Source: Chiloscyllium plagiosum
Taxonomy: Eukaryota
DNA length: 52,166 bases
Reading direction: 5' to 3'
NCBI RefSeq assembly: GCF_004010195.1
Contig: NC_057721.1
Coordinates: forward strand, 8,434,475 to 8,486,640
Shown here: piece by piece, positions 1 to 52,166 of the stretch
Layout: the number at the start of each line of letters is the position of its first letter
Numbering within the stretch: the first letter of the stretch is position 1
Notes under the pieces: model-generated
Databases searched by the model: none
What the model was told of the DNA's origin: nothing
Seen by the model: the letters and a program-made list of their open reading frames with translations, nothing else
Translations under genes and position numbers: made by a program

Positions 1-2716
1 ACAAAATGATAGTTTTGTTGCTATTTACATATTTATTAATTAATTTAAAATTTCTTAAAAACAAATGTCTCCCAAAGCACAAAGTCTTTGGTTTACTAGC
101 CAAATGTCATTCGCCATTATGGCACCATCATAAAAGCTTAAGTTATTTTGTGTAAAATAGAAGACTGTGTGCCTTACAGTTTAAAAGCTTAAATTATCTT
201 GTGTGCTCATTGAACTTATAAGCTAGTTACCCATCTCATTCTCTACTCAAATAGTATAGAGTTACTATTTACGTTTGTGCTTTTCTCTTACCTTCATCTG
301 TTCCTTTTCAAATGCTGTTCTTGTGAAACAGTTTTCAGTGCCTCCGAAAGGTCCACACAAACTTTAGCATGTTGTTCTCTCTACAGATGCTGATATGATT
401 TCCTTATTGTCTATTTTAGTTTCAGATTTACAAGCATTTTGTTTTCTGTTGTTCATGGTTTTTGGGCTTTGACACACCAGAAACAGTGATAACACCTTAA
501 GTACATCAATTCTGCCAGGAGCAATTGTTTATTTCTTTTCCTAAGGTACCACATTTCACTACCACATTGTTGCACTAAACTTTCAGATGTGATTTCCAAT
601 TCATAAGAATATGATAACTGTATACAAATTACTCATTTTCTCCTGAAGGTAAACTGAGCACCTTCCATGTGTCTGGATACATAAAACTTTTATTGTACTT
701 GCTTTATTTGTCAGTACCAAGTATGGAAAATTGGAATTAACAATAACTAACTAGATCAGTGGTAAAGCTCAGGTCATTCTGAGAGCACCCATTGGAATTA
801 GTTTCTGCTGTTTGTCCTATCCTACATTTCCCATCTTAAATTATTCTGAAATGTGACTGTTCTAAGTGGCTGACATTTTGAAACAGTCTGAATAATTGTA
901 CTAAATTTAAATCTCACTAATTCACAAAAGGTATTTTCAAACAGTATCTAGGATGAAAATCTGTGTGGCAGGGTGAACTTGTTCACTAAAATTCAAGCAT
1001 TAAGATACAATCCAACATCGATTCCCTTCAAATTTTTTGCCCTTAGGCAAAAATTGTGTTTGAGCCAGGTGTGTTTTAATGTTCCCAATGGGGTGCTCCT
1101 TAGACTGTCAAATCACTCTCTTAAGTACAACTGTCGTCATCATGTTTATGCTGAGATCATAAAAGCAGCTGGAAAACTGAGCACATTAGTACTGGTGACC
1201 TGGAAAAGCAGTGGTCTCATACAGAAGGGTAAGTAACAAGCCGGGTTTGACGAATGAATCAAGCCTTTGTGTATAATAAACATCGGTCATTATCACAGAA
1301 GTGTCTCCGTACATTGTGCTGCTCATGCTAGACTGCTAGGATTCTGTGACCTTCTGTATTTCTTTGTGCCTACTTGGCTTAAAACACTAAGCAGGTAGAG
1401 TATCCATATTTCCTTTTTGTGGTTAGAAACATAGCTAATTGAGACATCATTTTATGTGTGGAGAAAGCAGTAAGGACTTTGTAATACTACATAATTATCT
1501 GCAGATTTAAATGGCATGCACAGGAGATTAAATCAGGCAGTTTTCCCTTAAAAATGCAGCAAGGTAACACACACTGTGCAGTGTATTGAATAACAAGTTG
1601 AGACAGTTAAATATCCATCTTGATCCAGAAAGAGTAGCAGAAAAATTGGAAATAGATTTGTGCTTGGAATATTTTAGAATTCATATCCACTAACTAGCCT
1701 TTGAAGCCAGTACAAAATATGTCTTTTCTGCCAATTTGTGCACAAACATATCCCTTCTGCAGATCCAGTAAAAAGTAAGATGTTTGCGCGCAAATGTAGG
1801 ACAGCAAGAAAAGCCAGGTCTCTGAACTACAAAAGGAATAATCGTAGCAGCTTTGCTTGTGTTCTAGCGCAGTGCACCAATATCTGAAAAGAAGTCCAGA
1901 AGTTTTTTTTTTAAAAAAGTAACAACTTGTAGTGTTTAATAATAATATACTTGTAGCCCAAATAAATCCACAAAGCAAGTTTGTTTGTAACTGGCACTAC
2001 TTGAATGGCCTTTTGAAAACAGATTGAATTCATTTTAAAATGAATTCAATCTCACAAGTACAGTAATGTTTGTGGTAATTTTCTTCCCTACAAGTCATTG
2101 ATAATAAGACTTAATACCAGGTAAACAAACTAACATATTCCCAATATGTTGGAAAGAAATATGTGACAGGAGTTGCAAGAGTACAGTTTAAAGTGAGAAA
2201 TTCTTACATTTACAAGATATCATCAAAACCCACTAACAAAAGTGGACCCTGGGCATTCTATCCATAGAATCTTTTCAAACTTCAATTAAAAAGTAAGGAA
2301 CTTATAGTCCAGGCCATGTCACAATTTTTTCTCAAAGTTTAACAGAAATTTGGATCCCAAATTCAAAATGAGAGTCATTATCTCACAATTACCAAAATAA
2401 GGAACAACTCCATTCTCTAGACAGTAATTTAGTAAAAACCATATACATGATAATATTTTAACATTTACTTGCTGCACAATTGATCAGAAATTTACATCCA
2501 GGAAATGAACTGCAGCCAAGAAATGAGCTACAATTGTAGTCCAGAATGTTCAAAACCGCTGTTGAAACTTGATGAACATCCCATTGCTCACAAATCACAC
2601 TGGCAATAGTATAAGTTAGAGATGAGCAAGTTCGAATATTCCAAAGTTGGATCAATTTCCCATTGAAAATGAAGTTTTCTCATATATTGTCACAGGAAAA
2701 GATCTACCTCATCCGT

Positions 2717-2857
<141 letters not shown>

Positions 2858-2894
2858 CTACACACAAAAGAAGAAATTTCATGTTAATATTTCT

Positions 2895-3035
2895 TGGGGT
2901 GGGTGGGTGGGAAGGAAGGAGAGAAGGAAAGGGGAATGGAAAGAGGGAAAGTGAGGTGGGGAGTGGGGAAGGTGAGACAGGGAAGGAGGGAGGAGAAGTT
3001 GGGGAGTGGGGAAATGGGCCAGAGGTAGAAGGTAG
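2895..3035 (+). repeat. Purine/G-rich low-complexity tract in the last RCBTB1 intron
   Basis: GGGGTGGGTGGGTGGG and many GGG/GGA runs. Confidence 0.8.
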
Positions 3036-3159
3036 ATAAAGATGTCAGTGTCCAGTACACAGCAGATTCTAACAACTCTGGTGCAAATTAAGAGTTCATA
3101 GAAAACTGTTTCACAGTCATTGTTAGAACAATCAATTAATCAATCATAATATCAGATTA

Positions 3160-3366
<207 letters not shown>

Positions 3367-3599
3367 TCAAACAAAAACAGAACTTTAAAAGCCAATGCAA
3401 GTGAAATCAAATTGTACGATACTACCTTGTTAGGTCAAATATTAAATGTCACTTCCATGTTAACAAGTTGAACAACAATCATAACACTCATTCCTACCAA
3501 CCCAGTTGCATAGGAAAGAGGAGACAGTGAAACAACTTTCTTACTTAGTAAGAAATGACAAATATAACCAGTTACAGCAATTTAAATGGGCAAACAATA

Positions 3600-5050
3600 A
3601 AAAGCCTCACATTCAAGTGATCGTACTACTATCTCAACGCCATGAGCCCTGAGATTGTGGAAGTGCATGTATGCAAATGCAGAATACTCACTTGGGCAAA
3701 TCTGGGTGTTAAATATCCTGGTTACAAAGTGTTCAAATAAGATAGGAGGGCAATTTGGCATGGCATTTTTGTTCAAGAAGAGCACTTCAGTACTGGAGAA
3801 AGGATGTTCCAGGAAAGGATCCATTTAGCTACATCTCAGAATTAAAAAGGAAATTATGACAAGCTGCAAAGACTAACAGGGAACTTTAACTGGGATAGTG
3901 GTTATGAAAAGGACAGCTAGAAACAAGTATTATTGATTGCATTCAGAACAACAGCCTACCGGTATCAGAGGGCTGAAGAGAGTCAGGCTCTTGATGTGAA
4001 GTACATAAAGCATTTGATACTGTGCCATACAGACTTGAAAAATGTTACAGGAAATGGAATAAAGGGACAAAAGCAACAAGGATACTAAACAGCAAAGGTT
4101 AATAGGAATAGTTCAGGCTGGAGGAAATGTTTAGTGGAGTATGCCAATTGGGATGTTTATTTTTCCTGTTGTATATAGTTATCTAGATCCTGTTATGTAA
4201 GGGACAAGTTTGCAGATTACACAAATTCTGAGAGAACTGGAAAAAGAACAAGGGAGAACTTCAAAAGACATTAATAGGGTGATGAAGAGAGCTGATGATG
4301 GCAGATGAAAGTTGATTTGGAGAAGTGTGAGATGATTTTTTTGGTACAAAGAACATGGTAAGATAGTATAAAAGGGTACCATTCCAAAGAGCATGTAAAA
4401 GCAAAAAGATCTGAGTGTATATGTGCATAGGTCACTAAAGGTGTCAAGCATGTAGAGCTGGTAAAACATTCAGTAGTCTAGGCTTTATTAATTGGGACAT
4501 GATACAAAAACAGTGAGGTTATGCTGAGTTTATATGGTGGAGTAGTGTGTACAATTCTGGGTACCACACTTCAGAAAGGATGTGAATTGAGTGGAGAAGG
4601 TGGATAAGTGACTTATGAGAATGGTTCCAGGAATGACAAACTTCATACATGAGGTAAAGTTGCAGAAATTGCACTCCTTTCCTTGGTGAAAAGGTTTAGG
4701 GAAGATTTGAGATGTTTTCAGAATCATGAGGGGTCTGGACAGAGTCGGTAGGAAGAAGCTGTTCCTGCTGTTAAAAGGATCAAAAGCTAGAAGGCACTGT
4801 TTTACAGTGTTAAGCCAATGTGAGCTGAGAAAAAACATTTCACACAGTAAGTAATTAGGATCTGGTACGCCCTGCCTGAAAATATGGTGGAATCAACTTG
4901 AATCGAGGCATTTAAGAGGACATTAGATGATTATTTAATTAGAAATATTGCACAGAGTTACAGGAAAAGGGAGGAGATTGGCGCTTATTCAAAACACTCA
5001 GATCTGGCACAGACATTAATGGTCTAACAGCCTCCTGCATGTAGGAACAT
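3600..5050 (+). mobile_element. Decayed CR1-type LINE fragment
   Basis: Remnants of RT C-terminal motifs (KFAD, VQFW.P...KD) and a CR1-like 3' end. Confidence 0.75.
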
Positions 5051-5554
5051 GCTGCAATTCCAGAAACTGTATAACAGAATAATTCCAAATATAAGATGCA
5101 TTAAAGGTTAAAGGGAAAAAATTTCAACATCTCAAGTGTAAAGAAGCAACATTTAAGAATTGGTTGGAAACGGTAAATCCAGAACAAAAAAATATGAAAT
5201 GGCACCGTGGCGCAGTTGTTAGCATGGCTGCAACTGACAAATTGTTTGATAAATTATCAATCTGATTAGAATGACTGTCCTCAGTGAATTTCCTGTATTA
5301 TGAAGGTGCCGGTGTTGGACTGGGGTGGACAAGAGTTAAAAATCACAACACCGGGTTATGTCCAACAGGTTTATTCGAAACTACAAATTTTCCTTCCCTG
5401 CTCCTTCCTCAGGCAGCTAGTGAGTGAGGAAATGTCCGACACAGAATTTATAGTGAAAATATCAAAGGGTCAGACGACTTACATATTGAACAAACCAAGA
5501 TGGCTATTAAGTCTTTGTTAAAAATCACACAACACTAGGTTATAGTCCAACACT

Positions 5555-8200
5555 TGGTTAAGAGAAGGGCTGGACTGGTAGATCAACGTTCCAGGTGTGA
5601 AAGAGGGAGGATGTGAAATGGATGGAGGAGTTCCATTACTGATTGAAAATGTCACAATTGCACTAAGAGAGGACATCATGAAGGGCTCATCCAGATATGC
5701 ATACAGATCATGGAAAGATGTAAAGACAACACAGTTGTTGTTGTAGGTGATTTTAACTTTCCCAAAATTGACTGGGACTGCCTTTGGGCTTGGGCTTACA
5801 TGAGTCAGAATTTGTGATATACATTTACTAAGGTTTCTATAAACAATATGTAGTCTAAATAAGGAAGGGGCTGGACAAGACCTTGTACTGGGAAATGAGC
5901 AATTTGGAAACTGTGATCATAATTCCATAAGGTTTAAGATAGTTATAAGGATAAGATTGGTCCTCAGGTGACAGTGCTAAATTGGGAAAGGATAATTACA
6001 ACAATTATTTCGCAGGAACTGGAGAAATTAGATTGGGGCGGCTATTTGAGGTAAATCCATATCTGATGTGTTGGAGTCTGTTAAAGGCCCGTTGATCAGA
6101 GTTCGGGACCAGCATGTTCCTGTGAGGATGAAAGGACAGGGATAAAAAGAGATATTGAAAGTTCAGTCAAATATTAAAAGGAAGCATATGTAAGATTTAG
6201 GAAACTGAGATCAGACAAAGCCCTTGAGGAATATAAAGGAAGCATGAAAAAACTTAATTCCTTGTTTAAGAGAGCTAATAGGGACTATGAAATGCCTTTG
6301 GTAGGTTCGATTAGGAGAATCCCATAGCATTAAAATGTATATTAGGAGCAAGAGGGTAGCTAGGGAAAGGGATGGTCCTGTCATAGAATCCCTACAGTGT
6401 GAAAATAGGCCATTTGGCCCAACAAATCCACACCAACCCTACGAAGAGTAACCCACCCCAGACCCATTCCCCTATTACTCTACATTTCCTCTGACTAATG
6501 CACCTAGCCTACATATCTCTGAACACTATGGGCAATTTAGCTTAGCCAATTCATCTAACCTGCACATCTTTGGACCATGGGAGGAAACCCGGAGGAAAGT
6601 CATGCAGACACAGGCAGAATGCGCAAACTCCACACAGTCACTCGAGACTGGAATTGAACTCAGAACCCTGGCACTGTGAGACTGCAGTGCTAACAACCGA
6701 GCCTCCAAAAGAGGAACGTGTGTGTGGTGTCCGAGGAAGTGGATGAGGTCTTTAAATGAGTCCTTCGCATCAGTATTCAGAGAGAAGAGCATGATTAGGG
6801 AGAGTTATGTTGATTTTCTACAGCATGCTCATTTTAAGGTGGTGTTGGGTGTCTTGAAAATTGGTAAAGAATACCAATTCTGTTCCTTTCTTTAAGAAAG
6901 GCAACAGGATAATCCAAGAAATTATAGGCCAATAAGCCTTACATCAGTAGTAGGAAAATTATTGGAGACTATTCTTAGGGATAGGATTTACTAGTATTTG
7001 GAAAAGAATGTGTGGGAGAGGTCTTGTCTCACAAATTTAATTGAGATTTTTTGAGGAAGTGACAAAGATTGATGAGGGTAGGGAAATTGATTTTGTTCTA
7101 CACGACTTTACAAAAGCATTTGACAAGGTCCCTTGACAGGCTGGTCCAGAAGATTAAGTCATGTGGGATCTACAGTGAGTCAGTAATCTGGATACAAAAT
7201 TGGCTTGGTCATAGAAGACAGTAGTTATGGAGGAGTGTTTTTCTGAATATAGGTCTGTGACCAGTGGTATTCTGCAAGGATCACTGCTGGGACCTCTGTT
7301 GTTTGTAACATATATAAAAATGACTTGGATGAAAATATAGATGGTGTGTTTAGTAAGTTTTCAGACAACACAAAACTTGTAGAGTTGTGGATACTGAGGA
7401 GGGTTATCAAAAGGATACAGCAGGTTATCAATCAGTTGGAAAGTTCAGCGAAGAAATGGCAGATGAAGTTTAATCTGGAAATGTGTAAGGTGATGCATTG
7501 TCAGAGGTCAATTGCAGCAGAAATGTATACAGAAAATGGCAGGACCCTTAGGAGCATTTATAGACAGCAAACTTTTAGGGTGCAAGTACATGGCTCGCTG
7601 AAAGTGGCAACACAAGCGGATAAGGTGGTAAAGAAGACACACGGTATGCTTGCCTTCATCGATTGAGGCATTGAGTATAAAAGTTGACAAGTCATGTTAC
7701 AGATTAACTTTAGAATGGTGAACAAAAAAGGGTTACCAGCACTGTGCCTGGATTGGAGTGTACGTGCTATAAGAAGAGGTTGGATAAATTTGTAATGTTT
7801 TTGCTAAAGCATTGGGAGATTGAGGGGCAACCTGATACAAATACATAAAATTATGAGAGGCATGGATAGGGTGGATTGTCAGTCTTTTTCCCTGGGTAAA
7901 AATGTCAAATACTAGAGGGTCTAAATTTAAGGTGAGAGTGAAAGCTTAAAGGAGACAGCAGGTTTTTTTTTAAATGCAGAGGGTGGTAGGTGCCTGCACC
8001 ACACCACCAAGGGATGTAGTAAAAGGAGATAGAATGGCAATGTTTAACAGCCATTTGGAAAGACACATGAACAGGCAGGAATAGAAGAATAAGCACCTAA
8101 TACTGGCAGGTGGGAGTAGTTTAGAATGACATCATGGTCAGCACAGACCTGGTGGCCAAATGGCCTGTTTCTGTGCTGTATTATTTAGTGTTCTATGCTC
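5555..8200 (+). mobile_element. Decayed CR1-type LINE (endonuclease and RT remnants), interrupted by a SINE
   Basis: VVGDFNFP, NYRPISLTS, KAFDKV, SKFSDNTK, WQMKFN motifs with stops and frameshifts. Confidence 0.85.
6383..6705 (-). mobile_element. HE1/V-SINE-like tRNA-derived SINE
   Basis: Same family as the copies at 10988, 38486 and 43027. Confidence 0.8.
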
Positions 8201-8641
8201 TAGTACTGAGAAAATGCAGAATTGCTGCTTTTTGGATTACACGAAGGTTCTACCTGTCAACTGTTCAGATGGAGGTAAAGAGAACAGAACATTAAACAAT
8301 GTACTCATCATCATTTTTCCACCTAAGAGCAGATTAACTGGATGCTCCTTGAATTTGCTATGCAATTTAGGATTTTGCCATGTGCAAATTTAACACAGGA
8401 AACAGGACTAACCATTCAGCTAGATCACCGGCGATAGGTAAACAAATTGCAGCCTTTCCCCCACATTCCTTGATACCTCTGGCTAACAATAATTTGTAAT
8501 CTCCAATTTAATATCACCACTTATCATTTTTGGAAAAGTCATCCAAATTTCTATCAACCTTGACATGTTGAACTGTTTTCATAATCTTATTCCTAAAAAT
8601 AAAGGGCTTTAATCTTTAGACATCCATCCCATCATCCAAAC

Positions 8642-9680
8642 TACCATATATACTCATGTAAAAGTCAAACTTTTTAGACTATTTTTTAAGGTTACATTCA
8701 TGGGGTCGACTATTACATAGACTTTGAGGGGCTGAAATTCATGCTACAGTCCAAAATATCATATCATTAGTATTATTTTTGGTTCACAGTTTGTTTCTCT
8801 GGCATGTCAAGAGTAATGGGTACTTCATCCATGTTTCTAATGCATGCAGCCTTCCTTCTGTCAATTTCTGATAACAAACCAGTGAAACTTTATTAACTTA
8901 TTTTCTAGTTCAGCAAGCAACTGTGCAGTGTTAGTTCTCTGCTGAAGTACTAAATCATGCCTTCTCATGAACCTTGTCCAGCACTTGCCCTAAAATGTGA
9001 AATTCCATCCTTTTTTGGTGTGTTTTGTGCATGGATTTGGATGGTTTCACGACTAACATATTTTCTATTTTGAAGATTTTCAAGTACACACTCAGCAACG
9101 TTTTTCTCCAAATGTGGCCACTTGATAAGTTTAGCTCTGTGGGCACACTTTCATTTTGGCATTGTCTGAAGTTGGTTTGATAGCTTTCTCCAGCCACTCA
9201 GGTTTCTCCGAAACACACAATTCTCTTGCTGCTAGACAATTATTTGTCTTCTCTGCAACTTCAATAACTTTCAGTTTAAACTCTACTGTATATTGTGTGT
9301 GTTTTGGAGGGCATTTTTACACAAAATAATGAAGTTTCAAAACCTCAACTAAGTATATTTCACGAATGCTCCAGGGGAATTGAGCTCAGCTGAGCTGTAC
9401 ACAAAGGGAAGTTGTCACCCGACTCTGACCTGATGCATCTTAAACTTTCAAGACAAATTGGTGTGAATTGTACATCAAAACATATAATAGCATGAAAAAA
9501 AAAATTCATTCCCTCATTGTAACATTTATGTACAGGATAATACTTTGACTCACAATTGTGATCTGTTATCTGTGAAGAATTAGGGTTGACTTTTAGACAA
9601 GAAATATGGAAAATTCCAGTTCTTTTGGCCAAAAATAGAGGGTCAACTTTTACGTTTTACGTGAGTACAGGTATATGGTA
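8642..9680 (-). mobile_element. Decayed pogo/Tigger-type DNA transposon
   Basis: TACCATATATACTC...TATATGGTA inverted ends with TA; internal GWTRFMRR..L.LQQRT..AQ-like CENP-B HTH remnant on the minus strand. Confidence 0.65.
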
Positions 9681-9948
9681 TTAATAAACGTGGTGAATTG
9701 CCTTGGCCCCAACACATCAGTCACATGTACTCAATGTTAATTATCTCTACTTTGTCTCCAGCTACACATGCAATTTGCTAATCAGGTCAATAAAGTGTGT
9801 AGTATTTCACAAGTTTCAGCTTTAACATTTCTAAGGAACTTTACCAAATTACATTTGGAAATCCAGATTAACAACTCTGCAAACATTTTCCTGTCTACTA
9901 CTTTAAACATCTTTCAATCAGCTTCAGTCAGGCACGACTTACCCATTA

Positions 9949-10186
9949 AGTAAAAACGAGGACTGCAGATGCTGGAAACCAGAGTCTGGATTAGAGTGGT
10001 GCTGGAAAAGCACAGCAGGTCAGGCAGCATCCAAGGAGCAGGAAAAATCGACGTTTCGGGCAAAAGCCCTTCATCCGGAATAAAGCTCTATTCCTGATGA
10101 AGGGCTTTTGCCCGAAACGTCGATGTTCCTGCTCCTTGGATGCTGCCTGACCTGCTGTGCTTTTCCAGCACCACCCTAATCCAGAT
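9949..10186. mobile_element. Palindromic Penelope-derived mini-element with 15-bp target-site duplication
   Basis: ~97-bp inverted arms; ACGACTTACCCATTA at 9934-9948 and 10187-10201; sequence shared with the termini of the element at 24113-25540. Confidence 0.85.
10094..10121 (+). ncRNA. Minimal hammerhead ribozyme-like motif
   Basis: CTGATGA-A-GGGC-TTTT-GCCC-GAAACGTC: conserved core boxes around a perfect 4-bp stem II. Confidence 0.65.
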
Positions 10187-10723
10187 ACGACTTACCCATT
10201 ATAAATCCATGCTGAAAATGTTCAATCACTTACAGCCTCTACATATCCTTTGTCATTAGATGTTAGCCTGACTGATCATGATTCACTGGTTTCTTTCTCC
10301 CTCCTTAAATAGTAGTGACATGCACAATTTTCCCAATCTAAAAGGTATGGCTCTTGAATCAAGAGACTTTGAAAGATTACAGTTACAGCTTACTACATTT
10401 AAATATTCTAGGTTGGAAACCATCTGATCCTGAGGTATTTCTCAATCTCTAGTGCTACTGTTTTTGTTGTTATTGTTATCTTTTCTTACCCTAGATTTTC
10501 TCTTTCATCATTAAAGGAGCATGCGTCAGAACGAGTTGTCAATCAGAATCTACTGTGCAGGTTTAGTGACCTACCATTAGGATAACAACAGCAATGAAAA
10601 GTAAGACTGTCAGCAATTCAAACAAGGAACTTCTCTATATTTGAAGAAATAATAGTAACCATAAGCAGGTGAACAGCAGATATGCAGTGATATCAATCCA
10701 CAGACTGACCTTTATGCACAAAT

Positions 10724-10935
10724 TGCTGAAAAATGTGTTGCTGGAAAAGCGCAGCAGGTCAGGCAGCATCCAAGGAGCAGGAGAATCGACGTTTCGGGCA
10801 TAAGGAATCCTGAAAAAGGGCTTATGCCCGAAACGTCGATTCTCCTGTTCCTTGGATGCTGCCTGACCTGCTGCGCTTTTCCAGCAACACATTTTTCAGC
10901 TCTGATCTCCAGCATCTGCAGTCCTCACCTTCTCA
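10724..10935. mobile_element. Palindromic Penelope-derived mini-element with 16-bp target-site duplication
   Basis: Inverted arms; ACCTTTATGCACAAAT at 10708-10723 and 10936-10951. Confidence 0.85.
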
Positions 10936-10987
10936 ACCTTTATGCACAAATAGTCAACCTCAGGCAGTAGATTAGACTTTTTTTTTT

Positions 10988-11304
10988 AAGATTAGACTCC
11001 CTACAGTCTGGAAACAGGTCATTTGGCCCAACAAGTCCACACCGACCCTCAGAAGAGGGTCTCACCCAAACCCATTCCCCTATATTTACCCCTCTAATGC
11101 ACCTAACACTATGGGCAACTTAGTATTGCCAATTCACCTGATCTGCACATCTTTGGATTGTGGGAGGAAACCGGAGCACCCAGAGGAAACCCACGCAGAC
11201 ATGGGGAGAATGTGCAAACTCCACACAGACAGTGGCCTGGAATCGAACCCGGATCCCTGGCGCTGTGAGGCAGCAGTGCTAACTATTGAGCCACCGTGCC
11301 GCCC
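10988..11304 (-). mobile_element. HE1/V-SINE-like SINE
   Basis: tRNA-like head (GGGCGGCACGGTGGCTC..AGCACTGCTGCCTCACAGCGCCAGGG), V-domain core, TCTAA tail. Confidence 0.85.
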
Positions 11305-11694
11305 TGTAGAGTACTTTTTTTAAAATCTACTACCCAAGGAGATGAAACAGTGTTTGAGTTTTCACTTGGGAAACTCTGTACTTCATGGGAGAAAACTCAT
11401 CTATACATCCTATACAAAAATGTCAACATTTTGGTTCCAGTCTTAAGTGCAATACTAAGGGAGTGCTGCACATTCACAAACCATGTTTTTAAAATATTGA
11501 TTAAATTGAATTTGATGACAATTATATGATCCTTGTGTGTGCAACTGGACAATTATACTCCATTTCAAAATGTACTGTTGGCAACCATATGTCCTAGAGC
11601 ACTCCCAAAACAAAAAAAAACAAAGGCAAAGTGATGGTAATGGCTCAATGTATGGCAGAAATCGGTGAGCAAATGATCTGTCCTTGCTGTATCA

Positions 11695-11961
<267 letters not shown>

Positions 11962-11996
11962 TCATTTTTATTAAATTTGATTCCCAGAAAATACTA

Positions 11997-12164
<168 letters not shown>

Positions 12165-12894
12165 TCAAGTGGTAAAAGCAGTTGTTCTGGAACACACAAA
12201 CGTCCTAACCAGATAAATTGTGCCATTGACAGGTTCAATCAGAGGACATGCTACCTGTTTTGGGGCTTCCAGTTGTACTGAAAATTCATCTTGGAACGAA
12301 AGTTACGTTACATGGAGATGGAGTGCAGGGATAGGGAAAACATTGTTAACATGTGTAAACAACTACTGGAAAAGGAAGAAACAGAAATCGGAAACCTAAT
12401 TGCTACTGTCGATTTTAAATTATATCTATAATATAATTAGTGTGAATAAGAACAGTCAATAACCATTGGACACAGATTTAAGAAAATTAGCAAAAGAATT
12501 AAAGTGGGAGAAGAGACACAAAAATATTTACTGCAATCAGTGGTGGTGGTTTGGAATGCACCACAAAGTGCACAAGAAGCAGATTCAACTGCAGTTTTCA
12601 GAAGCAAATTGGATATTTACTTGAAAAAGGAAAAAAATATACAGAGCTACAGTAAGCAATAGGGGAAAATGGCATTAATTAGATAGCTCTTCTAACTAAC
12701 AGGGACAACAGGCTGAATAACCTCTTTCTCTGCTGCAAGATTCTGTGATTTAATTAACAATCGAAATAGTCATTTGCTTATAGTAATTCAAAAATATTGT
12801 TACTAGAACAAAAATAAAATGCAAGTTCAAGAGATAACTCAGTTAGTTTACACTTCAAATTAAATCATGTCAGTTTTTTGTGTGTGGACAATCA

Positions 12895-13134
<240 letters not shown>

Positions 13135-15567
13135 CTAGGGCATTGATAAGGTGCAGCACGTTGCAGGCAAGTGTTTTCTGCTAGGTTAGTCTATGTTTAT
13201 AGTTGAGCTGAGGCTGCATTGCCATGTTCCACTCCACATGCAGTTCAACTGTACATTTAATTTTAAACGACTAGATTGGTTGCATCTTGACATAATTGCA
13301 GGTAATGCTATTTTCCTTGCGTTTAAGTTTAAGGACTGCCAATCATCTAAATTTATTTCCAATATCTAGTCAAGGCTGTGACCTAAACATCAGTCCTAGA
13401 ACACTATTTGCTCTCAGGGAATAGGGCAAAATGAAATGAAGGGCTTCAAAGATGAACACAAATCATTTTGCCTGATAACAGCACATCCTGCACAATGGCA
13501 ACAACATTCCATTTATCTGTGCGTCATACAACAAACAGCACAACAGAAACAAAAACAAACAATGGATTTGGTAAATCTGAAATAGAAGGAAGTATTGGAA
13601 ATACTCAGCAGGTCTAGCAACATCAGTAGAGGGATGGATAGAGTTAATGTTTCAAATTGATGAATTTTCAATAAAACTCCCTCAAATGAGACAAAAATGC
13701 CAATGCTATTCTCTGCAAAATATTTTGAGAGAATAAGTCTATAGCAGCAAATAGTATTGAAATTGATGTGAACAAATGGAGGAAATTTTAAAAATGTACA
13801 TGTTTAAATACATTCTGTATCAATTAATAAGTTTCACTAATTGTGCACAAAGAGAAGATTGCATTTCCTGAAGATCTATGATTCTATGACTCTAATTCCC
13901 AGATTAATATTTTTGATTTAAGTAATCATTAATACTGGATCCTGACAGACATGATTAAACAAGAATAAACTTTATAATCCAGATGTATTAGAATCAATTT
14001 AATCTCCCATTAATTTCCTTTATTTCAATTTGTAAGCTGTGGAAAAACAAAACAAAAAAACCCAAAAATATTATTTATTTAATATCAGAGGATTATTCTG
14101 CCTCTTGTAAAAAAAAAAGTGGCAATATTAAATCTTTACCCTCTGGATAACATTGAAAATTCTATTCCTGTTAGAATACTTTCCTAATCAAATAAAATAC
14201 ATTCCTGTCACAGGAATAGCGTACATATTAAATTATCACAAGTATATTGTCAGCCATGAGTCGTAGCACTATTGCCTCTCTTTCAGAAGATCAAGGGTTC
14301 AAACCCCACTCCATAAATGTGAGCTAAACCAGAGGCTTACAATTCAATGAGATAGCGCGATGTTGTCAGAGGTCTGGACACTCTTTCATACAAGTCCTTT
14401 CAAACTGATTGAGAACTGACCCCATTGGACATCACTCATCAATTCACTGTAATTCAAGTGCATATGCATTAGTCCTTCTCCTGGGGTTTTGCTAGTTAAC
14501 CAGTTTCCTAACCAGACTAATAATTTACCTTCAATTCCTTGTGCTTTAATCATAGGTAGAACACAATGCCTTCTACAAATCCATATAAACTACATAGATA
14601 GACATTCACCTATTTACTACAATTGTTAATCCTCCATAACTCTAAGTAGGTTCATTAAACATGGATTAGCTATTACAAATTCAGCTGGCTATGTCCAGTC
14701 ATTTTAGATTTCTCCAAGAGTTATGTCACTGTGACATTAAATATTGATTTCAATAATTACCCTGTTATAGACGAGCAAGGCTATTCTGTTTCCTCTTTGA
14801 ATTTTCCCAAATAATGAAATTGCATTTGCACTTTTACAATCTAAAGGATGATTTCCTGAGTTGAAAGAGCTTTAAAAGATTATGGCTAAAGCTTTTCTGT
14901 GTGCTCTTGCATATGCAAAGCAGTATGTTTGAAATAGTAAGTACAGTGCAACCTCTTGGTCAATATCCTGAATATTATTCTGCTTGTTTAATAATGCTGA
15001 GACTTAATTAACTCACTGCCTTAAAGCAAAATAAATATGTTAATAAACAAGAACATTAAATAGAGCAACACTAATTAAACTGAGGATTAATTTCAGTTTT
15101 CAAATTATGGAAGGTTACAGGAAAGTTAAGGAGAATACGTTGAACAATATTAGACAGGGCTTTATCAAGCAAATGAGAAAAAAAAACTGGTTGCATTGGT
15201 GGGTGGAGCAGCAATCAGGAGGTATGTATTTAAGGTAATTGGTGAAAGAACGAGAAGGGAAATGAGAATTTTTAATGCAGCAAGATAAGATGACTTGGAT
15301 TGCACTACATTAAAAGATGGTGGAAGGTGAATCAGTGGTAACCTTCAAAAGGAGTTGGACATGCATTTGAAAAATCATCTTGGCTATCCCTAAAGAACAC
15401 AGAAGCAGGACTAATTGGACAGCTTTTTCAAAAGGCCATCACAGTTACAATGCACCAAATGGCCTCCTATTTGTTTTTTTTGACTCTGTAACAAATGCTC
15501 AAAATACAAAGGCTAAGTGAACAACCTCTATAATACAATTTCTGAAACCAGCAGCTGACATATGAGG

Positions 15568-15645
15568 CAGAGAGAGAGAGAGAAAGAAAGAGAGAGACAG
15601 GCAGGCAGACAGGCAGGCAGACAGGCAGGCAGGCAGACAAAGACA
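15568..15645. repeat. Compound (AG)n/(AGGC/AGAC)n microsatellite
   Basis: Directly visible. Confidence 0.9.
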
Positions 15646-15779
15646 GAAATCTTTTAACCCCAGACACTCTGGCCTTCCGACATACTGAACAAGTTGGATG
15701 TTTAGTACAAACGTGTGTACATATGACAATTAGTCACTGGGCCATCTCTGAATAAACAGTACATTGATTATTATTATAA

Positions 15780-15853
15780 AGATTATCAGTTCAAATAGCT
15801 AGAGCACAATGCTAATAATACAAAGGTCACGGGTTCAATCCCCAGACCGACCA
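15780..15853 (+). pseudogene. Decayed tRNA-Ile(AAT)-like sequence (tRNA pseudogene or SINE head)
   Basis: TAGAGC...GCTAATAA...AAGGTCACGGGTTCAATCCCC resembles vertebrate tRNA-Ile AAT; stems are disrupted. Confidence 0.6.
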
Positions 15854-15880
15854 AACCAAGTGGCTTCCAGCCGAGACTTT

Positions 15881-16200
15881 AGGGGTGGCACAGTGGCTAG
15901 CACTGCTGCCTCAGAGCACCACGGACACTGATTCCAGCCTTAGGTGACTGTCTGTGTGGAGTTCACATGTTGACCCTATGTCTGCATGGGTTTCTGCTGG
16001 GCACAGCAGTTGTGCACATTAGGTGAACTGGCCATGCTAAATTGGCCATAGCGACGAAGGACGTGAGTGCTAGTTGGATTAGCCATGGTAAAATGCGAGG
16101 TTACAGGGATAGGATAGCAAGCTGGGTCTGGGTGGGATGCTCTTCAGCGGATTGGTGCAGATTCGATGGGCTGAGTGGCCCCTTCTGCACTGTAGGAATT
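15881..16200 (+). mobile_element. Older HE1/V-SINE-like SINE
   Basis: GGGGTGGCACAGTGG..CACTGCTGCCTCA head, GTGTGGAGTT core. Confidence 0.75.
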
Positions 16201-16579
16201 GTCTGATAACTGTTCAACTCAGTTTAGAATCATAGGAAGAGACCATTGTGCCAATGTTACTGGGCTGATACTCAAACATTTATTTAGTTTGTCTCACTTA
16301 TCCTACCCAGTACTCTTTCTCATAGCCCTGAAAAAATATGCTATTAATTATCCAGTTCTCTTTGTTACTTTTGAATCTACTTGCAAGACTTTTGCAGACA
16401 TATGGAGATGCTGAGTAAGAGAATTTTGCCTTTCCTGTTCTCCACACCAACATCATCGCTATTACTCCAACCTTTTGCTAATGCCAATTGCTTGTGTGTT
16501 AAGTGGCAACGTGAAGTAAGTTTTCTGGACAGTCCTGTTACAGAGAGAGAGCTGATTATACAATGTCAACTAATTGTTA

Positions 16580-16768
<189 letters not shown>

Positions 16769-19281
16769 TCATCAGCTATGATAAATCCTAAAACATAATT
16801 TTCAAAGTTGTGAATGAATTCAATTAGGGCATGTTGAATATTGATCAGTAGTTTGAGAGGTAAGAAGCATATATAATTTTGTTATTACACAGATGTTAAT
16901 TTAATGACAATGATAATAATGACTGAAAAACTTTTAGTTACTAAATTACTACATTACTTTTAGATTTCATTTATTGTTATTCTTCTGACGAGAAAGTATG
17001 TTTGAAAGGATCATTGATTGGCGTTTAAATTAATATTTCATCTCATGCTCTGTGCTTTTCTTATTTGCTCTCTCAATTCCACATTGAATCTTCATATTTG
17101 ACCTGGTTCTTAACTGTATTAACCCAGCATCTGTCACGCCCACACTTACAAAGAGGATTCTGGGTTTGTTTGCCCTATCTTTCCCCTTTGTAGAAGTGAC
17201 CTTTGCCTATACTTTAAAGGCAACATACTGATCATCACCTTTCTCTGGTCAGCTTTGATTCCACTTTATTGGAGTCAGACTCATTCTTATCCTATTAAAG
17301 TTGGCTTTTCCTCAAACTATTCTTTTGCTGGGTTACTCTTTGTAGTTTTCCGCTGTCAACCTAAAGCTCATGTTAAAATTATCATTGTCCCAAAACGTGA
17401 CTTCACAGTCACCTGGCCCAACCAATTCCCAAGAATCAGCTCAAGTAGTATTTTCTTTCTCATTGCAAGAGAGACATTAAATTTGAACATTAATTGTTGA
17501 AACATTTCCTGGATGCACACTGGCAAATTACCCCCTCCTCTGCTCTTTGTCTATTTTAGAAATGTAATCATTTAATTATTTACTTTGCTTACAAATTTGT
17601 TCCTCTACATTTTTCCCACTAATTGGTAGCCTTTACACGATACCAAGCAATGTAATTGCACCAATTCTTTGTTCTTTAGCCCTAACCAAAAAGATTCTGT
17701 CCTTGACCACAGTGCAATGCTGGTGAGAGACAACATTCTCCTTAATCAATATTGTCAACCATTCTCCTTTTCTGAGCACTTGTATCAAAAGGATATTTAG
17801 TACCCAGCTATACAGTTCTGAATCAAGTCTCCATTAACCCCACAACATCATACTTCTATGTAATTATCTGTGTCTGTAACTCACTGACCTTACCAATCAC
17901 ATGCTGCACATTCGCATGGTATTGGTCAAATTTGAACTTTATTACTTTGCCATTAATGTTGAATCCACCAAACATCAATGCCTCCTACTCTATTATCTCT
18001 GCTTTATACCTCTTATGAATTTACCCCAGTACCCTCCTGCAAACTTTGTGCAAACTTTCCACAATAGCACCAATACTAACTGCTCTTTTCTACCAATAAT
18101 GTGGAGGAGCCAGTTTTGGACTGGGGTGGGAGAAAGTGAGGACTGCAGATACTGGGGATCGGAGTCAAAACGTGCGGCACTGGAAAAGCACAGGTGGTCA
18201 GGCATCATCAGCATAAATTACAAAAGTACTCTCTGGGATGAAAATTGGAGTTGAAATTAATGATCAGGAGTTAAGCTGCAGTGAGTACCTTGTTATTCAA
18301 CATTTTTTCAAAGCAACTTTTTGTATTGCATTTTGATTTCCAACAAATGAGAACCACCAACAATTTCACAAACCAATTCCCAATAAACTGCAGATACACA
18401 ATTTCAATTCACAGTCCCATTTCTTTTTGAACTCAAAGTGTTAACCGTGATTCTGTCTCCACAAATTGCCAGATCTGCTTAATTTCTCCTGCAGTCTCTG
18501 TTTTTATTTCAGTTTTCCACCATCTGCCTTTCCACCCCCCCTCCTTGTTGGTTCTTGGGGTGTGAGCACCACTGGCAAATCCAGCATATTGTTGTCTCCT
18601 TCTCTCGGTACCAGTGGCCTATAAAACCATTCAGTTCAGTTCATGCAGAGTACAGTTACAGTCAACCACATTGCTATATATTTGCAATCAAACGTAGGCA
18701 AATTGCTGCTCCTGAAAGACATGAGTGAACCAGGTGGGTTTTTGCAATAATCTGGTATTTTATGATTATTAATATGCCTCGCATTTAATTCTAAATTCAA
18801 CCATTGTGCTTATTTCAATTCCTTCAGCTGCCAGATAGGATTTGAACTCATGTCACTACAACATTAGTCAAGAACTTTGGGTTAATGTCTTTAGTAACAT
18901 TACCACTAAACTACCATCAATGTATAATGTCATTACCAAGGTCACACACTTATATATTACTGCAAAGTAAACTATCTGATTGAAACGAACACCAGTGGAA
19001 TACCAAAATGCTTTCACACTACACACAGTGCTTAACTTTGTATCTAGAAAAACAAAATCGTATTGATTAATTTTACTCATTTGCTAATTTGTAAAGCTGT
19101 TTTTAATGACAGGGTGAGACATGAATTCACTTTTAAAAATCTGCTAGGTAATTTTAAAACATTATTCACTATTTCAGGCAGGTTCATAACTGCCTAACAT
19201 ACTTTATCTAACAGACAGTAAAAGCAATCTGCTTTACATAAATTAACAAAACAGGTGGTGATGTTTACCAAGGATATTTAC

Positions 19282-19389
19282 CTGAAGGACACAAATTCCT
19301 TGTAACCCAGTCACTCTGCAAGGAGTAAGGTGATTTCCACTGATTCCTGTTCCCAGCTGACCACTGCCATTGTAACCCCAAGCGTATAC
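19282..19389 (-). CDS. RCBTB1: RCBTB1 coding exon, RCC1 repeat (VYAWGYNGSGQLGTGISGNHLTPCRVTGLQGICVLQ)
   Basis: Manual translation; tag/gtaaat boundaries; 108 nt. Confidence 0.93.
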
Positions 19390-19869
19390 CTAGACAAAGA
19401 AGACGAATATATATAAAATCAGAGTATTCAAGGAAGTCATTCAGCTAACTGTGTTAGAACTAGTTTTTTGAAAGTGAATCCATTACTCTCACTCCACCTA
19501 TGCTTTACCCATAGCGCTTTCTTCTTTGTTTTTAAATTTATATCTAGTTATCTTTTGAATATTGCTATTAAACCTCAGACTGTGAATTCTAGTTAATAAC
19601 AGCACGTGAAGTAAAGAAAACATTGCTATCACTCTTCTGTGAATTATCTTAAACTTACCGCCTCTGGTAACTGACCTTCCTGCAATGCAACAAATTTCTC
19701 CCAATCTACCTTCATAATTTTGAGCATATCTATGAACTTTACTGCTCAAGAATAACTTGGGAATGAATAATAAATGCTGGCCCAGCTAGCAATGTCTACA
19801 TCCCCTGAAGAGGAGATCAATTTCAATTTAACTTGTCTCTCCACTTACCTATCCATGTATCTGTTTGAA

Positions 19870-20705
19870 ACATAAAGGATTCTTAGAAGTCTTGACAGGT
19901 TAAAAAGGAGATTCTAGGACCAGAGAACACAGTGTCTGAATACAGAGGCACCAATTTAAAACTGAGACGATGAGGAATTTCTTCTTTCAGAGGGTTGAGA
20001 CTCCAAAGAATTTCCTTGCCACAGAAAGCTGTGGTGGCAAAACTTTGTGCACATTTAAGGCAGAGATAGCTAGATTATTGATCAGGATGAGGAATTAATA
20101 TTACAAGGAAGGGGCAGGAGAGTGCCCGTGACAAATTTTGGATCGATTACAATCCTACCTGAATGACAAAGCAGGCTCGAGTGGCCAAACAGCCTACTCT
20201 TGTTCCTATTTCTTGCAATCTTTGATTAACCAATGATGGGTTCAGAAAAAATTTACAATGATGGTGCCAGGATTGGAGGATTTGAGCTAAAGGAAGAGGC
20301 TGAACAGGCTGCAGCTATTTTCCCCACAGCATCAGAAGCTGAGAGGGGAAACCTTATTCAGATTTAATTAAATCAAGAAGGGCACTGATAGATATATAAT
20401 CTAAGGTCTTTTCCCGAGGGAAGGGGAGTCCAAAACTAGAGGGCACAGATTTAATGTGAGAAGTGAAAAATTTAAAAGGTATCTAAGGGACAACTTTTTC
20501 ACAAAGAGCATGAAATGAGCTGCCAGTGGAAATGGTGGCGGTGAGTAAATTACAACATTTAAAAGGCATGTAGATGGGTATATGAATAGGAAGGATTTAG
20601 AGGAATATGGGCCAAATGCTGGTAAATGGGACTAGATCAGGATACCTGGTCAGCATGGACGAGTTGGACTGAAGAGTCTGTTTCCCTGCTGTCTATAACT
20701 CTATA
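19870..20705 (+). mobile_element. Two tandem CR1 3' fragments
   Basis: CR1 ORF2 end and 3'UTR motifs. Confidence 0.7.
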
Positions 20706-21114
20706 TAGCCCTCTCAATAAATTTAAGTGATGACAGACAAAGACCATTTGAAGGAATAATGTTGAAAGGAAATACAAGAATTAACTTGGCATTGTTCTGG
20801 CAAATGGCCTGTAAGTATTAGGCGTGCAGGAGAAAATGAACAACTACACCTAACCTCACTGTTCCTGTGTTTTGATCCAAGCTGACTGTTGCAGCAGCAA
20901 TGAAGTTTTAGTCAGTTCTGTAAAGTGTAAAAATGAGAAAGCCTTTTGTGATCTGACGTCACTCCAAAGCTATTCAGTGTAATTTAGTTTTAAGTGCAGC
21001 CACGGTATTTTGCAGGGAAATCCAGCAGCCAATTTTCATACAGTAAATTCCCAGAAAATGGAGTAATTACTCTGAATATCAGCACTAGTGCAGACAGGGC
21101 TAGTGGTGTCACTG

Positions 21115-21565
21115 TCATAGAGTCATAGAGATGTACAACATGGAAACAGAACCTTCGGTCCAACCCGTCCATGCCGACCAGATATCCCAACCCAATCTCG
21201 TCCCACCTGCCAGCATCTAGCCCATATCCCTCCAAACCCTTCCTATTCATATACCTATCCAAATGCCTCTTAAATGTTGCAATTGTACCAGCCTCCACCA
21301 CATCCTCTGGCAGCTCATTCCATACACGTACCACCCTCTGCGTGAAGGTTGCCCTTTAGGTCTCTTTTATATCTTTCCCCTCTCACCCTCTAGTTCTAGA
21401 CTCCCTGACCCCAGGGAAGAGACTTCGTCTATTTACCCTATCCATGCCCTTCATAATTTTGTAAGCCTCTATAAGGTCACCCCTCAGCCTCCGATGCTCC
21501 AGGAAAAACAGCCCCAGCCTGTTCAGCTTCTCCCCATAGCTCAGATCGTCCAACCCTGGCAACAC
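21115..21565 (-). mobile_element. CR1 (HER1-like) 3' fragment
   Basis: RRLRGDLIEAYKIMKG, VWNELPEDVVEAG; TCTATGAC tail. Confidence 0.85.
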
Positions 21566-22599
21566 TGGTTGCAACAAGCCACAGGTCTTTCAACTGACAT
21601 CACACACTGCATGTGCAGTCTTGCCAGTGCAGGCACAGTACTACTACATCTTTATTTCATGTAAATTAGTTTTTAAAAAGTGGCAACCAATCCCTTGTGC
21701 AGCCTTGGCCTTTTGATGGTTGGATTTTTACCCAGCATTCTCAAGGAAAGGAAATACACCTCATCCTCATATGCACATTGACAAAATAAGCTACAGTTAT
21801 AGTCATTTCAACTCCTTAATCTATGAGAAAGGGCCAGCTATAGGAGGGCAATAGAGGCAGTGCTGTGAGTACGGAGGCATCATAACCATGGCCTCAAGCT
21901 CTGAGAAAAAAATTATTGGTCTCCACGTTAACCCTGAACAGGGCAGCTCCTTCCATTGTTTACAAGGTATCATTGTCTCTCTATCTCTTTGCACATGTAT
22001 GCTCCTGGCACAACTTAGAACTGGCATTTACATAATTCATAGTTTCCACAAAAACAGAACACTAGACAAATGATTTGGTAGTGGATTTTGAAGGATAAAT
22101 GTTGATCAGGATACTGGAAAATCTCCCTCAGCACTGCACCACAATGTTAGCCCATGGTAGGGACTAAAGGAACCAAGTGAGGTTTAAACCCACAATCTTC
22201 TCACTCTGAGATGACAGCTTTATGGTAACACTGAGATAAATATTAAACACTGAGCTCAAAGCACCAAAGTCACACTGTACTGCAATCTTTGCAACAATTT
22301 TCCAGCATTAATTCAGCCATAAGAAGGTGCACAGGGCCAGAGCTCCCCCTCTGCATTTAAATCTAAATTCAGGAAGAAGCTCTCTAACTTCAAACATATT
22401 TAGCTGCAGACTCATCACACTGCATCGCCCAGAGGTACCAGGCAATTAGATAAGTATAGGGCAATTGTAAGTATTTCTCTTACCCACAATGCAAATCTGT
22501 CCAAAGTAGTCAGTAAAAGGTTGCAATCAAAGTGCAAAATTTCATCGATAAACCATGCAAATGACCTGATTACAATTTGTAAGATGCTAGAACCTGTAA

Positions 22600-22990
22600 A
22601 CAAATTCAAAAAGACAGTCGTGCATTTATGCAGTGCTTTTTATGACCTCAGGGTGTCTCTAAGTGCTTTACAGCCAACATTGTCAGTTTTGTATCACAGG
22701 AGACACTGCAACCAATTTGTGGACAATAATGGCTCACAAACAGTCATGCATTATTGGTGTTGAATCAGCTAAGTACTACCCAGGCCACGAGTTAAAATAC
22801 CCTTGCTCTTTTTGGAATACTGTCATTAGACCTTTTATGCAACCTGAGGTAGAAGAAAGTGCCTCAGTTTAATGTCTCAGCTCAAAAACAATGGCTCTAA
22901 CACTGTAGCAGTTCCCTAGAGCTCCACTGAGGCGTCAACCTTGATCTTGTGCTCAAGCCTCCACAGTCGGACTCGAATCCACAACTTGTA
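22600..22990 (-). mobile_element. Ancient DeuSINE/SacSINE-like element (similar decayed copies near 29190-29400, 35240-35480, 42560-42920)
   Basis: Shared degenerate core (CCTCAGTTTAATGTCTCA..., GTGCTCAAG...) recognised by eye. Confidence 0.45.
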
Positions 22991-23376
22991 CAATCATGCT
23001 TAGTGTTCTGCGCAGCATCAATCCAGACAATTTTGTGTTCCACCAAATACAAACTCACTCTCATCATTTTCTCACCCCATTACCTGGACACAAATCAGGA
23101 CAAGGGACTTTGAAGCAAATTGAAGCTTTAAACAAAAAAAAATCACGGTCATAGAGGGTTTTCAAAAACTGGGCTGCTCTTCCTCTGTGCTTAATATTAT
23201 ATGACTATTAACTCATGAACTGAGCCCGCAGAAAAACCATTGCTAATTTTGCTCATCCAAATTAAATCAGTATAACATCAGTAAAAGGCAACATTTTCAT
23301 ATCACTGCAGTGCCCTCATTATTCTTCCACTAACATATGCACAACAACACAATGTTACATAGTATACTGGATCTCA

Positions 23377-23550
<174 letters not shown>

Positions 23551-24112
23551 TTATCCAAGCAGACATAGAAAGGAGATTACTTAAATTGTGGAAAAAAATA
23601 GCAAGGTCATATTGTCATGTATAAAATGGTATTAAGTGAAACAGAGCAGATTCTCAAATATGAAAAGATCATGCGTGTATTGGCTGTAACATTTGGGGAT
23701 CTAATTTTGCAAAAGATTAAATAATTCTTTGATTAATAGAAATTAACTCAATGTTCCATTCATGCATGTACACTGTACTGTAATGTTGCACTTGAGACAA
23801 ACAAACATGAAATATTTCTAGAGTACAGCATATCAATCATGCACACCATATATTCAGCTGACTGGTCAATTTATATTTTAAAGTTCATGCATTGTTGTTG
23901 TGTGCCTCAACTTTATAGTGTGTAAAAATTTTCTACAAATTTTTATCTCTACATACATGTGTGAAAATTTTTGTTGTGTGCATACATATGTTTGTGTTCA
24001 AGTATAATGTCATATTTGAAAGTATTTTACAATGGAAATTCTAAATTGATCTTCAGCTTTAAAGCCCAGAACCAGTACGATATCCCATCTTTCAACAGGT
24101 AGCATCCAACAA

Positions 24113-25540
24113 TTAGGAGAAAGTGAGGATTGCAGATGCTGGAAATCAGAGTCAAAAGTTTGGTGCTGGAAAAGCACAGCAGATCAGGCAGCATCCGAGG
24201 AGCTGTCTCGACCAGTACCCTTCCACTGACATTCTCATTCGTTTGGCTGAGCTGGTCCTCACCCTCAATTATTTCTCCTTTGAATCCTCCCACTTCCTCC
24301 AGATGAAAGGGGGTGCCATGGCACCCGCATGGGCCCCAGTTTTGCCTGACTCTTTGTTAGTTACATAGAACAGTCCATCTTCCGCAGTTATACCGGCACC
24401 ACCTTTTCCTCCGCTACATTGATGACTATATCGGCGTCATCTTGTGCTCCCACGAGGGAAGTTGAACAGTTCAACAACTTCACCAACACATTCCACCCTG
24501 ACCTTAAGTTCACCTGGACAATCTCAGCCCACCCTTCCAACTGCAATAAGGACAAATCCCCCCCTACCCCCACCTTCCACTCGCCAACCTCTGTATCCTC
24601 TGCCATTTCCGCCACCTACATACGGACCCCACCACTAAAGGTATATTTCCCTCCCCTCCCCTATCTGATTTCCATAAAGACCATTCCCTCCGTGACTCTC
24701 TTGTCAGGTCCACAACCCACCCTCCCATCCCGGCAACTTCCCCTGCCACCGCAGGAATTGCAAAACCCACGCCCACACCTCCCACCTCACCTCCGTCCAA
24801 GGCCCTAAAGGAGGCTTCCACATCCATCAGAGTTTTACCTGCACTTCCACATGTCATTTTCCAGAATCTGTTGCTCTCGATGCGGTCTCCTCTACACTGG
24901 GGAGACAGGACCACATCCATCAGAGTTTTACCTGCACTTCCACATGTCATTTTCAGAATCTGTTGCTCTCGATGCGGTCTCCTCTACACTGGGGAGACAG
25001 GACACCTGCTTGCAGAGCGCTTCAGAGAACTTCTCTGGGACATTCGCACCAACCAACCCTCCCGCCTCATGGCCGAACACTTCAACTCCCCCTCCCACTC
25101 TGCCAAGGACATGCAGGTCCTGGGCCGCCTCCATCATCACACCCTTACCACCCGATACCCAGAGGAAAAACACCTACCTTCCGCCTTGGGACCCTCCAAA
25201 CACACGGCATCAATGTGGACTTCATTAGTTTCCTCATTTTCCCTGCCCCCACCTCATTCCAGTTCCAACCTTCCAACTTAGCACTGCCCTCATGACCTGT
25301 CCTGTCAATCTTCCTTCCCACCTATCCACTCCTCTCTGATTTATCACCATTACTCCCATCTCCATCTACCTATCGCACTCTAAGCTATCTTCCACCCCCC
25401 CAGCCCCACCCTCCTCCCTTTCATCTCGGCTCTCAAGCTTCATTCCTGATGAAGGGTTGTTACCCAAAACATCAATACCCCTGCTCCTCAGATGCTACCT
25501 GACCTGCTATGCTTTTCCAGTACCACATTTTTGGCATCCA
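24113..25540 (+). mobile_element. Penelope-like retroelement fragment (RT plus GIY-YIG endonuclease, terminal pseudo-LTR)
   Basis: LAELVLTLNYFSF..FLQ.KG.AM, FLRYIDD, CSRCGLLYTGETG..L.ERFRE, AEHFNSPSH; inverted partial LTR at the 5' end. Confidence 0.88.
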
Positions 25541-26107
25541 AAGAATGCCTATTTGCAAACACTAAGGCTGAAAGATCATAAATACATCTGCTTTTGGAGT
25601 ATAGTGTAAATAAATCTTTGAACACACAAAGCCAGACAGTTCCTAATAACGTCTGAAAGTGACTTGACATTGTTTTAAGAGAGGGGAGTGTGTGGTGCTG
25701 GAAAAGCACAGGTCTGGGAGCATCGATGTTTCTGGCAAAAGCCCTTCACAAGGAATTAGGCCAGGAATTGCTTTAAGCGAGGGCAATTTATGCTCGGATA
25801 CTATTTTCTTTACGGCACCCAAGGTTGTCAAGGGCTTGGAAAGGGTGCAGAATGACATTATTGTTTCAAAGAGCAAGTTCAGGTACAATGGAATTAGTTC
25901 CTTCTGGGTTCAATGAAAACAAACGTGCAAGGTAATTTAATTCAAGACTGAAATCCAATAAGCTCTTCATTCTACCATCCCCACTGCATTAGACACTTTA
26001 AAAAGATTAAATTTTACAACTGTAAAGTTGGGAAACAAATGTAGATAAATTTAGATCACAGGTATCAAACAAATAACGGAGACTGCATTGGACAAGTCAG
26101 CTCTCAC

Positions 26108-26274
26108 CTCGCCTTCTATTGTTAGGATCACAGAGTGATTGGAGCCACAAGCAACCTCCATCACTGTCTTGTCATAGAACATGCTTGAGACAAGGAAAGG
26201 CAATGAGCCTGGACCAGTTGTCCCATTACCCAGCTGGCCATAACTGTTGAGGCCCCAGGAATAAGTTTCTCCAT
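26108..26274 (-). CDS. RCBTB1: RCBTB1 coding exon, RCC1 repeat (DGETYSWGLNSYGQLGNGTTGPGSLPFLVSSMFYDKTVMEVACGSNHSVILTIEGE)
   Basis: Manual translation; tttcag/gtgag boundaries; 167 nt. Confidence 0.93.
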
Positions 26275-27269
26275 CTGAAAAAGATCATAATGGTTGGAAG
26301 TGACTGAAAAGCTCCAGAGACTATTTGAAGATGGCAGCCACAGATTCGGGTGCTGCCCAGAAATCTAAGTACATTTTGTATTTCAAATGAATAACATCAG
26401 TCTCACTTTCGCTGTGCAATTTTTTTTATCTGGATTGGTTCAGAGGCAGGTAAAGCAGAATCTACCCTGAAAAATTCTTCTCTTCCTCACCCATACAATC
26501 TAAGCCAAAGTGCCACCTCAAGGGCTGCCATTTCCACTGGATGTTGGCTCCTGGAGCAATGATCAATGTAAGGCAAAGTACATTAAGTGCAGTGGCACAA
26601 GACAAAGAAACGTACAATCACACGCTATAAGCTCAAGCCAACAAACTTGATTAACAAACACTTCCATCAGAGAACTCTGATGCAATACAATCAATTACAA
26701 TCTCTCCACTGGAACATTCATAGTTTTGTGAAAGAATATGGCACAAAACAAACAGAGCTTTGTTTTGTCAAAGACATTTCCTTAGAGCAGTGGAGCTCGG
26801 GAGGGGACAATGATGATGTATAAAATTATGAGTAGCATAGATAACTTTTCCCCTTTGTGAACAAATCAACGACCGGGAGCAGTTTTAAGACAAGAGTAGA
26901 AATTTTTATAAGAGACATGAGGAAAAACTATTTCCCGAGAGGATGATGGGAATCTGGAACTTGCTGCCTGTAAAGATGGTTGAGGCAGAAACTCATAACA
27001 TTTATGAAGTATTGAAATGTGCACATAGGATGCCAAGGCATACAAAGCGAGTATTAGGAAGTGCTGTAAAATACAATTAGAATAATTGCTGTTTGTTTTT
27101 GACCGAGTGCAGAAGCAATGGGTTGAAGGGCCTTTTACTGTCCTCTAGATCTCATTGACTCTCCTAAATTGAGGGAAGCTGCAACAACCACAATGGAAAC
27201 AATGTTAGCCAGAGAAAACAGCTGATACAGTTCAAGATTTCAAAGCCAATTTGAAAACCTAATCACCTT

Positions 27270-27486
27270 ATAGACAACAATCAATGCTGGAGATCACAGC
27301 GGGTCAGACAGCATCCATTGAGACAGAGCAAGCTAACATTTCAAGTTGAGTTGAGCTCTGATGAAGAGTCATCTAGATTTGAAACGTTAGTTTGCTCTCT
27401 CTCTGTGGATGCTGTCTGACTCGCTATGATCTCCAGCATTGATTGTTTTTAGTACAGATTCCAGCATCTGCTGTAATTTGCTTTTA
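27270..27486. mobile_element. Palindromic Penelope-derived mini-element, second family
   Basis: Inverted arms; CACCTTA flanking duplication; CTGATGA...GAAACGTT core at 27358-27388. Confidence 0.75.
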
Positions 27487-28239
27487 CACCTTACGAACAT
27501 CCTGTTATAGGGGTGTACTGGAGGAGAAGGTAGCAAAATGTATATTTATATAGAAGTCTTTCATGATCAAAACACTTAGTTATGATTTTCAGAAGTGTAA
27601 TTATTGTCATAATACAGGAAATGTGGCAGCCAATTTGTGCATGAATGCCCACAAACGGGGAATATGATAATGATCAGATAATCTGTCTTTGAGAGGTTGA
27701 TTGAGGGACAATGGTGATAAATCCATCACATAAAAAGGTGTTTAGATTTGCAGGGAAATCTAGCCTCTTTTGTGCTATTATCAACAAGATTTCACCTGAG
27801 AACATCATATTAATTTGTTAAAACTAAACAGTTCTGTCGTCATTTGTTAGTATCAGCCATTTGATCAAATATCTGCCAACTACAGATGAATATCCAATGT
27901 GATAAAGAAAAGTTTTGACAAATGCATCGATATGCAACAAAAACTCAATCAGCTGTAGAAAAGCACCAACTCTGGTCACTCCAAGTAGATGCATTCAGGT
28001 GAGAGGTTTACAACATTCTAGCTTTCCAGGTATTAAACTCAACATTTCTAATGTTATAGGAAAACACCAAAAGGAAAACACATTGCATTTTCACAGCATC
28101 TTTCATAACTTCAGAATCACTCGAAGCACTCGACAGTCAAAGATCTAATAAGTGAAACACAGTCTATTTCTGTACAGTTTGTTTCAAAAACAGTAATGCA
28201 GAATGATCACAATCAGTTTTAGCAACATTCATTAATAAA

Positions 28240-29181
28240 TACAGAACAACCTCAATAATCTGAACGAGATGGGCGGAAGCCTTTTGTTCGGATAACTGAT
28301 CTGATTGTAAAGAAAGGAAGCCATACTGAACATAAAATGTAAAATAAAACATGTTTACAGAGTTTTTATTCATTCAATCGATAAAATGTGTACAAACACT
28401 GGATATTGCTTAAATATTCATGATATTTTACAAATAAAATCACTTTTTTCTGTAAATAAAATTCATTGAGGTGGAGGCCAAATCCTCAAATATTCCTTAA
28501 ACACTACATATTTCTGGAAGAGATTAGAGGATCAAACACTGCTCTACCAGAGAGGTTGTTTAAATCTATCATTTTGATGAGTCTGCTATTTAAACAAACT
28601 ATTCTTTGCGTTCTGCAAATTGCAGGTTTTAAATGTTTTGTTCAGAATTATCTTAACAGCAGGAAGTAATACTAGAGCAATATTCCAGGTTGCGAGGAGC
28701 AAATTGCACAAGTCCGGTTAAACTGAGAAGGACTAAATCCTCACCATCACAAAAATATGGAAATCACAGCATTCAACAAGGTTCCAAACAGCTTCTAAAA
28801 TCACAAGAGCATTTGTCAGTTTCATCTGAACTCAGTGTCGTGATAGAAAGACAGAAGCACTGCCTCTCTCATGCATTTGCTTTCTCTGCCATTTTCTTCA
28901 TAAACGACCCATTACTTTTACAAAGGGCAGTGTAACTAACACTTACATTAAAAATACCCAGTCGCTGTTGCTTGAGGTGCTTGTGTTTCCTTGTTTTTGA
29001 CAGCATTTTCACATGTTCTTCAGGACAGGTAATCATAATATACTTTTAATCATTGTAAACAAAAGACACTATCATTGCACCAGTGTTTTTATGGGACATT
29101 TTTATTATGGGAGCTTGAGATCTTGTTCGGATAATCTGAAATTCAGATCACTGATGTTCAGATAACTGAGGTTGTTCTGTA
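28240..29181. mobile_element. Tigger-like non-autonomous DNA transposon
   Basis: TIRs TACAGAACAACCTCAATAATCTGAAC / GTTCAGATAACTGAGGTTGTTCTGTA with TA ends. Confidence 0.8.
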
Positions 29182-29362
29182 CTGACCAGGAGAACTCCCC
29201 GGTACTTTGACTAGTACCACAGGAAATTTTAACTTTGGAACCAGAAGGACCTTAGTTTAACTTTGACAGAAGGCAGCACACTCTCAATACTACACTGAAG
29301 CATCAACCTGGGTTATGTGCTGCAGTCTCTGAAAGGGATTTGAGCCCAGAGCCTTCTGTTTA

Positions 29363-29647
<285 letters not shown>

Positions 29648-30746
29648 CTAGTCGTCAAGATATGCTACTCAAATCACTTACTAGAAGTGGTTATTGTGCA
29701 CCTTGTGTATCTCAAAGAAAGCTGCACAAATTCCGTTCGCAGCAAAGGTATCTATTCCTAAATTGATTAACTATTTAAATTGAGAGAAAAAAAACACTAT
29801 TGTCTGGAGGGATTGTATTCACATCTTCTATTAAAAGCAGGATTATAGATATTTCTATATGCAGTGTGCATGTCGATACACAATTTTATTTGAAACGTGA
29901 GTGTGGCAGAAGGCTGGCGAGCAGCTATTATTATTTCTAGACAGAACTGAAGCAGGAATTATAGGTTAATTAGCATCATGTCAGTGGCAAGATAGATATA
30001 AAAACCTCAGTCAAAGTAGTACTAAAAAAAAACCTAGAAACTGAATATGTAATTAGCATGAATTTTGAAAGCGATTGATATCCTCAATCAACCTTATTGA
30101 ATTATTTGCAGTAGTAGCAAATATCGTAGATAAGAGTATACATTAAGACATCAAAGAATTAGGATCAGAGAGTGACTGCTGCATAGGAGGGGTCACTTGA
30201 CTCATCAGATCTACGCTGGCTTTCCAAAGGAACAGTTTGAGACGGTCACTTTGCCATCTTCTTCCTGTAGGCTTGAATATTCTTCAGTGATGAATAATAA
30301 TCTAATTCCCTCTTGAATGCTTTATCCGAACCTGGTTCCATCACACACTCAGGCAATGCATTCCAGATCCTAATGCAACTGTTTTTACTTCTACTTATTA
30401 TGCTAGACCTCCTTCATGCTAAATATTTTAAATATATAAAATGTAAATACATTTACAGAAAGCCTCCAATAAGGTACCAAAAAGAAGATTTGTGTTTTGG
30501 TCAGAACTTGGGAATCACTGTACAAGTTACAGGTTGGACGTAGCAAGCTGGTTACAAAACAGTGTGCGAGTTGTGGGGATCAAAGATCATTATGCAGACG
30601 GAAACAGCCGGGAAATGGTGTATCACAAGAATTGGTACTAGGAACATTATCACAGAAGTGTAATGGAACAGAAGGAAGCATTCATGCTTGCACCAATTTG
30701 TTAAATAAGCATCATTACCTAGTGCCAATCTCTTACTTCCTTCCCA

Positions 30747-30942
30747 AAATGCAGAGGTGCCAGTGTTGAACTGGGGTAGACAAAGTCAGAAGTCACATGA
30801 CACCAGGTCATAGTCCAACAGGTTTATTTGAAATCACAAGCTTTCAGAGTGCTCCTCCATCATCAGCAGCAGCACTCCGAAAGCTAGTGATTTCAAATAA
30901 ACCTGTTGGACTATAACCTGGTGTCGTGTGACTTCTGACTTT
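30747..30942. mobile_element. Palindromic Penelope-derived mini-element, third family (related piece at about 5300-5550)
   Basis: ~65-bp inverted arms; minus-strand CTGATGA...GAAAGCTT at 30866-30838. Confidence 0.72.
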
Positions 30943-31609
30943 CTTCCCATTTGCCTGCATAATATCTTTATCCAAATATTCAATAACCTCCTGAATGCAG
31001 ATTATATGTCATAACTTTAGACAAATAATTTGAATTCAGGTATTAAATAGAATTTAAAACTTTTAAAATTAATACATTTTGGGGCAGTGTGAGTTAGTAC
31101 AGATGAATAATTATAGGAAGAATGCAACGAAATGCAAGAACATTAATACAATTGTCGAATGGATGTGTAATTTTATATAAGTTTCAATATAAAGGTCTGA
31201 GACAACACATCATGGTAGGAAGGATAAGGAGACCACACACTTATTGGAAAATAAACATTAAATTTTGAAGAGGAATAGGGAGATTTGGAGTACAGACATA
31301 AAATTCATTAAAACTGGTCACACATGTTAATGACCAAATTACTTGTGCTCATTTCTAGAGGAATTGAACTGAAAGACAGACAAATTATATTAACTTTGTA
31401 CAGACCCTTGATCAGACCACAGAGTTTGTGAACTGTTCTAGTCTCCATATTGTGAAAAGGTGATAGACACATTGAAGAAGATTCAAAAAAGGATTTACGA
31501 GAATGATACTAGAATGTAGAGGTTACAACTTTCAGGAAATATTAAACAAGCCTTTCTCTAAAAGAAATGACCTGGTAGGGTTTATTAAGGTTATGAAAGG
31601 TTTGACATG

Positions 31610-32032
31610 TGTCACAAAGCTAGTCCCTTTTTTTTTTAAAAAAAAACGGTTCCTTGGCTCAAGGATACTCGGTCCTTGATTATTTTCAAAGCGGTAATAA
31701 ACCAGGCCAGGTTCTCATCAGTCTGGTCTGGTACAGGGATGAAAAGGATTTTGAGAGGCCTTTTGTTCATATGTAAACAGATGAGACTTCAGGCCAAAGT
31801 GGTCATGTTTTAGAAGTGACCTGTATGAAGGGAGTGGTCAGCTCTCTAGCTGCGCTGAGCAGCTTAATTCAGCCTTGAACTGGTAAGAAGTTCAATAGTG
31901 AGCTGTGTGGAAACTCTTTGTCTCTCTCTTTTCTGCCCTTCAACTTCAACCTGTAAGCATGAATTCCATTTATACTGGTTTTTAAAGGGAGTTTGCTTAT
32001 TGGGACTGTTGTGTATATTCGGAACAGTTGTT
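31610..32032. mobile_element. Possible truncated LTR fragment
   Basis: Begins TG, interrupts a CR1, LTR-like composition, ends abruptly. Confidence 0.35.
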
Positions 32033-32344
32033 GGATTCCCTCCAACAACTTGCCCACCACCGATGTCAGGCTCAATGATACAGGTCTCTGTACTGCACTG
32101 GCTATTTCCTGGAATACACACCAAGACAAATAACAACCGCGTAGAGGACCATCTATGCAGTGAAACACACTTTTTGTTCTGCTCAACCTCTCCTCTGCTT
32201 CCACCACTCTGACAGGCAGTACATTACAAATCCTAACAACTCTCTGATTAAAGAAGTTTTTCCTCAGCTGACTCCTAGCTCTCTTGCAGACTATTTTGAA
32301 ATTGTGATCCTTTGTTACTGGCATACCATCGAGTAGATTCAGAG

Positions 32345-33240
32345 TATTGAACTGAATTGAATTTATTGTCACGTGTACCTAGACACAGTGAAAAGCTTTG
32401 TCTTGTGAGCAATACAGGCAGATCACAGAGTTAAGTAGCATAGATAAATAACTAATATGTAAACAGCGGCAAAAACAAAAACACAGGTATAGGCGAATGT
32501 TAAGAGTGTGTGAGTCCATTCAGTGTTCTAACAACAGTCGGGTGGAAACAGTTTTGAAATCAGCTAGTGTGTGTGTGTGTGTGTGTGTGTTCAGGATTCT
32601 GTACCTTCTCCCCAATGGTAGAGATTGTAGAAAAACATTGCCAGGGTGGGGTGGATCTTTGAGAATGTTGCCAGCCTTTCCTTGACAGCGGGCCTGGTAG
32701 ATGGATTCTACAGATGGGAGATTGGCCTTGTGATTGTCCGGACCGAGTTCACCACTCTCTATAACCGTCCTTGAATGGTACAGTTGCCATACCAGGTAAT
32801 GATATATCCAGACAGAATGCTCTCGATGGCGTACCTATAGTTGGCAAGGGTTGGCAAGAGTATTTGCTGTCATGCCAAGTTTCCTCAGCTGCCTGAGGAA
32901 GAAGAGACGTTGTTGGGCCTTTGTAATCAATGCATCAACATGAAGAATCCAAGAAAGCTTGTTGTGGATGACCGCTCCCAGGAGCTTGACACTCTCCACT
33001 TATTCCACCTCTGTGCTGTTAATGTGTAGGGGGGGCGGCATGAGTAACATCCGACGAAAGTCAATAATGAGTTCCTTGGTTTTGCTGGCATTGAGAGCTA
33101 GGTTGTTCTCCGTGCACCATTTTTCCAGGTCTTCACCCTCCCATCTGTAGTCTGTTTCATCGCCATCTGAGATTTGACTGACTACAGTGGTGTCATCAGT
33201 GAACCTGTAAATGGCATTATTCTGGTATTTGGCAACGCAA
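32345..33240 (-). mobile_element. Rex1/Babar-like LINE 3' fragment
   Basis: DDTTVV, KTKELIIDFR, KAQQRLFFLRQL motifs; (GT)n inside; AATTC tail. Confidence 0.75.
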
Positions 33241-34790
33241 TAATATCCTTCCTTACCCTATCAAAATTGTTCATAATTTTGAACAATAATATTAATCTTC
33301 TCTACTCCATGGCGAATAAGCCTAATCTCTCTAATCTTTCCACGTATTTAAAATCCTTCATTCCTGTCTCATTCTAGTAAACTGCCCTTTAATTCTCTCT
33401 CGGGCTTTAACATCCTTCCTTAAATAAAGTGCCTAGAACTGAATACGATACTCCAAATGTGGTCTGACCAATGATTTTAGGAGATGAAGCATCATTTCCT
33501 TGCTTTTATACTCTTATTTATAAACTCAAGGATCTTAGAAGCTTTCTTAACAATTGTTTCAATGTGTCTAGCCACCTTCATGTGAACCTTGAGGTCTCTC
33601 TGCTCCTGTACTCCCCTCAAAGTTGTACCATTAAGCCTATATTGCCTCTCCATGTTTCTTCCATCAAAATGTATCACCTCACATTTCTCTCCATTGAAAC
33701 TGAACTACCAGGTGCCTGTCCATTTGGTCAACTTTCAATGTCCCTCTAAAGTCGCTCAGCATCATCCTCACAATTCACTATTCTCCCTAGTTTAGTATCA
33801 TCTGCAAATGTAGAGATTCTGCTCTCTACACCCATCTCCAAATCATTTATATAAATCAGAAAATGCAAGAGTCCCAACACCCATACCTGGGGAACATCAC
33901 TTTCAACTCATCTCCAAAATGAGAAATGCCCATTTATTCCTATTGTTTCTTATCTTTTCAGCCAACTTCTAATCCATTCCACGATGATCTATCAATCCCA
34001 GACATTTGTAATTTGCTAACCAATCTGACATGGGGCACCATATCCAATGCCTTCTCAAAGTCCAAATATACATCATTCACAGCACTACCATCTTCCACTG
34101 CCTGTGTCACTTCGTCAAAGAACTCAATTAAATTTGTCAGAAATGACCTGCCCTTGACAAAGCCATGTTGAATGTCTCATATTAAATTACTTTTTCCTAA
34201 GTGTACATTTACTTTATCTCATATTATGGCCGCCATCAGGTTTCCTAGTATTGATATCAAGCTGACAGGTTTGTAGTTTCCTGGGTTATTATACTGTTAA
34301 ACAACAGTGTCACATTTGCAATCCACCAGTCCCCTAGAACTAATCCTGTGTTCAGGCAGGCCTGGAAGTTTTCTGTCAACTGCTCCGTAATTTCTCCCCT
34401 AACTCCCTCAGCAGTCGAGGATGCATCCCGTCCAGGCCTGGGAATTTCCCTACCTGGAGTGCTGCCAGCCTTTGTGCATCTCTTCTTTATCTATCAATAT
34501 ACTGTTCAGTTGCTCAACATCTGTGTTTTCAACTAGGCCACTGTCACCATCTTCTAACTTGGTATAGAGAGAAGCAAAATATTCATTTAGGGCCTCTGCC
34601 ATATCTTTTGCTTCAGTGAGCAGATTACCATTCTTGTTCCTTACGGGCCCCACTCTATCTTTTACTCTTAATATATTTTAAGAATATTTTACTATTTGTT
34701 GTGGCACAGCCTGCCATTCTTTCCTCATGCTTCCTCTGAAGTTTCCTTACTCCAGCCTTAGCATCTTCCTGCGATACTCTTTCTAATTTC
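33240..34790 (-). mobile_element. Decayed CR1 LINE
   Basis: QHGFVKGRS, DFEKA.D.VPH, FADDTK, EYRIQF motifs. Confidence 0.8.
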
Positions 34791-34814
34791 TATTGCTATT
34801 ATTATTCTGGTATG

Positions 34815-35220
34815 CCATGGTTGTGGGTATTTTCACCAAGCTGGGAAGTTGATTTGCAGACATTTTGTCCCTGTTTAGGTGACATCTTCAGTGCTTTGGA
34901 GCCTCCTACGAAGCCCTGCTGTACTCTCTCTTCTGGAATTTATTTGGTTCAGTTCCTGCTGCTTCTGGTTGCTTGTTGTCATTACTGGTATATTGGGTCT
35001 ACACATTGGTTGATGTAGTCCGTGGATGAGTACCATGCCTCTAGGAAGTCTCTGGCTGTCCTCTGATTGTTGTGTTGTCCCAATCGAATTTGTGGTCCTT
35101 GTCATGTGTGTGGGGTTACTTGAGACAGCTGATCATGGCGTTTAGTGGCTGGTTGGTGTTAGTGGATGCAGATTGCTAATTGTCTGCCCGTTTGTCCTTA
35201 CAGTGTTTCGTGCACTTAAC
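34815..35220 (-). mobile_element. Penelope-like 3' fragment
   Basis: RDFLEAW endonuclease C-terminal motif; degenerate CTGAAGA...AAAATGTC hammerhead-like core. Confidence 0.6.
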
Positions 35221-36699
35221 CCCTAGGGTGGATTTGAAAGATCCAATGGCAGTATTTCAAAGACAACAAGGAGCCCCACTCTCCTGTCCAATATTTATCC
35301 CTCAATTTGTTTTCTTTTGATGTTAATTGTCTGGTCATAACACATTGTTTTGTGGAAATTCACTGCTCGATTTCCGACATTACAACAGTGACGACACTTC
35401 AAAAGTACTTAATTGATCATAATATACTTTATGTTGGGTGATTGTGAAAAATGCTACCATAAATGGGTGTCTTCTTTCTGTGACTGTAACAGAAAGACAA
35501 AGCCATCATTTAAATGTCCCAACCAAAAGTGCAACATTCTCTCAGTTGTCAGCCTAGACTGTGCTCTACTCCTCAAGTTATGGCTGTGCTCCTAAAGAGA
35601 GAAACAGCTGCACCCAACTGACCTTTCAGTATTACAGACTGAGGGTTCAAGGATCAAGTGCACCATGAGTGACATTTACTAACTTGCATATATAAACATA
35701 TTACTTCTAATACTGAACATGGGTAGTCGAATAAAAACAAAATAAAAATGGCAACTCTAGAAATGATTACCAGCAGTTCTTAAACTAGCCACCATTAGTG
35801 TCACATGATTACTTTGTGACAGTACAACATATGTCACATTTCATTTATGTTAACTGACAAGGGCAACATTTCTAGATTTGTAATGCTGCCAAATATGTTG
35901 TTTACTGTTATACATACGGAAAACAGCCTGCAACAAAGTAACAGGAATTGCATGGTTATTTTCTGAACTCAGTACAGGATTGACTCCGTAATCAGAGGGG
36001 TTAAAATCAACTAGGTAAAAACAATGACTGCAGATGCTGGAAACCAGATTTTGGATTAGTGGTGGTGGAAGAGCACAGCAGTTCAGGCAGCATCCGAGGA
36101 GCGGCAAAATCGATGTTCCGGGCAAAAGCCTATATTGCCTTCATGTGAATAGGTGAAAAAGGAGATAGGCAGGTAGGACAAGTCATGGGGACAGTGCTGA
36201 GCTGGAAGTTTGGATATAAGGTGAGGTGGGGAAAGGGGAAATGAGTCCTTTTCTCACTGGAGGTTGACATCCAGTTCAATGAGGTCATCTAACAGTCCCA
36301 TTTCCGTGTCTATCGCGATTTGATATGGTGCAAGCTTATTTGCCCGGACAGCCAGCAAATTTCCTTTTGAGAAGACCGCCCCGATTGATGATCAGATTTG
36401 TGCAACTCTGCTTCCACCACCACCACCACCGTAATGTTCCAGATCGACAGAACTCAGAGTTCTTTCTCACATTCCTGCACCTTTTGCTCAAAGCCTACGC
36501 ATCTATTTAGAAACTACCAGGCCACTGTCGTTCACATCCTTCAGTCAGGAACCCACAGAAAACAGCTGACATTTAAGTTAAAATGGGAAGTAGATTCCTT
36601 TGGCTGAGCAGCGTGAGTTGTGTTGATCTGCCTCTGCACCATGGGCCCGGCCTGACAAGCAGGTTGTAGCTGAAAAACCGCACAAACGTAAATCCAGGT

Positions 36700-37170
36700 A
36701 TACAGCCTTACGATCATCGTAAAGTTATTTTTAACTTCCGTCCCCGGTCCGTCGAGCGGCCGCACGACGCCAGGAACCCCAGGAGATCACGTGCCACAAT
36801 GGAGGCGGGGCCCCACGGGAGACACGTTTCCCCATTGGCCGCTGAGGGTCACGTGCAGTCTGGAGGCGGGGTCTCCTTGGGAATCACGTGCCACCTATTA
36901 GAGGCGTGGCTCGATTGCGTCACGTGCCGCATTGGCCGGGGCTCGTTTCGCTGAGGGTCACGTGTAGTATTGGAGGCGGGGCACCGTTTGGAGTGATGTT
37001 TAGCATTGGAGGTAGGGCTCCGCGGGAGTCACGTCCCGCTCAGGATCACGTGTCGCATTGGAGGCTGGGCTCTGAGGATCACGTGGGGTTTCATGACGGG
37101 ACTGCTGCCAGGGAAACGTGTCAACCAAGAACCGGTCCCTTGAGTCACGTGGTATTTCGGCCGGTTGGTA
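36700..37170 (-). promoter_or_regulatory. CpG-rich probable RCBTB1 promoter with repeated E-box/CCAAT/GC-box units and an ETS-like CGGAAGT
   Basis: Only CpG-dense segment upstream of the RCBTB1 exons; eight TCACGTG, several ATTGG and GGCGGG; ACTTCCG at about 36734-36740. Confidence 0.7.
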
Positions 37171-37684
37171 TAATTCTGTCCCCAGGCTGTCAGTGCAGAT
37201 CACAGATCACATCAATCGATCCTGTGTGCGATATTCTCCCTACCAGTTACCCACAGTTGGAGCAATGGACTGGAAATTCAAGTTGGATCAGTGAGAATGA
37301 ATAGTTTTCCGCTCAGTGGAGCTGCTCCCTTTGACAAGACATCCCTCTCAGTGATGAATTATTCCTGGTTGAATATTGAGTAGGAGAGCTCTTTGTTACA
37401 TAGGGTCAAGAGACCTTCCCCAACACCAGAAGGTCTAGGTATGATGTATAAATAGAAGGCAGCACTCGCTCAACACTGCATTGGTGTGAAAATTTTGATT
37501 TCATAATCGATTCAAGAAAGATTACAATATTATACAAAATAAATGAAGAATTTATCGAGTGGAAAGAATGCAGTCTACAGAAATACTATAGAATTATTTT
37601 TTTTCAGGAAAGCCTTTGTAAAGAAGATCTGGAAAAATATTCAGTGGTTTTTGTGAGGTTCGTCCCGAGCAGCTCCATAGGGTC

Positions 37685-38340
37685 ATAGTGTCTCACTGCA
37701 ACCCCCAGGTCATCTCCTCTGCCCTGAAGCTCTTCAGCCATGTCCGAAGTGTCAATCTTCCTTCCCACCTATCTGCTCCACCCTCCTCTCGGACCTATCA
37801 CCTTCATCCCCACCCCCATCCACCTATTTTACTCTTTGCTACCTTCTCCTCAGCCCCACCCCCTTCCCATTTATCTCTCTATCCCAGAGGCTCCCTGCCT
37901 TCATTCCTGATGAAGGACTTTTGCACGAAACGTCAATATTCCTGCTTCCCGGATGCTGCCAGACCTGCTATGCTTTTCCAGCACCACTCTAATCTAGACT
38001 CTGATTTCGAGCATCTGCAGTCCTCAATTCTGCCTAGTTGATTTTAACCTTACTGCAAATCCTCTTGCAAGGATGCCTACCTTGAATAAGTTCTCCTCCT
38101 CTCTGCAAAGATCTCAGTGAGTCTCTGTCTCACTGCTACCACCAGGTCATCTCCTCTGCCCTGAAGCTCTTCAACCATGTCCAACCTGTCAATTTTCCTT
38201 CCCACCTATCCGCTCCACCGTCCTCTCCGACCTATCACCTTCATCCCCACCCCCATCCACCTATTGTGACTGAAATGTCGATTTTCCTTCTCCTTGGATG
38301 CTGCCTGACCTGCTGTGCTTTTCCAGCACCACTCTAATCT
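37685..38340 (+). mobile_element. Partial tandem Penelope pseudo-LTRs
   Basis: 37688-37830 repeated at about 38125-38265; CTGATGA..GAAACGTC at 37907-37934. Confidence 0.75.
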
Positions 38341-39738
38341 AGAGTCATAGAGCATGGAAACAGACCCTTTGGTCCAACTCATCCATACCGAACAGATATC
38401 CCAACCCAATCTAGTCCCACCTGCAAGCACCTGGCCCATATCCCTCCAAACTCTTCCTATTCATATACCCATCCAGATGCCTTTTTAGATTAGATTAGAT
38501 TAGATTACATTAGTGTGGAAACAGGCCCTTCGGCCCAACAAGTCCACACCGACCCGCAACCCACCCATACCCCTACATTTACCCCTTACCTAACACTACG
38601 GACAATTTAGCATGGCCAATTCACCTGACCTGCACATCTTTGGACTGTGGGAGGAAACCGGAGCACCCGGAGGAAACCCACGCCGACACGGGGAGAACAT
38701 GCAAACTCCACACAGTCAGTCGCCTGAGGTGGGAATTTAACCCGGGTCTCTGGCGCTGTGAGGCAGCAGTGCTAACCCCTCAGCCTCCGATGCTCCAGGG
38801 AAAACAGCCCTAGCCTATTCAACCTCTCCCTATAGCTCAAATCCTCCACCCTGGCAACATCCTTGTAAATCTTTTCTGAACCCTTTCAAGTTTCACAATA
38901 TCTTTCTGATAGGAAGGAGACCAGAATTGCACGCAATATTCCAACAGTGGCCTAACCAATGCCCTGTCCAGCCACAACATGACCTCCTGTACTCAATACT
39001 CTGACCAAATGCCTTCTTCACTGTCCTATCTACTTGCGACTCCACTTTCAAGGAGCTACAAACCTGTACTCCAAGGTCTCTTTGTTCAGCAACACACCCC
39101 AGGACCTTACTATTAAATGTATAAGTCCTGCTGAGATTTGCTTTCCCAAAATGCAGGACCTCACATTTATCTAAATTAAACTCGATCTACCACTTCTCAG
39201 TCCATTTGCCAATCTGATCAAGATCCTGTTGTAATCTGAGGTAACCTTGTTCGCTGTCCACTACACCTCCAATTTTGGTGTCATCTCCAAGCTTACTATA
39301 TACCTCTGATGCTCACATCCAAATCATTTATATAAATGGTGAAAAGTAGTGGACCCAGCACCAATCCTTGTGGCACTCCACTGGTCATAGGCCTCCAGTC
39401 TGAAAAACAATCCTCCACCACCACCTTCTGTCTTTTACCTTTTACCAAATGGCGAGTCCTCCTTGTATTCCATGAGATCTAACCTTGTTAACCATTCTCC
39501 CATGGGGAACCTTGTCAAACGCCTTACTGAAGTCTATATAGATCATGTCCACCACTCTGCCTTCATCAATCTTCTTTGTTACTTCTTCTAAAAAACTCAA
39601 TCAAGTTTGTGAGACATGATTTCCCATGCATAAAGCTGTGCTGACTATCCCTAATCAGTCCTTGCCTTTCCAAATACATGTACATCCTGTCCCTCAGGAT
39701 TCCCTCCAACAACTTGCCCACCACTGATGTCAGGCTCA
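38341..39738 (-). mobile_element. CR1 (HER1-like) LINE fragment with nested SINE
   Basis: SLTSVVGKLLEGILRD, SQHSF..GKSCLTNLIEFF motifs. Confidence 0.85.
38486..38778 (-). mobile_element. HE1/V-SINE-like SINE with (TTAGA)n tail
   Basis: Near-identical to 43027-43335. Confidence 0.85.
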
Positions 39739-40200
39739 ATGATGCAGGTCTCTGTACTGCACTGGCTATTTCCTGGAATACACACCAAGACAAATAGCAA
39801 CCGCATAGAGGACCATCTATGCAGTGAAACACACTTTTTGTTCTGCTCGAAATGTATTGGTCTTCTAGTGTAAAGAGTTGACCTTGACCAAGCTTTGCAG
39901 ACTGGCACATTTCAAGGTCCAGGACTACACACTGAGGGATGCACTAAAGCTGGGGAGAGACCACTGTTTAAAGTCTTTCTGCCAAAGTATAATGAGGATC
40001 TGTTAAGTCCTGAGACCCCCTTGTTGCATCAAAAGGAATGTTAATAGTTCCCTGAATGAGTAGAAAGTAGCAATTAAGCTCCGAAGAATGTCAGATTTTA
40101 ATGTTGTTTTTCTCTCTGCAAAGACTGTGCAGAACTGTTTCAGTACATTTTATTAAAATTAAGTAATATCTTTGATGTGGATTTGAAGTCAACAATGGAA
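39739..40200 (+). mobile_element. Tx1/L1-like LINE 3' fragment
   Basis: Decayed LFPG.HT.TN, LAHFKVQDY.LRDALK motifs. Confidence 0.55.
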
Positions 40201-43026
40201 ACATGAATTACAACAAACATTCATTTAAAAGGTTTAACTTAAAATAAACCCTTTTAAGGTAATTGCAATCATACAATTGGCACAGTGGGAGTGCCCCTAT
40301 TTCTGGGACAAGAGGCCTTGGTTCCAAGTCCAACCTGGTGCAGAGGTGTGTCATAACATATGAACAGTTGATTCTGTCTATAACCTTCTATAACTGTTAC
40401 CCATCAGCCTACTGTTCGTACAAGTTAAGTGACAAGATTTGACAAATTACTAATTGCTTTTGTAGTGCCTTCCAGGTGAAAATAAAAACTGCAAACTTGT
40501 ATATGCAATAAAAACACCTCATTCTTTCATGTCAGAAGATTTGCTATTGATTCAGGAGCAGCATAGACATTTAAAATAATATGTGAAGGTTTAAACATAT
40601 AAAGGCCTTTTTCAGGAATAAAGGCAGAGAGCCTGAAGCGTGGAGAGATAAGCTAGAGGAGGGTGGGGGTGGGGATAGAGTAGCATAGAGTACAATAGGT
40701 CAGTGGGGAAGGAGATGAAGGTGATAGGTCAGGGAGTAAATTTTCAGTCCTCTCGACCTTGTTGATCACATCTTTGGCCATTTTTGACAGCATACCTGGC
40801 ATTCTCAACAAGTTGAATCATGACAACAACAGATGGAAGCCTGCTCTCGACTGAGATGAACAATGAAGAGGCACTGTATGAGCAGCTTCTACTGCAGGTA
40901 GGCTTTCCTAACTCACCTTGCATCCTCGTTGAAACTCAGTGCTCTCAGTATGAATATTGGGACTAGTGATGTGGATCATCGTGTTCTCGGGGTGTTTTGG
41001 AAGCTTGCGCACACCGTCCGGTCAGGTTTTACAGTTCCTGCGGTGGCAGGGGAAAGTGCCAGGATGGGAGGGTGGGTCGTGGACCTGACCAGGTAGTCAC
41101 GGAGGGAACGGTCTTTGCGGAAGGCGGAGAGGGGTGGGGAGGGAAATATATCCCTGGTGGTGGGGTCTGTTTGGAGGTGGCGGAAATGTCGGCGGATGAT
41201 TTGGTTTATGCGAAGGTTGGTAGGGTTGGATCAGTCGCAATTGGGTTAGTCTACAATGCAAAGGGAAATGCACAAATAAATTCAGGAATTGAGTAAAAAA
41301 AAATCATGGTGATTTCAACTAGCTTGATATTAATTTGGAACTAGAATTTCTCCCATGTGCACAGGACTCCTTTCTCACTCAAAATGGAAGAAGCTCAACA
41401 AATTAATATTCCCTTTTGGATCTGTTAATGGGAAGTAATCCAGAGCAGATAAGGATCTGTTATAAATTTAGATGAAACCAGATGGATTTAGATGAATTTA
41501 GGTGGACGTTTAGAAATTGTATTTAAAAACACAATTTGCACAGACATCAATTTTTCATAACCAAAGAAAATTCTAACAACTTTCATGAGGATATTATGAA
41601 CTTGAAAAATGGGTAAATAATTGGCAAATTTGGTTCAACACAAATAAATGTAAGATAGTTTGTTTGCTTGAAGAGAAAGAGGTCACTCGTTATTTGGGCA
41701 ATTTTAGTATGGAAGGGCAAATGTGTCAGTACGGTTTAGAGGGCCAAAGGATCTGTTCCTATGCTGAATTGTTCTTTGTCCTAAATCCAATCAAGAATTC
41801 AGAAGAAACATCTTCACCCAAAGATGTGAGAATGTAGAACCCACTACCATATGGAACGGTTCAAATATAGATGCATTTAAGATGAAGCTAAGCATGCATA
41901 TGAGGAAGAAGGGTAGACTGAGATGAGTGAACATGGAAGAAGGCTGAAGTGGAGCATAAACAACAGCATTGATTGATTGGGCCAAATGGCCTGTTTCATT
42001 ACTGTGTATCCAGTGCAAAATCCACAAAAACCCATTCAATACAAAAATGTTGAAAACATGACAAAGCCTTGTAGTTTTAGAGTGAAACCAATGAATCACC
42101 ATGCAAAATAAGAATTCCAAAGGAATTGTAAAAACTGAAACAACATAAAAGTATCAGCAATGGCAGCCTGCAAATTCCTTGGGTTTGAGCCAAGTTGGCA
42201 TTCCGACACCTACTACGTGGTAGGGACTGTCTCATCCTCTCTGTGTCCTGAGGGGGTTCATTCACAAAGTCCATACTTGTAGATTACTGCATCAAATGCA
42301 TAAAACTCAACGAAGTTTTTCTTGTAAAACACTCAGGAAACAATTAATGATCCACATGTACCTCTTAGATTGTGTGAAAACATATTTTAAAGGATCATGC
42401 CTTTAACACACTAAAAATTCCCCAAAGTGGCCAAATGGTTTACCTTTCATGTGTACTAACAATTATATTGTCAAACACTGCACTTTGTGCGCAACAAATT
42501 AATCTCTGGTGGATGGTGTGCTTGAGAGATTACTTCTGGTTTGCACATGCACAAAAAAGCTATTTGAAGTACCATGGGATCTTTCTGTCCATCTGACCAA
42601 GTAATAGAGTCTGATTTTAAGGGTTCATTCAAAAGGCATCACCTTCACCAATGCAGCACTTCCCTGGTACAGCCTCAGCCTGGACTGTACACTTAAATTT
42701 TGCAGGCAACTTGTATATGTAAACATCTGAAGTTCTCCCCCATTGTTCTGACCAATAATTAATTCTTAACCAACAACACCAAATCACTAATCTGGTTATT
42801 AAATTATTGCTGTTTTGGAGGTTAGTTCTTGCTTTGTTCAAACTGCCATGTTTCCTACCTTACAACACAGACCAAACCTTAAAAGTTCTCCTTAATCAAT
42901 TTAGGATGCCCCAAATTCATGAATGATAAACACCAGAGATTACAATGTTTGTAAGACTGAGTCTAAGCATGTTTTTGTGGTCAGAGTTTTATTCCAGCTC
43001 TCATATCACCAGCTTCCACCCCTAAA

Positions 43027-43335
43027 TTAGATTACATTACTTACAGTGTGGAAACAGGCCCTTCGGCCCAACAAGTCCACACCGACCCGCCTAAAGCACA
43101 ACCCACCCATACATTTACCCCTTCACCTAACACTATGGGCAATTTTAGCATGGCCAATTCACCTGACCTGCACATCTTTGGATAGTGGGAGGAAACCGGA
43201 GCACCCGGAGAAAACCCACGCAGACACGGGGAGAATGTGCAAACTCCACACAGTCAGTCGCCTGAGGCGGGAACTGAACCCAGGTATCTGGCGCTGTGAG
43301 GCAGCAGTGCTAACCACTGTGCCACCGTGCCGCCC
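43027..43335 (-). mobile_element. Young full-length HE1/V-SINE-like SINE
   Basis: Intact tRNA-like head and core. Confidence 0.88.
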
Positions 43336-43732
43336 AAATTTATTACTTGTTCCAAAAACTCATAGATACATATCTGATACACACACAGTCAATCATATTC
43401 CCAACTAATTATACTCAATTATATAACCATAACACATTCCTCATTTGCACTTGGCTGTGGGCTAGACAATACTAGATAACAACAAGTGCCGTATAAATGT
43501 AGATTCTTTCTCAACAATTGAAAATAAATCTTACAATTTTCCCGTATACATTTAGTATTTTGTGATTTTTGAGAGAAAATATTGTTTATGCCGCAAAATG
43601 AATTTAGCCTTTACTGAAACCAAACTCGATGTCACACAAAATAATCAAACATGGAATTCTGCTCACCTTTTAAAAAAAAACCCACAAAGCTTGGATCTAC
43701 TTGCTTGTTAGATGAAGTAGCAACAAAACTGT

Positions 43733-44068
<336 letters not shown>

Positions 44069-45787
44069 CTAGTGACATTCAACAGGTCAGGCAGCATTTG
44101 CGGAGAGATAAAACAGTTAATAATTCAGGATCCTGGCAAAAGGCTATGAGGTGCAGGAAAGGAAAAGGGAGAGGGGCTATCCATGCTAAAAGGGGAAGTT
44201 ATATCTTTCCCTTTTGGCCTATCCCTGCCCCCGCCTGGCCTTGTACTTGCTTTAAAGTTTCTCAGCTTCAACATCTTCCATTTACAATGGAAGTTCATCG
44301 ACTCAAAAGGTTAGCTTGATTTCTCTTCTGACAGATGCTGCCAGACCTGCTGAATATTTCCAGAACGGTTGAACAAGTTGGTAAACTTCAAAACAAAAAA
44401 TGATTTTACGGAAAGTGGAATTTCTAGTTTGTCATCATTTTTCATCAAGCATCAGGTTTCAGCAGGTGATGACAAAAACATCACAGAATATTGCAAAACA
44501 GTTGAACCTAAACAGATCCATTATTGATAAAGGTAAATCTCATTACTTATTGAGACTGATGTTGAGCACTGTATTTGTCCATTTATATATCTTACCGATT
44601 TATTTCGTAATACATTATCAATTCAAAGATCAATCACACTAACGGCGCCTACACCAGCACTTTGTTTCATAAACTATGGTGATGGCATAGTGGTAATGCA
44701 GAGACTCTAGTTAATGGTATGTGGATACAAATTCAAATCCCACCACGGCTGGTGGTGGAGCTTACGTTTTTAAAACCGGGTTTGTGGCACAGAAATAGTG
44801 ATCCATCTCTGAGCTAGGAGGTCCAGGTGTGAATCCCACTTGCCTCATACATATGTCATAACATGTCTGAATGGCCGATTTAAAAAAACAACAGCATTTT
44901 CATTCTAATCTGCAGCACACTACTCCAAAGTAACTGGAAGAACAGCATACAGACAAAGAGAACTGCAATAAAGATTTCAAATCCAAATTTTAAAAAAACT
45001 CTTCAGCTAAAAAGGACTTGTTCTCTTGAGATTTTCTTCAACAGCAGTCTTCAAAATATTGTTCTACCATCAGCTATTCACTAACAGATTCCTCTCAGAT
45101 ACATGTGAAATAGCTCCATAGACCTCATTACAATCACTACACATGTTCATTCATACAAAATACATTAAGGTTAAAGGTATGGACAAGACAACCCATCTCT
45201 GTGTTCCTGGAGTTGGGGAGGAATGAGACCAAGGGGGGATGTAGGGGTGGGGGAGGGGGATCATGGAAGGGAATGGAAAGAATCTCCCATTAGCTTAGTT
45301 GAGAATTGTACTTCTCAGTGAAGTACTGAACCATACAGATTAAGACAGTCCCAGGTTCAATCTTATATTGAATTAGAACCTTACAGGGGCCATTGCAAAA
45401 AGCTCTGTTCACCTGATTTACTTATTCACTGTCCAATGAGTCCTGTAGAACAAAGTGCCTCAATCCACGGTCAAATAGCCTTCCAACATTTACAGTCCCG
45501 GAGAACGGTTAAGTTGTTAAACAGTTAGAGAAGCCAGCACCCTCAGAACCCTGGCCAGAATAAGTTAATACTTTCATGGAAGGAGCGGTAAAGTGAAGAG
45601 AACAGCAATGAAATCATCCACAGGAGAGAGCAGTATGAAGTACTTCACATTGGATTTCTCCCTCGTGCAATGTTTCCTCCTGATGTGAACGCAGATAAAA
45701 GCAAATTAATGGTGCTTTGCTGAATTATTCCATTGAAATGTTTACAGCTAGGTATTTCTCTTAATGAACAACATTCAAATCTTCTCA

Positions 45788-45976
<189 letters not shown>

Positions 45977-48236
45977 TCAGACATGCATGTACAATATAGT
46001 CATGATTAGCGCAAAACACCAAGATTTATACTTGGATAGGAGCCAAATAGTTGCATGTATTGTTGCTACATAAGCTGCACAATGTACAATTTCAGAATAA
46101 TTACATTCAGTTCTATTAGGTCCTTATAAGGCGTTAACACCTGGGATGGGAGGAATGGGATGGTAATCAAGGCTCACCACTTTATGAGTTGGACCATTAG
46201 TCCAAATAGTGGTAAAACAATCTTGCGATCTACACAATAAATTTCATTACACAAAAACAGTTGATTCACACTGTGCAGCCTAATGTCAAATGTGGGGATG
46301 AACAGTTGCAAATGAAGTTTGCTTTAGCAGCATTGAAACTCTGTTTCAAAACAGCAAACAGCCATTGTCTTGGAGACTTGGATTAAGAGCATCAGCCGAA
46401 CACCGGACCAGCTGACTGCAGCAGAGAGTTGGGCTGTGGGTTGGATTGTTGAGATGTTGCTTTCTGGACCTATTTGATGAGTAATTCAGATTTGTGAAAC
46501 TAACTTTCCTTTATGTTGTGGTGGTATCAATGAAACTGTAAAGTGGTACATTTAAACTTCAAATACTCATAGAATCATATACTGATACAGCACAGAAAGA
46601 GCTCATCAGTCCATTATTTCTTCTCCAAATATTTGGTAGAGCCAAGCATTTCAAGAATTTACCAAATTATCATAAGAATATAGGAACACTATGAAGCCAA
46701 TTAACCGCCTGTGTATATGCTGTCATTCAATTAGATCATTTCTGATCTGTGACTTCACTCTACAAGCCTTTAGCTGAACAAGATCCACCAATTTCAGTTT
46801 TAAAATTAATAGCTGGTCTGGCACCAGCTATATTTGCAGAAGAGAGTTCCAAGCGCTTATCACTCTCCCCATGAAGAAGTATTTCCTAAATTCACTGCCA
46901 GGAGGTCTGACTCTATTTTGGTTACGTCCCGAGACCTGGACTCCCCAGATAGGACTGATCAAGAGATGGACTTACCTTATCTGTTCTTCCCAATATCTTC
47001 AAAATTGCAATCAAATCATCCTTCACTTTCTAAATTCTAGAAGACACACCTCCAGGAAATGTAAGCTCTCCTTTTGGCTTAACCACTGGATTTCAGTTAT
47101 CATTCTACTGAATCTATGCTTCAATGTATTCTTCATAAAATGTGATGCTCACAGTACTCCAGGGAAAGTCTACCTAATGCTTGACAGAACTAAAGCATGA
47201 AATCAAGATGAGTAGATCTTAATGACTTCTATTAGCCTTTATAACTTTTTTTTGTTGTTGTTCATAACGTTTTAATGATCTGTGTATATGGGTTTCAAGT
47301 CCTGCTGGACTTCCACTCTTCTCTAGAATTCTGCTATTTGAAAAGAAACCTGGTGTATTCTTTTTAGGTCCAAACTGATGATCTCCTATTTGCCTGAAAA
47401 GAAATCCATTTGAGAGTTTTGGTCAATCACTTTGCAATTTTATTGTTCCATCTGCACTGCTTACCAGGCCAATCATCTTTGTGCCATCATATTATTTAGA
47501 TGTGCTTTCCCGTGCCATCATTAAGTTGTTTATAAATGCAGCAAATACAGAGGCCTTAACCTGAATCTCGTTGACATCAATGGCCACATCCTGCCCATTA
47601 TCCCAACTCTGCTCAGCTTGTCCCGTGACCAGGTTTTAATTTAATTTCAATTCCTCAAACTTGAACTTTAGATAACAGTGTCTTGTGAGGAACCTGATCA
47701 AATATCTCCTGGGTGTTCATACGAATAACAGTTATTTTGGATCTTGGACAATCAAAAGCAGAGGTGGAATGATGTTCCTGAAGAAGGTCTTTTGCCTGAA
47801 ACGTCAATTTTCCTGCTCCTTGGAAGTTGCCTGACCTGATGTACTTTTCCAGGCCACTCTAATCTTGACTCTAATTTCCAGCATCTGCAGTCCTCACTTT
47901 CGCCTATAATAAGGTGGTTGTCAGACAGAGCTGGGTCTCCCCAGTATACTATGGAACATGGCACTGTGTTTTTGAATGCGGTCAGCCAGCGGCAGAAAGT
48001 AGATGAGAAATAATACAGTCTTAAATCTAGATCCTTGGGAGACTCCAGAATCAATAGCACAGGACTGGAATGAGACATGTTTAGGATGCCTGGGAACAAT
48101 GTGTTAAATAAGAATGGAACCAGGAGAAGGCAGTCCTATCCAGCTAGACAATAGAGGATGATGTATGATAATGTCAAAAGCTGTACATAGTTAATGGTGA
48201 GATTAACCTGAGCTGTAGGGCAACACCAAATCTATT

Positions 48237-48540
48237 TTTTTCTTTTTCTTTTTTTTTCTTTTAAACCCCCACACTACCGCCTAACTGCAGTAGTGCTTAT
48301 TTTCCCCAGCACCCATGTTGTGTGTGTGCAGGTGTGAGACACAGTGAGAGACACAAGGTGTACGAATCTTTATTCAATTTCCACCACCAGGAAGAAAGGA
48401 AACACCTGAGTGGCCAGTGACAAGCAGTGCCCTTCACATCAAAGGGCAATGCTGTGTGATCAAAACAGTGAAGGGGAGGGCAGGGATTAAATCAAAATAG
48501 AGCTGGAGGGGGAAGGTAATGCTCAGGGGGAGATAATGCA
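48237..48540 (-). mobile_element. Poly(A)-tailed retroposon 3' end with 16-bp target-site duplication
   Basis: CAACACCAAATCTATT at 48221-48236 and 48541-48556; T-rich tract at 48235-48261. Confidence 0.8.
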
Positions 48541-48613
48541 CAACACCAAATCTATTGTGAGAAGCAATAATTACCAACTTTGCATGAGGTTCATCCAAGT
48601 ATTAAGAACTTAC

Positions 48614-48683
48614 ATAGGAAAGAAACGATATTATCAGATTGTGCCACGGTCCCCACCAAAGACATGTAAACAAATGGACCTTT
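48614..48683 (-). CDS. EBPL: EBPL exon 2 (KGPFVYMSLVGTVAQSDNIVSFL)
   Basis: Manual translation; ttgcag/gtaagt; 70 nt, phase-consistent. Confidence 0.92.
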
Positions 48684-49299
48684 CTGCAAGACAAAAGCAA
48701 CATGAATTTTAGTCAATGGTAATCTCCAGGATATTGATGGTGTGGGTTTCAGTGATCATAATACTGTTGATTGTCATGGGGTGATGATCAGATTCTCTCC
48801 TGTTTGTGACAGTGATTGTTTGCACTTGCGTGGCACAAATGTTAATTGTCACTTATTAATCTGAACGCTGTCCAGATCTTGTAGATATGGTCTGGGACTG
48901 CTTCAGAGTTTCTGGGATCATGAATAAAACTGAACACTGTATAGTTGCCAGTGAATAACCCCACTTCTGACAGTATGTTGGACAGAAGATCATTGAAGAA
49001 GCAGCTGGGGATAGTTGGACTTAAGACACTACCCTGAGAAACTGCTGCAGAGATGTTCAAGGCAAAATTTGGGTGCATTCCAAAGATTGCAAAGTATTAT
49101 TCAGTGAAAAAGAAAGTATGATCTAGGGACAGCACAGTGGCTTAGTGGTTAGTGCTGCTGCTTCACAGTTGCTGCAAGAGATTCTAAGGCACTACATGAA
49201 AGGGTGTCCTCGCCCAGATTTAAAGCATTTTGGGATATTCCCCAAATCCAAGAGAGATTTTATATAATTGCAAGTTATTTCTTTTCAAATAGGAACATG

Positions 49300-50335
49300 A
49301 CTTAGATATAGGTATAGGAGGTATGATCAGTAAGTTTGCAGATGATATGAAAGTTGGTGTTTTGATAAATAGTGAAGTGGAAAGTCTTAGATTATAGAAA
49401 AACGCCCATGTCACTGATCCCCGAGTTATCGACCTGCTGGTGATTAAGGGTAAGATGGATCTTGAGGAAACTATAAAAGTGTGGAAGCAGCGGACACACA
49501 TCATGCGTTACTTCCATAAGACAGAAACACCCCGACCAACAGATTTTCTCTCCAGATTCTACACGGGACATGATGTGTAAATAATGAGGGAAGTGGCAAT
49601 TGTAAAATAAATGTATTCCGAATTAGAGAGAGAGAAAAGTTGATCATATGGGCTGAACAATGTCAAATGAAATTTAACCTGTGAGGTAATTCATTTTGAG
49701 ATGGCTAATAACTCAAGGGAGTGCATGCTGAATGGTATAGGACCTTAGAAAGTACAGAGGATCAGTGGGATCTTGATGTGTGATATGGGATACTTGTCTT
49801 TCTTAATCAAGGCATTGAATACAAGGATAAGGAGGTTTGATGGATTTTTGTATAACTGTTAGTTAGGCCACAGCTGGAGCGTGTACAGCTCTGTTTGCCA
49901 CACTATAGGAAGGATGTGATTGCACTAGAAAAAGTGCAGCAGAGATTCACGAGAGGTATTGCCTCGACTGAAGCAATTCAGCAATGAAGAGAGAGACTAG
50001 GTAGGCTGTAGTTGTTTTCCTTTGGCAGATAAGACTGAGGGGTGACCTGATTGAGGTGTACAAAATTCTGAAGGGCATAGCCAGGATAAATAGGAAGAAA
50101 CTTCTCCCCTTAGTAGAGGGGCAATGGCCAAAGGACCAGATCAGGAGGTTGAGAGGGGATTTGAGGAAATATGTTTTTCCACCCAGGGCATTGTTGGTGC
50201 CATCTCGACATTTAAAAAGTATTTAGATGATCACGTGAAATACCATCGCACGCAAAGCTAAGGACCAAAAACTGGAAAATTGGACTAGAATTGATAGCTT
50301 TTTGGTTACTGGCGCGGACATGATAGGCTGTAAAA
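49300..50335 (+). mobile_element. Decayed CR1 LINE hosting the NDUFA6 retrocopy
   Basis: ISKFADD, LVRPQLE, RLRGDLIEVYKILKG motifs. Confidence 0.8.
49398..49625 (+). pseudogene. NDUFA6: 5'-truncated processed pseudogene of NDUFA6
   Basis: 49398-49580 translates [60 protein letters not shown], then short 3'UTR with AATAAA (49606-49611); no intron; embedded in a CR1. Confidence 0.9.
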
Positions 50336-50660
50336 ATCTCCGACAGCATTTTGATAAGATTTTCCTTGCGTTCCCCCCCCCCCACAGGCCACTGATATTT
50401 CTATTTCAAAATGAACAAAATAAACAAGTTTAGCGAAAAGCAGAGAATTACATTTGGAAGACATTTCGAAGATATTGGATTTGAGATCTTAACTGTTTCT
50501 ATCTATACAGACGACCCCAGATCGGCTATTTGTTTTGCTTTTTCTCAGCATTTTCTGCTTTTACTTCAGATGTCACAGCATCCGCAGTATTGTATCTTTG
50601 CATTAGACTACCGGCAAGTGTAACATAAAAGCAGGGCATGAGAACTGAACAGGGACTGAC

Positions 50661-50822
50661 CAGGGTGAAGTGCACGATGGCATCATAGAAGAGCCAACCC
50701 AGGAGTGCCCGGTCCAGCGACAGGCAATATCGCCCAAAGCTCAACGCCAGTGCCCAAGCCAGTGGCACCTGAGCGGTGCAGAGCAGTAGCGAGGACAGCG
50801 CTGCCGGACTCAGCAGCGGCAT
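50661..50822 (-). CDS. EBPL: EBPL exon 1 coding part (MPLLSPAALSSLLLCTAQVPLAWALALSFGRYCLSLDRALLGWLFYDAIVHFTL)
   Basis: Within ORF 50526..50822; WL.YDA.VHF.L motif; donor gtcagt; in-frame upstream TGA fixes the ATG; four exons total 606 nt. Confidence 0.92.
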
Positions 50823-51183
50823 TCCCTGCTCCTCGATTCGCAGATTCCGGAACCAGTCTCCTCCAACTTCTCCAGCGGAAAAGGCTCAAGCACATCCAGG
50901 AGCTTTATCTCACTCCTTAAACATCACACTTCTCCTTCCTCACTGTTTTCCAGCCTTGTTCGGGAACATTATCTGCTTCATTAGTCATCTATTCATTCAT
51001 CGAAATCAATCCAAGACGTGCAAAATTAACGAGCGCTTCTGAAAACAAAACTGCAACAATTCCGGTCGGTGAGCACCTTGCAAAGACCACAGACTCTCAC
51101 TTCTCATTGTCACCGCCTGGTGCCGAAAATCGGAATTACAGGCGCTTCATTGGAGTTCGGCACCTCCGGGCGGTCTTTGGGAA

Positions 51184-51726
51184 TTCAGGCTGAGTTTCCT
51201 GCCCCCAGTGGCGGTGTCCGGGAGTTCAGAGTGAGTTTACTCCCCTCGGTGGCGGTGCCCGGTAGTTCAGGGTGAGTTTGCTGCCCCCCGGTGGCGGTGT
51301 CCAGGAGTTCAGGGTGAGTTTGTTGCCCCCCGGTGCCGGTGTCCGGGAGTTCAGGGTGAGTTTGCTGCCCCCCGGTGGTGGTGTCCGGGAGTTCAAGGTG
51401 AGTTTGCTGCCTCCGGTGGTGGTGTCCGGTAGTTCAGGGTGAGTTTGCTGCCCACGGTGGCGGTGTCCGGTAATTCAGGGTGAGTTTGCTGCCCCCCGGT
51501 GGTGGTGTCCGGGAGTTCAGGGTGAGTTTGCTGCCTCCGGTGGTGGTGTCCGGTAGTTCAGGGTGAGTTTGCTGCCCCCCGGTGGCGGTGTCCGGGAGTT
51601 CAGGGTGAGTTTGCTGCCCCCCCGTGGCGGTGTCCAGGAGTTCAGGGTGAGTTTGCTGCCCCCCGGTGGCGATGTCCGGGAGTTCAGGGTGAGTTTGCTG
51701 CCCCCCGGTGGCGGTGTCCGGGAGTT
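51184..51726. repeat. Minisatellite, 13 copies of 41-42 bp (TTCAGGGTGAGTTTGCTGCCCCCCGGTGGCGGTGTCCGGGAG)
   Basis: Unit starts at 51184, 51225, 51266, 51308, 51350, 51392, 51433, 51474, 51516, 51557, 51599, 51641, 51683. Confidence 0.97.
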
Positions 51727-51783
51727 GACGCTGTCGAACATTCTCTGGTCTCCTCGGTGGCGGGCGGAGCTGAGCGGAGCGCG

Positions 51784-51852
51784 ATGGCCGACAGCAGCGG
51801 CGCCGAGAACCACCGCATCAAAAGCTTCAAGAACAAGGGCCGCGATGTCGAG
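51784..51852 (+). CDS. KPNA3: KPNA3 (importin alpha) first coding exon, MADSSGAENHRIKSFKNKGRDVE; gene continues beyond the window
   Basis: ENHRIKSFKNKGRDVE matches KPNA3 rather than KPNA4; Kozak gcgATGG; donor GAG|gtgagt; CpG-island context; synteny with EBPL. Confidence 0.93.
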
Positions 51853-52166
51853 GTGAGTGATCGGGGGGCGGTTAGGGCGGAGTGTGGAAGGGAGCCGGCC
51901 GCCTGACGGGGGCTTTCCGTGAGTCACCGAGGCCTCGGGGGAGCCTGGGCCGGGGATTCCTCCTCCACCGGGGACTGGGCTGGAGGCCCAGCTCGGGCCT
52001 GAGGTGCCTCCCGCGGGTCAGGATACTCCGACAGGGGCCTGTGGCCCGGCCCGCTCCAGGCCCCGCCGCCTGGGGATGGGCGGCCCCACCCGGTTCACAC
52101 CGACTCCCCGACCCCCACCCCTTACTCCCCCCACCCCCTGACCCTCACCCCCCCACCCCCTGACCC

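Follow-up and report, generated by a model that had tools for sequence, protein, structure and literature searches.

Tandem repeats whose units can each carry an E-box are reported at the 5' end of the human TYMS gene, where the enhancer region (TSER) consists of 28–34 bp imperfect tandem repeats with USF1 E-boxes (PMC7712088); the TSER is young and polymorphic, usually with two or three near-identical units and a non-canonical box. Homotypic clusters of binding sites are also described as pervasive, and short germ-line insertions are said to often duplicate a bound motif and build such clusters (PMC8559717), the human germ-line duplications described being single events of 5–20 bp. Modules that combine E-boxes with other motifs are found in human promoters and LTR12 (PMC4889920, PMC7046753), with the E-box of the known USF/NF-Y module placed 10–12 bp from CCAAT, and with double CCAAT boxes 35–37 bp apart reported as common in human NF-Y regions, where E-boxes or Sp1 sites lie between them (PMC4889920); a closer placement of E-box and CCAAT is said to cause a clash (bioRxiv 10.64898/2026.02.16.706105). 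Multiple CACGTG words near the start site are described for the CLEAR elements of MiT/TFE factors (PMC7427332), where MITF sites require a 5' T and/or 3' A, are strongest on TCACGTGA and when doubled give more than additive ChIP peaks, and for the E1–E2 elements on which BMAL1/CLOCK cooperates at E-boxes 6–7 bp apart (PMC3043000).

The array we describe here lies at 36781–37160 of a 52,166-nt stretch of the genome of the shark Chiloscyllium plagiosum (contig NC_057721.1, positions 8,434,475–8,486,640; the whole stretch is referred to as the window). From motif counts, autocorrelation, an alignment of units and the end of RNA at its lower edge we interpret it as a decayed ~35-bp tandem array of ~12 slots in the proximal promoter of RCBTB1. 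It is like the TSER in unit size, in its position at a gene 5' end, in having units that can each carry an E-box and in the loss of some of these by point change, but it is old and strongly decayed, keeps eight perfect CACGTG words and has an equal number of boxes in two species, and USF binding is reported as shown for the TSER and is predicted for the shark array. Like other homotypic promoter clusters it holds many copies of one motif from local duplication, although here the piece copied over and over would be ~35 bp long and bring other motifs with it, unlike the short single events described for the human germ line. With the USF/NF-Y and double-CCAAT modules it has in common the three kinds of motif, a period of ~36 bp and a single 11-bp pair, but the shark E-box lies 4 bp 3' of CCAAT and CCAAT is unconserved as a class; and with CLEAR and E1–E2 elements it shares multiple CACGTG words near the start site, but the window boxes lack a full TCACGTGA and their gaps are 27–82 bp rather than the 6–7 (or 16–17) bp reported for E1–E2. 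By these tested sequence features the array falls outside the USF/NF-Y composite, CLEAR and E1–E2 classes, and by analogy it would resemble the TYMS enhancer repeat and homotypic clusters in its working. We found no description of the array among the papers listed on the RCBTB1 promoter, E-box, TFEB/CLEAR, shark RCBTB1 and USF minisatellites; supplements to genome papers and ChIP work could hold relevant target lists.

Composition and spacing of the array

Eight TCACGTG words start at 36787, 36849, 36884, 36920, 36958, 37046, 37079 and 37145, all on the + strand and exactly where the initial annotation of this DNA had placed them. They make up 8/12 of the matches in the whole window, where the mean expected by chance is 2.26 and a total of 12 was reached in 0/100 shuffles; dinucleotide shuffles of 36600–37300 (n = 2000) gave a mean of 0.13 and a maximum of three, and eight of 11 sites were placed inside 365 bp in 0/200,000 uniform draws. 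E-boxes 1, 3, 6 and 7 (36787–36793, 36884–36890, 37046–37052 and 37079–37085) are of the ATCACGTG type and E-boxes 2, 4 and 8 (36849–36855, 36920–36926 and 37145–37151) of the GTCACGTG type, and with E-box 5 there are four of each.

Start-to-start spacings between the perfect boxes are 33–88 bp, and a ~35-bp lattice of 12 slots is obtained when four decayed slots chosen by eye (36822, 36994, 37029 and 37114) are added to the eight perfect boxes, with successive steps of 35, 27, 35, 36, 38, 36, 35, 17, 33, 35 and 31 bp. The accompanying signal is weak, with an autocorrelation peak at a lag of 36 bp of 0.361 compared with a shuffle 95th percentile of 0.348 and a shuffle maximum of 0.378. Tandem Repeats Finder, which had been suggested as a check, does not call the array at a score of 30, and the mean column identity in an alignment of ten array units is 66%. 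We regard the repeat as old because of this missing call, the lag-36 peak barely above the 95th percentile and the low identity of the units. Helical phasing was not found among the boxes (Rayleigh R 0.16–0.25).

ATTGG occurs five times in the array, with 3/5 sitting 4 bp behind a perfect E-box, and GGCGGG occurs three times. The unit TCACGTG-N4-ATTGG-AGGCGGGG had been called typical, which overstates the case: it is exact in 1/8 units (E-box 5 with 4 bp, ATTGG and GC box, 36958–36982, + strand) and within one mismatch in 3/8. A single E-box/CCAAT pair has the known USF/NF-Y geometry (36834–36855, - strand), the CCAAT being purine-flanked and its E-box lying 11 bp to the 5' side, and is kept in the related species referred to below as organism B. 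The GC box closest to the RNA 5' ends is at 36802–36811 (+ strand; motif match and cross-species comparison), and other GC-box slots start at 36863, 36901, 36973, 37009 and 37061, the last two being degenerate; we take these to be Sp/KLF sites. A 152-codon open frame across the array has no Pfam match, and an Rfam search of 35000–44000 gave a single U8 match (35509–35624) which is at chance level and outside the array.

Other repeats are also present in the window. A young 42-bp tandem array of 13 copies with 90% matches lies at 51179–51726, in a CpG island located in the 5' portion of an EBP-family gene, and is a second repeat-bearing island 14 kb from the E-box array. Further observations are a 92-bp tandem duplication at 24818–25003, within a reading frame that has a weak GIY-YIG match, a 160-bp self-complementary element at 30782–30942, a 152-bp piece (32033–32184) which is 97% like 39697–39848, and, beside the array at 37195–37211, a 7-bp tandem unit CAGATCA of which organism B has one extra copy, pointing to ongoing small duplications.

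The CpG island, exon 1 and RCBTB1

The array lies within a CpG island (36601–37300), with a GC content of 59% and a CpG observed/expected ratio of 0.96 for 36700–37200 compared with 0.31 for the window. Bases changed in organism B amount to 4/100 in CpGs compared with 36/710 elsewhere, and as CpGs thus decay no faster than other bases, which is expected of an unmethylated island, the mutation pattern shows the island to be free of methylation in the germ line; methylation, which the initial annotation had listed as telling against its reading, has left no excess CpG decay here.

Four of 24 sequencing runs were compared with 36490–37680, namely three RNA runs (X17, X20 and X21) and the organism B run (X10). 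It should be noted that none of the three is recorded as RNA and two were labelled RNA by guess only, with spliced RNA being seen in them. All three, which derive from organisms A and C, diverge from this sequence at 36712 and continue in one shared exon: X17 is represented by organism A contigs, X20 by a 2,924-nt contig (depth 61) from organism C which ends at exon 1, and X21 by three raw organism A reads from the ~2% of the run that was read. RNA coverage ends at 36741 and 36753 in the contigs and at ~36768 in two of the raw reads and ~36823 in the third, where the 5' extents were taken from depth bins and three raw reads in all mark 5' ends. RNA over 36850–37600 was not found in the three RNA runs, which is a weak test. 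Since RNA coverage stops where the array begins on its lower side and is not seen over 36850–37600, transcription starts there and heads away from the array, with spliced minus-strand RNA starting within ~20 bp of E-box 1. Depth-bin 5' extents, contig ends and the splice break define a non-coding exon 1 at 36712–36823 (- strand), followed by a splice donor GTAAGG (36706–36711, - strand) which was predicted beforehand and agrees with the loose ends at 36712 in all three runs. With the CpG ratio and these RNA starts just below the array, the promoter assignment of the initial annotation is borne out, and we are almost certain that the array is part of a real promoter.

Exon 1 contains the only copy in the window of the ETS-type word CGGAAGT (36734–36740, - strand), which we presume to be a site for ETS factors. 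An ATG at 36717 (36717–36712, - strand) opens a five-codon upstream frame across the exon 1 junction and is followed by a four-codon frame, and the starts and stops of both are, by eye, identical between the loose ends from organism A and those from organism C; a role in translational control is possible for these frames. Unspliced RNA contigs from the same two organisms cover the start of intron 1 (36518–36741), a piece which differs by just 2.3% in organism B, below the divergence of the array.

The RCBTB1 coding sequence for residues 43–531 was mapped by homology to ten exons between 2720 and 29608 (- strand). The gene name given initially is right, with one exon 89–93% alike for shark RCBTB1 and 73% or less for RCBTB2, and with cartilaginous fishes as the top matches. 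The ATG exon (residues 1–42) was not found in the window by tblastn with seven homologues or with a profile of 33 N-termini, nor did an 18-letter piece of the sequence spliced on to exon 1 match the window at up to three mismatches; the window contains no N. With both the ATG exon and the spliced-on sequence missing, the assembly appears to lack exon 2, either because of an assembly error or because it represents a deletion allele, and the RCBTB1 gene model of this assembly is likely to be wrong at its 5' end because the ATG exon is absent. The region from which this exon is missing corresponds to 29611–36711. As the window does not contain the exon that follows exon 1 in the RNA, we infer rather than see the tie to RCBTB1, and assign exon 1 and the array to this gene by strand, gene order and the length of the 2,924-nt contig.

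The upstream neighbour is an EBP-family gene with its last coding exon at 43733–44068 (- strand; homology) ending 6.5 kb from the array, and which by synteny we assume to be EBPL. In human, ARL11 is located between an EBPL-type gene and RCBTB1; an ARL11-like frame was not found in the ORF list for 37200–43700, between the EBP-family gene and RCBTB1. We take human RCBTB1 to lie at about 50.16 Mb of chr13 (hg19). Sheet 1 of the human NF-YB/USF1 K562 summits has 20 rows for chr13, none of them near RCBTB1 (the nearest is at 50.97 Mb), and a conserved human counterpart of the array is therefore unsupported. Human RCBTB1 is reported to be expressed ubiquitously and to be a CUL3 adaptor (PMC4974088), and such ubiquitous expression would fit a housekeeping promoter.

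Conservation and candidate binding factors

Differences from organism B were available as the first 40 of 55, and as these run in order to 37299 those in the array were taken as complete. The array has 23 substitutions and four indels in 380 bp (6.1%) compared with 4.9% for the whole stretch, so that as a whole it is unconserved, its divergence being no lower than that of the stretch compared. None of the 23 substitutions or four indels falls inside the 56 E-box bases, where 3.4 substitutions would be expected (P = 0.023, or 0.011 with indels; P = 0.06 when measured against the whole-stretch rate), and organism B has the same eight E-boxes, with a change at 37152 turning E-box 8 into a full TCACGTGA. 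As both species share the eight boxes, the set is not biased by having been defined on the window sequence. ATTGG has two changes compared with 1.5 expected, both of which fall in the sole exact unit and destroy its ATTGG, and GC-box slots have two changes and one insertion compared with 3.6 expected, one change improving a GC box; together these two classes have four substitutions compared with 5.0 expected, and when all three classes are pooled four compared with 8.4 (P = 0.04).

Units of the array were also compared with one another. They were anchored on the ATTGG/GC half, as this avoids picking them by their E-box, giving eight anchors in the array (a ninth at 37452 is outside and was dropped), and the E-box slot then matches in 51/56 bases compared with 55/88 for the spacers (Fisher P = 1e-4, with four offsets allowed for the slot and with columns that are not independent). 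The proposed preservation of motif over spacer thus stands for the E-box but not for ATTGG and the GC boxes, which change at the background rate, and similarly the claim of selection on a composite module is retained for the E-boxes only. With eight motif classes examined in a single species pair, represented by one contig, the constraint is suggestive and not proof; we think it probable that the E-boxes are kept by purifying selection, and there is a hint that of the three motifs the E-box alone is under selection. We note that both CATTGGCC copies show an identical C>T difference in organism B (36839 and 36936), with the purine before CCAAT being kept, which hints at gene conversion or at a parallel tolerated change.

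The same E-box words can be read by MiT/TFE factors, SREBP, MAX and BHLHE40. All eight boxes read RTCACGTG, half with G and half with A, so that a 5' T is present in 8/8 and a full TCACGTGA in 0/8 in the window, where the 3' A is lacking, and in 1/8 in organism B. USF, but not MYC-MAX, is reported to favour GT on the 5' side, and SREBP to recognise TCACGTGA as well as ATCAC half sites (PMC8431614). Given the RTCACGTG flanks and the spacing, USF1/2 are favoured over TFEB, MYC and CLOCK/BMAL1, and our best guess from the sequence places USF1/2 at the head, MiT/TFE or SREBP after them and the clock as unsupported; on balance we lean towards a constitutive, USF-type use of the boxes. TFEB control, as had been suggested, is possible but unfavoured. 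Circadian control, suggested alongside it, was rejected on spacing alone, as the gaps of 27–82 bp do not fit the 6–7 bp of BMAL1 E1–E2.

The initial annotation assigned ATTGG to NF-Y, for which most of the sites have the wrong geometry. The canonical arrangement, with the E-box 10–12 bp 5' of CCAAT, is found for 1/5 ATTGG (36834; 11 bp), and in the repeated unit the E-box is 4 bp from CCAAT on its 3' side. NF-Y sites have purine-flanked CCAAT, a rule also visible in the rows of the human NF-YB/USF1 table described below; 2/5 in the array are purine-flanked and 3/5 are preceded by CT, a pyrimidine flank. In 111 of about 2,489 rows of that table (PMC7046753, Table 6), sampled among the higher-scoring rows and with offsets converted to gaps by us, the E-box precedes CCAAT by ~10–13 bp in 56/111 and the shark arrangement occurs in 1/111.

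Origin and use of the array

The spacer at positions -12 to -4 relative to each box, which is outside the named motifs, shows 36% likeness between units, random anchors giving 27% (P = 0.008 for eight boxes and 0.002 for 12 slots), and one 9-mer of spacer is common to two units. As spacer letters are more alike than chance, the tandem duplication proposed initially is supported, and it is very probable that the array arose by old tandem duplication. The cluster could nonetheless be a mutational by-product, in which open germ-line chromatin duplicates sites and one or two boxes suffice, with the rest standing by chance or conversion. This would fit the reported duplication of bound motifs by germ-line insertions (PMC8559717), divergence of the array at or above the flank rate, the decay of 4/12 slots and the hint of conversion in the shared C>T, but we consider it quite unlikely, as there are zero changes in any box between species and as eight boxes are perfect while inter-unit spacers are 35–62% alike, depending on the measure; such diverged spacers argue against gene conversion, which would level spacers too. 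More doubtful by far, and the least probable reading of all, is a solo LTR or other transposon end with U3-like repeats and a TATA box that was co-opted as promoter. Human LTRs are reported to contain repeated E-box/CCAAT/GC units (PMC4889920) and a TATAA follows the array at 37169 (+ strand), but this TATAA is lost in organism B, where a single 1,542-nt contig covers the array at 80% likeness and a flat depth of 10.5, and where repeat copies pile up at 37611–37680 with none on the array. The numbers of TG..CA ends with a target-site duplication (3, 1 and 0) are at the level that chance gives (1.6, 0.36 and 0.12), a second array copy was not found in the window, and the lack of RNA over 36850–37600 points weakly in the same direction. 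We therefore rejected the LTR reading, and neither the transposon nor the satellite that had been named as a possible refutation was encountered with a check sensitive to ~80% identity, at which older families would be missed.

The remaining alternatives concern how the boxes are used. In the same promoter they might serve an inducible factor, be it TFEB or another MiT/TFE member or, at the four ATCACGTG sites, SREBP, and so amplify a nutrient, lysosome or sterol signal. All eight carry the 5' T required by MITF, for which double sites are described as more than additive (PMC7427332), one has become a full TCACGTGA in organism B, and 4/8 are ATCACGTG, to be set beside the words and half sites reported for SREBP (PMC8431614); the high-affinity TCACGTGA is, however, found in 0/8 window boxes, and no RCBTB1–TFEB/CLEAR link was found in the literature searched, making this unlikely. 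A bolder version, in which a tandem expansion in this shark lineage made RCBTB1, which as a CUL3 adaptor is linked to the NRF2 pathway, respond steeply through eight sites that sense an inducible bHLH-ZIP factor (TFEB/TFE3 or SREBP), and in which CCAAT-N4-E-box would be a mutually exclusive switch with NF-Y and the E-box factor competing for overlapping DNA, seems improbable to us. Selection of bHLH, NF-Y and Sp sites as one three-part composite at a 36-bp NF-Y spacing has in its favour the two ATTGG gaps of 38 and 36 bp, close to the human double CCAAT distances (PMC4889920), and the pooled deficit of substitutions; we hold it to be very improbable, since that signal stems from the E-boxes and is absent from ATTGG and GC boxes taken alone, the CCAAT-4 bp-E-box geometry is all but missing from the sampled human rows in which the canonical one is frequent, and most CCAAT are preceded by CT instead of purines.

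We therefore prefer, with some confidence, to see the array as the housekeeping CpG-island promoter of RCBTB1 with a homotypic E-box cluster born of duplication, in which the E-boxes are selected and put to USF-type use. A ~35-bp piece with E-box, ATTGG and GC box would have been tandemly duplicated before the compared species split and would later have decayed, with purifying selection keeping the E-boxes and with CCAAT and GC boxes turning over. A constitutive bHLH-ZIP factor, most likely USF1/2, would occupy several redundant RTCACGTG sites, with Sp/KLF assisting at three or four GC boxes and NF-Y at the single canonically spaced pair (36834–36855). The bound factors would keep the island open and give steady, broad transcription from dispersed starts, with the boxes acting additively or redundantly.

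The array shows no new regulatory principle. It does appear to be a clean natural example of how repetition of a binding-site unit can make a promoter, seen after decay of the spacers, and could serve as a reporter ladder relating site number to expression. As such, it bears on the adaptive-versus-mutational debate over homotypic clusters.

Follow-up and report, generated by a model that had tools for sequence, protein, structure and literature searches.

Tandem repeats that carry a CTCF site in every unit have a described example in DXPas34 of the mouse Xist/Tsix locus, a 34-bp CpG-rich minisatellite near the Tsix promoter with one CTCF site per monomer (PMC3149622). CTCF is reported to cover approximately 40 bp of DNA, from position −18 to position 21 (PMC10484683). 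Besides the core, a second motif is read by zinc fingers 9–11, with its T preceding core position 1 by 17 or 18 bases (PMC10287918 supplement; PMC12885311). This two-part motif is described as common to lamprey, chicken and human (PMC5504073). At mouse promoters, forward CTCF sites are reported to activate housekeeping genes, with the activating position at a median of ~79 bp upstream of the start (PMC12695661).

In this study, a 52,166-bp stretch of the Chiloscyllium plagiosum genome (the window) was analysed, in which a minisatellite with a CTCF-like motif in its unit lies between EBPL and KPNA3. The anatomy of the array, the gene layout, the motif scores, the register of the upstream motif and the spread of variants were read directly from the sequence. 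With a probability of roughly 0.5, we interpret the array as a recently amplified promoter CTCF site that is probably bound, would act locally and appears weakly constrained. A literature search, covering mostly open-access papers and their best matches only, found no description of the EBPL–KPNA3 array locus; papers with both gene names were mammalian by title, and elasmobranchs were absent among the matches listed.

Array anatomy and gene layout

Tandem Repeats Finder placed the array at 51179–51726, with a period of 42, 13.2 copies, 90% matches and a score of 872, by far the top of 13 rows in the window. This confirmed the repeat noted in a preliminary description of this DNA, where its start had been set at 51184, 5 bp inside these limits. 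The 548 bp, known from one haplotype, comprise eight units of 42 bp, five units of 41 bp and a partial unit, arranged head to tail and within the ~10–60 bp unit range of minisatellites. The units differ from the modal unit by 0–5 changes. Variants common to units 5–7 and units 8–10 suggest that the latter arose from the former by a three-unit duplication. Outside the array, blastn within the window found no copies of the unit (best outside match 15 bp, E 3.5), and a transposon origin was rejected on this result. A 15-bp unit-like piece just 3′ of the array (51749–51763), before a GC box at 51762, is possibly a decayed 14th copy.

The divergent gene starts reported earlier were both recovered. 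The first coding exon of KPNA3 (23 codons followed by a GT donor; 51784..51852, plus strand) was identified by tblastn and matched residues 1–27 of a rodent importin alpha-4 model with 74% identity (E 2.8e-7). On the minus strand, the first coding exon of EBPL (54 codons; 50661..50822, ATG at 50822) belongs to a four-exon gene, with further exons at ~48683–48615, 45946–45788 and 43972–43736; the best match of the last exon was whale shark (88%). The two ATGs are separated by 962 bp, of which the array takes up 548 bp. The array ends 57 bp before the KPNA3 ATG (51784), as previously stated, and lies 357–904 bp away from the EBPL ATG. Minus-strand exons of an RCBTB-family gene, with BTB and RCC1-repeat sequences, were located downstream of EBPL at 11695–11961, 26054–26284 and 29363–29647 (three of the 118 frames scanned). 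By mammalian synteny, in which RCBTB1 is the neighbour, this gene is a candidate RCBTB1, with RCBTB2 as the alternative.

In three fused gene models, one each from a rodent, a bat and a sturgeon (the sturgeon model being labelled unverified), EBPL forms the C-terminal end of an importin, which implies that in those species the two genes stand in tandem on the same strand with EBPL downstream of KPNA3. The head-to-head arrangement found here is opposite to these three bony-vertebrate models, a difference that the preliminary description had missed. KPNA3 appears to have been inverted in one lineage, with the array at the junction.

With simple promoter motifs, no TATA box was found downstream of 50600. 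In the same search, ETS-like (51065), CCAAT (51153) and GC-box (51168) words were observed at 51060–51175, flanking a single CTCF-like site. A second CpG island at 36600–37200 (observed/expected CpG ratio 0.9–1.06) contains approximately eight degenerate E-box copies, several of them with CCAAT-box and GC-box words after them at a similar distance. This island is probably the RCBTB promoter, and duplication of a binding-site module may have enlarged it as well. Other features of the window include a decayed retroelement-like frame that contains a 92-bp tandem duplication (24818–25033), a reverse-transcriptase fragment (33003–33257) and several dispersed repeat families, some of which occur as near-perfect hairpins (10725–10900, 27276–27447 and 30782–30942). 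In KPNA3 intron 1, a C-rich tandem repeat of 22 bp (52106–52166), with G-quadruplex patterns on the minus strand, is cut by the window end.

CTCF motifs in the repeat unit

Both strands were scanned with a reconstruction of the JASPAR MA0139.1 counts that is internally consistent (column sums 908–913). The thresholds of 8.35, 13.15 and 17.0 bits correspond to p values of 1e-4, 1e-5 and 1e-6, respectively. Eight of the 13 units scored above the usual threshold of p < 1e-4 with this matrix; these were all eight 42-bp units and none of the five 41-bp units, which fail because the 1-bp loss breaks the register of the motif. Six units, at ~17–18 bits, passed p < 1e-6 on a uniform background, and with a background of 65% GC, seven of the eight 42-bp units were still past 1e-4.

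The motifs below are all on the minus strand. Units 1–2 (41 bp; 51179..51260), the most divergent and located at the array edge, have a broken core and scored 7.0 and 3.5 bits. Units 3–5 (42 bp; 51261..51386) have core position 1 at 51294, 51336 and 51378, with 17.8, 10.7 and 17.1 bits. A 1-bp deletion breaks the core of units 6–7 (41 bp; 51387..51468; 6.7 and 0.0 bits). Unit 8 (42 bp; 51469..51510) has core position 1 at 51502, with 17.1 bits and 7/9 matches to the upstream motif, and is followed by unit 9 (41 bp; 51511..51551), where the core is again broken (6.7 bits). Units 10–13 (42 bp; 51552..51719) have core position 1 at 51585, 51627, 51669 and 51711 and scored 17.8, 14.7, 18.5 and 17.8 bits; their upstream motifs, at regular spacing, match at 7/9, 6/9, 7/9 and 5/9 positions.

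The six units previously listed with an intact core were found again: the 15-mer is exact at 51280, 51364, 51488, 51571, 51655 and 51697, the earlier coordinates denoting the same units in another register, each 14 bp earlier. Two more units match the 15-mer with 1–2 mismatches, and any match occurred in 0/100 shuffles. A 19-mer said to be present in each unit is exact in only 5 of 13. The remaining units had been described as 1–2 nt variants, which by count applies to five of the seven; units 1 and 2 differ at 3/15 positions. Five of the seven non-intact units carry a 1-bp deletion in or beside the C run, which breaks the motif register.

Co-orientation held for all strong motifs, which lie on the minus strand, seven of them at p < 5e-6, a number of co-oriented strong sites in keeping with an insulator cluster. 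It did not extend to four units with a weaker overlapping plus-strand site (8.5–10.4 bits, p < 1e-4). Outside 51090–51760, the scan returned 22 sites of at least 5 bits, seven of them past 1e-4, approximately the chance level, and the best at 11.5 bits.

The statistic for the whole array reflects amplification only, since one lucky unit could have been copied 13 times, and chance was therefore tested on a single unit. Among circular shuffles of the modal 42-mer, 17.8 bits was reached by 9/20,000 mononucleotide and 11/20,000 dinucleotide shuffles, 13.15 bits by 59/20,000 and 134/20,000, and 8.35 bits by 421/20,000 and 1004/20,000, respectively. The CTCF match of the unit is uncommon, though within reach of a genome-wide scan. 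Other GC-binding zinc-finger factors could also bind the 42-bp unit.

Core position 6 is G in all intact units, which costs 4.7 bits with the reconstructed matrix; this position is a fixed A in the published 14-nt CTCF core (PMC10287918). Strong CTCF sites are reported to buffer single mismatches in many cases (PMC3310774; bioRxiv 10.64898/2026.01.05.696797). GC-rich flanks are reported to lower CTCF affinity, and matrix scores to agree poorly with measured affinity (rho 0.33; bioRxiv 10.64898/2026.01.05.696797). In Hox clusters, motif scanning alone was described as a weak predictor of CTCF sites (PMC5504073).

Part of the CTCF upstream motif is also present in the array units and stands in its proper register; this had been missed earlier. 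In Spec-seq libraries, the upstream motif starts with T at −17 (PMC10287918 supplement), and the reported structure of zinc fingers 9–11 shows specificity at T−12 and C−10, with contacts at −9, −15 and −16 (PMC10484683). Compared with a merged upstream consensus, the unit matched at 7/9 positions when aligned in the regular register, and this register ranked first among 42 offsets. The unit contains four of the five contacted bases (T−12, C−10, C−9 and G−16), the C at −15 being missing. When the core was fixed and the other 23 bases were shuffled, 1869/200,000 shuffles were as good at either spacing. Under seven definitions of the upstream motif, the p values were 0.0095, 0.0068, 0.17, 0.089, 0.043, 0.15 and 0.050, four of the seven below 0.05. 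A core of at least 13.15 bits together with 7/9 upstream matches was reached by 0/20,000 mononucleotide shuffles and 1/20,000 dinucleotide shuffles. The upstream motif gives modest, definition-dependent backing to the preferred reading. Together, the scores (eight of 13 units past the usual thresholds) and the partial in-register upstream motif support the earlier proposal that a CTCF-like site was amplified as a minisatellite. Given the footprint of ~40 bp, one unit corresponds to approximately one footprint, and neighbouring CTCF proteins would nearly touch.

A single two-part CTCF-like site, likewise missed before, lies outside the array at 51108–51141 on the minus strand, in the same orientation, 38 bp beyond the array and 301 bp upstream of the EBPL ATG. 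Its core is weak and scores 7.7 bits (p 1.3e-4) with A6 intact, and its upstream motif matches at 8/9 positions with regular core–upstream spacing. The site was found post hoc, and its upstream-match p values range from 0.0002 to 0.039 over the same seven definitions. It is identical to the unit at 17/26 motif positions and at 5/16 others, which suggests an independent site and not a decayed copy of the unit. No upstream motif close to the promoter matches better, and the site is a candidate for the older functional one. One of the 22 sites outside the array region also has 7/9 upstream matches in register: a weak core of 6.8 bits on the plus strand (22628–22661, position 1 at 22646), which lies within the RCBTB gene and is oriented towards the array.

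Twenty distinct variants were counted among the array copies: nine in core positions 1–14 (6.7 expected; binomial p 0.34), four in the upstream motif and seven elsewhere. This low-powered, within-array comparison gave no sign of purifying selection on the motif, nor of the constraint at motif positions expected of insulator clusters (9/20 core variants versus 6.7 expected). Individual copies are unprotected, although selection acting on the whole set would be masked by redundancy.

This variant spread fits the foremost alternative, an ordinary GC-rich minisatellite with an incidental likeness to CTCF sites, little bound and functionless, which we regard as possible but doubtful. It would also account for the five broken units of 13 and for the mismatch at a highly conserved position. 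Moreover, the dinucleotide shuffle rates at p < 1e-4 and p < 1e-5 mean that a genome-wide scan over many GC-rich repeats would yield such cases. However, 17.8 bits is reached in only ~5 of 10,000 shuffles, the upstream motif stands in exact register, and an independent two-part site adjoins the array. In the preferred reading of an amplified promoter site, the origin from a real CTCF site, the binding of CTCF, the methylation state and any effect on transcription are predictions from such features.

Regulatory readings of the array

Within this preferred reading, the array would lie in a CpG-island-like, presumably unmethylated promoter, where CTCF would probably occupy some of the eight intact units with moderate affinity. 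The likely effect would be local: an open promoter would be maintained and nucleosomes would be positioned. The array copies would be redundant and drifting.

The strong array motifs read with EBPL and in reverse to KPNA3, and the forward direction is the arrangement that would be activating by analogy with mouse. Among mouse promoters strongly bound by CTCF, expression was reported to be lost on depletion in 29% of those with a forward motif or no motif versus 2% of those with reverse motifs only (PMC12695661). The same study describes repression by CTCF over the core promoter and blocking of antisense starts further upstream (PMC12695661). If "forward" in that study is the standard motif orientation, as we assumed, activation would fall on EBPL, and KPNA3 would be either unaffected or dampened. 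The reverse orientation argues against activation of KPNA3 by the array. Against the preferred reading, the array lies 357–904 bp from the EBPL ATG compared with ~79 bp from the start in mouse, the ATG being used here in place of the start. If it served as an anchor, the array would be oriented to the EBPL/RCBTB side, and any cohesin stalling there would be a by-product of local action.

Rather unlikely is the role proposed in the preliminary description, namely an insulator or loop-anchor cluster, switched by methylation, with a number of copies that would determine a domain boundary or the activity of KPNA3. Its starting observation was correct: the A-to-G change at core position 6 creates a CpG at positions 5–6. 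The methylation sensitivity deduced from this CpG did not hold up, because the unit has CpA at positions 2–3 and 12–13 and lacks the CpG at core 2–3 that defines the H19-type methylation-sensitive class. In a reported scan of CpG methylation across the core, strong sensitivity was confined to positions 2–3 (PMC5694663), and structural work describes C2 as methylation-sensitive and C12 as insensitive (PMC10484683). For weak variants such as G6, that scan may have been underpowered. In addition, full CpG methylation abolished the binding of both CTCF and BORIS to SVA VNTR probes (PMC5007689). On these two points, dense methylation could still matter. The array region is CpG-island-like, with an observed/expected ratio of 0.6–0.9 versus 0.31 for the window. 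No excess of CpG transitions was found among the array copies (3/11 distinct G/C transitions versus ~2.3 expected), giving no sign of germline methylation at the array.

The insulator role has precedents at Sox2, where insulation needed 2–4 tandem sites with the upstream motif typical of insulators (summarised in PMC12885311), and in the human HRNR VNTR, in which the predicted number of sites tracks both repeat length (r 0.996) and the predicted folding change (bioRxiv 10.1101/2022.03.17.484784). The motif orientation would block influence from the EBPL/RCBTB side, and the array stands where the orientation of KPNA3 departs from the three bony-vertebrate models. On the other side, besides the position of the CpG and the island-like, transition-poor state of the region, the core is unconstrained among copies, and ATGs 962 bp apart would be too near for a loop boundary between the promoters. 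Clustered sites are also reported to go with active promoters and single sites with non-promoter DNA (PMC10832218).

Such clustering bears on a further reading that we consider unlikely, though a genuine lead: a germline element in which a clustered CTCF/CTCFL (BORIS) site drives or boosts KPNA3 or EBPL in testis. The array has at least two motifs close together in a promoter setting, as do the clustered CTCF/BORIS sites (2xCTS). The mouse CTCFL motif is reported to be poorer in A at position 6 and richer in G at positions 8 and 11, and CTCFL to prefer promoters (PMC3418201); the unit has G at 6, 8 and 11, provided that the numbering matches the mouse motif. CTCF/BORIS co-binding is described as typical of simple tandem repeats, 171 of which were validated (PMC5007689), and BORIS is reported to make clustered sites into start sites (PMC10832218). 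Shark CTCFL exists and shows testis-biased expression, and the binding of CTCF is reported to have been mapped in shark (PMC7471279). However, C1, C2 and A3 are retained in the unit, bases that the mouse CTCFL motif shows more weakly or not at all, and the mouse motif may not be that of the shark.

The rival readings are not all mutually exclusive. A combined one, which we hold to be quite unlikely, is that a CTCFL-tilted two-part site was amplified at the KPNA3 inversion junction and serves as a copy-number-variable dial on a rearranged bidirectional promoter, partitioned by CTCF in soma and switched by CTCFL to a germline start-site cluster in testis. If true, full-footprint sites would form a natural dose series in a non-mammal, in which the control of a germline promoter would be tied to a minisatellite and to a rearrangement junction.

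It is very unlikely that the array forms part of the KPNA3 5′ leader and acts on RNA, through repeated U1 sites, ATG-skipping donors or a short upstream ORF. Twelve of the 13 units (units 2–13) each contain one 5′ splice-site-like word on the sense strand (51228..51694, plus strand), identical at +1 to +6 to the KPNA3 exon-1 donor, and 11 of the 13 plus-strand GGTGAGT words of the window fall inside the array. A variant in unit 12 creates a six-codon upstream ORF out of the KPNA3 frame (51672..51692, plus strand). The gap between array and ATG is just 57 bp, with no TATA box found. The donor words are weakened by the shuffles, in which such a word occurred in 345/50,000 (mononucleotide) to 2510/50,000 (dinucleotide) units, far more commonly than the CTCF match. 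The predicted RNA fold was worse than all 20 shuffles (z +2.75), and no protein with a repeat-derived extension was found, a weak negative from one of four open frames.

A 258-nt stop-free frame (51526–51783, plus strand) is continuous with the KPNA3 ATG and has no ATG of its own, only CTG and GTG in its last 40 nt. A coding extension of KPNA3 was rejected on the missing ATG and a Pfam search that returned nothing meaningful; automatic annotation could nevertheless wrongly extend KPNA3 into the repeat. Searches with the 86-residue array frame gave 54 matches at E ≤ 0.001, all of 19–52% identity and taken as repeat-to-repeat noise. With the 86-residue frame joined to KPNA3 exon 1, there was one weak match among 5038 longer candidates, again for one of four open frames. 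The window had zero Rfam matches, and no canonical G4 pattern was found in the array; with the fold result, a structured RNA or three-tier G-quadruplex was rejected.

Finally, the copy number of the array is that of the assembled sequence, and an assembly artefact is highly improbable given zero N in the window and an internal structure of 0–5 changes from the modal unit, a three-unit pattern of shared variants and the most diverged copies at one edge.

Comparison with described systems

The shark and mammal lineages diverged over 400 million years ago. If the array is bound, sharks would join mammals, the group for which the literature found describes CTCF sites amplified as minisatellites. 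The array would also be a compact natural system for asking how the number of CTCF sites, the upstream motif and the position-6 mismatch sum at a promoter, and a typable marker beside KPNA3. The principle has already been published for DXPas34, the CTCF/BORIS-bound VNTRs and HRNR, so the gain would be a new case and not a new mechanism. A paper on the INS VNTR and MAZ (PMC8282625) was considered as a comparison and set aside as not relevant.

Like DXPas34, the array is a CpG-rich minisatellite of short monomers with a CTCF site per monomer near a promoter, and we count as a further likeness that DXPas34 is also lineage-restricted, with monomer numbers differing between species (PMC3149622). 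DXPas34 differs in its tested role in X inactivation and its proposed transposon origin (PMC3149622), whereas the array has two protein-coding neighbours and no related element in the window, and is known from sequence alone. With the CTCF/BORIS-bound VNTRs, the array shares GC-rich units that build clustered tandem sites in a promoter-type setting; those VNTRs were characterized by ChIP in human cells, while binding at the array is predicted from a whole core and a partial upstream motif in each intact unit. The coding VNTR of HRNR likewise repeats a two-part CTCF motif with the VNTR and carries a copy-number hypothesis (bioRxiv 10.1101/2022.03.17.484784), the one also put forward in the preliminary description. 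It is much larger, exonic and accompanied by population expression data, in contrast to the 548-bp, non-coding array represented by one haplotype.

The DXZ4 and ICCE repeats are also tandem arrays of CTCF motifs (PMC3491370, PMC6125249), described as macrosatellite or superloop anchors of the inactive X, whereas the array is a sub-kilobase promoter repeat. Promoter-bound CTCF sites resemble it in placing a motif near housekeeping-type starts with orientation-dependent output (PMC12695661). They are usually single sites at a median of ~79 bp upstream of the start (PMC12695661), in contrast to the eight intact copies between divergent genes here. By analogy, the array would work like DXPas34, the CTCF/BORIS-bound VNTRs and HRNR; its kinship with insulator clusters is a predicted role only, and it falls outside the methylation-sensitive class by the defining test of that class.
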